A stretch of 37,625 nucleotides of DNA, taken from assembly GCA_028703755.1 (NCBI GenBank), contig JAQVMG010000002.1, positions 1 through 37,625 of the forward strand. The letters are read 5' to 3'. The translations under genes were made by a program, and so were the position numbers. Positions 1 through 37,625 of the stretch are shown piece after piece (within the stretch, counting starts at the first letter, position 1; each line of letters starts with the position of its first letter). This DNA is from Thermoplasmata archaeon (GTDB taxonomy: Archaea; Thermoplasmatota; Thermoplasmata; SG8-5). Below the pieces are notes generated by a model. The model saw nothing but the letters and a program-made list of their open reading frames with translations, was not told the origin of the DNA and ran no database searches.

Positions 1-96
1 GGCTTCGAAGAGCACGAATATTATGCTGGTAACAATTATTAACGTGACCAAGGACTGAATCAGGCGTCCTGCTATGTAACGGCCCATCTTCGCCAT
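1..96 (-). CDS. ABC transporter permease (DppB/OppB-like), first 32 codons only; the gene runs off the left edge
   Basis: The minus-strand ATG at 96-94 reads MAKMGRYIAGRLIQSLVTLIIVTSIIFVLFEA. This is the typical N-terminus and first TM helix of peptide/nickel ABC permeases. It lies directly downstream of the family-5 binding-protein gene and is too short for the ORF track. Confidence 0.55.
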   Translation of the reverse strand, partial: MAKMGRYIAGRLIQSLVTLIIVTSIIFVLFEA

Positions 97-176
97 ATGC
101 TAAAGGATAAATTCATGATACTATATTAGTATATTCCAATATTATATACAAAGAAATAGAATATCTTACAAAATAA

Positions 177-220
177 GAAAAATGAAAATAATGAAAAGGG
201 GGGAGCCGGTTGGCTCCCCA
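177..220 (-). terminator. Terminator-like hairpin plus U-tract (distal copy of an identical 44-nt module)
   Basis: The minus strand reads UGGGGAGCC-AACC-GGCUCCCC followed by CCUUUUCAUUAUUUUCAUUUUUC. The stem is 8 bp (200-207 / 212-219). The 44 nt are identical to 394-437. Confidence 0.6.
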
Positions 221-393
221 TGAGTATTTTTCTTTAGAATTTTCTCCGCTGGATTAGGCTGTAAAGAAAAAGATTCAGTAAATACACTGCCGAACCCTTC
301 GGATCTCGGCGTGCCCTCAGCTGCTGCCTCGGGAGAAACCGCCTAATCCTGCTCGAAAATTCAAATGATGTTGTATAGGACGCGCTACTCAAT

Positions 394-437
394 GAAAAAT
401 GAAAATAATGAAAAGGGGGGAGCCGGTTGGCTCCCCA
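394..437 (-). terminator. Terminator-like hairpin plus U-tract immediately after the 1,941-aa gene (proximal copy)
   Basis: The 8-bp GC stem (417-424 / 429-436) has a 4-nt loop and is followed on the minus strand by a U-rich run. It starts 11 nt after the TAA stop at 450-448. Confidence 0.65.
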
Positions 438-447
438 TTGTTCCTGT

Positions 448-3400
448 TTATTCCTCTTTCGGAGTTTCCTCAGCGGGTGTTTCCACCGGGGTCTCTTCCT
501 GGGGTGCTTCCTCGACCGGCTCTTCCGGTTTCGGGGCTGCGGATTCGGCTGCCTTGCCTGCCATCATCTTGGCGACGATCATGCCGACAAGCAGTCCGAC
601 AACCAGCATCGCGATTGCCGCGACTGCGACTATCGCTATGCCGTATCCCTCGGATGCCGCCTCTTGCTCGGCTGGAGCAAGCGGGTCGTCATCGTCTGCG
701 TCGAGGATTCCGTCGTTGTCGTCGTCAGGGTCGGCGTTGTTGCCGATGCCGTCGCCGTCAGTGTCGAGTGTCTCTGCCGCGTTGGTCGGGAATGCATCCG
801 AGTTGTCGCCGACGCCGTCGCCGTCAGAGTCCACAGTCTCCGTGGAATCGTTCGGGAATGCATCGTCGATGTCGAGGACACCGTCGCCGTCAGAGTCGGG
901 GTCGAACGGGTCGGTTCCGGCTGCGATTTCCTCAATGTCTGAGAGACCGTCGTTGTCGTCATCCGTGTCGACCACATCGGCAATTCCGTCGCCGTCGTTG
1001 TCGGTTGCGGCCTTCACTGTCCAGTTGGCCAATGAACGCCTTCCGTCCTGAGCGACTGAGACTGTGTGGTTGTCAGTGTCGAGGAGAATCGGCTGGAATA
1101 CGACGTTCTTCGTCTCCATTCCGCCAAGTTCCACGTACTGCTGGTTGACAACTTCGCCGTCGAGTATCAGGTTGAACAGCGCAAAGCCGTCGTAGGACCA
1201 GTTGTTCTTGGCGTCAAAGCTGACGTTGAACGGCTGGTTTATGACCGGCACTGCGGCTTCAAGGTTCCAGTACTCGACCGACAGGAAGAGGTCCGGGCTG
1301 ACGAGTGTGACGTAGCCCCTCTCGTGGGTTGTCGCGTTGTCAGTCGAAACTTCGACCTGAATCTCGTAGGCTCCCGCGGTGTACGGGTAGATCGTGGGCA
1401 GGACAAGCGTTGCCACACCCAGAGCGTTCGTTGTGCCGGTAACTCCCTCGGACGTTACAGTGGCGCCGCTGACGATTCTGTCGTACTCGTCAGTTACTTC
1501 CACCGTAATTGTGATGGGTTCTCCCATCACAACGACCGGTTCCGTCGCTTCCACGTTCGCTACCAGGGTCTTGGCGTTCGTGCCGTCTGCCAGGTAGGCT
1601 ATGTAGAAGTTGAACGGGAATTTGGCGTAGCCATCGTCCATGACCGATGTTGTGAATCCGATACCGGCATTGAAGGAGGTTATGCCTTCTAACCAGTATG
1701 GGGTCCATGATGAGTCATCCGGATTATCGGGGTTTTTAGCAAGCCAGGTGTTGTTTATCACGTCATTGTAGTTTCTGGTATAGACTCCGGCAGAGTTGGT
1801 TGTTCCTTCATTGATTGGGCCAAGAGGGGATGCTGTTCCTTTTGAAAGGGTAACATCCGTCGTTCCAAGATTTCCTGCCAAGTTTTGGTAGTTTATTGTA
1901 AAGGCTCCAACTGGGTCTTCTTTGGAGAGATATGGTGTGTCCATCTGGAACTTCGTCATGGTCGCGATTGGCGCTCTCAACAGAATGGCCTGGTCACTCA
2001 GGGTGAATGTTGCCTTCTCCCAGTAATAGACGTCAGCGTTGTCAGTCATCGGCGGTGCCCAGTCGGGGTAGTATTCCATCCAGAAGTTGTTGGCCGATGT
2101 ATTGAACATCTCTGCGACTCCGTAGCCTCCCACTCCGAACTGGAGCGGGATTTCAACATCTGCAAGGAAGGATGCGGTGTCTATGGTTGCTGTGAGCTGT
2201 CCGGCGCCGTCGGTGACAGACCTGTCTCCGATCCAGCTGCCAAGGTATCCGGCCCACCAGCCCAAGTCCCAGTCAGTTCCGTATTCTTCCCAATACCAGG
2301 AATCTCCTCCCTGGAACACGCCGGGTATGCCTTCGGATGTGGGCGGGATGAAGAACATGCAAGGCACTCCTGCCGCTGTGGTTCCGTCCTCCTCGTACAC
2401 GGTTGCCGTGATGTCCATGGTGGAGTCGTGGTCAGCGATTCCGGTGAAGTCGATGTCTGCGGCATATCCCTTCTGGTAATATGCGTTGTATATCTCGACA
2501 GCACCCGATATTCCGCTGTAGCCGCTCACATTGAACATCACCATGAGCGAGCGAGCATCCATCGAGGTGGTGGTCACCGTGAAGGTTGCCTCACCGTTCG
2601 CATCGGTTGTCTGGAACCAATCGCCGTTGATGCCGTCCCACTCGAGCGGGTCGTATCCCCAGTTGAACACATCCTCGCCTACTATGGGTGTCCAGGTTGC
2701 CGGGTCCATCAGAACCACATCAATGTCGACTGTGGCTGGTGTTGCTGTATATGGGTCGATGTCCATGAAGTTTGACGATACGGCTGTCACGTTGAGTTGT
2801 GCTGCAACGGGTATGAAGGGTTCAGAGTAGTAGTAGTGTGCGTAAAGGTCATCGCCTATCTGCAATCCGAACGTGCTTGAAACAAGCGTTATGTTGCCAG
2901 TCTCGTAGTTCAGGTTGTAGTCGATGCCCTCGACCAGTTCGATCCATCCGCCGGCCTGCGGTTCGAGGTAGAGTGAGCAGTTGTATACATCGTCCTCAGC
3001 CAGGAACCAGGGTCCGTTCTCTCCGCCTGCGGCGTTAACAACCACGGTCTCATTTGCAACCTCGGTTATTGTTACCATATTCACTGGCAGAACAAATCCC
3101 TGGGATACGCCTATGCTGTCCTCCACATAGAATGCCATGGGCAGATTGAGCGGGTCAGTTCCTACTGCGGTGATGTTGAAGACCGCCTCTCCCGATGCGT
3201 CTGTTGTGTTCTCGGTCCACTCGGGTTCCACTATGCCGTCATCATCCCAAGCTGTCATCATCACGTTCATGTCGGGGACAGGGGTCCATGTGTTATCGTA
3301 CAACGTGGCAGTGACAACCGCAGAGTCGCCCACAACATGTGTCATCGGGTCCGCATCGATTGTTGTTTCGGACACAGTGACGTTCATGTGGTATGTTGTC

Positions 3401-6273
3401 GCGGAAGGTGTCAGGTAGTTCCTGATGTATATCGCGACGCTATCCTTTATCGAGTAGGCCTTCGAGGTGTTGAATGTGGCTATGACTGTTCCCGCGCCGG
3501 TGTATGCTCCGTCAACAGTGAGGTTGAAAGTCACAACACCGTTGGCGTTTGTGTTCTTCACGGCCGCCTCGGCATCAATGACTGTTCCGTCCTCGGACAG
3601 TTCGATGGATACCGGGAAATCCGGTATTACCGCTCCGGTCTGGTCAGTCAGGTTCAGCGTTATCATGGTCGTCGTCGGGAACGGTGTCGCTCCGTTGACG
3701 TCCAGGACGTACTGCGTGACATCGGTGATATCGAGGTCATGCCAGTCGTAAAGGCTGCTCGATAATCCGATGATGAGGGACGCGCTCTGAATTTCCGGCA
3801 CAATCGTGTTGGGCACGGAAATGTTGGCCTTGAACTGCTCGAATCTGTGCTGGTTCGGGAGCATTCCGTCCGGAGGTGCGTGGTAGGTGAAGTTGGCCAT
3901 ACCTGCTGCATTCGTGGCGGTTGCATTGCTGCTTGACCAGCCGAACATCAGGTTGTTGTCCACATTCACTATGACGCCTCCGATTGGGTCGCCGTTCTCA
4001 TCGGTTACCTCTGCGGTGATTGTTGTTTCGCCGCTCGGCGGGATCACTCCGTCAGCTGTGTAAAGGCTCAGCTGGGCGAGGTGGTTCGTGAATTCGATGC
4101 CGATGACCTTCCTGACGATTGACCATGAGCCGTCCTTGGAGGTGTTTGTCTCAACCCAGACATCATCGATTCTCAGGTAGGGCATTGTAAGGTCGAAGTT
4201 GGCAACACCGTTCATGTCAGTAGTCGTGTTGACGAACTGGCCGAAGCTGGTAGTCACCTGAACTGTGGCACCTTCGCTTGGCTTCACTGTTCTGAAACCG
4301 CCGTCTTCATAGACATCCGATGCAAGCACGTTGCCGGATATTGTCTGTCCGGCACCTGCCATCGACGGTACGCTCATCTTGCTCTCGACTTCGAAATTGC
4401 CGGTGAACTGGAAGTAGTCGGGCGTTCCGGTTGAAATACCGGTGGAACCGCCTGTGCTGCCTCCCTCCTCTTCACCGCCCTCATCGCCGCCTTCTCCGGG
4501 CGGTGCGAGGTTGAATACCGAGAAGCCGTTATAGATTGTTCCGAAAGCCGGGACCCAGCCCTGCCAGACATCTTTTCGATATGCCTCGATGTTTGTCCTG
4601 TAGTAAAGTGTGTTGTAAGCAACATCCATCATTGTGGCGCCGCAGATATCCTTGATGATCTTTGCCCTTACTTCAGTGTCCATCGTGATGTCCATTTCCT
4701 CAATCATAGCGTCGACAGATGAGTTACTGTAACCGCCGGAGTTTGAACCGGCCGGGTTAACAGCGACATCGTAGTCGCTATGGAAGAAGTCTGCCATGTA
4801 TGATTCCGGGAACGAGCCGACTGTCCATCCCAGGATGAACATGTCGAAGTCTAAGGAGACGAAACCGGCGCTCACGATCGTGTCGAAGCTTGTCGGTACT
4901 GAAGCGATGTTCAGGCCGATTGACTTCAGGTTCTTCTCAATCATGATTCCGCTGTCTGCCCTGATGGGGTCGTAGTCCTTCGGTGGTGTCAGGATATTGT
5001 ATTTCAGTGGCGAGCCGTCGGGTTGGTCCCTCCAGCCGTCTCCGTCCTGGTCGGTGTAGCCGCTTGCGTCAAGAAGCGCCTTGGCTGCCTCCAGGTCACC
5101 GCCTGCTATCCAATCCGGTACGGTTGTGTTGACGTAATAGGTGTTAGTGACGGACATCGGGACGCTTCCCTGGATACCGTAACCGCCCATTAGCCTGTCA
5201 ACGATGTACTGCTTGTCGACGCAGTATGCGACTGCCCTTCTGAAGTTGACATCGGCCATGGCCCCCTTCCTCATGTTGTATGTCATGAAGAAGAATCCCT
5301 GGTCCTTGTTTGTCTCGATTCCGATATTGGGGTCTGTCTTTAACAGGTTGTAGTAACCCGGTGTCAGGCTCCATGGCAGGTGGTGCACGTCACCGTTCTG
5401 CAGTGCGAGAATCGCAACATCCAGCTGTGTGTATATCTTGAATTTGATTTTGGTAATAGTCTCTGGGTAGTTGGGGTAGTCAACGCCTTTCCATGTTGTG
5501 ACGCCGTCCTTGTCCCAGTAGTTCTCGTATGCAACTATGACTGAACCCTGCTCCTTGGTCCAGCTCTCCAGCATCATCGGTCCGGTTCCGTATGTAGCAT
5601 CGATTTCACTGGCATCTGAGCCGTAGCTGTAGTCCCAAGTCTTCTCGCCGCCGGCCTGGTCAAGTGTATGGTCTGCCCATATGTGGTGGGGCATGATCGG
5701 CACTGCCATGGTAAGGTACCAGAACATTGCGTATGGCTGGTTGAGGTGGAAGTCCACCCTTGTGTTCGGTGCGGTCGAGTTGAGCTCAACGCCGATATGG
5801 GTCGTTCCGCCGTCGTATCTGTCCCAAATTGCGGTGTCCCACTCAAGCGGTGTCAGGACCTGCGTCTGGAACAGTCCCCATGCCAGTGTCTGGTATGAGA
5901 ACACAACGTCAGTGGCGTTCATCGGCGTCCCGTCGTGGAATGTTACGCCAGTCCTTATGTTCACTGAAACTTGCATTCCGTCTGCGCTGATCCATGCATC
6001 CGCTCCGTTCGGACCAGTTGCGCTTGGTGCAGCCAGAACGGGGTACAGTTCGTAATCAGGGTTGTAGGCCATAAGGGTCTCAAAGTTCCAACCTATCTGA
6101 AAAGTTTTCCATACATCGTTCGTGTCAGGATCCCAGGGATTCATGCTTACCATGTCCTGCTGGAGAGCGATGACCAATGTGTCATCGGCTTCCTGAGCTG
6201 TGGCGAACCAAGGTATACTGGACACTATCATCATTCCGATTATTAGTGTACTTAAAACCTTTGTCGTTTTCAT
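448..6273 (-). CDS. Giant surface-anchored ABC substrate-binding protein. It combines a family-5 (peptide/nickel, OppA/DppA-like) SBP domain, Ig-like repeats, a CARDB-like domain, TSP3-like Ca-binding repeats, a TM anchor and a P/E-rich tail
   Basis: The 1,941-aa ORF has a GGAGAGG SD before the ATG. It starts with a signal peptide (MKTTKVLSTLIIGMMIVSSIPWFATAQ). Residues ~30-590 read like SBP_bac_5 (TLVIALQQDMVSMNPWD..., GVTFHDGTPMNATDVVFSY...). A G/E/S/T linker follows, then repeated beta-sandwich modules ending in ...TTDxNGxAxFxxT. A DxDxDGxxD repeat block, one TM helix and a PE-rich C-terminus complete the protein. A permease gene lies downstream. Confidence 0.85.
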   Translation of the reverse strand: MKTTKVLSTLIIGMMIVSSIPWFATAQEADDTLVIALQQDMVSMNPWDPDTNDVWKTFQIGWNFETLMAYNPDYELYPVLAAPSATGPNGADAWISADGMQVSVNIRTGVTFHDGTPMNATDVVFSYQTLAWGLFQTQVLTPLEWDTAIWDRYDGGTTHIGVELNSTAPNTRVDFHLNQPYAMFWYLTMAVPIMPHHIWADHTLDQAGGEKTWDYSYGSDASEIDATYGTGPMMLESWTKEQGSVIVAYENYWDKDGVTTWKGVDYPNYPETITKIKFKIYTQLDVAILALQNGDVHHLPWSLTPGYYNLLKTDPNIGIETNKDQGFFFMTYNMRKGAMADVNFRRAVAYCVDKQYIVDRLMGGYGIQGSVPMSVTNTYYVNTTVPDWIAGGDLEAAKALLDASGYTDQDGDGWRDQPDGSPLKYNILTPPKDYDPIRADSGIMIEKNLKSIGLNIASVPTSFDTIVSAGFVSLDFDMFILGWTVGSFPESYMADFFHSDYDVAVNPAGSNSGGYSNSSVDAMIEEMDITMDTEVRAKIIKDICGATMMDVAYNTLYYRTNIEAYRKDVWQGWVPAFGTIYNGFSVFNLAPPGEGGDEGGEEEGGSTGGSTGISTGTPDYFQFTGNFEVESKMSVPSMAGAGQTISGNVLASDVYEDGGFRTVKPSEGATVQVTTSFGQFVNTTTDMNGVANFDLTMPYLRIDDVWVETNTSKDGSWSIVRKVIGIEFTNHLAQLSLYTADGVIPPSGETTITAEVTDENGDPIGGVIVNVDNNLMFGWSSSNATATNAAGMANFTYHAPPDGMLPNQHRFEQFKANISVPNTIVPEIQSASLIIGLSSSLYDWHDLDITDVTQYVLDVNGATPFPTTTMITLNLTDQTGAVIPDFPVSIELSEDGTVIDAEAAVKNTNANGVVTFNLTVDGAYTGAGTVIATFNTSKAYSIKDSVAIYIRNYLTPSATTYHMNVTVSETTIDADPMTHVVGDSAVVTATLYDNTWTPVPDMNVMMTAWDDDGIVEPEWTENTTDASGEAVFNITAVGTDPLNLPMAFYVEDSIGVSQGFVLPVNMVTITEVANETVVVNAAGGENGPWFLAEDDVYNCSLYLEPQAGGWIELVEGIDYNLNYETGNITLVSSTFGLQIGDDLYAHYYYSEPFIPVAAQLNVTAVSSNFMDIDPYTATPATVDIDVVLMDPATWTPIVGEDVFNWGYDPLEWDGINGDWFQTTDANGEATFTVTTTSMDARSLMVMFNVSGYSGISGAVEIYNAYYQKGYAADIDFTGIADHDSTMDITATVYEEDGTTAAGVPCMFFIPPTSEGIPGVFQGGDSWYWEEYGTDWDLGWWAGYLGSWIGDRSVTDGAGQLTATIDTASFLADVEIPLQFGVGGYGVAEMFNTSANNFWMEYYPDWAPPMTDNADVYYWEKATFTLSDQAILLRAPIATMTKFQMDTPYLSKEDPVGAFTINYQNLAGNLGTTDVTLSKGTASPLGPINEGTTNSAGVYTRNYNDVINNTWLAKNPDNPDDSSWTPYWLEGITSFNAGIGFTTSVMDDGYAKFPFNFYIAYLADGTNAKTLVANVEATEPVVVMGEPITITVEVTDEYDRIVSGATVTSEGVTGTTNALGVATLVLPTIYPYTAGAYEIQVEVSTDNATTHERGYVTLVSPDLFLSVEYWNLEAAVPVINQPFNVSFDAKNNWSYDGFALFNLILDGEVVNQQYVELGGMETKNVVFQPILLDTDNHTVSVAQDGRRSLANWTVKAATDNDGDGIADVVDTDDDNDGLSDIEEIAAGTDPFDPDSDGDGVLDIDDAFPNDSTETVDSDGDGVGDNSDAFPTNAAETLDTDGDGIGNNADPDDDNDGILDADDDDPLAPAEQEAASEGYGIAIVAVAAIAMLVVGLLVGMIVAKMMAGKAAESAAPKPEEPVEEAPQEETPVETPAEETPKEE
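682..1008 (-). repeat. Thrombospondin type-3-like calcium-binding repeat block (about 6 x DxDxDGxxDxxD) inside the giant CDS
   Basis: The protein segment runs ATDNDGDGIADVVDTDDDNDGLSD...DSDGDGVLD...DSDGDGVGD...DTDGDGIGN...DDDNDGILDADDDD. The GAC/GTC-rich DNA here generates the spurious + strand ORFs at 365-1148. Confidence 0.8.
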
Positions 6274-6547
6274 ATCTTTCCTCTCCTTTCTTTTTATCCT
6301 CCCCTCTCTGGGAGGGCACTCAAATTTCGTTCACTCAGTTTTGGTTAGTTTCCACAAATAATTATCATCATATAAATAACTACCTATTTCTTTATTATAT
6401 TCTTATTGATATGTTGTTGTTTTGGGCTGAAAAGATGATGTATGGTTGGCGTGACTGTACATGCTTCCGTAAAAGGTATATATGTCTGTTCTATATCTGC
6501 CGATTGGTAAAAATATTTCCACAACCGTCGATAGGATTGGGATTTAT

Positions 6548-7300
6548 ATGTCTGGGAATGAAGAAAATCTACAGGCCCCCGGGGAACAGGGTGCCACGGA
6601 CTCAAGGATACCGACACACATAATCGGATTGGACGAGATACTTGAGGGAGGAGTGCCAAAGAATTATATCGTGCTGCTTTGCGGACACGCTGGAACCATG
6701 AAATCAACAGTCGGTTACAGCATAATCTACAACGGCTGCAAGAAGAACGGACTGAGGTCAATCTACCTTACGCTCGAACAGAGCAAGCAGAGCATCCTTG
6801 ACCATGTCGAGAAATTGGGTCTTCCTTCGCGGGGCCTCGACGACCTCGTCATCGTGGATCTCGCCAGAGTCAGAAAAGATATCACAGTCGATAAAACAAA
6901 GCCTCAGAACGTTGACTGGCTGAAATCAATCATTGGCGTTCTGAAGAATTACAAGCAGAAGTTCGGATGCGAGGCGCTTGTGCTGGACTCTCTGGCTGCG
7001 GTCTATGCGCTCACAACTTTCAAGAACCCGCGCGGTGAACTGTTCCAATTCTTTGAACAGATCCGTGATCTGGGTGTGACCACCTTCCTGATATCGGAAA
7101 TGCCTACGGACCGCCAGGTTTACGGTCTTTATGGTATAGAGGATTTCCTGTCGGACGGCATCATTCATCTCAAGGTCGAGCAGACCGACAGAGGCGCCAA
7201 TCTGTACCTAGGTGTTGTAAAAATGCGTAAAACCCACCACACCAGGCAGTTTATGCCGCTGATATTCGAGAACGGTAAGTTCGAAGTCATAAGCCAGTAA
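6548..7300 (+). CDS. Single-domain KaiC/RecA-superfamily ATPase (RAD55/KaiC-like)
   Basis: I recognise IPTHIIGLDEILEGGVPKNYIVLLCGHAGTMKST (Walker A GxxGxxKS), LVLDSL (Walker B-like) and VVKMRKTHH. I chose the ATG at 6548 (M23 of the tracked ORF), which lies downstream of a TATA-like GGTATATATG at ~6474. Confidence 0.8.
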   Translation: MSGNEENLQAPGEQGATDSRIPTHIIGLDEILEGGVPKNYIVLLCGHAGTMKSTVGYSIIYNGCKKNGLRSIYLTLEQSKQSILDHVEKLGLPSRGLDDLVIVDLARVRKDITVDKTKPQNVDWLKSIIGVLKNYKQKFGCEALVLDSLAAVYALTTFKNPRGELFQFFEQIRDLGVTTFLISEMPTDRQVYGLYGIEDFLSDGIIHLKVEQTDRGANLYLGVVKMRKTHHTRQFMPLIFENGKFEVISQ

Positions 7301-7341
7301 TCTTTATTGTGCGTGATTCGACAGATACCGGAGGCAAAGGG

Positions 7342-8478
7342 ATGGCCAAAAAGAAAGGAGGCAAGAAGGGCAAGCATAATCGTGACCAGTCGGTCACCTC
7401 CCCGGAATCGGGTGAAGCTCAGTTTAAGAGCGAGCAAGCTACCCTTCCCGAGGAGACACCAGTTTCCCAGGAATCTTCAAAAGAGCCTGAACTCGCAACA
7501 GCGGTATCAGAAGTCATCGGTGATCAGGGCGGTAAGGATAAAAAGGCCACGAAAAAATTCAAAACCCAGCTTGCCAAATTCACTGCAGACGGCTACGATG
7601 TATCGCCCATCGAGGCGATGCTCGATTCCGCAAGCTCCTCTGAAATAAAAGATGCAATCCGCAATTTTGAGGAAGGCACCGAGAAGAATAAAGCGATCAT
7701 TAATGAGCTTGGCGCCCTCAATTTTACAGGGTTCGAGAGTGAAGTTGAGGAACTGAAAAAACTTATTGCGGAGCCTCTGAGCCACAAGACTGCGGCAGAG
7801 AAATTCGCTTCGCTGAAGTTTAAGCGCCGCTCCGCAGAAATTATTTCCGCGCTGGACAAGATGGTCCTTCCGGCAATGAAACCCAAGGCCGAGGCCTTAA
7901 AATCAAGGATTGCTGAATCTTCATCACTGGATGCTATTGAAATTGAATTCAGCGAACTGAAGAGGGAATACAAAGAGGCTTATGCCGAGGAAGGCGTGAA
8001 AGCCCAGGTCGTAATGGCTGAGCCGGAACAGGCCCCGACCGAATCACAGAGATCCCGCACACCCATGAAAGTCAAGGACATATTCCTGTTATACAAGGAC
8101 GGGCGGTTCATATCCCACCATACCAACCGCGTTGTCTCGAAGGAACAGCAGAAAGAGCTGTTTGGCGACCTCAAGACCGGAAGGAACTTCCTCCGGTCGC
8201 CGAAATATGTGGCCCAGAAGCTGAATGTAATTCCGGTTGAAAACCGCCACATACTCGTTCAGAGCGGCCGTTTCACTGTTGTAATAGTGATAACCGAAGG
8301 CTCCGTAGATCCCTGGAGCGAGAAGATTGTCACAAAGGTCATAACCCTTATGGAGAAAGAGGATGCCATCCAGCTCAAAGCATGGAACGGCGATGTGGCC
8401 AGCCTCAAGAGCAGCGGCAAATACATGCAGGCGCTCCTTTTCGCCTTCATGAAATTGGCCAACAAGGGCACTCAGTAA
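7342..8478 (+). CDS. Hypothetical protein with a K-rich disordered N-terminus, a long helical/coiled-coil middle and a ~135-aa alpha/beta C-terminal domain
   Basis: The ORF starts 9 nt (tracked GTG at 7309) or 42 nt (preferred ATG at 7342) after the KaiC-like gene. The ATG at 7342 has a GGAGG 7 nt upstream. I cannot name a family. The C-terminal segment VKDIFLLYKDGRFISHH...RFTVVIVITEG looks like a small mixed alpha/beta fold; a roadblock/longin-like fold is only a guess. Confidence 0.6.
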   Translation: MAKKKGGKKGKHNRDQSVTSPESGEAQFKSEQATLPEETPVSQESSKEPELATAVSEVIGDQGGKDKKATKKFKTQLAKFTADGYDVSPIEAMLDSASSSEIKDAIRNFEEGTEKNKAIINELGALNFTGFESEVEELKKLIAEPLSHKTAAEKFASLKFKRRSAEIISALDKMVLPAMKPKAEALKSRIAESSSLDAIEIEFSELKREYKEAYAEEGVKAQVVMAEPEQAPTESQRSRTPMKVKDIFLLYKDGRFISHHTNRVVSKEQQKELFGDLKTGRNFLRSPKYVAQKLNVIPVENRHILVQSGRFTVVIVITEGSVDPWSEKIVTKVITLMEKEDAIQLKAWNGDVASLKSSGKYMQALLFAFMKLANKGTQ

Positions 8479-8512
8479 CGTGATTTTTCTTTTCAAGAGT
8501 CAATCTGAATTG

Positions 8513-8520
8513 CATATAAA
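8513..8520 (+). promoter_or_regulatory. TATA box candidate (CATATAAA) for the 8571 gene
   Basis: This AT-rich box lies ~50 nt upstream of the ATG at 8571. A GGTGA SD sits at 8563-8567. Confidence 0.45.
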
Positions 8521-8570
8521 GCATAAGCATATTAGACAGAAATACAATATGCCCATATCAAAGGTGACAG

Positions 8571-9026
8571 ATGAAGGTCAGAAGCCTGAAACAAGTGCTG
8601 CATTGGCTATTTCTCGCGGTGGGTGCAATATCCGCAGTGGTGCTGGCATTTTCTGTTATTACTTATGTTGAATATGCCCGAGATGGGTATGGCCTGGAAG
8701 CGTCCGTAGAGGATGCATGGCTGAACGGGGACACACTGACTCTGAAACTCCTGGTGACCAATCCTGGGGGCATGGACCTTATACTGGGACCTCTTGGAAA
8801 CATAACCATGAACAGCGTCAGCACGACCTACATCCCGGACGGGCTTGTCCAGTCCGATGATACGACCGCTGTTCTGGTATCATTTGTACTGGAGCAGGCA
8901 GACATTGAGACCATTGACAGCACCGGCATTGCGAGTTTCTCCCTTGATCTGCAGGTGACTGTCAGTGAAAGGGATGCTGTAACCAACCTCCATCTTGACG
9001 TAATAGATCAGGAGGTGATTACATAG
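8571..9026 (+). CDS. Small membrane-anchored hypothetical protein (N-terminal TM helix plus a beta-rich ectodomain)
   Basis: The 151-aa ORF carries the TM helix LHWLFLAVGAISAVVLAFSVITYV and has an SD. No family was recognised with confidence. Confidence 0.6.
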   Translation: MKVRSLKQVLHWLFLAVGAISAVVLAFSVITYVEYARDGYGLEASVEDAWLNGDTLTLKLLVTNPGGMDLILGPLGNITMNSVSTTYIPDGLVQSDDTTAVLVSFVLEQADIETIDSTGIASFSLDLQVTVSERDAVTNLHLDVIDQEVIT

Positions 9027-9067
9027 GAGACAAGCACCAAAGCGGCAATGCGGATTCAATTACCGGT

Positions 9068-9526
9068 TTGGGTGACCTTTGGAACACCCAGGATATTCAG
9101 ACCAGGGAATTCGATTACGGCAGGTATAACACTGTGCCATGGGTGCTTTTGAAATCGTTTTTCGCGATATGCATGATGACTCTGGTGTATCTGCTCTATG
9201 CTCTCCATGAGCTGCCCTGGCGGCTGTTCGGTTCTGTCATCGGTATACTTATTCTTGTGTTGGCACCTTTCTTTGCAGGCTTGATTCTTGGTTTCACCTT
9301 CGAGAGCCCAAAAGCGGCCCTGGCTTATTCAATAATAATTGGATTCGTTTCCGTCGGTTCATGCATGGCTCTGATGATGCTGCCGGGAATCCTGCATGTC
9401 ACAGAATTTGGGTTCGGCCTGAACAAAAATGTTTGGTTCTACGGTTTCTTCATACCTTTCCTGGTGACAATCTCGTTTGTTCCTGCCGGCGCATTGGTTT
9501 CATCATCCACCAATGTTTATGAATGA
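9068..9526 (+). CDS. Hypothetical integral membrane protein (about 4 TM helices)
   Basis: The 152-aa ORF has four hydrophobic segments. The tracked start is TTG and there is no in-frame ATG before the first TM segment, so the start is uncertain. Confidence 0.5.
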   Translation: MGDLWNTQDIQTREFDYGRYNTVPWVLLKSFFAICMMTLVYLLYALHELPWRLFGSVIGILILVLAPFFAGLILGFTFESPKAALAYSIIIGFVSVGSCMALMMLPGILHVTEFGFGLNKNVWFYGFFIPFLVTISFVPAGALVSSSTNVYE

Positions 9527-9832
9527 GTCACCCCACAGCTAAAATTTGGAGCATCCTTAACCGTTTCATTCTGAATGGCTAATTTGATGATTAATATTGG
9601 TCATCCGGCTTCCTTCTTTTTATTCGAACCATGGTGATAGCGATAGGGTGCCTTTCTCTAAACAATCCTCGCCTTCAGAATGACTTAATTCATGTTCGAT
9701 CGCATTTCATCTGCAGACCTGAAGGTTGCAACATCCGGGCGAGACCACAGGCGAGGAATTCTCCGAGGACAATGCCGATATTATTCATATAATGGCAAAA
9801 TCCCGAGGGATTCGGCAAGGCATGTTTGATGA

Positions 9833-11188
9833 TTATTCAGGTTTGCCGATGCCCCTGTAAGTGAACCCGTATTTTTCAATCTTCTCGCGGCTGTAGAAAT
9901 TCCTTCCGTCGATGAGCAGCGGCGTTCGCACGGTTGCTTTCAGTTTGGAGAAATCCAGGTCCCTGTATATGCTGTGTTTGACAGCCAGAATTATCGCATC
10001 GGACCCCTCAATGGTTTTTTCCAGGTCATTTGTGAATGGCCTCTCGAATTCTCTGACCAGGTGATCGTGCATCATCGGTTGGGCTCCGCGTTTCAAGAGC
10101 TCGTCGTAGAATGTCTTTGAGGGAGAATTTCTGGTGTCATCGGAGTTCTCCAAGAAGGCGACACCCAGTATTGCAATCTTCGCGCCTTCGAGCTTACGTC
10201 CTTTCTCCTTGAGTGCCTCCTCGAGCATATCAACTATATGCACAGGCATCCAGTCATTCAGAAGCCTGCTTTCTACGATGATTTTCGGTGTGAAAGCGAA
10301 TTTGCCGTAAGTGTCGAGCCCGTACTTGAATAGCCATGGGTCCTTTGGAAGGCAGTGGCCTCCGACGCCCGCGCCCGGAAAATGCATGTTGCGGACCGGA
10401 TTAGTGGATGGGTTAGAGGGGTCATTGGGCAGTGTGTTCACCAGTTCTCTGACGCGGAATACATCCACGCCAAGGCTCTCGCAGGCGATTGCCACCTCAT
10501 TGGCGAATGCAATATTGACATCGCGGTAGGTGTTCTCCACAACCTTTGAAACTTCTGCTGTGAGGGAATCTGTAGGATGAAGCCCTCCCTTCACAATATG
10601 GCCGTAAAGCTTCATGGCCAATTCGGTGCTTTTCTGGTCTATGCCTCCGATTATTCTGGGTAGGTCCGTGATATTCTTCAGAAGACGGCCGACCATCACC
10701 CTTTCGTATGAGAATGCAAGGAAGAAATCCTTTCCGGCTTTCATGCCGGAACCTTCCTCCAGAATGGGCCTGACCATGTGTTCGGTCGTTCCCGGTGCCA
10801 CCGTAGATTCAATAACCACAAGTGCACCTGGCTTGATGAGTTTTGAGATGGTGCCGCTCACATCCCTGAGCGATTCGTATCTCGGTATGTGCTCCTCATC
10901 CGTTGGTGTCTGGACGTCAATAAGGACTGCGTCAGCTTCTTTCACCACCGAGTAATCCTCGGAAACCCGGAAGGTTCCCTTCTTATGAACCCTTTGAAGA
11001 AGTTCTTCCAAGCCGGGCTCGTCTCCGCCAATGGGGTTCCTGCCCTGGTTGAGCCAATCAATCTTCCAGCCCGAGCGTTCTGACCTTCTCTGAACGCCTG
11101 TCACCTGAAATCCTTCGACATCGGCGAACAATGCCGCCGCCGGGATGCCGACATATCCCATACCAATTACCACAACTTTCATGGTCAT
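9833..11188 (-). CDS. Nucleotide-sugar dehydrogenase (UDP-N-acetyl-D-mannosamine / UDP-glucose 6-dehydrogenase family)
   Basis: I recognise the N-terminal Rossmann motif MKVVVIGMGYVGIPAA, the catalytic-Cys motif GGHCLPKD and the family-typical VENTYRDVNIAFANE. Confidence 0.9.
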   Translation of the reverse strand: MTMKVVVIGMGYVGIPAAALFADVEGFQVTGVQRRSERSGWKIDWLNQGRNPIGGDEPGLEELLQRVHKKGTFRVSEDYSVVKEADAVLIDVQTPTDEEHIPRYESLRDVSGTISKLIKPGALVVIESTVAPGTTEHMVRPILEEGSGMKAGKDFFLAFSYERVMVGRLLKNITDLPRIIGGIDQKSTELAMKLYGHIVKGGLHPTDSLTAEVSKVVENTYRDVNIAFANEVAIACESLGVDVFRVRELVNTLPNDPSNPSTNPVRNMHFPGAGVGGHCLPKDPWLFKYGLDTYGKFAFTPKIIVESRLLNDWMPVHIVDMLEEALKEKGRKLEGAKIAILGVAFLENSDDTRNSPSKTFYDELLKRGAQPMMHDHLVREFERPFTNDLEKTIEGSDAIILAVKHSIYRDLDFSKLKATVRTPLLIDGRNFYSREKIEKYGFTYRGIGKPE

Positions 11189-11647
11189 CGGTATGGGACA
11201 GAATAAATTGTGATATTAAGCTTGCCCTCGGTAATCTCATCGTTCTTTGATTGCCGATTACCGAGAAGACGGTTGATGGTGTTTGCTTCTTTTCTGCCCC
11301 ATCAACGGCGAATGCTCTTTATCGCAATTATTCAATTACCGCATTCACCTATTGCCATTAATATGCAAATGTATGGTGCTGGATTCAGCTAAATAATTCT
11401 CCGCACCATAGTCGAATGCGCTGTAAATAAATGATGATAGCCGCATTCAACACTTTTGTGTTCAATAATTTAACATGCGGTTCAAATCTCAATTCAACAG
11501 GCCATTCAGTTCTCCGTTTCTTCCCCTATTCAACACCTCTTGTGATACCCACCTGTGCAGGTTTTATTGTAACTATTATTAACCAATTTAATATACGCCT
11601 GCCTAACGATATCAAATAACTGGCTGTTTTGGCACAATCTCGATAAG

Positions 11648-11655
11648 TTTTATAT
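11648..11655 (+). promoter_or_regulatory. TATA box (TTTATATA), candidate promoter of the ribosomal protein operon
   Basis: This is a consensus archaeal TATA box 216 nt upstream of the uL3 ATG. It is the only strong box in the last 250 nt before the operon. Confidence 0.5.
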
Positions 11656-11870
11656 AGAACCACCCTTTAAGCCCTAAAAGCCGCTAGAACGGTATGTCTA
11701 CCAAACGGCTAGGGATAATCATTCCCTTCGCTGTCCCCGAATTGATTCTGTGGGACGGTCCCCGTTACGGTTGACCTTCGATACCGGCCTGGCAAAGCGT
11801 ACCGTCGAACATTGGAACGGCGGATTGGAACGTCGCTCAGCGAAGCGGCGCACCCCCAGGGGGCTAAAAA

Positions 11871-12860
11871 ATGGCAGCAGCAAGCAGACCGAAAAGAGGA
11901 TCGAGAGGTTACTCTCCGCGAAAGAGGGCACAGGGACCAGTACCCAGGTTCAGCTCATGGCCTGAAAGCCGTGACGGACCGAGGATACAGGGATTTGCCG
12001 GATACAAGGCCGGCATGACTCACGCCTTCATGACCGACTACAGGCCGACAAGCACAACCGCAGGACAGGAAGTTCAGGTACCAGTCACAATTCTGGAGAC
12101 CCCTCCCATGAAAGTGGTTGCAGTCCGATATTACGGCAGGACTAACTACGGTATGAAGAGCCTAGGCGAGCTGTGGGCCGGCAAATTTGACAAAGAATTG
12201 GCAAGGAGAAAACCTCTGCCAAAGAACAACAAGGGCGCCGAGGTAGACGCTTCCGAAGTTGAAGAGATCCGCGTCATAATGCACACGATGCCCAAGATGG
12301 TCACAGGCATACCGAAGAAGGTCCCCGAACTCATGGAAGTGAGAATCGGAGGCGGCACGGTCCAGGAGAGAATGGATTATGCAAAAGCCCTCCTCGGAAA
12401 GGAAATCACAGTAACAGATTTCATGAAACCCGGCCAGATGATTGACGTGGCCGCAATAACCACAGGAAAGGGTTTCCAAGGCCACACCAAGAGGTGGGGT
12501 GTGAAACTGCTTTCCCACAAGAACAGCAAGCACAGAAGGATGATCGGAACTCTGGGTCCGAAGTCCCCGAAATATGTGAGGCCGACAGTCCCGCAGTCCG
12601 GGCAGATGGGTTACCACCAGAGGACAGAGTACAACAAGAGGGTTCTGAAGATCGGCGCCGCCGAGGATGAGATCACCCCGAACGGCGGTTTCCTGCATTA
12701 CGGAAAGGTCGTGAACCAGTACGTCATTGTCCACGGTTCGATACCGGGGCCTGTTAAGAGACTCATACGGTTCAGGGATGCCACCAGGTACACCGTGGGC
12801 GTCAAAGTGGAATCCCCGGAGCTTGCTTACATATCCAGGGAATCGAAGCAGGGAGCGTGA
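11871..12860 (+). CDS. rpl3: 50S ribosomal protein uL3
   Basis: The 329-aa sequence is typical of archaeal L3 (MAAASRPKRGSRGYSPRKRA..., FQGHTKRWGVK). It is the first gene of the conserved cluster. Confidence 0.95.
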   Translation: MAAASRPKRGSRGYSPRKRAQGPVPRFSSWPESRDGPRIQGFAGYKAGMTHAFMTDYRPTSTTAGQEVQVPVTILETPPMKVVAVRYYGRTNYGMKSLGELWAGKFDKELARRKPLPKNNKGAEVDASEVEEIRVIMHTMPKMVTGIPKKVPELMEVRIGGGTVQERMDYAKALLGKEITVTDFMKPGQMIDVAAITTGKGFQGHTKRWGVKLLSHKNSKHRRMIGTLGPKSPKYVRPTVPQSGQMGYHQRTEYNKRVLKIGAAEDEITPNGGFLHYGKVVNQYVIVHGSIPGPVKRLIRFRDATRYTVGVKVESPELAYISRESKQGA

Positions 12861-12865
12861 GTTGA

Positions 12866-13882
12866 ATGGCAGATGTAACCGCAAAGGACGAGAAGAAAAC
12901 GCCTGTCAAGAAGGCACCCGCGAAGAAAGTTGCCGAGAAAGCAGACTCCGCGGCGCCGAAGAAGACCGCGCCTGCGAAAGCCAAGGTTCAGGCAGAAGCC
13001 CCGGCAGCCAAGCCGGCCGAACCGAAGAAACCTGCGCCCAAGAAGCACGCAGCGAAGAAGATGGCACAGCCGACAGGCTCCGTTAACGTTTACTCGCTTG
13101 ACGGAAAGGTCGAGAAGAGCATCCAGCTCCCTCAGGTTTTCAGTACCCAGTTCAGACCCGACATGATCAGGCGCGCAGTGAAGTCCGCAAGGGCCAACCG
13201 TCGCCAGCCATACGGTCCCGCACCCCGCGCAGGTATGAGGCACTCCGTCTCATGGCCGGGCAAGGGCCGCGGGATGGCAAGGACACCCCGTCTTCTCCAC
13301 GGCGGCGGAAAAGGTGCAGAAGTGCCAAACACCCCCGGCGGAAGGAGAGCCCATCCACCCAGGCCGGAGAAAGATTGGACCGAGAAGATTAACAGGAAAG
13401 AGAAGAGGATGGCACTCCACTCGGCATTGTCCGCAGTCGGAAAGTCCGATATCGTCAGGGCAAGGGGCCACAGGATACCCGATGCAATGACTGTCCCGCT
13501 GGTTGTATCCGATGACTTTGAATCACTCTTCGACAAGATTACCTCAGATTACAAGAAAGAGAATCAGAGACCTGCCTACACCAAGGAAGCAACCAAAGTC
13601 CTCGAAGCTCTAGGCCTGGCTAACGAACTCACACGCGCGAAGGACGGCATTCACCAGAGAGCCGGCCGCGGAAAAACGAGGGGCAGGCGGCTGAAGAAGC
13701 CTTCCAGCATCCTGTTCGTTGTCAACGACCCCGTTAAGGCGAGGAAATGCCTGGGCAACATCCCCGGCGTAGACATCGTCGCTCCGACAAGGCTTAACGT
13801 GGAACTGCTGGCACCCGGCGGAGATGCCGGCCGCCTGACAGTCTTCACTGAAAAGGCACTGCAGATACTCGGAGGTGAGTGA
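12866..13882 (+). CDS. rpl4: 50S ribosomal protein uL4 with a ~70-aa K/A/P-rich N-terminal extension
   Basis: The L4 core starts at ...VNVYSLDGKVEKSIQLPQVF and sits in the conserved position. The extension is read directly from the ORF. Confidence 0.93.
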   Translation: MADVTAKDEKKTPVKKAPAKKVAEKADSAAPKKTAPAKAKVQAEAPAAKPAEPKKPAPKKHAAKKMAQPTGSVNVYSLDGKVEKSIQLPQVFSTQFRPDMIRRAVKSARANRRQPYGPAPRAGMRHSVSWPGKGRGMARTPRLLHGGGKGAEVPNTPGGRRAHPPRPEKDWTEKINRKEKRMALHSALSAVGKSDIVRARGHRIPDAMTVPLVVSDDFESLFDKITSDYKKENQRPAYTKEATKVLEALGLANELTRAKDGIHQRAGRGKTRGRRLKKPSSILFVVNDPVKARKCLGNIPGVDIVAPTRLNVELLAPGGDAGRLTVFTEKALQILGGE

Positions 13883-13883
13883 A

Positions 13884-14162
13884 ATGGTCAGAGAAGTGCT
13901 CATGACTCCCTACGTGACTGAAAAATCCATGAATCATATATCCGGAACGGTCAGGCAGGCGAACAAGGACGGCAACCGCCTTGAATTCATAGTCCGCAGG
14001 GACGCCACGAAAGCGGAGATTAAAGCCGCATTCGAGAAAAGATATGAAGCAAAGGTCGAGAGCGTCAACACAAGGATAACGAAAAACGGCAAACATGCCA
14101 TAATCAAGCTGACCAAAGACTTCTCGGCAGAAGAGGTCGGAATGAGGCTGGGAATATTCTGA
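13884..14162 (+). CDS. rpl23: 50S ribosomal protein uL23
   Basis: The L23 sequence is recognisable (TEKSMNHI..., LEFIVRRDATKAEIKAAFEKRY). I prefer the ATG at 13884 because it has a GGAGGTGA SD; the tracked GTG is at 13875. Confidence 0.93.
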   Translation: MVREVLMTPYVTEKSMNHISGTVRQANKDGNRLEFIVRRDATKAEIKAAFEKRYEAKVESVNTRITKNGKHAIIKLTKDFSAEEVGMRLGIF

Positions 14163-14206
14163 GGTTGATATAATGAGAACATTTACTATAATAGGAGGGA
14201 ATTGAA

Positions 14207-14914
14207 ATGGGAAAACCGATTATCCCGCAGCGCAGAGGAAAGGGCAGTGCGACCTACCGCTCACCGAGCCACAGGCACAAGGGCATCCCCGGATACCCGA
14301 GGAACTACAGGGGCCAGGGCACTGTACTGGACATTTTCCACGCTCCCGGACGGAGCACGCCGATGGCCAAGGTGCAATTCGGAGACAACGTCGCATTGCT
14401 GCTTGTACCGGAAGGCCTCCGAGTCAACCAGACCGTGAACATCGGTTCCGGGCTTCCGATAGAGATGGGCAACATACTGCCTCTCCAGGAAATTCCGGAA
14501 GGGACGCTCGTCCATAACATCGAAGGAGTTCCGGGCGACGGCGGAAAGTATGTCAAGACAGCAGGAACTTCCGCAGCAATTGTCACCCGCGGAGACAAGA
14601 TCATTGTTCAGCTTCCTTCAGGTTCGATAAAGAGCTTCGACGGACGCTGCCTCGCCACGGTTGGCATACTTGCCAATTCCGGAAGGGGCGACAAACCGTT
14701 CGCCAAGGCCGGGAATAAATATTACGCGTGCATCAGCAAAGCCAAGAGAAACAAGAAAGTGAAGGGCGTTGCCATGAATGCATGCAACCACCCGCACGGC
14801 GGAGGCGGTCACCCGCATGTCGGCACACAGAGCACTGTCGGCAGAAACACCCCGCCCGGCAGGAAGGTCGGAAGACTCTCACCGCAGAGAAAGAAAGCAG
14901 GGAGGGATGAATAA
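14207..14914 (+). CDS. rpl2: 50S ribosomal protein uL2
   Basis: I recognise MGKPIIPQRRGKGSATYRSPSHRHKG... and NACNHPHGGGGHPH. An AGGAGGG SD precedes the ATG. Confidence 0.96.
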   Translation: MGKPIIPQRRGKGSATYRSPSHRHKGIPGYPRNYRGQGTVLDIFHAPGRSTPMAKVQFGDNVALLLVPEGLRVNQTVNIGSGLPIEMGNILPLQEIPEGTLVHNIEGVPGDGGKYVKTAGTSAAIVTRGDKIIVQLPSGSIKSFDGRCLATVGILANSGRGDKPFAKAGNKYYACISKAKRNKKVKGVAMNACNHPHGGGGHPHVGTQSTVGRNTPPGRKVGRLSPQRKKAGRDE

Positions 14915-14916
14915 GC

Positions 14917-15381
14917 ATGGCAAAAATGGCAAAGGGCCCATCGCCGAAAGCCGCAAGGAGAAAGGCGAGGAAGAAGAAGGGAGCAATATCCGCGAGAAAG
15001 AAGAAGGAATTCTCGTTCCAGGGATTCTCTGTTGAGGAACTTCAGAAGATGCCCATCGACGAGGTTCTGCCGCTTCTCACTTCGAGAGCCAGGCGTTCAT
15101 ACACGCGCGGTCTTAACTCAGAGGAACAGGTTTTCGTCGACCGTCTTCTCGCCGGGGCTAAACCAGTTTTGAAAACCCACCGAAGGGAGATAGTAATCCT
15201 TCCGAGTTTCGTCGGAAAGAAAGTTGCGGTTTACAACGGAAAACAGTACATGGAATTCGAGATCAAGCCGGAGATGATGGGCCACTATCTTGGGGAGTTC
15301 GCTCCCACAAGAGTGAGCGTCAAGCACTCCGGACCGGGCGTCGGTGCCACAAAGTCGTCCAAGTTCATGCCGCTCAAGTAA
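14917..15381 (+). CDS. rps19: 30S ribosomal protein uS19 (basic N-terminal extension)
   Basis: The C-terminal core reads VAVYNGKQYMEFEIKPEMMGHYLGEFAPTR, and the gene is in the conserved position. Confidence 0.95.
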   Translation: MAKMAKGPSPKAARRKARKKKGAISARKKKEFSFQGFSVEELQKMPIDEVLPLLTSRARRSYTRGLNSEEQVFVDRLLAGAKPVLKTHRREIVILPSFVGKKVAVYNGKQYMEFEIKPEMMGHYLGEFAPTRVSVKHSGPGVGATKSSKFMPLK

Positions 15382-15393
15382 GGATGTGTTGAT

Positions 15394-15870
15394 ATGGGTT
15401 ACACAGGAAATTATGATCCGGAAAGAATGGCTCGGGCGATGGGCAAGGAACTCCATATATCCCCGAAGCACTCGGTAGAGATATGCAGGGCGATAAGGGG
15501 CCTGCCTATATCATCGGCCATCGACCTTCTCGAGAAGTGCATCAACAAGACGGAAGCTGTACCGTTCAGAAGATTCGTCAGCTGCGTCCCTCACAGGAGA
15601 ACAAACGGTTTCTCAAAGAGACGCATCGGCCCGGGCAGGTACCCGGTCAAAGCCGCGAAGGAGATCCTCCGCGTCCTCAAGAGCGCACAGTCGAACGCAG
15701 ACAAGTCTATAGACGACCTGAGCGACAGTGAGAACCTAAGAATTGCGACGGCCTCAGCATCTCGCGGCCGCGTCATCAGGGCTTATATGCCCAGGGCGCA
15801 CGGCCGCTGGGAGAAATTCGACGAGGAAACCGTTAACGTGGAAATAATCCTTGAGATAATGGAGGACTGA
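15394..15870 (+). CDS. rpl22: 50S ribosomal protein uL22
   Basis: I recognise ISPKHSVEICRAIRG, GRYPVKAAKEIL and PRAHGRW, and the gene is in the conserved position. Confidence 0.95.
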   Translation: MGYTGNYDPERMARAMGKELHISPKHSVEICRAIRGLPISSAIDLLEKCINKTEAVPFRRFVSCVPHRRTNGFSKRRIGPGRYPVKAAKEILRVLKSAQSNADKSIDDLSDSENLRIATASASRGRVIRAYMPRAHGRWEKFDEETVNVEIILEIMED

Positions 15871-15872
15871 TT

Positions 15873-16625
15873 ATGGCAGGAGAACGCGCATTTGTTGACA
15901 TCAATGTGAAAAGGGCATTGCTCCGTGAGTATCTCAAGGAGGAAGTGAAGCGTGCAGGATTCGGTGGTGCAGACATTCAGCGCACGCCGATGGGCACCAG
16001 GGTTACTCTTTACACCGAAAGGCCGGGACTGGTCATCGGAAGGAAGGGGGACAGCATCAAAGCCCTCACAGACGCAATCCAGTTCGATTTCGGATTTGAT
16101 AAACCGCAGGTCGAGGTTGTTGAAGTCGAAAATCCCAACCTCAATGCCCAGATCATGTCGGAAAAGCTGGCATCCGCCCTCGAGCGCGGATGGCACTTCA
16201 GAAGGGCAGGCCACTCGACTGTCCGCAGGATAATGGACAACGGCGCCAAGGGCTGCCAGGTCATTATATCGGGCAAACTTACCGGCCAGAGGCACAGGAC
16301 AGAGAAATTCAAGGAAGGCCACATCAAGTTCTGCGGCGAGCCAAAACTCCAGTGGATGGAGGAAGGCTTCACCCCGGCAAAACTGAAGCCGGGCATAATC
16401 GGTGTCAAAGTCCAGATTATGCATCCCAAAGCAAGACTGCCGGACGAGGTCAACATACGCGACCCCGATGTAGTTAAAGCCGCTCCTGAACCGGCCGCTG
16501 ACAAGCCTGCAGATTCAATAACGGAGGCAAATGCCGCGGCAGACGCCAAAGCGCCTGAATCCGGCAAGAAGGAAACTGAGGAAAAACCCAAGGAGGCAGT
16601 GAATGGCACTTCTAAGACCGAGTGA
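15873..16625 (+). CDS. rps3: 30S ribosomal protein uS3 (A/P/K/E-rich C-terminal tail)
   Basis: The KH-domain S3 sequence is recognisable (TRVTLYTERPGLVIGRKG), and the gene is in the conserved position. Confidence 0.95.
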   Translation: MAGERAFVDINVKRALLREYLKEEVKRAGFGGADIQRTPMGTRVTLYTERPGLVIGRKGDSIKALTDAIQFDFGFDKPQVEVVEVENPNLNAQIMSEKLASALERGWHFRRAGHSTVRRIMDNGAKGCQVIISGKLTGQRHRTEKFKEGHIKFCGEPKLQWMEEGFTPAKLKPGIIGVKVQIMHPKARLPDEVNIRDPDVVKAAPEPAADKPADSITEANAAADAKAPESGKKETEEKPKEAVNGTSKTE

Positions 16626-16830
16626 AATCAGGGCGATGACCCCGGAAGTCCGGGCAGAGAAGCTCCGTGAGATACAGGATGAGCTTATGCATGAGCGCGG
16701 CCTTGGCGCAATGGGCGGTGCTCCGACCAGTCCGGGCAAGATCAAGGCTCTGAGAAAGAACATTGCACGGATACTCACAGTTCAGAGCGAAGAGAAAATT
16801 CGCACAGCCAAACCGGAGGCCAGCGAATAA
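16603..16830 (+). CDS. rpl29: 50S ribosomal protein uL29
   Basis: I recognise MALLRPSEIRAMTPEVRAEKLREIQDEL. The start overlaps the uS3 tail by 23 nt. Confidence 0.9.
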   Translation: MALLRPSEIRAMTPEVRAEKLREIQDELMHERGLGAMGGAPTSPGKIKALRKNIARILTVQSEEKIRTAKPEASE

Positions 16831-17141
16831 TGGCCGGAATATGCTCGGTTTGCGGGCTCCCTGAAGAACTCTGCATGTGCGAGGAAATCGCCAGGGAACA
16901 GCAGCAGATCACTATAAGAAGTGACAAACGCAGGTACGGGAAAATTGTCACAGTGGTCACCGGAATTAACACCTCCGATATCAATGTAGAGGAGCTTGCC
17001 CGAACGCTAAAGACAAAATGCGCAGCCGGCGGAACAATCAAGGGCGGCAACATCGAACTCCAGGGCGACCACATAAAAAAGGTCCAGAAAGTCCTAATCG
17101 AGATGGGCTTCAAGGTCGATTTGAAAGGAGACGTAGCATGA
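16830..17141 (+). CDS. sui1: Translation initiation factor aSUI1 (eIF1 homologue)
   Basis: The gene has an N-terminal CxxC...CxC knuckle and a SUI1 fold sequence (KIVTVVTGI..., LKTKCAAGGT). It has a TAATG overlap with uL29. Confidence 0.9.
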   Translation: MAGICSVCGLPEELCMCEEIAREQQQITIRSDKRRYGKIVTVVTGINTSDINVEELARTLKTKCAAGGTIKGGNIELQGDHIKKVQKVLIEMGFKVDLKGDVA

Positions 17142-17401
17142 GAACCGCGGAGAACCTAGGGAATCACGAGCTTATCGGGCTCAAAGTCACCGTGCTCAGA
17201 GACGAAAGGGCAGAATACGAAGGCGTGGTCATAGACGAGACCATGAACACCTTCAGGCTCTTCAACGGCACAAAGCGCATAATGGTTCCCAAGGAAGGAA
17301 GGGATTTTCTCTTCAATCTGGGGAACGGCGAATCTGTTCTCCTGAAAGGCACGGGCATCATGTTCAGGCCCGAAGACCGCACCAAGAAGGTGAGAAAGTG
17401 A
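17138..17401 (+). CDS. rnp1: RNase P protein component 1 (Rpp29/Pop4 homologue)
   Basis: I recognise ELIGLKVTVLRDERAEYEGVVIDETMNTFRLF. The ATG at 17138 overlaps the SUI1 stop (ATGA). The tracked ORF from 17018 is an upstream extension in the SUI1 region. Confidence 0.88.
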   Translation: MRTAENLGNHELIGLKVTVLRDERAEYEGVVIDETMNTFRLFNGTKRIMVPKEGRDFLFNLGNGESVLLKGTGIMFRPEDRTKKVRK

Positions 17402-17446
17402 TTTCAGATTCAGCAGTAAACCTGCAAGGACGCAGGAGGCAATGAT

Positions 17447-17896
17447 ATGGCAACCAACAAGGACAAAGTGAACGAGGCGAAGACGGAAGCCGGGGAACAG
17501 CCCGAAGAGAAGCCGAAGAAGGCCCCAGTCAGAAAAACCGCAAAAAAGGACGCGGCACAGAAGACTGACCCTCTCGACATTGGTGTAAACGTCAGACCGC
17601 CTGAAAAGACCTGCACAGACAGGCTGTGCCCGTTCCACGGAACGTTGCCGGTACGCGGCCAGATGCTTGAAGGCGAGATAGTCTCCGACAAGATGCAGAT
17701 GACCGTTGTCGTCAAGAGAGAATACATGAGAAAGAACCGCAAGTACGAGAGGCTGGAGAAAAGAACCAGCAAGTACCTGGTTCACAGCCCGCCCTGTTTT
17801 GAAGCAAAGATGGGCGATCACGTGAAGATAATGGAATGCAGGCCGCTGAGCAAGCAGGTCTCATTCGTAATAATCGAAAAATTCAACAAGGAGTGA
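17447..17896 (+). CDS. rps17: 30S ribosomal protein uS17 (N-terminal K/E/A-rich extension)
   Basis: I recognise [29 protein letters not shown]. An AGGAGG SD precedes the ATG. Confidence 0.95.
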
Positions 17897-17901
17897 TTAA
17901 G

Positions 17902-18300
17902 ATGAAGGGATTGGCAGGAAAGCAGACAAGGGGGATACCCACCGGTGCCCAGCTTGACTGCATTGACAACACAGGCGCCAAAATAGTGGAAGTAATCGCA
18001 GTGCCCAAATACCACGGAACCCACCGAAGGTATCCGGCAGCCGGAATCGGCGACCTGATCATAGTGAGCGTGAAGAAGGGCACCCCGGAAATGAGGCGCC
18101 AGGTGCTTCACGCAGTGATTGTCAGGCAGCGCAGGCCCTTCAGGCGCTCGGACGGGACCATGGTCCAGTTCGAAGACAACGCAGTCGTGATAACTGCGGA
18201 CAACGGCGAGACCAAGGGAACTGACATAAAGGGACCGGTCGCGAGGGAAGCCGCCGAAAGGTGGCCCCGCATAGCAGCTACAGCTTCAACCATCGTGTGA
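17902..18300 (+). CDS. rpl14: 50S ribosomal protein uL14
   Basis: I recognise [27 protein letters not shown]. The ATG at 17902 is M23 of the tracked ORF. Confidence 0.95.
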
Positions 18301-18309
18301 GGGATTAAA

Positions 18310-18702
18310 ATGCCAGCAAGCGTATCATCCAAACAGCCAAGGAAACAGAGAAAGGGGCGTTACAATGCCAAGCCTCACAACAGGCGAAAGCTTATCTCCG
18401 CCCACCTGAGCGGAGAAAGCGGAAACGACCTCATAAGCCAGTACAACTGCCGGGCACTCCCTGTAATAAAGGGCGATGTCGTCCGGATCATGAGGGGAGA
18501 CAAGGAGATAGTCGGCAAAGAGGCCCTGGTCACAGCGATTTACACAAGAGATTTCACAATCGGGTTGGAAGGCATCAATACAAAGAAAGCTGACGGCTCC
18601 GAAATCGCAAGGAAGATTGCCCCATCCAACGTCCTGATAATCAAACTCAACCTTTCAGATCCTAAGAGAAAAGAGAAACTCGACAAGCTGAAGGAGGGAT
18701 AG
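18310..18702 (+). CDS. rpl24: 50S ribosomal protein uL24
   Basis: The KOW motif reads VIKGDVVRIMRGDKEIVGKE, and the gene is in the conserved position. Confidence 0.95.
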   Translation: MPASVSSKQPRKQRKGRYNAKPHNRRKLISAHLSGESGNDLISQYNCRALPVIKGDVVRIMRGDKEIVGKEALVTAIYTRDFTIGLEGINTKKADGSEIARKIAPSNVLIIKLNLSDPKRKEKLDKLKEG

Positions 18703-18703
18703 A

Positions 18704-19414
18704 ATGAGCAAACACATGAAGAGGCTCGCAGCACCGACATCATGGCCCGTATCGCGCAAGACAAGTGTCTGGATTACCAAACAGACACCCGGAGCGCACC
18801 CGATTGAGAGAAGCGTACCCTTGCTGATAATAATCCGCGACCTGGCAAAATACTGCGACTCAGCCCGCGAAGCAAGGAGAATAATCGGCGGGCGCAAAAT
18901 TATGGTCGACGGAAAAGTGGCCACGAACTACAAGATGCCAGTAGGCATAATGGATGTCATATCCGTTCCTGAGAACAAAGATCATTTCAGACTTCTCCTC
19001 GACCGCCTCGGACATTTCAGGCTGATGAGAATCACCCCCGAGGAAGCCAAGTGGAAGCTAGTTCGGATCGAGAACAAGACCAGCATCAGGGATGGCAAGA
19101 TTCAGCTAAACCTCCATGACGGCAGGAATATCATTCTGGATAAGAATGCAAGGAAAACAGGCGATACCCTGAAAATCTCGCTTCCGGACCAGAAGATTCT
19201 CGGCGCCCATAAGTTCAAGGAAGGTTCTACAGCTTACCTTACCGGAGGCGCACACATAGGTCAACTCGCCACGGTCCAGGAAATGACCGTGACCAGAAGC
19301 TCCGCGGCCAATATAGTCAAGTTCAAGGACGGTTTCTCGACAGTGAAAGACTATGTGTTCATCGTCGGCGAAGAGACCTCAGACATCGCTCTGCCCGAGG
19401 TGAGCTCATTATGA
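18704..19414 (+). CDS. rps4e: 30S ribosomal protein eS4
   Basis: I recognise MSKHMKRLAAPTSWPVSRK, and the gene is in the conserved position. Confidence 0.95.
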   Translation: MSKHMKRLAAPTSWPVSRKTSVWITKQTPGAHPIERSVPLLIIIRDLAKYCDSAREARRIIGGRKIMVDGKVATNYKMPVGIMDVISVPENKDHFRLLLDRLGHFRLMRITPEEAKWKLVRIENKTSIRDGKIQLNLHDGRNIILDKNARKTGDTLKISLPDQKILGAHKFKEGSTAYLTGGAHIGQLATVQEMTVTRSSAANIVKFKDGFSTVKDYVFIVGEETSDIALPEVSSL

Positions 19415-19938
19415 CGAAGACCGGGGCAAGCGGCAAGATGAGAATCATTCGGATTCAGAAAGCCGTTGTAAACATCGGCGTCGGCGAGGCCGGCGAGAAC
19501 CTCGAGAAAGCGGAGAAGGTTCTGGGCATGCTAACAAAATGCACGCCCGTCCGCACAAATTCCAAAACGACCAACAGGGAATGGGGCATCAGGCAGGGCA
19601 TGCCTATCGGCTGCAAGGTGACCCTCCGCGGCAAAGCTGCCGAGGAGTTCATCGCAAGGGCATTCTGGGTGAAGGAGAACCGCATTGCAGATTACTCTTT
19701 TGACCAGGAAGGTAACTTCTCTTTCGGAATCAACGATTACACCGATTTCGAGGGCATGAAGTATGATCCCCAGATAGGCATTCTGGGAATGGATGTCTGT
19801 GTCACCCTCACAAGGCCGGGCAGGAGAGTTGCCCTGAGGAACATATCCCCGAGGAAGCTCCCGCCCAAGCAGCGCATCACCAAGGAAGAGGGCATCACAT
19901 TTGTAAAGAACAAATTCAAAGTTGAGGTGATGTCTTGA
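19411..19938 (+). CDS. rpl5: 50S ribosomal protein uL5
   Basis: I recognise IQKAVVNIGVGEAG and GMDVCVTL. The start has an ATGA overlap with eS4. Confidence 0.95.
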   Translation: MTKTGASGKMRIIRIQKAVVNIGVGEAGENLEKAEKVLGMLTKCTPVRTNSKTTNREWGIRQGMPIGCKVTLRGKAAEEFIARAFWVKENRIADYSFDQEGNFSFGINDYTDFEGMKYDPQIGILGMDVCVTLTRPGRRVALRNISPRKLPPKQRITKEEGITFVKNKFKVEVMS

Positions 19939-19975
19939 TTACGATCGGAGATTCCCTGAAGTGGGAGGTGTCTGA

Positions 19976-20122
19976 ATGAAACCAAAGAAGCTCTTTGGAA
20001 GGAAGATTGGATGCAGGCGGTGCGGCCGGAAGCGCGGAATGGTGCGCAGGTACGGTCTCAGGCTCTGCAGGCAATGCTTCAGGGACATGGCGCCCAAGAT
20101 CGGATTCAAGAAATATTCCTAG
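19976..20122 (+). CDS. rps14: 30S ribosomal protein uS14 (zinc-ribbon type), 48 aa; not in the ORF track
   Basis: My own translation is [48 protein letters not shown], with CxxC...CxxC. A GGAGGTG SD lies at 19962-19968. The gene sits in the expected slot between uL5 and uS8. Confidence 0.92.
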
Positions 20123-20134
20123 GAGGATGAAAGA

Positions 20135-20524
20135 ATGCAACATGACCCGTTGAATGATGCGATGTCGCAGATAAAGAATGCCGAGTCAGTCGGAAAGAAG
20201 GAGTGCATCATAAACCCCTCCTCCAAGCTGATAGGCAGAGTCCTCAAGATCATGCAGGACGGCAATTACATCTCACAGTTCGAGTACATAGAGGACGGAA
20301 GGGCAGGCTCCTTCCGCGTAGTGTTGAACGGAAGCATAAACGGTTGCGGCGTTATCAAGCCGAGGTTCGCGGTAAAGAAATCCGACCTGGAAAAATATGA
20401 GTCCAGGTATCTTCCCGCACAGGACTTCGGACTGCTGATTCTGACGACCACAAAAGGAGTCATCAACCACACCGAGGCCAAGAGACAGGGTCTCGGCGGA
20501 AGATTGCTGGCTTATGTGTACTGA
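20135..20524 (+). CDS. rps8: 30S ribosomal protein uS8
   Basis: I recognise [14 protein letters not shown]. An AGGAGG SD precedes the ATG. Confidence 0.95.
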
Positions 20525-20602
20525 GGTGATGGCCATGACGACAATATTACCAGCATCCGAAAATCCGCTCACTCAAGATCACACCCCCACGGAGGTGGCA
20601 TA

Positions 20603-21154
20603 ATGCCGGTTTCAGGACAGGGAAAAGACATAGTTGAGATACCTAAGGGCGTCAATGTCCAGGTTGAGGCAATGAAAGTCACAGTGACAGGGCCGAAAGG
20701 CACCCAGACCAGGACCTTCCCGACATCCAGGATAAAGATTGCCAGGGACGGCGACAACATACTGCTGACCTGCATACTTCCGAAAAGGAAGGAATATGCC
20801 CTTCAGGGCACTATCAGGGCCCATATAAACAACATGATCGAGGGCGTCACCACAGGATTTGAGTATAAGATGAAAATTGTATACTCGCACTTTCCGATAA
20901 AGGTCGCAATTAAAGGAACTGAGTTCGTAATCGACAATTTCCTTGGCGAGAAATTCCCCCGAAGGGCGAGCATTCTTGGAGACACCAAAGTCACAGTGAA
21001 AGGCGACGAGGTCATCCTGACAGGCACAAATGTGGAACTTGTAGGGCAGACCGCGGCCAATATCGAACAGGCAACCATCATCAAGGAATATGACCCCAGG
21101 AAGTTCCAGGATGGCATTTACATAGTCAAGAAAGGAGGTAAGGCAGATGCCTGA
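20603..21154 (+). CDS. rpl6: 50S ribosomal protein uL6
   Basis: I recognise IPKGVNVQVEAMKVTVTGPKG. A GGAGGTGG SD precedes the ATG. Confidence 0.95.
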   Translation: MPVSGQGKDIVEIPKGVNVQVEAMKVTVTGPKGTQTRTFPTSRIKIARDGDNILLTCILPKRKEYALQGTIRAHINNMIEGVTTGFEYKMKIVYSHFPIKVAIKGTEFVIDNFLGEKFPRRASILGDTKVTVKGDEVILTGTNVELVGQTAANIEQATIIKEYDPRKFQDGIYIVKKGGKADA

Positions 21155-21734
21155 AGACAGCAAAGCCAAGAAGAGCGCAGTGAAAGAACCTGTCGAACCC
21201 AAGACAGAGACTGAAAAGCCCTCCAAAACGGCAAAGAAACCAAAGGAGGAGAAGTACAAGCCCAGGGCAAAGCCCGACATCACTGCGGAGGAGAAAATCG
21301 CCTTCAACCTCAGAAACGACAAGAGCCGCAACAGGCCCGAATTCCACAGACAGGAATGGTTCAGATACCTGAGGGTCGGAGACAAGTGGAGAAAACCCCG
21401 CGGCATTCACTCGAAGATGAGAAGGCATTATGGTTACAGGCCCAACATTGTGGCAATCGGCTACAGAGGGCCAAAAGCCGCCAGGGGCAAGCATCCCTCA
21501 GGATTCGACGAGGTAATAATTTACAACCTGAAGGAGATGGAAGGCCTCAACCCAAAAAAGCAGGCTATCAGGATAGGCCACTCTGTTGGATACCTCAAGA
21601 GAATGCACATCGCTATCCTCGCGGATGAAATGGAACTGCGCATACTCAACTTCAACCGTGAAACTCATGACGAGCTTCTGGCCGAGGCCAAGAAGCGCGG
21701 CATATCTCTCCCGTCAAAGGAGGGAGGCAAATGA
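21147..21734 (+). CDS. rpl32e: 50S ribosomal protein eL32 (K/E/P-rich N-terminal extension)
   Basis: The core reads WRKPRGIHSKMRRHYGYRP...GYRGPKAARGKHPSGF. Confidence 0.93.
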   Translation: MPEDSKAKKSAVKEPVEPKTETEKPSKTAKKPKEEKYKPRAKPDITAEEKIAFNLRNDKSRNRPEFHRQEWFRYLRVGDKWRKPRGIHSKMRRHYGYRPNIVAIGYRGPKAARGKHPSGFDEVIIYNLKEMEGLNPKKQAIRIGHSVGYLKRMHIAILADEMELRILNFNRETHDELLAEAKKRGISLPSKEGGK

Positions 21735-22228
21735 ATCTTACCAACCAGAGAAGGATGGCCGCACAGATATTGAAATGCGGCGAGAACCGGGTATGGATTG
21801 ACCCGGACCCAGACAACATGAAACAGGTGGCCGACTGCATCACACGCGCAGACATCCGCATGGCAATAAACTGGGGATTAATCCAGGCAAAGCAGAAACA
21901 GGGCAAATCCACAGGAAGGATAAAGCAGGCGCTTGCCCAGAAGAAGAAGGGCAGGCAGCGCGGGCCGGGCAGCCGCAAGGGCGGCAAATATGCCAGGACA
22001 CCAAGGAAGCGCGCATGGATACGCAAAATCCGGCCGCTGAGGATCCGTCTGAAGGAGCTTAAGGAACAGGGTGCAATTGACAACCGCACATACCGCCAGT
22101 TCTATATGCAGGCAAAGGGCGGCATGTTCAAAAACAAGGCCCACCTGATAACCCAGCTCAAGCTGCAGGGGTACCTTAAGGAGGAACCCAAACCGGTTCA
22201 GGCACAGACCACGCAGGAGGCGAATTAA
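21731..22228 (+). CDS. rpl19e: 50S ribosomal protein eL19
   Basis: I recognise NLTNQRRMAAQILKCGENRVWIDPD. Confidence 0.95.
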   Translation: MNLTNQRRMAAQILKCGENRVWIDPDPDNMKQVADCITRADIRMAINWGLIQAKQKQGKSTGRIKQALAQKKKGRQRGPGSRKGGKYARTPRKRAWIRKIRPLRIRLKELKEQGAIDNRTYRQFYMQAKGGMFKNKAHLITQLKLQGYLKEEPKPVQAQTTQEAN

Positions 22229-22230
22229 TC

Positions 22231-22731
22231 ATGGCAACAGGACCCAGATATCATGTACAGTTCAGACGGAGAAGGCAGGGCCGCACGGATTACAGGATGA
22301 GAAAGAGGCTGGTTTCCTCCGGATTGCCAAGGGCGGTAGTCAGATGCACCTCCAAGAACATCACAGTCCAGTTCATCGATTTCAAGCCCCAGGGCGATAT
22401 CGTACTGGCCGCAGCCACAACGAAGGAGCTCGGAAAGTTAGGCTGGAACCATGCCACAGGCAATCTTCCCTCGGCATATCTCGCAGGATTCATGGCCGGT
22501 AAGAGAGCAACCAAGGCCGGAGTCGGCAAAGCCGTTCTGGACATGGGCCTCAAGCCCCCGATGAAGGGCACAAAGGTCTTTGCAGCCCTGAAAGGCATGC
22601 TGGATGCCGGCGTAGAAATCCCCCACGGTGAGGATGTTCTCCCCTCGGAGGAACGAATCTCCGGTGCCCATATCGGTGAGGATATTCCCAAGATGTTCGA
22701 AACTGTTTCAAACAAGATCAAGGAGGCCTGA
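22231..22731 (+). CDS. rpl18: 50S ribosomal protein uL18
   Basis: I recognise [21 protein letters not shown]. Confidence 0.95.
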
Positions 22732-22733
22732 AC

Positions 22734-23786
22734 ATGGCAGGACCAGGACAGAGAGGAGGCGGCGGCAGCACACCCGGCGGACCGAGACGCGGACCCCCAG
22801 GCGGACAGAGAGGCGGACCCCCGGGCGGACAGAGAGGTGGCGCACCGAGAGGACCGCCGAAAGGCGGACGCAGCCAGAGGCGCCCGGACGACACTAAATC
22901 AAATGTCGCATGGGTGCCGAAGACCAAGCTCGGAAAGCTTGTGTATTCGGGCAAGATCACAACCATGAGCGATGCACTCGCGACTAGGCTTCCGATCAAG
23001 GAACCGGAGGTTGTGGATATCCTGCTTCCCGAACTCATGGATGAGGTTCTTGACGTGAACATGGTCCAGAGGATGACAGACTCCGGCCGAAGAGTCAGGT
23101 TCGCTATCACGGCTGTCGTCGGCAACGGCGACGGATTCGTGGGAATGGGCCGTGCAAAAGGCAAGGAAGTCGGTCCCGCCATACGCAACGCCATCGACAA
23201 AGCCAAGCTGAACATGATAGAAGTGAAGCGCGGCTGCGGTTCATGGGAATGCGGCTGCGGAACCCCGCACACTGTGCCTTTTGCCGTTTCAGGCAAATGC
23301 GGTTCCGTTGTTGTGACGCTCAAACCGGCGCCAAGAGGCGTAGGCCTCGCGCTCGGAGACATCGCAAAGAAAGTCGTTACAATGGCCGGGATAAAGGATT
23401 CCTGGGGCCTCACCAAAGGCCACACCAAGACCACTGTGAACTACAGCGTTGCGGCATTCGAGGCGCTCAAGGCGACTTCACGCGTGAAGGTCACTTCAAC
23501 CCAGGCAAAGAACCTTCACATTCTCAGCGGGCCTGTAAGCCAGGTCTATCTGGACACCTCTCCTGAGGAGATGGCGAGGATTATCGAGGAGAAGAAGGCC
23601 AAAGCCAGGGAACTCGAGCTCAGGGAAAAGGAGCTTGCCGCCGACGCGGATGCGACAGGAAGGAAGCTCAGAGCCAAGAAGAAGATAGAGATAATCGAAG
23701 CCACACCGATAGTGGATGTCCTCCAGGACCCCACCGAGGAACCGGTTGCCGGCGCCGATGCAAAGAAGGATGGTGAATCCAAATGA
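22734..23786 (+). CDS. rps5: 30S ribosomal protein uS5, enlarged to 350 aa by an RGG/PGG-repeat N-terminus and a charged ~100-aa C-terminal extension
   Basis: The S5 core reads [35 protein letters not shown]...[16 protein letters not shown]. Both extensions are read directly from the ORF. Confidence 0.93.
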
Positions 23787-24463
23787 TTCGCGCAGTAATA
23801 AGACTGAGAAGTTCAATAAACGCAAATCCCGATGTGAGACTCACACTGCAGTCGTTAAGGCTCAACAGGGTGAATCACTGCGTCCTGATACCGGACAGCA
23901 ACACCTACAACGGGATGCTCCAGACAGCAAAGGATTACATAACCTGGGGCGAGATCAAAACGGATGTACTCACTAACATGATAATAAAGCGCGGCCGCCT
24001 CGAGGGCGACAGGCCGGTCACCAACCAGTACATCAAGGAAAACACGAAGCATGAGTCTCTGATTAAATTCGCCGAGGCAGTCACCTCGGGAACCTGTAAG
24101 TACACCGACCTGAAGGAAGTGAAACCTATTTTCAGGCTTCACCCCCCCAGGCAGGGCTTCGAAGGCATAAAGCGGTCATTCAACGACCGCGGCTCACTCG
24201 GGTACAGGGGAGAGGCGATTAACGACCTCATCCTGAAGATGCTTGACGCACCGGCCAAGAAGAAAGAGAAGCCGGCCAAGAAATCCCCTGCGCCGATAAC
24301 AGTCATGCCTCAGGAAGCTCCGAAGAAAGCGAAACCCGCAGCGGCACCGAAGAAGGCTGAAAAACCGGCAGAGAAGAAATCTCCGGCCAAGAAAGCCCCG
24401 ACCGATGCCCCGAAGAAGGCCCCTGCCAAAAAAGCTGCAACACCCAAGGGGGAGTCTAAATGA
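23783..24463 (+). CDS. rpl30: 50S ribosomal protein uL30 with a ~75-aa K/A/P-rich C-terminal tail
   Basis: I recognise [26 protein letters not shown]. The tail runs ...[15 protein letters not shown]...[16 protein letters not shown]. Confidence 0.93.
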
Positions 24464-24897
24464 GGCGAAAGACCGAGAAATACAGGGGGCGCAGGACCCA
24501 CGGCCGCGGCAAGAAGGGCGGCAGAGGCGCAGGCCTCCGCGGCGGAAAGGGAAATGCAGGCCTTCACAAACACAAATACCTCTACACGGTGAAATACGAC
24601 CCGTTCCACTTCGGAAGATACGGCTTCAAGCGTCACGCCTCGCTCGAGGATGAGAAAGTGACGATAAATGTGGGCAACATCCAGAGTGAACTGCCCACAT
24701 ATCTGGAGAACGGCATGGCCAAGAAGAGCGACAAAGGCATCCTGATCGATCTGACCCAGTCCGAATACAACAAGCTCCTGGGAGGCGGAAGCATTAAAAC
24801 ACCCGTCACAATCAGGGTTCACGAAGCCACCGCCATGGCCAAGCAGAAAGTCGAGGCTGCTGGGGGCAAGGTAGAGGTCCCCGAAAATGATGAGTGA
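24460..24897 (+). CDS. rpl15: 50S ribosomal protein uL15
   Basis: I recognise RGRRTHGRGKKGGRGAGLRGGKGNAG. Confidence 0.95.
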   Translation: MRRKTEKYRGRRTHGRGKKGGRGAGLRGGKGNAGLHKHKYLYTVKYDPFHFGRYGFKRHASLEDEKVTINVGNIQSELPTYLENGMAKKSDKGILIDLTQSEYNKLLGGGSIKTPVTIRVHEATAMAKQKVEAAGGKVEVPENDE

Positions 24898-26450
24898 TGC
24901 ACATGACTGAGGGTGAATCCAAGAGTCTGCTGTACAAACTGAAGCCCATCTATACAAGGCTTCCGTCCATCAAGAAGCCGGACGGCCACGTCCATTTCAA
25001 GACAAAGATGTTCTGGCTAGTTCTGATTCTCATACTCTATTTCATTCTCACAAATGTTATGATTTACGGTCTCGACCAGGAGAAAACCATCGACCTTTTC
25101 GAGAGCTACCGTGCAATCATGGCAGGCGCTCAGGGTTCGCTGATGCATCTTGGTATCGGCCCGATAGTTACCGGTTCAATCATAATGCAGCTCTTCGTGG
25201 GCGCCAAGATAATCAAATTGGACCTCAAGGATTCAGAGGACAAGGCAGTTTACCAGGGAGTTCAGAAATTTCTCGTCATAATTATGATAGTCGTTGAGGC
25301 GGTTCCCCAGGTATACGGTTATCTGATACCCTCGACGAATTTAGATGCCAATATCGGTGCCAATTGGGCCAAGATACTTATTATAGCCCAACTCTGTTTC
25401 GGAAGCTATCTCGTATTCCTCATGGACGAAACAGTTTCCAAGTGGGGCATCGGAAGCGGTATCTCTCTGTTCATTGCAGCAGGAGTAGCTCAGCAGATGT
25501 TCACCGGAACACTGAACTGGATGCCGGTTGACAGCAGCCTGCCCACAAGTTTATCAAATCCGCCTGCAGGCACAATCATGAAGACCGTTTACTTCTACAC
25601 CCACGTATCTTCCGGCAACATGTCAGGCGGTTATTTCGAGCAACTCCTGATTCAGCAGCCCAATCCTATAGTCGCCCTGTTGGGCACTCTGATCATATTC
25701 TTCTTCGTGGCATATGTCGAATCCGTGCGCATCGAACTCCCGCTCTCGCATGAAAGCGCGAGAGGTGCCAGAGGCCGCTATCCGATCAAACTGATATACG
25801 CATCCAACATCCCTGTCATCCTGATAGCTGCGGTCCTTGCCAACGTCGGCATGTTCGCTATGCTCTTCTGGTCCAATTCATTCTTCTCGAATGTTCCAAT
25901 TCTGGGACACAACCCGATGGTCGGTTACTATCTTGACCAGGGGGGCCAACCGCAGTTGGCGGGAGGTGCGGCATGGTACGTCTCGACGCTGGGAGGGGTG
26001 CAGGACTGGCTCCTACCTATATTCAACGCCGGCTATCTGCCCGAAGGCAAATCCCTGCTCCAGGTGATGGCGAGATTGTTCATCTATCTCACTGTGATGA
26101 TTGTCGGTTCCATCCTGTTCGCCAAGTTCTGGATTGACACCACCAACATGGGCCCGAAGGCCGTTGCTGAGCAGATACAGAACAGCGGCATGCAGATCCC
26201 GGGTTTCAGGCGTGATCCAAGGGTTCTTGAGAAGGTGCTTGAAAGGTACATTCCAGTGGTAACGGTACTCAGCGGTGCGATAGTCGGCGGCCTTGCTGCC
26301 TTCGCGGACATGCTGGGCACTGTGGGCAACTCCAGCGGCACGGGCGTGCTGCTGGCCGTAGGCATCATGATACAGACATACGAAGCCATGGGCCGCGAGC
26401 AGATGATGGAGATGCACCCGGTGCTCAGAGGCTTCTTTGGTGGAGAATAA
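24894..26450 (+). CDS. secY: Preprotein translocase subunit SecY
   Basis: The 518-aa protein has 10 TM segments and recognisable SecY sequence (GIGPIVTGSIIMQL, YASNIPVIL). It sits in the conserved position after uL15. The start is GTG 24894 or ATG 24897. Confidence 0.95.
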   Translation: MMHMTEGESKSLLYKLKPIYTRLPSIKKPDGHVHFKTKMFWLVLILILYFILTNVMIYGLDQEKTIDLFESYRAIMAGAQGSLMHLGIGPIVTGSIIMQLFVGAKIIKLDLKDSEDKAVYQGVQKFLVIIMIVVEAVPQVYGYLIPSTNLDANIGANWAKILIIAQLCFGSYLVFLMDETVSKWGIGSGISLFIAAGVAQQMFTGTLNWMPVDSSLPTSLSNPPAGTIMKTVYFYTHVSSGNMSGGYFEQLLIQQPNPIVALLGTLIIFFFVAYVESVRIELPLSHESARGARGRYPIKLIYASNIPVILIAAVLANVGMFAMLFWSNSFFSNVPILGHNPMVGYYLDQGGQPQLAGGAAWYVSTLGGVQDWLLPIFNAGYLPEGKSLLQVMARLFIYLTVMIVGSILFAKFWIDTTNMGPKAVAEQIQNSGMQIPGFRRDPRVLEKVLERYIPVVTVLSGAIVGGLAAFADMLGTVGNSSGTGVLLAVGIMIQTYEAMGREQMMEMHPVLRGFFGGE

Positions 26451-26489
26451 TAGGTGCTTTTAACCACAGAAGCCACACTATTAGGTTAG

Positions 26490-26727
26490 CAACATGCCCC
26501 GTCTGAATGTTATAATATAGGTAGCTTGAGGGCGGGGTTCTGTTAGTTCATATTATTGAGTGACCGCATATTTGGAGCAAAAACGCATTTTGTTAGCCGG
26601 TTTCGGGTGCCCCGTCTGTAAGGGCGGGGGGGTGAGGTACTCGCCTGGCAGGAAAGCCAGGTGAAACACATTTGTTAACTCTAACAATGAGGCGTCTCAT
26701 TCACCCTTCGCGTTGCTATTGCTTAAA
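26490..26727 (+). repeat. Candidate structured RNA / repeat element, copy A
   Basis: There is no credible ORF. Three GC hairpins are present: 26497-26504/26530-26537, 26610-26617/26622-26629 with a GUAA loop, and 26642-26649/26656-26663. The element aligns by eye over its full length with the reverse complement of 29105-29340. Confidence 0.7.
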
Positions 26728-26787
26728 CAAATGGGTGCGCGCCCTGTCCATTCTAATATAAGGCACTTCCGATAAACTCACCGAAAC

Positions 26788-26796
26788 CTAATATAT
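26788..26796 (+). promoter_or_regulatory. TATA-like box (CTAATATAT) for pyrH; the transcript would be near-leaderless
   Basis: The box lies 27-35 nt upstream of the ATG at 26823. No SD is present. Confidence 0.4.
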
Positions 26797-26822
26797 CCTT
26801 CAACAGATTCCCGGCCGATACC

Positions 26823-27509
26823 ATGGACACAGTCGTAGTTTCTATAGGCGGCTCGATTCTAGTTCCCGACGACGATGACAAGGATTACATCGTGAAGCTG
26901 GCCAAGATGCTGAACCGCATCTCGGGCAAGGTAAGATTGTTCATAGTCGTGGGCGGCGGCCGCATCGCCCGCTACTACATCAAACTGGGCCGCAGCCTGG
27001 GTGCCGATGAATCCTATCTCGATGACATAGGCATCGAGGTCACCAGGCTCAACGCCAGGATGCTGATTATTGCTCTCGGTGAATCTGCGTACCATGTTCC
27101 TGCAGAGACCTTTAACGAGGCACTTTCCGCGGCAAAAAATCACCCGATTGTCATAATGGGCGGCACCCATCCCGGCCACACAACCGACGCAGTCGCAGCC
27201 ATGTTGGGCGAGCGGGCAGGAGCAACCAGGCTGATAAATGCCACATCTGTCAACGGCGTTTACACCGCCGACCCAAAAAAGGACCCAAAGGCCAAAAGGC
27301 TGAAGAAGGTCACGTTCAGCCAGCTTATCGAAATATGTATGAAAGTCGAGCCGGGCGCCGGACCCAATGTGGTCTTCGACCCGCTGGGTGCGAAGATCGT
27401 TGCCAGGTCTGGAATCAAGACCCTGGTCGTGCAGGGCAGAGACCTCGCCGAACTGGAAAAAGCCATCCTGGGCAAGCCGTTCGACGGCACGGTCGTTTCG
27501 GGTGAATGA
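26823..27509 (+). CDS. pyrH: UMP kinase, archaeal type (amino-acid kinase family)
   Basis: I recognise VVVSIGGSILVP, FIVVGGGRIARYY, IMGGTHPGHTTDAVAA and VNGVYTADPKKDP. Confidence 0.9.
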   Translation: MDTVVVSIGGSILVPDDDDKDYIVKLAKMLNRISGKVRLFIVVGGGRIARYYIKLGRSLGADESYLDDIGIEVTRLNARMLIIALGESAYHVPAETFNEALSAAKNHPIVIMGGTHPGHTTDAVAAMLGERAGATRLINATSVNGVYTADPKKDPKAKRLKKVTFSQLIEICMKVEPGAGPNVVFDPLGAKIVARSGIKTLVVQGRDLAELEKAILGKPFDGTVVSGE

Positions 27510-28091
27510 ATGGCCTTCCGGGCATTCATTGCTGCCGAGGTTCCGTTTTCTCCAGAGTTGGAATCTTTTTCAAAGGCTGTAAAAGCATCCGGCGCCTCCG
27601 CAAAAATGGTGGACCTGCGCAACATCCACATCACGCTGAAGTTCCTGGGTGATACCGACGAGGCGCTGGTTCCTGACATCGAGAAGGTGATGAGGGCCGC
27701 GGTCTCGGAAATTTCTCCTTTCAGGATGCAGTTGAAAGGCACTGGCGCATTCCCGAACCTCAACCGGATATCTGTTGTCTGGGCCGGGCTGGAAGGGGCT
27801 GAACCGCTGGCGACAGTCGCGAAAAGGATTGACGAAGGTCTGAAGCCCCTTGGTTTCGAACCCGAGAAAAGGGCATTCTCCCCGCATGTGACGGTGGCCA
27901 GAATCAGGGACGGACGAAACGTTCGGGAGTTGGCCGAAGTAATCCGCGAATGGGAACATTCAAATTTCGGGGAAGTGCCAGTAGACCGAATCATCCTCAA
28001 GAAGAGCGTTCTGCGGCCGGAAGGGCCGGTTTATTCCGATGTAGCTTTTGCGGAGTTACCTTTATATAACCTCAGAGTGCATCATCCTTAA
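27510..28091 (+). CDS. thpR: RNA 2',3'-cyclic phosphodiesterase / 2'-5' RNA ligase family (2H phosphoesterase)
   Basis: Two HxT/SxT motifs are present at the expected spacing: IHITLKFLG and PHVTVARI. The ATG abuts the pyrH stop. Confidence 0.88.
   Translation: MAFRAFIAAEVPFSPELESFSKAVKASGASAKMVDLRNIHITLKFLGDTDEALVPDIEKVMRAAVSEISPFRMQLKGTGAFPNLNRISVVWAGLEGAEPLATVAKRIDEGLKPLGFEPEKRAFSPHVTVARIRDGRNVRELAEVIREWEHSNFGEVPVDRIILKKSVLRPEGPVYSDVAFAELPLYNLRVHHP
28061..28068 (+). promoter_or_regulatory. TATA box (TTTATATA) of tbp copy 1
   Basis: The box sits in the context CCTTTATATAAC, 48 nt upstream of the ATG at 28116. An AGGGGGG SD lies at 28101-28107. The same CCTTTATATA + AGGGGG arrangement precedes tbp copy 2. 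Confidence 0.6.
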
Positions 28092-28115
28092 TAACCCATC
28101 AGGGGGGCCGAAACT

Positions 28116-28673
28116 ATGTCTGAAGCACAGAAAATTAGCGTCGAGAACATTGTGGCATCAACTTCCCTTGCAGAGAAACTTGACCTGAATCAGGTCGCCC
28201 TCGTGCTGGAAGGTGCCGAATACGAGCCGGAACAGTTCCCAGGCCTGGTTTACAGGCTGAAGGAGGAAAAGACAGCGATACTGCTTTTCAGAAGCGGGAA
28301 GGCCAATTGCACCGGAGGCAAGACAATCGAGAGTGTCCGGAGGACAATAAAGACGGTCAGCAAGAAGCTGGAGAAAGCCGGAATGCCCGTGATCAAGGAT
28401 CCGGTCATCACCGTTCAGAACATTGTGGCTGTCTATGACCTCAAGCATGACCTGAATCTCAATGCGATTGCAATCACACTCGGCCTTGAACGGGTCGAGT
28501 ATGAGCCCGAACAATTCCCAGGCCTCGTATTCAGGGTCGCAAAACCCAAGGTGGCAATGCTGCTTTTCGGTTCAGGAAAGGTCGTCTGCACCGGGGCAAA
28601 GACCGTTGAAGACATTGGGATTGCTGTCGAAGCAGTCAGGAAGGAGCTTCAGGCCGCCGGGCTTCTCAACTGA
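28116..28673 (+). CDS. tbp: TATA-box binding protein, copy 1
   Basis: The 185-aa protein has two internal TBP repeats (ENIVAS...EPEQFPGLVYRL...LLFRSGKANCTG / QNIVAV...EPEQFPGLVFRV...LLFGSGKVVCTG). Confidence 0.95.
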   Translation: MSEAQKISVENIVASTSLAEKLDLNQVALVLEGAEYEPEQFPGLVYRLKEEKTAILLFRSGKANCTGGKTIESVRRTIKTVSKKLEKAGMPVIKDPVITVQNIVAVYDLKHDLNLNAIAITLGLERVEYEPEQFPGLVFRVAKPKVAMLLFGSGKVVCTGAKTVEDIGIAVEAVRKELQAAGLLN

Positions 28674-28805
28674 GCAAAACTATCTGAAGCGCACTCGTTC
28701 AACCGCCTCGTTGTCCTGGCTAACCGCCCCTCGGTTCAGTTCCGGCCAACATTATCATGCCTCGGCTGATTGTTTTCATGTTGAATTCCGAGGCCGGGGT
28801 TGTAC

Positions 28806-28828
28806 CGCCAGATTTTGAAAATCTGGCG
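28806..28828. repeat. Perfect 23-bp palindrome CGCCAGATTTT-G-AAAATCTGGCG
   Basis: Read directly from the sequence. It lies in the tbp1-tbp2 spacer. Confidence 0.8.
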
Positions 28829-29104
28829 ATATGACATGATTACCGTCATCATACTTAGGATTCCTCGGGGCTTGCCCCGGGGAGGTATTTAAATCGGCAT
28901 TCTACCCGGTCCAGAGGCCTCGGCACCGGCCAACCACACAGATTTTCGAGCATGCGAACCCAATTTTTCTTATTTGCCGAATCTTTTTCTTTTGGGGGGT
29001 GAGCCCCGCAGGCGACAGTGTCGCCGAGGCAAAACCGAAATCGCAGAAACGGTTGAGAGCGCAGAAAATCTAAAAAGAAAAATACTGCGACCAACCCGAC
29101 TACG

Positions 29105-29340
29105 GTTCTTGACAATTGGGGAACGAAGTTTGAACGAAACGTATCTGTGCTAGAGCTGAGAAAATGATGATTGCCTGGCTTGTGTTAGCCAGGCAAGTAC
29201 CTGACATCCCCGCCCCTGCGGAGGCGGGGTTTTCCAATACAGAGCAACAGAATGCCCCAGAATGCCTGTCACCCATACAGCCAATAATATGAAACCCCGC
29301 CCTAATAAAACACTGTAAAAATGCCAGGCGGGGCATGCTG
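29105..29340 (-). repeat. Candidate structured RNA / repeat element, copy B (inverted relative to copy A)
   Basis: The minus strand carries the same ordered blocks and three hairpins as copy A: + coordinates 29295-29302/29326-29333, 29208-29214/29223-29229, and 29171-29180/29187-29196. The loops differ from those of copy A. Confidence 0.7.
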
Positions 29341-29367
29341 CAGATATAGTCATTGCCACAGGCAGCC

Positions 29368-29375
29368 TTTATATA
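29368..29375 (+). promoter_or_regulatory. TATA box (TTTATATA) of tbp copy 2; its TA-rich surroundings could also fire divergently toward element B
   Basis: The sequence CCTTTATATACTATATATAC lies 58 nt upstream of the TTG start at 29426. An AGGGGG SD lies at 29411-29416. Confidence 0.55.
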
Positions 29376-29425
29376 CTATATATACATAATAGACAGAAAT
29401 CGCACTGATTAGGGGGCGTGAAACA

Positions 29426-29983
29426 TTGACCGAAAAACAGAAAATCAGCATCGAAAACATAGTGGCATCGACAACGCTGGCCGAGAAGCTTGACCTGAAC
29501 CAGGTCGCTCTCGCCCTGGACGGCGCGGAATACGAGCCGGAGCAGTTCCCCGGCCTGGTTTACAGGCTTAAGGAGGAAAGGACTGCCATTCTGCTCTTCA
29601 GGAGCGGAAAGGCGAACTGCACAGGCGCCAAGACCATCGAGAGCGTCAAGAAGACCATAAAGACGGTCAGCAAGAAGCTTGAGAAAGCCGGACTTCCCGT
29701 CATCAAGGACCCGGTCATCACCGTACAGAACATAGTTGCTGTTTACGACCTCAAGAACGACCTCAACCTAAACGCAATCGCGATTACTCTGGGTCTAGAG
29801 CGCGTCGAGTACGAGCCCGAGCAATTCCCCGGCCTCGTTTACAGAGTCGCCGACCCCAAGGTCGTCATGCTGCTCTTCGGCTCGGGAAAAGTCGTCTGCA
29901 CAGGTGCCAAGAAAGTCGATGACATCGAAACAGGCGTAGAGACCCTGAAAAAGGAGCTCAGAGCCGCCGGACTGCTTCACTAA
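29426..29983 (+). CDS. tbp: TATA-box binding protein, copy 2 (TTG start)
   Basis: The 185-aa protein is colinear with copy 1, with about 25 substitutions by eye. The TTG aligns exactly with the ATG of copy 1. An in-frame stop lies at 29390, and there is no in-frame ATG between that stop and the TTG. Confidence 0.92.
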   Translation: MTEKQKISIENIVASTTLAEKLDLNQVALALDGAEYEPEQFPGLVYRLKEERTAILLFRSGKANCTGAKTIESVKKTIKTVSKKLEKAGLPVIKDPVITVQNIVAVYDLKNDLNLNAIAITLGLERVEYEPEQFPGLVYRVADPKVVMLLFGSGKVVCTGAKKVDDIETGVETLKKELRAAGLLH

Positions 29984-29998
29984 ACAGCTGGCAATTCC

Positions 29999-31990
29999 AT
30001 GAACAGGGTACTTGCTTTAATCATTTCAGTTTGCGTCCTGGCCGGTTCCGTCATAGCCCCCATGTCTGGTACTGTGCCTGCGGATTCTCCCCCGCAGCCG
30101 GGAACCCGAGCTGATGCCCCGCTTATGATAATCAAGAACATAACCCATGATTACACCTGGGGCACAAATTACACTTTCATCTACATCATGATCGACCTAT
30201 GGGTCGAAGCGGATGTCACTCTGACAATCGAGCCGGGCACAGTCGTGAAGTTCGACCCGGGCACAAGCCTTCACGTCAGGGGCGGCATAATCGCGGACGG
30301 ATTTCCTTCCCAAAACATAACGTTCATGCCTTTCATCATGCCTGCGGCACCGATGGACTGGGAGGGCATAACCCTGGAAAATGCCACTGACCCGTGTGTA
30401 TTTGACAATGTGAACATCACTTTTTCGAGCGGCGGAATCGCATGCTGGGGTACCGATGCAGTCATAACCAATTCCTCGATTTCCTCAACTCAATTCTACG
30501 GGGTTCTCTGCGGGATGAACAGTGCACCCTTGGTACGGAACAACTTCATCAATGCCGCCGAATGGACCGGCATAATCTGCGAGAACCGGTCTGACCCGGA
30601 CATACGGAACAACAGGATTGAACTCTGTTATTACGGAATAGTCTGCTACGATGTGGCGGAAATCACAGCCAACAGAATAGAAAACTGCCTGTTCGGTATC
30701 GTCGGCTGGGGAAACTCCACAATATCCGCAAATGAGATAATTCACTGCCGCGACGGCATCCATGCGTTCTATGCCTCTCCGATCATCGAGGACAATGTCA
30801 TAATGTACTGCACGGGCAACGGCACCAGGTTCTTCCATTCCAATGCCACTGTGCGGAACAACAGGCTTGCATACAACTTTGTCGGGATGGACATCAACTA
30901 CGAGTCCCGGAGCATTCTGGATAACATGGACAACAATCTTGTCAACGGCATTGATATCACTGAGTGCTACCGTGTCGGCGAGAAGGACACTGTAATCGAC
31001 GGCCTCTTCATCGATTCAGGATGGTCAGGCGGATATTCCGGCAGTATCAATGCACAGGGTTCGATTACACTCTACGACTGTGAGAACGTTACCGTCAGGA
31101 ACAGCACAGTCCTCAATTCAATGAATTCCTTCTTCGTGTCGAATTCAACATTCACGATATATAATTCCAACCTGAGCAATGCTGTAATCTCCCAGATTAA
31201 CCTTGACCAGAATGCGACCGGCATCGGTTTCAACAACTCGGTGGACCCGGACCAGGTCCGCATCGGCGGCATCAACTGCCTGTTCCAGACATTCGACGAC
31301 CTCAAGGTCATGGTGCTGGATTATTACCACCGCCCGCTGCAGAACGCAACCGTGGTCGTGGAAGAGAGCCATCTTGAGCTTTACAACGTCACAACGGGTT
31401 TGGACGGGTTGACTTCCAATATGGTGGTCAAGGACCGAACCGTGTCAGACGCGGGTGTGATATATTCCCCTCTGGATGTTTATGTTTACGCCGAGAATTA
31501 CAGCTTCGACCCGAATCCGCAGACCGGCGTCTATGTTTCACAGGAAGACCTCATCATCTTCACCGACAGGGGCGATGTCTTCCCGCCTTCGGTCGTTTCC
31601 TACAGCATAACCAACGGCGACAGGTCTTTCCCGGTTAACGGCACCATAACATTCACTTTCAGCGAACCGATGAACAGGACCTCGGTTGAAGCCGCATTCT
31701 CCTTCACAGCCAATGTAACTGTGACCTTCGTGTGGAACGAGGACAATACCAGCGTGACGTTCGTGCCTTCCCAGCTTACCCACTCGACGTATTACACACT
31801 GACACTTTCGACAGGCGCCATGGACCTATGGGACAATTCTATCGAGGACCCACTCGCCATCTCGTTCACAACCGTCCAGGCCCCCGGAGCGAGCTCAGGC
31901 ACGATTATGGGTGTGGCGATAGCTATACTTGTCATCGCAGGAATATCCGGATTCCTGGCCCTGAGAATGGTGAAATCAAAATACAAATGA
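29999..31990 (+). CDS. Surface protein with a signal peptide, right-handed parallel beta-helix (PbH1/NosD-like) repeats, a SbsA/Big_5-like Ig domain and a C-terminal TM anchor
   Basis: The N-terminus is MNRVLALIISVCVLAGSVIAP. A ~22-aa periodicity follows (NNFINAAEWTGIICE / NNRIELCYYGIVCY / ANRIENCLFGIVGW / ANEIIHCRDGIHAF / DNVIMYCTGNGTRF). The Ig-like segment reads PPSVVSYSITNGD...TFTFSEPMNRTSVE. The C-terminus is IMGVAIAILVIAGISGFLALRMVKSKYK. The protein has many N-x-S/T sequons. Confidence 0.8.
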   Translation: MNRVLALIISVCVLAGSVIAPMSGTVPADSPPQPGTRADAPLMIIKNITHDYTWGTNYTFIYIMIDLWVEADVTLTIEPGTVVKFDPGTSLHVRGGIIADGFPSQNITFMPFIMPAAPMDWEGITLENATDPCVFDNVNITFSSGGIACWGTDAVITNSSISSTQFYGVLCGMNSAPLVRNNFINAAEWTGIICENRSDPDIRNNRIELCYYGIVCYDVAEITANRIENCLFGIVGWGNSTISANEIIHCRDGIHAFYASPIIEDNVIMYCTGNGTRFFHSNATVRNNRLAYNFVGMDINYESRSILDNMDNNLVNGIDITECYRVGEKDTVIDGLFIDSGWSGGYSGSINAQGSITLYDCENVTVRNSTVLNSMNSFFVSNSTFTIYNSNLSNAVISQINLDQNATGIGFNNSVDPDQVRIGGINCLFQTFDDLKVMVLDYYHRPLQNATVVVEESHLELYNVTTGLDGLTSNMVVKDRTVSDAGVIYSPLDVYVYAENYSFDPNPQTGVYVSQEDLIIFTDRGDVFPPSVVSYSITNGDRSFPVNGTITFTFSEPMNRTSVEAAFSFTANVTVTFVWNEDNTSVTFVPSQLTHSTYYTLTLSTGAMDLWDNSIEDPLAISFTTVQAPGASSGTIMGVAIAILVIAGISGFLALRMVKSKYK

Positions 31991-32000
31991 GCCGATAACT

Positions 32001-32008
32001 TTTTTATA
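32001..32008 (+). promoter_or_regulatory. TATA box candidate (TTTTTATA) for the 32033 gene (leaderless spacing)
   Basis: The box lies 25 nt upstream of the ATG at 32033. No SD is present. Confidence 0.45.
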
Positions 32009-32032
32009 CACCGTTCTATATATAATACCGGG

Positions 32033-32776
32033 ATGTTCGGAAACAGGCTGTCCAAGAAAGATGAGACCACCAGGCAGCTTCAGGCTTCGGGTGTTTACAG
32101 CCTCGGCCGTTCGCCGCACCCGTTCATCGTTGACGACGGAACCGTCGAAGCGGTGAAGCAGAAAAAGATATACGGTTTCTGGAAAGGTGTCTGGTACACG
32201 GCGGTTCTATCTATCCTTCTTTTCTGGCTGCCGCCGTTCGGACAGATGGTCGCCGGCTATGTCGGCGGCAGGAAGGCCGGTACACCCATGAAAGGCGTTC
32301 TGGCAGCGCTTCTGCCGATGATGTTCATATTCACCCTGGCTCTTATCAGCTATTTGGGCTATTTTGTCAGCCCGATTGACAGGTTCCTCGGGATTCCCGG
32401 TGAAGCGGCGGGATACCTCTCCACCGCCCTGCCTGTTTTTGGCCCTGTGTTCGGCTTCATGGCAGAGTATCTGGGCACTTTCATATCCTCGTCGATTCAG
32501 TTCCTTGTTTATCCCTATGTTCTGACTGTGCTGTTTGGCTATGTCGGCGGCATTCTGTCACTTCAGCATCGGAAGGAGATGGAGGCCGAAGGGAAATCCC
32601 ACCCGTTCATTGCCGTGGTCCCTGTGCCAAGCGAACAGAAAGACGCGGAACCGGAAACCATCAGCGAAGTTCCCGAAAAACCCCCACAAAAGGGGAAAGA
32701 AAGCAAGCCCATGGTCCTGGCCAAGCCGTCCCAGGGCTGGAAGATGAAAAGCGACAGGAAGAAAGGGAAATGGTGA
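32033..32776 (+). CDS. Hypothetical integral membrane protein (about 4 TM) with a P/E/K-rich C-terminal tail
   Basis: The 247-aa ORF has clear hydrophobic segments. No family was recognised. Confidence 0.6.
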   Translation: MFGNRLSKKDETTRQLQASGVYSLGRSPHPFIVDDGTVEAVKQKKIYGFWKGVWYTAVLSILLFWLPPFGQMVAGYVGGRKAGTPMKGVLAALLPMMFIFTLALISYLGYFVSPIDRFLGIPGEAAGYLSTALPVFGPVFGFMAEYLGTFISSSIQFLVYPYVLTVLFGYVGGILSLQHRKEMEAEGKSHPFIAVVPVPSEQKDAEPETISEVPEKPPQKGKESKPMVLAKPSQGWKMKSDRKKGKW

Positions 32777-32790
32777 CCGCCCGATTGAAG

Positions 32791-32800
32791 TTTTAAATAT
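32791..32800 (+). promoter_or_regulatory. TATA box (TTTTAAATAT) of tRNA-Gly
   Basis: The box is centred about 31 nt upstream of tRNA position 1 (32827). Confidence 0.55.
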
Positions 32801-32826
32801 TGTGCGATATATCCGGATTCACCTGT

Positions 32827-32899
32827 GCGGATGTGATCTAGTTGGCTAGGATTCAAGCTTCCCAAGCTTGCTGCTCGGGTTCAAATCCCGGCATCCGCA
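32827..32899 (+). tRNA. tRNA-Gly (anticodon CCC), 73 nt, no encoded CCA, no intron
   Basis: I folded this by hand. The acceptor stem is GCGGAUG/CAUCCGC (7 perfect bp). The D stem is AUCU/GGAU with an AGUUGGCUA loop. The anticodon stem is CAAGC/GCUUG with the loop UU-CCC-AA. The T arm is UCGGG-UUCAAAU-CCCGG and the discriminator is A. A T-run follows. Confidence 0.9.
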
Positions 32900-33089
32900 T
32901 CTTTTTCTTCACGTCATTCTCATAAGTAGGCAGAAAAAGATGCTCTAGAATGATAATATACGCCTAATACTTAGTGATATCAGAATCAATTCGTATTAGG
33001 CTGGCCGAGAATTATAAGACCATATTAATTTCTAAGCATATAATTCGAGTGCGACGAATTCGCCTATCGCATTTATCTGCAGAGAATTC

Positions 33090-33144
33090 GTCAGCACCGC
33101 CAAACTAGCGACTATTACATTTAGTTACAAAGTCTGTTTGGCGG
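33090..33144 (+). repeat. 55-nt hairpin repeat, copy 1 (GTCAGCACCGCCAAAC...GTTTGGCGG)
   Basis: This copy is 55/55 identical to 33241-33295. It contains a 9-bp inverted repeat CCGCCAAAC/GTTTGGCGG with a further GACU/AGUC pairing inside. Confidence 0.85.
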
Positions 33145-33240
33145 GTAAGTGCATGGAGTCGTTTCTATCTATCTTCGTCGGTGTATTCGTCTTCTCTCGG
33201 TCTATTGCGGAGAATACGCCAGAGTGAAGACCTCGAGCGC

Positions 33241-33295
33241 GTCAGCACCGCCAAACTAGCGACTATTACATTTAGTTACAAAGTCTGTTTGGCGG
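33241..33295 (+). repeat. 55-nt hairpin repeat, copy 2
   Basis: This copy is identical to copy 1 and lies 151 nt downstream in direct orientation. Confidence 0.85.
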
Positions 33296-33436
33296 ATATC
33301 CTTTCTAGCATAGAATCGTTTCCAATCATCTTTTACATCCTGGCATATGTATTTTCTTTTGTATTCCATCTCCATAATTTATTTATAGTGTCAAATGTAA
33401 TGCCATTATGCAAAATAATTGCAGAAGGTTTAAAAA

Positions 33437-36400
33437 ATGAACTGGAGAGCAGCACTGATTGTGAGCTTGTTATTGACCAGCACGATAGTACTTGGGTCAA
33501 ACGCGGCAGCCGCGCCATTCACAGGCACTGTGATTCTGTATGACGGCACGTACCATGCCCAGGACTATTTTGAACCGTCCGACGACATCTATTTTGATGT
33601 GACGGTCTACGATGCGGGAGCGCCTGCACAGTACGAGGCAGTGAATGTTGTAATTGTTGGCGACGGAATCATCGGCGAGGTCTTCAATGACACATACACA
33701 ACTGACAGTTACGGCCAATTTTCCGGCTATGACGGCGATGACTTCTGGTACACGCATGATATCGGCGATTACGTCATGTATGTGAACGTAACCAACGCAA
33801 GTGCGGTTGCACACCCGTTCACGATATACGACGCGGTTCCGTGGGAAGCAACCGGGTGGACAGAGAATTACGACGATGATGTGACCGACATATTCACCGA
33901 GGACCAGACCGTATACCTCTATTTCCAGGTCCTTGACCAGTTCGGAAACCCGTTCGACGGCTCCTCCTGGGATGTAACATACCAGATAATGCACAACGGC
34001 TATTCTGTCGATTCCGGCGGATTGGCCACAAATGTTTCCGGCGGCGACAGTGAGTATTACTATACATATTATGAATACGCCGACCAATTCGGCCTCTACA
34101 ACGTCCAGGTATTCAATTCCGCCTCTCCGCCCGATCAGATAGGCGAGTTCAACTTCACAGTTATCCTTCCCGAGGTTGCAATTGTCAGGCCGCAGTACTT
34201 CGGCACTGACAGAAGCGTCTTCGTTCCCGGCGAGAATGTCGGATACTCTGTCCAGCTTCTGTACGATGTCACAGAGACATACGACAGTGACAGCTACGCG
34301 ACAAGAATCGTCCTCTTCAAGCAGGGCACACCCGGCACACTTGCCAATGACACACTCTCAACCAACGACGTTGGCTACACATACGATTATTATTTCTACA
34401 GTATCGGCAGCTCGGACACATACAAGGGAACATACCACATACAGGTATTCACCCATGAATGGGACCTGATAGGGTCCGCGACGTTCATGGTCATTGATCT
34501 GGACATCGCGATACTGCCGGAGAAATCAGTGTATGCCCAGGGCGACGAAGTTGTGATCGAGATAACGACATCCCTTGAAGACCCCTATGAAGTTCAGATA
34601 GCCAACAGCGCGCATATCGAGCTCGAGGATTCGTCATGGAACGTACCGGCTCACTCGACCGAGTGGGTCCGCGACTACACGATGCCGAACGAGGATGACG
34701 GTTATTACTATGTGGACGTATACGTCGACAGCCTGAGAGTCGGCTCCTACGGTTTCGAACTGAAGAAATTCACCATAGAAGCAAGGCTGAGCAGCAGCAA
34801 TCTCCTTCCGGGCCAGACCGCAACCGTGTTCTGGAGAGCCGTTGACAACCACGACGGAGGGCCCATCAGCATCGACGGTGAAACCCATATGTTCTATTAT
34901 GACGACTCTTACCTCTACGTCACAGACACGCTGGACGACATCGCCGGATCCTCAGGAAGCTTTGCATTCACCGTTCCGAACGATGCATACATTGGCGGAT
35001 ACGGCGGAATCACCATTGATGCAGAGGACTCAAGCGAGCACTTTGATTCAACGACTGTACAGTTCCAGGTCGGTTCCCTGTACGTCTCCGTGACCACCGA
35101 CAGAACCTCATACCGGCCGGGCGAATCAGTGTACATGACATTCTCATCCCGTGTGCAGGGCACATCCACCATGGTCCCGGACGTCGGGATCAGGGCGGAA
35201 GTTCAGCACAATGATGACAGGGTCGGCTCCAGCTGGACAATGGACACAAACAACGGCGGATATGTGGATTATGTTTTCACCATCCCAAGCGAGGCTGCGG
35301 ATGGCACATACATCATAATCATAAACGCCACATTCAACCCGAACAGCGACATGACTTATGACGGCACAGGTGATTTCACTGTGACCTCGGACCCGTACAT
35401 ATCGCTCATTCTCTACCAGGAGAAGGCTTTCTATGCCCCGGGCGACACCGTGAATGTGCCCTACAGGGTTCTTAGGGACGGCGTCGAGACAACCGATGCC
35501 CAGGTGTCTTACGAAGCAGAAATCGGAAATGGCGGTTGGGGCGACATGACCATTGCCCTAGGATTTGGCAGCGGGGGCTCATTCAGCATTTCCCTTCCCG
35601 CCGGAGTCGAGGGCATATTGAGTATATCCGCCATGGCGCTCACAACAGACGGTTTCACAGCCGGTGATTACCTTTCCAACATCGAAGTTTCCAGCGGCCA
35701 ACTCGTTCTCTTCACTTCCAAGAGTGCCTACATGCCGGGCGAAACAATCAACTGGTTCTACATGCTGAACGGCGACACCGAGACAAGCGCTTACTACCGC
35801 ATTCTGGATCCGACTGGGGCGTTACTCGCGGAAGGCACACCTACAACTGGTAACTTCAGCTACACGCTTCCGCTCGAATATGCAGTGAACCCGACAGCAT
35901 ACCTCTATGTTGTGGGCGGTTCTGGAACCTACATCGGCTACGATATTGCATATGTCTACTCCGGGTACCTGATTGATTTCAGCATACTCAGTGAATCGTA
36001 TGCGCCGGGCGACATGATGCAGATCAACTACACGATAATTAAGATCGGTGAAGGCCCAGATGAAGCAAACGGCTTCATGATTTATATATCCATAAGGGGC
36101 GAACGCGTTGATCAGATATGGGTAACCGAGATGTTCGGCACTCTCCAGTACCAGATACCCGCCGATATCCGCGACGGAACCCACATAGTCGAGGTGTCCC
36201 TTTCCGATTACGACGAACAAACACAGACTGTGATTATTGACTCGGATGCAGGAAGCCTTGCCTACGGCACCATAATGGGCATGAATGCGGGTGCATTCAT
36301 CGTCCTGATACTGGCCATAATCGCACTGGTGATAGCCATAATCGGCGTCGTTAAGTTCAGAAAGCTGGCCAAGAGATTGGACGCTGTGGAATCCCCGGAA

Positions 36401-36502
36401 CCCGAGGCAGATGAGCCCGAAGCCCCCGAGGCTCCGGAAAGCCCGGATGCCCAGGACGGGACATACCCCCCGCCGCCACCGCCTGAACAATACAACCCGT
36501 GA
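33437..36502 (+). CDS. Large surface protein with a signal peptide, about 9-10 MG/Ig-like beta-sandwich repeats, a TM anchor and an acidic, proline-rich cytoplasmic tail
   Basis: The signal peptide is MNWRAALIVSLLLTSTIVLGSNAAAAP. A motif Y/F-x-P-G-E/D-x-V recurs about every 100 aa (FVPGENVGY, YAQGDEVVI, LLPGQTATV, YRPGESVYM, YAPGDTVNV, YMPGETINW, YAPGDMMQI), as in macroglobulin-type MG domains. The TM helix is AFIVLILAIIALVIAIIGVV. The tail runs ...PEPEADEPEAPEAPESPDAQDGTYPPPPPPEQYNP. Confidence 0.8.
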   Translation: MNWRAALIVSLLLTSTIVLGSNAAAAPFTGTVILYDGTYHAQDYFEPSDDIYFDVTVYDAGAPAQYEAVNVVIVGDGIIGEVFNDTYTTDSYGQFSGYDGDDFWYTHDIGDYVMYVNVTNASAVAHPFTIYDAVPWEATGWTENYDDDVTDIFTEDQTVYLYFQVLDQFGNPFDGSSWDVTYQIMHNGYSVDSGGLATNVSGGDSEYYYTYYEYADQFGLYNVQVFNSASPPDQIGEFNFTVILPEVAIVRPQYFGTDRSVFVPGENVGYSVQLLYDVTETYDSDSYATRIVLFKQGTPGTLANDTLSTNDVGYTYDYYFYSIGSSDTYKGTYHIQVFTHEWDLIGSATFMVIDLDIAILPEKSVYAQGDEVVIEITTSLEDPYEVQIANSAHIELEDSSWNVPAHSTEWVRDYTMPNEDDGYYYVDVYVDSLRVGSYGFELKKFTIEARLSSSNLLPGQTATVFWRAVDNHDGGPISIDGETHMFYYDDSYLYVTDTLDDIAGSSGSFAFTVPNDAYIGGYGGITIDAEDSSEHFDSTTVQFQVGSLYVSVTTDRTSYRPGESVYMTFSSRVQGTSTMVPDVGIRAEVQHNDDRVGSSWTMDTNNGGYVDYVFTIPSEAADGTYIIIINATFNPNSDMTYDGTGDFTVTSDPYISLILYQEKAFYAPGDTVNVPYRVLRDGVETTDAQVSYEAEIGNGGWGDMTIALGFGSGGSFSISLPAGVEGILSISAMALTTDGFTAGDYLSNIEVSSGQLVLFTSKSAYMPGETINWFYMLNGDTETSAYYRILDPTGALLAEGTPTTGNFSYTLPLEYAVNPTAYLYVVGGSGTYIGYDIAYVYSGYLIDFSILSESYAPGDMMQINYTIIKIGEGPDEANGFMIYISIRGERVDQIWVTEMFGTLQYQIPADIRDGTHIVEVSLSDYDEQTQTVIIDSDAGSLAYGTIMGMNAGAFIVLILAIIALVIAIIGVVKFRKLAKRLDAVESPEPEADEPEAPEAPESPDAQDGTYPPPPPPEQYNP

Positions 36503-36511
36503 ACAGCGAAT

Positions 36512-36560
36512 AGCCATGCCCGCACAGGGCATGGCACTTTTCCATTTTTCAATTATTTTT
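36512..36560 (+). terminator. Hairpin GCCATGCCC-gcaca-GGGCATGGC followed by T-runs
   Basis: The perfect 9-bp stem starts 10 nt after the stop of the 1,021-aa gene. ACTTTTCCATTTTTCAATTATTTTT follows. Confidence 0.65.
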
Positions 36561-36617
36561 AGATTTGCGAAATGAAAAACTGCCTGCTGAAAATAGTAAA
36601 AAATGTATGAAGCAGGG

Positions 36618-36872
36618 TTATTTGACCTGTTCCAGTTGGCTGATTATATTCCAGATGAGCGTGCGTCCGTGAAGCGGGATGTTCGGGTCATTGGCCATCT
36701 CGTCCAACTTTGATATCGCCCCGGCAACCCTAACGTCCAGAGCTTCCTCTCTCTTCCTGAGCCGGTCCTTGCATTCGACGGCTCCGCGCCTGATGTTCCT
36801 CGGGACTGAATTGTCCTCTGCCAATTGGTCCATGATGGTGATTATCTGTTCGAGCTGTTCCTGTGCGGTCAT
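36618..36872 (-). CDS. UPF0147-family small helical protein
   Basis: The hallmark segments are DNSVPRNIRRGA and NDPNIPLHGRTLIW. I prefer the ATG at 36872 (M13 of the tracked ORF) because GAGGTGG lies 5 nt upstream. Confidence 0.8.
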   Translation of the reverse strand: MTAQEQLEQIITIMDQLAEDNSVPRNIRRGAVECKDRLRKREEALDVRVAGAISKLDEMANDPNIPLHGRTLIWNIISQLEQVK

Positions 36873-36926
36873 GTACCCACCTCTATCATACGTAAGTTGC
36901 TCCTGCAATTAAGCGTTTCGCAAGCC

Positions 36927-37280
36927 CTATTTCTTGGCCGCCTTGGAATTTCCGGCCTGCTCGCTTTCGAAAAGGAGAGTTCCGGATTCTTTGAAAGGCG
37001 TCACGACCATCATTGTCTTGGTTTCCTTGATCCCTTCGATTGGCGCAAGAGAATCCAGGACAAAGGATTTGAGTGCCTTGTAATTTGGGAACCTGGCCTT
37101 CAAAATAATATCCACATCGCCCGTCACCATGAAAAGTTCCTCGACAATGTCGAATTTTGAGACCCGTTTGGCGATGTTCTCGGCCTCTTTTGTGTCAATC
37201 TTCAGCATCATCATTGCCACCACCTGGTTCTCGCCGTAGTAGGTGGACAGTATTCTTTCGTAATCCTCGTTCTTTTCCAT
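36927..37280 (-). CDS. Stand-alone Lrp/AsnC-type ligand-binding (RAM) domain protein; no HTH visible
   Basis: I recognise VVAMMMLKIDTKEAENIAKRVSKFDIVEELFMVTGDVDIILKARFPNYKALKSFVLDSL...IKETKTMMV. A GGAGGA SD precedes the ATG, and a TATA-like ATTTAAAT lies ~40 nt upstream. Confidence 0.7.
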   Translation of the reverse strand: MEKNEDYERILSTYYGENQVVAMMMLKIDTKEAENIAKRVSKFDIVEELFMVTGDVDIILKARFPNYKALKSFVLDSLAPIEGIKETKTMMVVTPFKESGTLLFESEQAGNSKAAKK

Positions 37281-37625
37281 GGTACATCCTCCGATGGGAC
37301 AGAGAAGCGCTACCGATTTAAATGATTATTGCCGAAAACCCTCCGATTTTCAGGTCGGGGATGAAAGGTCAATAACATGAATCTTGGAAAAAGTAATCCG
37401 TCATGCACCGTGCATTTATTCTCAAAAAAACCAAAGCCTGTCAGCTTTGATGAAATAGGTGCGTTCGATTTTTTACATTAGTCAAAATCGGTTTGACGAG
37501 TTAGTAAATACGTCATATGGCTTATTGAAATAAACTTCCAGCCCCAGTGACAAACTCCGATTCCTTTGGGGGTTGGCAGTTCAACGCCTTTTTGACCCGG
37601 TTATGACATAGTTTAAATCGTCATT

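Follow-up and report, generated by a model that had tools for sequence, protein, structure and literature searches.

The two copies of a structured non-coding element found in inverted orientation in a Thermoplasmata archaeon, A (behind secY) and B (between two tbp genes), are probably (we would put it at roughly 60%) members of a non-autonomous, mosaic and hairpin-rich intergenic repeat of ~270 nt, similar in kind to REP/BIME elements or PATEs, that is mobilised in trans as a folded strand. The family is dispersed over a clade of Methanomassiliicoccales-related Thermoplasmata, and its members, here called arms, are multi-copy, modular, locally dispensable, precisely gained or lost and evolving as mosaics; A and B have no functional tie to secY, pyrH or tbp. 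The stretch of DNA that was analysed (37,625 nt in all, hereafter the window) contains an archaeal spc-type ribosomal-protein operon, of which secY (24894-26450) is the last gene. Downstream of it lie a gene with an amino-acid-kinase fold, compatible with pyrH (26823-27509), a LigT-like gene of the 2',5'-RNA-ligase family (27510-28091) and two TBP genes (28116-28673 and 29426-29983), the latter being a tandem duplication of 1310 nt with a DNA identity of 82%. By SecY identity, the nearest of the genomes compared were Methanomassiliicoccales archaeon UBA147 (91%) and then S2_100 (87%).

The original prediction had located A and B correctly, and the sequence blocks listed in it were recovered by MAFFT, with 71% column identity over the whole length. 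The local alignment of the two copies scored 53, far above the values obtained in the proposed control with 500 dinucleotide shuffles (17.3 +/- 2.4, maximum 30; z ~15). No third full copy was found in the window, where all scores other than those of A and of windows overlapping A were 28 or lower. Although the location proposed for the element was right, the lengths of 238 and 236 nt were too short for both copies (Table 1), the 270 nt of B being given by empty-site alleles. The limits of A are approximate (+/- 5 nt), since they were set by analogy with the exact ends of B and with the JAUSPR copies. Three hairpins (H1, H2 and H3) were present in the folds of both copies, as predicted, and both were matched by the family covariance model (CM). 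The H1 loops, the H2 and H3 loops of A and the T/C differences that turn G.U into G-C pairs were also as described, but H2 of B, for which an 8-nt loop had been claimed, folds instead into a 9-bp stem with a tetraloop. The CCCCGYCT stems common to A and B are a family trait. No conserved ORF was found in either copy, and a coding element was rejected because the ATG within the CATG tag starts short frames that differ between the copies, of 8 codons in A but 78 in B. When compared on the model columns, A and B were only 60% identical, whereas identity reached 78% between A and a JAUSPR01 copy and, likewise, between B and a UBA280 copy. Since both are nearer to copies in other genomes, they are not the twin pair tied to secY and tbp that had been envisaged, and represent two subfamilies of a dispersed multi-copy family.

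Table 1. Positions of the arms, their hairpins and related elements in the window.
Feature	Position	Strand	Description
Arm A, full copy	~26472-26743	+	CM match 26487-26710, 152 bits; nhmmer match 26473-26733; 5' leader and tag GCCACACTATTAGGTTAGCAACATG, H1, core GAGTGAC...GCAAAAACGCATTTTG, H2, linker GGGTGAGGTAC, H3, GAAAC, pyrimidine-rich tail, terminal block GGGTGCGCGCC
A, H1	26496-26538	+	GCCCCGTCT (26496-26504) pairs with GGGCGGGGT (26530-26538); 25-nt loop
A, H2	26610-26629	+	CCCCGTCT / GGGCGGGG; GTAA (GUAA) loop
A, H3	26641-26664	+	TCGCCTGGC / GCCAGGTGA; AGGAAA loop; invariant GGTAC before, AAC after
Type 2 arm, distant relative	28735-28935	+	CM 19.9 bits, E ~1e-3; tail-to-tail with B; common 5' tag and H1 CATGCCTCGGCTG...GAGGCCGGGG, H2-like hairpin CCTCGGGGCTTGCCCCGGGG, distinct 3' module ending GGCACCGGCCAACC
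T-module, long hairpin	28975-29090	.	GAATCTTTTTCTTTT ... AAAAAGAAAAATACTG; between type 2 arm and B
Arm B, full copy	29087-29356 (exactly 29356 to 29087, 270 nt)	-	CM match 29124-29343, 186 bits; exact ends 5'-GCAATGACTATATCTGCAGCATG...GTCGGGTTGGTCGC-3', from the L289 empty-site allele (GCTGTG joined to AGTATTTTTC) and the L291/293/294 allele without 29087-29328
B, H1	29294-29334	-	GCCCCGCCT (29334-29326) pairs with GGGCGGGGT (29302-29294); 23-nt loop
B, H2	29208-29229	-	CCCCGCCTC / GGGGCGGGG; 9 bp, CGCA loop
B, H3	29171-29196	-	TTGCCTGGC / GCCAGGCAA; loop TAACACAA
Weak relative	33122-33177	+	CM 15 bits, E 0.015; other hairpin CACCGCCAAAC..GTTTGGCGG, then arm tail block GCATGGAnTCGTTTC..ATCTT
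Weak relative	33273-33334	+	CM 12 bits, E 0.07; same hairpin and tail block

The family was recovered by two pattern scans of contigs (one genome per species) and a scan of metagenomes, together with an nhmmer profile and a covariance model of 217 positions and 28 pairs (R1). R1 gave 55 matches at E <= 0.01, with a top score of 188 bits; ~45 of them were arms or part-arms, and the remainder consisted of the reverse-strand H3 hairpin alone. The search for further copies that had been proposed yielded at least 45 arms in several MAGs and metagenomes. The hosts were seven Thermoplasmata/Methanomassiliicoccales MAGs (JAUSPR01, CAYHBA01, DAKD01 [UBA280], JAWOHM01, VMTD01 [S2_100], SG8-5 [weak] and CALKWP01), and arms or part-arms were listed also in LSSH01 and in the sediment-type metagenome contigs Ga0315274 and Ga0315290. 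A typical arm begins with a leader of ~20 nt (consensus GGCAwTTTGAAA) and the tag GCAGCATG, which precedes the H1 stem in ~90% of arms, H1 being embedded in a far larger conserved unit. The H1 stem (CCCCGCCT/GGGCGGGG) is nearly invariant, with a loop of 4 to ~60 nt, and is followed by a core that is partly conserved (TGGGTGACAG.GCATTCTGGGGCATT..., with variants in subfamilies) and by H2, in which the 8-9-bp stem varies in sequence and frequently encloses GTGA, GTAA or a large insertion. The linker GRKGTCRGGTAC leads to H3 (TCGCCTGGC/GCCAGGYGA, then AA), and the 3' part consists of a pyrimidine-rich tail (AGCTCTAGCAYGGAWTCGTYTCTCTCAYCCTT) and a variable terminal block. Linkers are conserved (GTGAC, GGTAC, GAAA and CTCTAGCA..CGTYTCTCTCA.CCTT); H1 and H3 are conserved in sequence, and the H2 stem co-varies freely. 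Arms of one genome were mutually 60-78% identical, which points to old copies and not to a recent burst.

The pairing was assessed in an HMM-derived alignment of 22 arms that had not been fitted to the structure. Standard pairs occupied 98.5% of the 606 cells and 10 of the 28 pairs had changed on both sides, values of which none was reached in any of 500 column shuffles, and partners slid by 1-3 columns paired at only 34-56%. The CM alignment of 55 sequences, which leans toward the structure, gave 97.9% pairing and 15 two-sided changes, again unequalled in 500 shuffles, and 36-59% for slid partners. Most double changes were in H2 (for example CCTCGGGT/GCCCGGGG, CCCTGCCT/GGGCAGGG and CCTCGGTC/GACCGGGG). 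Homologues show the covariation on which the original prediction had been made to depend, and it was right in that this is not neutral spacer, the stems being maintained and the loops free, as would be the case for an element that relies on the fold of a single strand. Moreover, G.U exceeded A.C by 90:0 in the HMM-based alignment and by 188:5 in the CM-based one (67:5 without three near-fixed G.U pairs). This asymmetry is not expected for a double-stranded palindrome and, therefore, the arm acts as a single strand, be it RNA or ssDNA, that folds with a defined polarity. A scan for long-range pairing and pseudoknots disclosed no covarying helices beyond H1-H3, except that GUCRGGU/GCCUGGC could form another hairpin in competition with H3, and the region near the 3' end of the arms gave no covarying hairpin. 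By eye, K-turn and 11-nt receptor motifs had no convincing match. Concerted evolution of H1 and H2 within an arm was not supported (P = 0.35), their likeness being no greater than that between arms.

Relatives and strains differ in the presence of both copies. A was lacking in the secY-pyrH spacer of 80 out of 80 syntenic relatives: R1 found nothing at E <= 1 in the 80 secY-syntenic loci (906 kb in total) and, with filters off, gave only two marginal matches (9-10 bits, E 0.24-0.36), away from the spacer, in the three closest secY loci. In S2_100 and CSMAG_1752 (loci L078 and L079), this spacer measured ~55-100 nt and carried the same pyrH promoter box (CGAAACCTAATATATCC), and S2_100 has arms at other loci (L202, L225 and L254). 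That of UBA147 was occupied by an unrelated 300-nt repeat with relatives in JAUSPR01 and at 11373-11451 of the window. Strain alleles of the window locus came from short-read contigs of other samples. L290 and L292 were 100% identical to the window, and L289, which was 99.1-99.6% identical from secY to tbp1, had a 69-nt module in the H2 loop of A (between GTA and A, that is, between 26620 and 26621) that was seen in this strain only. The tbp1-tbp2 spacer of L289 (397 nt) contained a short type 2 arm plus two T-modules and lacked B. In L291, L293 and L294 (91-95% identical), exactly 29087-29328 was gone and the first 29 nt of B were left, B being then absent from strains with flanks of 91-99% identity. 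Comparison of the empty allele (GCTGTG joined to AGTATT) with the filled one (CTGTG, B, AGTATT) disclosed no target duplication, and none was found around the 69-nt loop module. Terminal inverted repeats were not found on B, the exact ends of which are GCAATGAC... and ...GGTTGGTCGC, and an inverted arrangement was seen only for doublets of whole arms. The presence/absence alleles could be deletions, not insertions.

The arms also varied in their make-up. Arms of four other genomes carry the 69-nt module again, in the loop of H1 or of H2; further loop modules are a long hairpin rich in T and a palindrome of ~30 nt that occurs in either orientation, and module composition differs from copy to copy. 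B itself forms part of a ~610-nt composite (28735-29356) with the type 2 arm and the long hairpin module, homologous to a composite of CAYHBA01 in which the flanks are unrelated. The type 2 arm is homologous to L066 765-969, L071 and L170, the T-module was found also within arm loops of other genomes, and a 59-nt repeat in the weak relatives at 33122-33334 is 98% identical. L066 and L072 come from related genomes and carry orthologous arms in which H1 (including the 23-nt loop) and H3 (including the tail) were 100% identical, whereas the core and H2 that lie between them had visibly diverged, three H2 pairs being swapped; the overall identity was 73% in the arm region and 69% at those third codon positions of the adjoining gene that are nearly neutral. 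Such uneven identity indicates segmental exchange among copies. Assembly breaks fell inside the repeats in L057, L070 and L290-L294 (Logan contigs).

With regard to genes, the arms are intergenic, and only 3 out of 45 overlapped a predicted gene. Gene calls from a codon model showed the immediate upstream neighbour to be co-oriented in 26 cases versus 11 (p = 0.02), the arm starting typically 10-60 nt past its stop codon. Many arms form adjacent tail-to-tail pairs between convergent genes (L003, L010 [two], L032, L049, L066, L076, L192 and L044/L157), and a tail-to-tail pair is present also at 28735-29356 of the window. Neighbouring genes were of the housekeeping type (enolase, aCPSF1-like, PFOR and others), no TnpA (Y1), TnpB or HuH-Y proteins were detected with crude motif filters among the 237 predicted genes near arms, and no arm was seen attached to an ORF. 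Some positions are shared, namely those of L010 and L063, in which the flanking protein is only 73% identical, and those next to tRNA-His in L057 and L204. Unrelated repeat families also occupy the spacers used by arms, and T-loop-like GGTTCGAAT strings occur in some arm flanks.

Searches against known RNAs and mobile DNA did not identify the arms. With Rfam release 15 (4227 models), the only matches in the window at the gathering threshold were tRNAs. At E <= 10, the 26400-29500 region gave nothing on A and, on B, only a chance match to RF00624 P9 on the opposite strand (16 bits versus 43, E 4.4), and at E <= 5 nothing appeared over the arms in seven other arm-bearing loci. The absence of Rfam family matches agrees with the earlier remark that it was not recognisable as SRP RNA, RNase P RNA, 5S rRNA or a C/D or H/ACA sRNA. 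It had been anticipated that an Rfam or IS/MITE match could explain A and B as a known family; this holds in kind, the copies being non-syntenic, strain-polymorphic and mosaic, but not with respect to Rfam. No match to plasmids or phages was obtained by blastn against PLSDB and INPHARED, or to viral contigs in two pattern scans followed by nhmmer, and none of the pattern matches was an autonomous parent copy with arm-like ends. A riboswitch or 5' leader was rejected because arms lie behind stop codons and the gene downstream is, as a rule, convergent, and a tRNA-like element or integration site because ARAGORN gave only genuine neighbouring tRNAs. The 69-nt module is not an archaeal BHB intron, since on inspection its junctions in L289 (225-305) lacked the 4-bp helix and 3-nt bulges. 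A classical TIR-type MITE would fit a short, non-coding and multi-copy element (~270 nt, ~45 copies), but TIR and TSD are both missing in B. Nor does the position correspond to that of a TnpB omega RNA: upstream of the arms lie secY, an aCPSF1-like gene and further housekeeping genes, with no TnpB-like ORF. The 5' flanks (CTGTG, AAAGG, GAAAG, ATAGG, TCAGG, TATTG and CAGAA) were purine-rich, mostly ...RRG directly followed by GCA, with no fixed tetranucleotide as target motif. We found no description of such repeats in the literature on Methanomassiliicoccales or relatives.

We believe that the folded single strand would be recognised and moved by an enzyme encoded elsewhere, in a manner that may be likened to the peel-and-paste of IS200/IS605-derived PATEs or to the action of Y1/HUH transposases on REP/REPIN. 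The resemblance to PATEs and REP/REPIN lies in the missing TSD and TIR, in the tag and the sequence-invariant H1 placed ~22 nt inside the 5' end, and in the strand specificity. Because the arms are sense-oriented in 3' regions, they are probably transcribed by read-through and are predicted to fold into stable 3' structures, perhaps as a side effect, perhaps as a benefit that is tolerated.

There are observations that speak against a mobile repeat, namely that crude motif filters detected no transposase near the arms, that the target motif is weak, that no covarying hairpin was detected near the 3' end and that the copies are old, and others (block conservation across distant MAGs, frequent GNRA-type loops and sense bias) that equally fit a host RNA function. 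The arms could then be a host ncRNA family or 3'-UTR cis-elements, multiplied by duplication and recombination, with an RNA structure selected for host benefit; they might, for example, protect mRNA 3' ends, bring about termination, insulate convergent genes from each other or act as an sRNA that binds a protein. We consider this a real, if minority, possibility. It would account for sense-strand-specific pairing with abundant G.U, for compensatory change along with GNRA-like tetraloops (GTGA, GTAA and GCGA), for unpaired GGTAC and GAAA that are invariant across distant MAGs, for the start behind a co-oriented stop codon (26:11) and for the positions common to L010/L063 and L057/L204. However, it is not easily reconciled with the absence of B in strains with nearly identical flanks and of A in all syntenic relatives, and no conserved promoter or terminator of the arms was found. 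The differing module make-up of the copies and the presence of other unrelated repeat families in the same spacers are also at odds with a host RNA.

In a stricter version of mobility, the arms would be PATE-type derivatives of IS200/IS605, with H1 as left-end hairpin and H2, H3 and tail as an omega RNA scaffold reading into the 3' flank, served by TnpB/TnpA in trans. The precise ends of B without TSD and TIR and a conserved strand-specific structure of ~200 nt are in keeping with this, and the left end of IS608 has a geometry similar to that of H1, which starts 22 nt from the 5' end of B. Moreover, PATEs of Geobacillus provide omega RNAs that are used in trans (PMC10055086), and IS200-type Y1 transposases are present in Archaea (PMC6006769). 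This version is nevertheless improbable in view of the absence of tnpB/tnpA adjoining ~45 arms, the lack of Rfam matches at E <= 5-10 and the weak target motif of the 5' flank, and also because tail-to-tail pairs are not predicted by the lagging-strand-directed insertion of IS200/IS605 (cf. PMC6006769). The fact that A (+) and B (-) point towards one another, with 2.4 kb between them, tail-to-tail like adjacent pairs elsewhere, could suggest that they are the inverted ends of a composite carrying pyrH-ligT-tbp1 or of an invertible segment. This is very hard to sustain, since secY-pyrH-ligT-tbp is syntenic in relatives having neither arm, some strains keep A and the genes without B, A and B come from different subfamilies, and B has its actual partner in the type 2 arm at 28735. 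An explanation by chance or by neutral spacer, for which one could invoke only that GC-rich hairpins are simple sequences, is practically discarded by the z value of ~15, the dozens of homologues of up to 188 bits and the clear covariation controls.

The family is of interest in several respects. Exact filled and empty alleles fix the ends of the element and make the mechanism of mobilisation testable, and the arms mark strain-level genome plasticity beside core genes (spc operon and tbp). The covariance model can be used to annotate repeats that recurrently break the assemblies of such MAGs and give rise to spurious calls of conserved ncRNA in them. In addition, strong covariation and G.U asymmetry together with local dispensability call for caution in ncRNA discovery based on covariation only. 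On a bolder and rather doubtful reading, the arms could be the repeat half of an undescribed archaeal REPIN-like or PATE-like system, in which H1 would be a sequence-specific recognition hairpin and H2, H3 and tail a conserved RNA scaffold, with a HUH/Y1 transposase or an RNA-guided nuclease acting in trans. Were this so, the scaffold might be exploited as a guide or catalytic RNA, and the symbiosis between the host and its mobile element would have persisted in several lineages of the Thermoplasmata.

Structured non-autonomous intergenic repeats are already known in bacteria and haloarchaea; what is new here is the size, the build of three hairpins with conserved linkers, the loop-targeted sub-modules and the archaeal host. 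Among bacteria, strand-specific structured repeats similar to REP, BIME and PATE have been the subject of much study. The arms share with the REP/BIME/REPIN elements of Proteobacteria, which are mobilised by RAYT Y1 proteins, the extragenic location, mostly at 3' ends or between convergent genes, the doublets of alternating orientation and the mosaics with other motifs. The tagged H1 may also be likened to their GC-rich imperfect palindromes with a short conserved tag beside the stem, although it is part of a much larger conserved unit. We also count as a likeness that those elements are long-lived within lineages and transcribed with upstream genes. In contrast to the 20-40-nt palindrome of REP, an arm is ~270 nt long with three distinct hairpins and conserved single-stranded linkers, its tag is (GCAG)CATG instead of GTAG or CGTC, its host is archaeal and no associated gene was found among 237 neighbours. 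In Archaea, only IS200-type Y1 proteins have been described, RAYT subclasses not being reported (PMC6006769). Similar to PATEs and other protein-less IS200/IS605 derivatives, the arms are non-coding, a few hundred nt long and, in the case of B, free of TIR and TSD and precisely present or absent between strains, and H1 may be likened to a subterminal hairpin acting on one strand. PATEs may carry structured RNA, as those of Geobacillus that encode omega RNAs (PMC10055086), and they occur in the archaeon Haloquadratum (PMC3119063). The arms differ from them in that no parent IS with matching ends was found among the pattern matches, no clearly conserved target tetranucleotide was seen and no covarying right-end hairpin was detected, and in being frequently arranged as tail-to-tail doublets. 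With Rfam families they have in common a covarying secondary structure and a size typical of structured ncRNAs, although none of these families reaches its gathering score on them. Correia and ERIC elements have the TIRs and TSDs that are missing in B, and the sequence of the arms is unrelated to those of BOX, ERIC and Correia elements, whose hosts are bacterial. Nevertheless, all three of the latter are intergenic, form stable RNA folds and have a transposase that is unknown or acts in trans, features in which we judge the arms to be similar, and the BOX elements of Streptococcus pneumoniae are modular (boxA-boxB(n)-boxC) with a variable number of internal modules.

The tbp genes of the window are tandemly duplicated (28098-29983, with a period of 1310 nt), and 28098-28397 and 29408-29707, in the two copies, are 82% identical. 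UBA147, the Methanomassiliicoccales archaeon whose genome is the closest of those compared by SecY identity, carries only one tbp, which resembles tbp2 more. The tbp1-tbp2 spacer is made up wholly of repeat modules and varies in length between strains, measuring 693 nt in the window versus 397 nt in L289, a short-read contig with a strain allele of the same locus. Among these modules (see table), the type 2 arm, a distant relative of the hairpin-rich repeat units that we call arms, is flanked on each side by a GGCACCGGCCAAC-like block, has a 3' module unlike that of the arms (GGTATTTAAATCGGCATTC..ACCCGG..GGCACCGGCCAACC) and has homologues in L066, L071 and L170. The T-rich long-hairpin module was also found within the H1/H2 loops of arms in the JAUSPR01 and CAYHBA01 MAGs, where the contigs break. 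Similar stems lie near the window start (222-276), where there is also an exact 45-nt direct repeat (177-221/394-438). Between tbp2 and the 5' end of B, the arm of this spacer, we found a near-palindromic TATA region (TTTATATACTATATATAC, 29363-29378) that could in principle act as a bidirectional promoter, with a B transcript beginning near the GCAGCATG tag.

Repeat-associated and other features of the window and compared loci
Feature	Location	Strand	Description
Very long ORF	window 448-6273	-	~1941 aa
Type 2 arm	window 28735-28935	+	CATG tag and H1/H2 layout common with arms
T-rich long-hairpin module	window 28975-29090		GAATCTTTTTCTTT...AAAGAAAAATAC
Two repeat units, 151 nt apart	window 33085-33335	+	common 59-nt segment, 98% identical
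CGAG module	L289 231-299 (= window 26620/26621)		69 nt, two hairpins, CGAGGATTGTAGCC...GCCGAATTTTGAATTCGGCGATG
Arm/tRNA neighbourhoods (tRNA-His, tRNA-Gly(CCC))	L057 279-352, L204 1846-1919, L252 1774-1846		

Smaller modules occupy the loops of arms. The CGAG module is present or absent in strains that are otherwise 99% identical; its insertion point is the loop sequence CTGTA|AGG in most copies, and it displayed neither a TSD nor a BHB motif. A palindromic mini-repeat of ~30 nt (GGTATCCAAAGTCYTGAGGGACATTTGGAAC) lies inside arm loops and adjoining arms (L046, L049, L063, L010 and L057), and is found inserted in both orientations.

At the tRNA neighbourhoods listed in the table, arms are convergent with tRNA-His, in JAUSPR01 as well as UBA280, and with tRNA-Gly(CCC). 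T-loop-like GGTTCGAAT strings are present in some flanks, but no fold resembling a tRNA was detected. In the window, two repeat units lie downstream of tRNA-Gly(CCC), and in each of them a block resembling the arm tail (GCATGGAGTCGTTTCTATC.ATCTT) comes after a hairpin (CACCGCCAAAC...GTTTGGCGG); the equivalent place in UBA147 holds four tandem repeats of ~164 nt. Tandem repeats, of 66 nt, are also present at 736-898 within the very long ORF, where they encode Asp/Gly-rich units.

The secY-pyrH spacer of UBA147 carries an unrelated 300-nt insert (L077 7563-7868), which represents a repeat in its own right. It has relatives in JAUSPR01 (L162 and L208), and an 80-nt piece 78% identical to it is found at 11373-11451, in the 11189-11870 spacer of the window.

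Follow-up and report, generated by a model that had tools for sequence, protein, structure and literature searches.

A hairpin array behind a tRNA-Gly gene of an uncultured archaeon contains copies of a lineage-specific repeat found mostly downstream of stable-RNA genes

The Thermoplasmata DNA analysed here (37,625 nucleotides, referred to below as the window; contig C71 of a 1.63 Mb genome in 172 contigs) carries on its plus strand a tRNA-Gly(CCC) gene with no encoded CCA (32826-32901; ARAGORN, 60 bits with the Rfam tRNA model) and, downstream of it, the gene for a 1021-aa MG2/alpha-2-macroglobulin-like secreted protein (33437-36502, plus strand; Pfam MG2, 2e-21). Between the two lies a run of long-stem hairpins, and the question is whether these form a regulatory DNA array for the neighbouring gene or a cluster of small RNAs, the two possibilities left by a sequence-only reading of the window, or whether they are something else. 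The hairpins themselves are real: a, b and c were confirmed exactly as claimed, and the region from 32897 to 33345 has five inverted repeats with a perfect stem of 9 bp or more and a loop of 15-32 nt, where 1000 dinucleotide shuffles of the region had 0.025 on average and never more than 2, so that the proposal of a non-random series is borne out. The geometry is not unique to the locus, since the genome-wide search suggested by the same reading returned 499 such inverted repeats, as compared with 168 in a block-shuffled genome, and 23% of the 499 sit close to stable-RNA genes, in surroundings that make up 2.5% of the genome.

Hairpin a (32897-32943) has an exact 12-bp stem (32897-32908/32932-32943) and a 23-nt loop. 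Its first arm, GCATCTTTTTCT, is made of the last nucleotides of tRNA-Gly and an oligo-T run (TCTTTTTCTT, which begins at the last base of the tRNA) and pairs with AGAAAAAGATGC 23 nt downstream, generating a palindrome that gives a T-run on both strands. The same arrangement, with RNA-specific arms, follows most tRNAs and the 5S rRNA of this genome and is present at orthologous loci. Nearly every stable-RNA gene examined ends in such a palindrome, in which the first arm joins the final 2-4 nucleotides of the RNA to the oligo-T run and the second, 20-25 nt downstream, is its complement, with a stem of up to 15 bp in the case of 5S rRNA; T-runs like TCTTTTTCTT stand behind most stable-RNA genes whose 3' flanks were printed. 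A run of at least five T residues is a known intrinsic termination signal in archaea. Hairpin a places such a run directly after the RNA gene, and it is probably the palindromic, and perhaps bidirectional, oligo-T terminator of tRNA-Gly.

At most loci of the repeat described below, hairpin c starts 2-5 nt past the A-run arm of hairpin a, which represents the ancestral arrangement, while at tRNA-Gly the modules b and e are intercalated between a and c. Hairpin b (GCCTAATAC/GTATTAGGC, 32962-33001, following a linker at 32944-32961) has an exact 9-bp stem (32962-32970/32993-33001) and a 22-nt loop, and hairpin e (GAATTATA/TATAATTC, 33009-33046) has an 8-bp stem (33009-33016/33039-33046) with a loop of the same length. 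A 77% identical copy of 32897-33005 is located behind tRNA-Leu of the same genome (C100:391-500), b-like hairpins stand behind tRNA-Gly in three congeners (G004, G006 and G007), and homologues of e were detected on C100, on C161 and downstream of tRNA-Gly in G004 and G006. At its right end (33322-33346, plus strand), as compared with G004, G006, G007 and C100, the array terminates in CCAATCATCTTTTAC, which is the 3' arm of a hairpin of the GTAAAAGATTGG type, and then ATCCTGGCAT, 10 nt that copy part of the tRNA-Gly 3' end (ATCCCGGCATCC) with one mismatch. Those three congeners and C100 each have a GTAAAAGATTGG-type hairpin with a copy of the local tRNA 3' end behind it, and the junction of CCAATCATCTTTTAC and ATCCTGGCAT at the end of our array probably represents the remnant of a border of the tRNA-copy type.

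These borders bear on an alternative in which the array would be the decayed remains of site-specific integrations, or of tandem accretion at the tRNA 3' end, by small integrase-mobilised elements bracketed by partial tRNA copies. The terminal ATCCTGGCAT points in this direction, as do the a and b modules of G007, framed by a perfect 34-nt direct repeat that covers the tRNA 3' end and its trailer, similar copies in G004 and G006, and nine other tRNAs of the own genome that carry 1-3 partial copies of their own 3' end 80-350 nt downstream, several of them at a regular period of about 94-98 nt. We nevertheless consider it improbable for the array as a whole: accretion at the tRNA fits a, b and e better than it fits the repeat that makes up the rest of the array, which also follows 5S, 23S and SRP RNA genes and has no borders made of tRNA copies at most loci, an integrase could by no means be encoded in units so small, and the tRNA copy of the own genome spans just 10 nt and has one mismatch.

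The rest of the array, all on the plus strand, is made of a repeat that we named family 1, whose order is hairpin c, a spacer of 3-5 nt, a core stem, a short variable spacer, a tail and, in a subset of copies, hairpin d; the unit measures about 110-150 nt and occurs singly or in direct tandem arrays of 2-4. The head module, hairpin c (33053-33092; GnCGAAnnC - loop - GnnTTCGnC), has an exact 9-bp stem (33053-33061/33084-33092) and a 22-nt loop, reaches 13 bp with an A bulge when extended, and ends 4 nt short of the core stem. The sequence just before this stem is CGTCAGC in most copies, the CGTC being the end of the 3' arm of c. Core copy 1 (33089-33147) contains a 9-bp stem, CCGCCAAAC/GTTTGGCGG (33097-33105/33136-33144), closing a 30-nt loop, with the invariant TAGCGA ... 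AGTCT and a variable loop inside, and core copy 2 (33240-33298), with a stem and loop of the same size (33248-33256/33287-33295), is identical to it at 58 of 59 positions and scores 88 bits with the covariance model. The core hairpin was also compared by eye with the consensus of K-turn, H/ACA, C/D-box and bulge-helix-bulge motifs, and these were discarded as misfits on either strand. Tail copy 1 (33148-33179; ..GCAtGGAgtCGTTTCTaTC..CTTCG..) is conserved in family 1, whose tail consensus is GCTCTnGCA..GAnnCGTTTCTnTCAnnCTTCGCATTGCATTC, and tail copy 2 (33299-33332) has diverged; a 24-codon hydrophobic ORF at the ATG of tail 1 was dismissed, as other copies conserve neither its ATG nor its frame. 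For hairpin d (33180-33220; GGTGTATTC/GAATACGCC), described earlier as a 9-bp stem, the arms lie as given (33180-33188/33212-33220), but the pairing consists of eight Watson-Crick pairs and one T.G. A weaker inverted repeat, d' (33196-33203/33228-37), is interleaved with d and becomes a perfect 10-bp repeat at locus L105 of a relative. The family consensus of d is GGCGTATTC ... GAATACGCC, and the perfect GGCGTATTC/GAATACGCC pair stands behind the tail on C161 (twice), on C139 and at the tRNA-Pro and tRNA-Gln loci of relatives.

The imperfect tandem duplication of about 150 nt proposed for this region was confirmed, with a period of 151 nt, but in a different register, the repeated unit being core-tail-d-spacer with c at the head of the array. 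A second array of the own genome (C161:5153-5540), 80% identical to window positions 33005-33333 over 330 nt, likewise has c only at its head and repeats core-tail-d-spacer, which means that c and d do not correspond to each other in the duplication. The homology of c and d, and the compensatory changes deduced by comparing them, must accordingly be given up, since the comparison is invalid and their loops, aligned without gaps, match at about 8 of 22 positions as counted by eye. The underlying idea of pairing preserved through paired substitutions does hold when true homologues of c, of d or of the core are compared.

Family 1 is a lineage-specific hairpin repeat of one family of uncultured Methanomassiliicoccales. 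Searching with BLAST, nhmmer (at least 17 copies) and a covariance model of core plus tail (R1), we found 46 copies, weak ones included, in the own 1.6-Mb genome, where 17 loci score at least 50 bits with the covariance model. Genomes of the genus hold 9-43 copies and other genera of the same GTDB family 1-6, all hosts being uncultured Methanomassiliicoccales/Thermoplasmata MAGs, while 28 genomes from other families, orders or the class yielded none. The tail is also found on a GC-rich hairpin in a second family, including window positions 26637-26720 and 29114-29174. An Rfam scan of the region and 16 paralogous loci matched only tRNA, rRNA and SRP genes and left the element itself unmatched, and a literature search for Methanomassiliicoccales repeats returned no relevant title or abstract.

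The distribution of these copies reveals what the sequence-only reading had missed, namely that the elements are scattered as a family whose members are linked to the 3' flanks of stable-RNA genes. Of the 17 strong loci, 13 have a stable-RNA gene no more than 400 nt upstream of them on the same strand, the hosts being ten tRNAs (Gly, Pro, Ala twice, Asn, Met, His, Val, one intron-containing and one weak), 5S rRNA, the 3' end of 23S rRNA and SRP RNA (C59); chance placement has a probability of about 1e-17 or lower, also when no more than 15% of the genome is taken as available. Among the other strong loci, that on C139 adjoins tRNA-Pro in inverted orientation and that on C41 follows a non-coding stretch of about 470 nt that has a weak C/D-box match and ends in a T-run/A-run palindrome, and for those on C161 and C112 no RNA gene was found nearby. 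The same placement was observed in relatives (at least eight MAGs, including UBA147, UBA280, ERP119294_co1_428 and CWP4-2.bin.83), where 36 copies lie downstream of a tRNA on the same strand, five upstream on the opposite strand and none in the other two configurations, with the first copy at a median of 82 nt from the tRNA end. In G003, the best-assembled congener, copies are also present behind SRP RNA (at 65 nt) and 23S rRNA. Two other repeat families of the own genome showed no link to tRNA genes, and many tRNAs have no family 1 copy.

Comparison of the copies indicates how they have evolved. Those at the same tRNA in different genomes are on average 74% identical, as compared with 66% for those at different tRNAs within one genome, and orthologous copies preserve AAACTAGCGA, AGTCTGTTT and the pairing but have randomised loop interiors. 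The greater likeness of same-tRNA copies together with the retained motifs and pairing therefore indicates that most family 1 copies are old, vertically inherited and under purifying selection. We note that purifying selection on fixed orthologous copies favours a host function and counts against a purely selfish reading.

A host function could be that of a cis-element, with family 1 serving as a fail-safe terminator, pause site or insulator behind the oligo-T terminator, either through a protein roadblock on the AAACTAGCGA...AGTCTGTTT hairpin or through hairpins in read-through RNA. In keeping with such a role, the element has a strict position behind hairpin a, at the median distance of 82 nt given above, and 36 of the 41 copies near a tRNA share one orientation, the remaining five being upstream and pointing away; the same tRNAs carry family 1 in at least five species, with locus-specific stems, invariant motifs and randomised loops as expected under purifying selection, and the element also stands behind 5S, 23S and SRP RNA. 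Nonetheless, we regard this as a possible but somewhat doubtful explanation, given that family 1 contains no oligo-T run of five or more and is missing from many tRNAs, that it is dispensable at tRNA-Gly in one congener (G005) and restricted to one GTDB family, and that there are copies with no RNA gene found nearby (C161 and C112) and one that is reversed (C139).

The pattern of substitution in the stems informs the level at which the hairpins act. In 81 aligned copies the core stem is 95.6% paired, and six of its 11 pairs show double changes (83 cells), and none of 500 shuffles attains the covariation score observed. Hairpin c occupies the same position in 65 of the 81 copies, with locus-specific, compensated stems of 9-12 bp and loops of 12-28 nt, mostly 15-17 or 21-25. 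Almost all stem changes go from one Watson-Crick pair to another, including C-G to A-T, which has no wobble intermediate, and G.T or T.G pairs number two in the core and six in c, as compared with four and 16 A.C or C.A mismatches, respectively. Because of this near-absence of G-U and the double Watson-Crick changes, which is not what an RNA helix on the strand of the element would leave, a role as RNA was rated less likely. The stems would fit hairpins formed by DNA, either single-stranded or as cruciforms, or quasi-palindrome correction.

The small-RNA possibility raised at the outset takes a specific form here, in which transcription, driven by a TATA-like sequence in the c loop, would run from the core hairpin through the tail. 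Most c loops do carry a GCATATATC- or CATTTATC-like sequence about 23 nt upstream of the core stem, and the region, folded as RNA, reaches -132 kcal/mol against -106 +/- 5.6 for shuffles (z = -4.6). The one metatranscriptome examined contained only tRNA pieces and a single 522-nt contig (X23) with the core and tail of a relative, although this contig could derive from DNA or from read-through. A subclass of c loops is GC-rich and has no TATA-like sequence, the TATA-like loop being confined to part of the copies; neither a BRE nor an oligo-T terminator accompanies the unit, no run of five or more T being present in the family 1 element itself, and no Rfam family matches it. A.C mismatches are at least as frequent as G.T pairs in the stems, G-U pairs being nearly absent, and the ATG-initiated frame of the tail is not conserved, so a peptide is not expected either. 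We therefore judge a small-RNA gene to be quite unlikely. The GC-rich subclass of loops is in itself an observation that weakens any promoter reading of hairpin c.

The tRNA-Gly locus in relatives addresses the remaining possibility, namely that the hairpins regulate the 1021-aa surface-protein gene as its operator array or as a 5' leader. In G005, about 105 nt separate tRNA-Gly(CCC) from the orthologous gene downstream, which has the MG2 domain (Pfam), and no array is present. When the downstream region was compared in the other congeners, as had been suggested, a-, b- and e-type modules together with partial copies of the tRNA-Gly 3' end were found in G004, G006 and G007, and an inverted tail with a GC-rich hairpin in G001, but the family 1 core was present at this site in none of G001, G004, G005, G006 and G007. 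As G005 lacks the array and none of the compared congeners has the core there, the array is therefore a lineage-specific gain at tRNA-Gly, and the comparison indicates that it is dispensable for both neighbouring genes. The surface-protein gene has what appears to be its own promoter, a TATA-like box (TTTATTTATA, 33378-33387, plus strand) downstream of the array, and the CCATCTCC..TATA block around this box is the part shared with the array-free locus of G005 (window position about 33366). Regulation of the gene by the hairpins is supported by their proximity (100-540 nt upstream) and by a half-site spacing of about 2-3 helical turns, and by nothing else; it is contradicted by the G005 orthologue, in which gene and array are not conserved together, by the gene's own TATA box and by the occurrence of the same modules at 17 or more unrelated loci. 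A regulatory array specific to this locus is thus scarcely credible. Considered as an insertion, the empty site of G005 lacks the whole array and c begins 2-5 nt past the A-run arm at most loci, but a fixed target word could not be defined, and neither a target-site duplication nor a conserved target tetranucleotide was found for family 1.

Regarding a possible source of mobility, the genome encodes one intact IS200-type Y1 transposase (C77:8515-8859), in which the HUH motif reads DHVHLF and the tyrosine lies in YIKGQ, and a second, truncated copy; genomes of the genus have one or two Y1 genes each, at a syntenic site. No TnpB was detected in eight genomes of the genus, and an origin of the element from TnpB or an omega-RNA was therefore rejected. 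Behind the intact gene are five hairpins with 9-bp, compensated stems and loops of about 22 nt: GTTGAATGC-N22-GCATTCGAC, GATGGnnCGG-N22-..CCAT, GGTGAATGCG-N22-GCATTCGCC (H3), TGAATCAG..GATTCA and CCGGTAATC-N19-GATTACCGG. This 227-nt array (family 3) is dispersed in 28 copies, including one in the window at 11229-11451. No family 1 copy flanks the Y1 gene, and nhmmer found no profile homology between family 1 and the Y1-side array, the profile recovering the 28 array copies and no family 1 locus. The shared geometry and a weak resemblance of H3 to the stem of hairpin d, which extends to the position of the T.G pair, make a link between family 1 and the Y1 array no more than suggestive.

We place about half of our confidence in a composite explanation, in which family 1 consists of REP/MITE-like hairpin elements acting at the DNA level that were copied by tandem duplication and by occasional Y1-type single-strand or recombinational transfer, and were then retained and conserved. 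Hairpins b and e belong to modules present also after tRNA-Leu in this genome and after tRNA-Gly in congeners and often adjoining partial copies of a tRNA 3' end. The family 1 unit resides almost only directly behind the terminator of genes for stable untranslated RNAs, pointing away from the gene. Its hairpins may act as single-stranded DNA hairpins or as cruciforms. Copies would arise locally by tandem duplication and, occasionally, elsewhere through an HUH/Y1-type single-strand move or through recombination between shared modules, and heavily transcribed untranslated genes may offer both a source of single-stranded DNA and a harmless landing place. Once settled, a copy would be inherited vertically, with the core motif and the pairing maintained by selection; fixed copies probably bind a protein, and a secondary role as boundary or terminator is plausible. 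The array at tRNA-Gly would have been gained after the split from the relatives and would exert no control over the surface-protein gene. A different, and in our view unlikely, account makes family 1 a host-selected, orientation-dependent boundary element, in which a protein, possibly a domesticated single-copy Y1/HUH enzyme, would sit on the AAACTAGCGA...AGTCTGTTT hairpin as a roadblock terminator and/or polar fork barrier, an archaeal counterpart of Sal-box/TTF-I and Reb1/Fob1. If the composite explanation is correct, family 1 would represent a REP-like system unusual in being built of several long-loop hairpins and in the sharpness of its preference for the few dozen nucleotides behind stable-RNA terminators, and it would raise the questions of whether archaeal Y1/HUH transposases have been domesticated together with their hairpin repeats, like the RAYTs of bacteria, and whether special structures are required by, or drawn to, the 3' borders of heavily transcribed untranslated genes in archaea. 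It would also caution annotators that compensatory changes alone are insufficient to call hairpins regulators of the next gene or small RNAs, as double Watson-Crick changes with no G-U intermediates can arise and persist in DNA.

Among known systems, REP, BIME and REPIN sequences with their RAYT transposases (PMC3733652; PMC5581495) resemble family 1 in being high-copy (17-46 copies in the own genome, 9-43 in congeners), extragenic, lineage-restricted, clustered, mostly downstream of genes and largely vertically inherited, and the genome likewise has one Y1 transposase gene at a conserved site with adjoining hairpin repeats. REPs, however, are imperfect palindromes of 20-40 nt with loops of 4-5 nt and an unpaired GTAG or CGTC tag at one foot of the stem, and they usually come as inverted pairs; a CGTC lies at the foot of the family 1 core stem, where it belongs to an arm of hairpin c. 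Family 1 units are 110-150 nt long, contain several hairpins with stems of 9-12 bp and loops of 15-30 nt, form direct tandem arrays, reside in an archaeal host and are tied to stable-RNA genes, and the Y1 gene is flanked by family 3 hairpins instead of by family 1. MITE/PATE elements derived from IS200/IS605 share with the present case a TnpA (Y1) gene of the cognate type, hairpins in place of terminal inverted repeats and the lack of an evident target duplication, and the five-hairpin array beside tnpA is itself dispersed, separately from the gene, in 28 copies. Family 1 differs from them in that it has no detectable homology to the ends on the tnpA side, no identified target tetranucleotide, no TnpB/omega-RNA context and many copies that are old and fixed; its loops of 15-30 nt set it apart both from bacterial REPs and from known IS200/IS605 end hairpins.

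The preference for tRNA genes has precedents among mobile elements, such as Dictyostelium TRE and yeast Ty3, and some bacterial Tn7-like/CAST elements insert downstream of tRNA genes; they carry the genes for their own machinery and rely on Pol III factors or guide RNAs. Family 1 showed no sign of either, yet the strong preference for the immediate flank of stable-RNA genes, in a fixed orientation and at a fixed distance, is common to both. Arrays also occur downstream of eukaryotic rRNA genes, where Sal-box/TTF-I and Reb1 terminator arrays and replication-fork barriers are located. Family 1 elements differ from these in being hairpins and in being partly mobile; by analogy only, the two would have in common orientation-dependent tandem arrays of a short conserved motif placed behind heavily transcribed stable-RNA genes.

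The covariance model of family 1 (the dispersed element behind stable-RNA genes, built of hairpin c, a 59-nt core hairpin, a conserved tail and, in a subset of copies, hairpin d) also gave weak matches at positions 26637-26720 (+) and 29114-29174 (-) of the window. These two segments are members of the GC-rich hairpin family and were matched because the tail is common to both, a single tail module being combined with different hairpins in the two families. Hairpin d, which follows the first family 1 tail at 33180-33220, is interleaved with another inverted repeat, d' (33196-33237, CTCGGTCT / AGACC..CGAG), in the order A-B-A'-B', and in a relative (locus L105) d' is a perfect 10-bp repeat. Taken as RNA, the interleaved repeats would form an H-type pseudoknot; taken as DNA, they would form two mutually exclusive hairpins.

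At nine tRNA genes of the same genome (on contigs C95, C7, C41, C5, C100, C1, C23, C29 and C119), the 3' flank repeats part of the gene's own 3' end one to three times. These partial copies comprise the 3' half of the T-arm and the acceptor and are located 80-350 nt downstream, at several of the genes with a regular period of 94-98 nt. As each downstream unit also contains the complement of the tRNA 3' end, folding into a mini-helix with the acceptor stem of the tRNA would be possible. A copy of the tRNA T-arm and acceptor 3' part likewise forms the terminus of a long hairpin of ~110 nt (type GGGTCCGACC...CATCTATTGAA...GATGG...GGTCGGGCC), which lies within the loop of hairpin a, the oligo-T/A-run palindrome at stable-RNA 3' ends, behind tRNA-Met and tRNA-Pro(GGG) in this genome (C92:3313-3450, C139:2208-2310) and behind tRNA-Gln in relatives (loci L078 and L092). 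Downstream of tRNA-Pro(GGG), past the family 1 tail, CGGCGTATTCGCCGTAGCCCGTCGATTTGAACTGGAGTCGGGCCCGGTGA was kept in four species (C139:2290-2440; relatives' loci L087, L112 and L116).

On contig C41, a non-coding stretch of ~470 nt (7985-8450, minus strand) has as its upstream neighbour a very basic ORF of 35 codons (MKRSSRVWKKRGQQRWKWRKKK...), and gave a weak match to a C/D-box RNA (sR3). Its end is formed by a T-run/A-run palindrome, behind which lies a copy of family 1. The weak sR3 match and the family 1 copy were found in the same relative position in a related genome (G003, locus L153). The stretch probably encodes a stable RNA, or a cluster of sRNAs, that has escaped annotation.

The motif (A)TACTTTCGCCCACCCC, followed after 10-15 nt by a TTTATATA-like sequence, was repeated ahead of mutually unrelated genes, both within this genus and in further families of the same order (C77 at ~9440, 8935 and 7830; loci L131-L135 and L139-L141). 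It may serve as a binding site for a factor or as an extended promoter element.

A 227-nt element of five hairpins, with stems of ~9 bp and loops of ~19-22 nt, was present in 28 copies in the genome, including window positions 11229-11451 (-) and C77:7817-8512, and comparison of the copies revealed compensated changes in the stems. C77 carries an intact and a truncated IS200-type Y1 transposase gene, each with a copy of the element directly behind it. The Y1 (HUH) gene (C77:8515-8859, minus strand; relatives' loci L131-L135) occurs in one or two copies per genome in the genus and in most genomes occupies a syntenic position, where AbrB-like and GyrI-like genes precede it; no TnpB was found in eight genomes of the genus. 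This combination of copy number, synteny and absence of TnpB is the pattern of a domesticated gene similar to RAYT, the transposase linked with bacterial REP repeats, and the five-hairpin element and the Y1 genes together resemble an archaeal system of the REP/RAYT-like or IS200-MITE kind.
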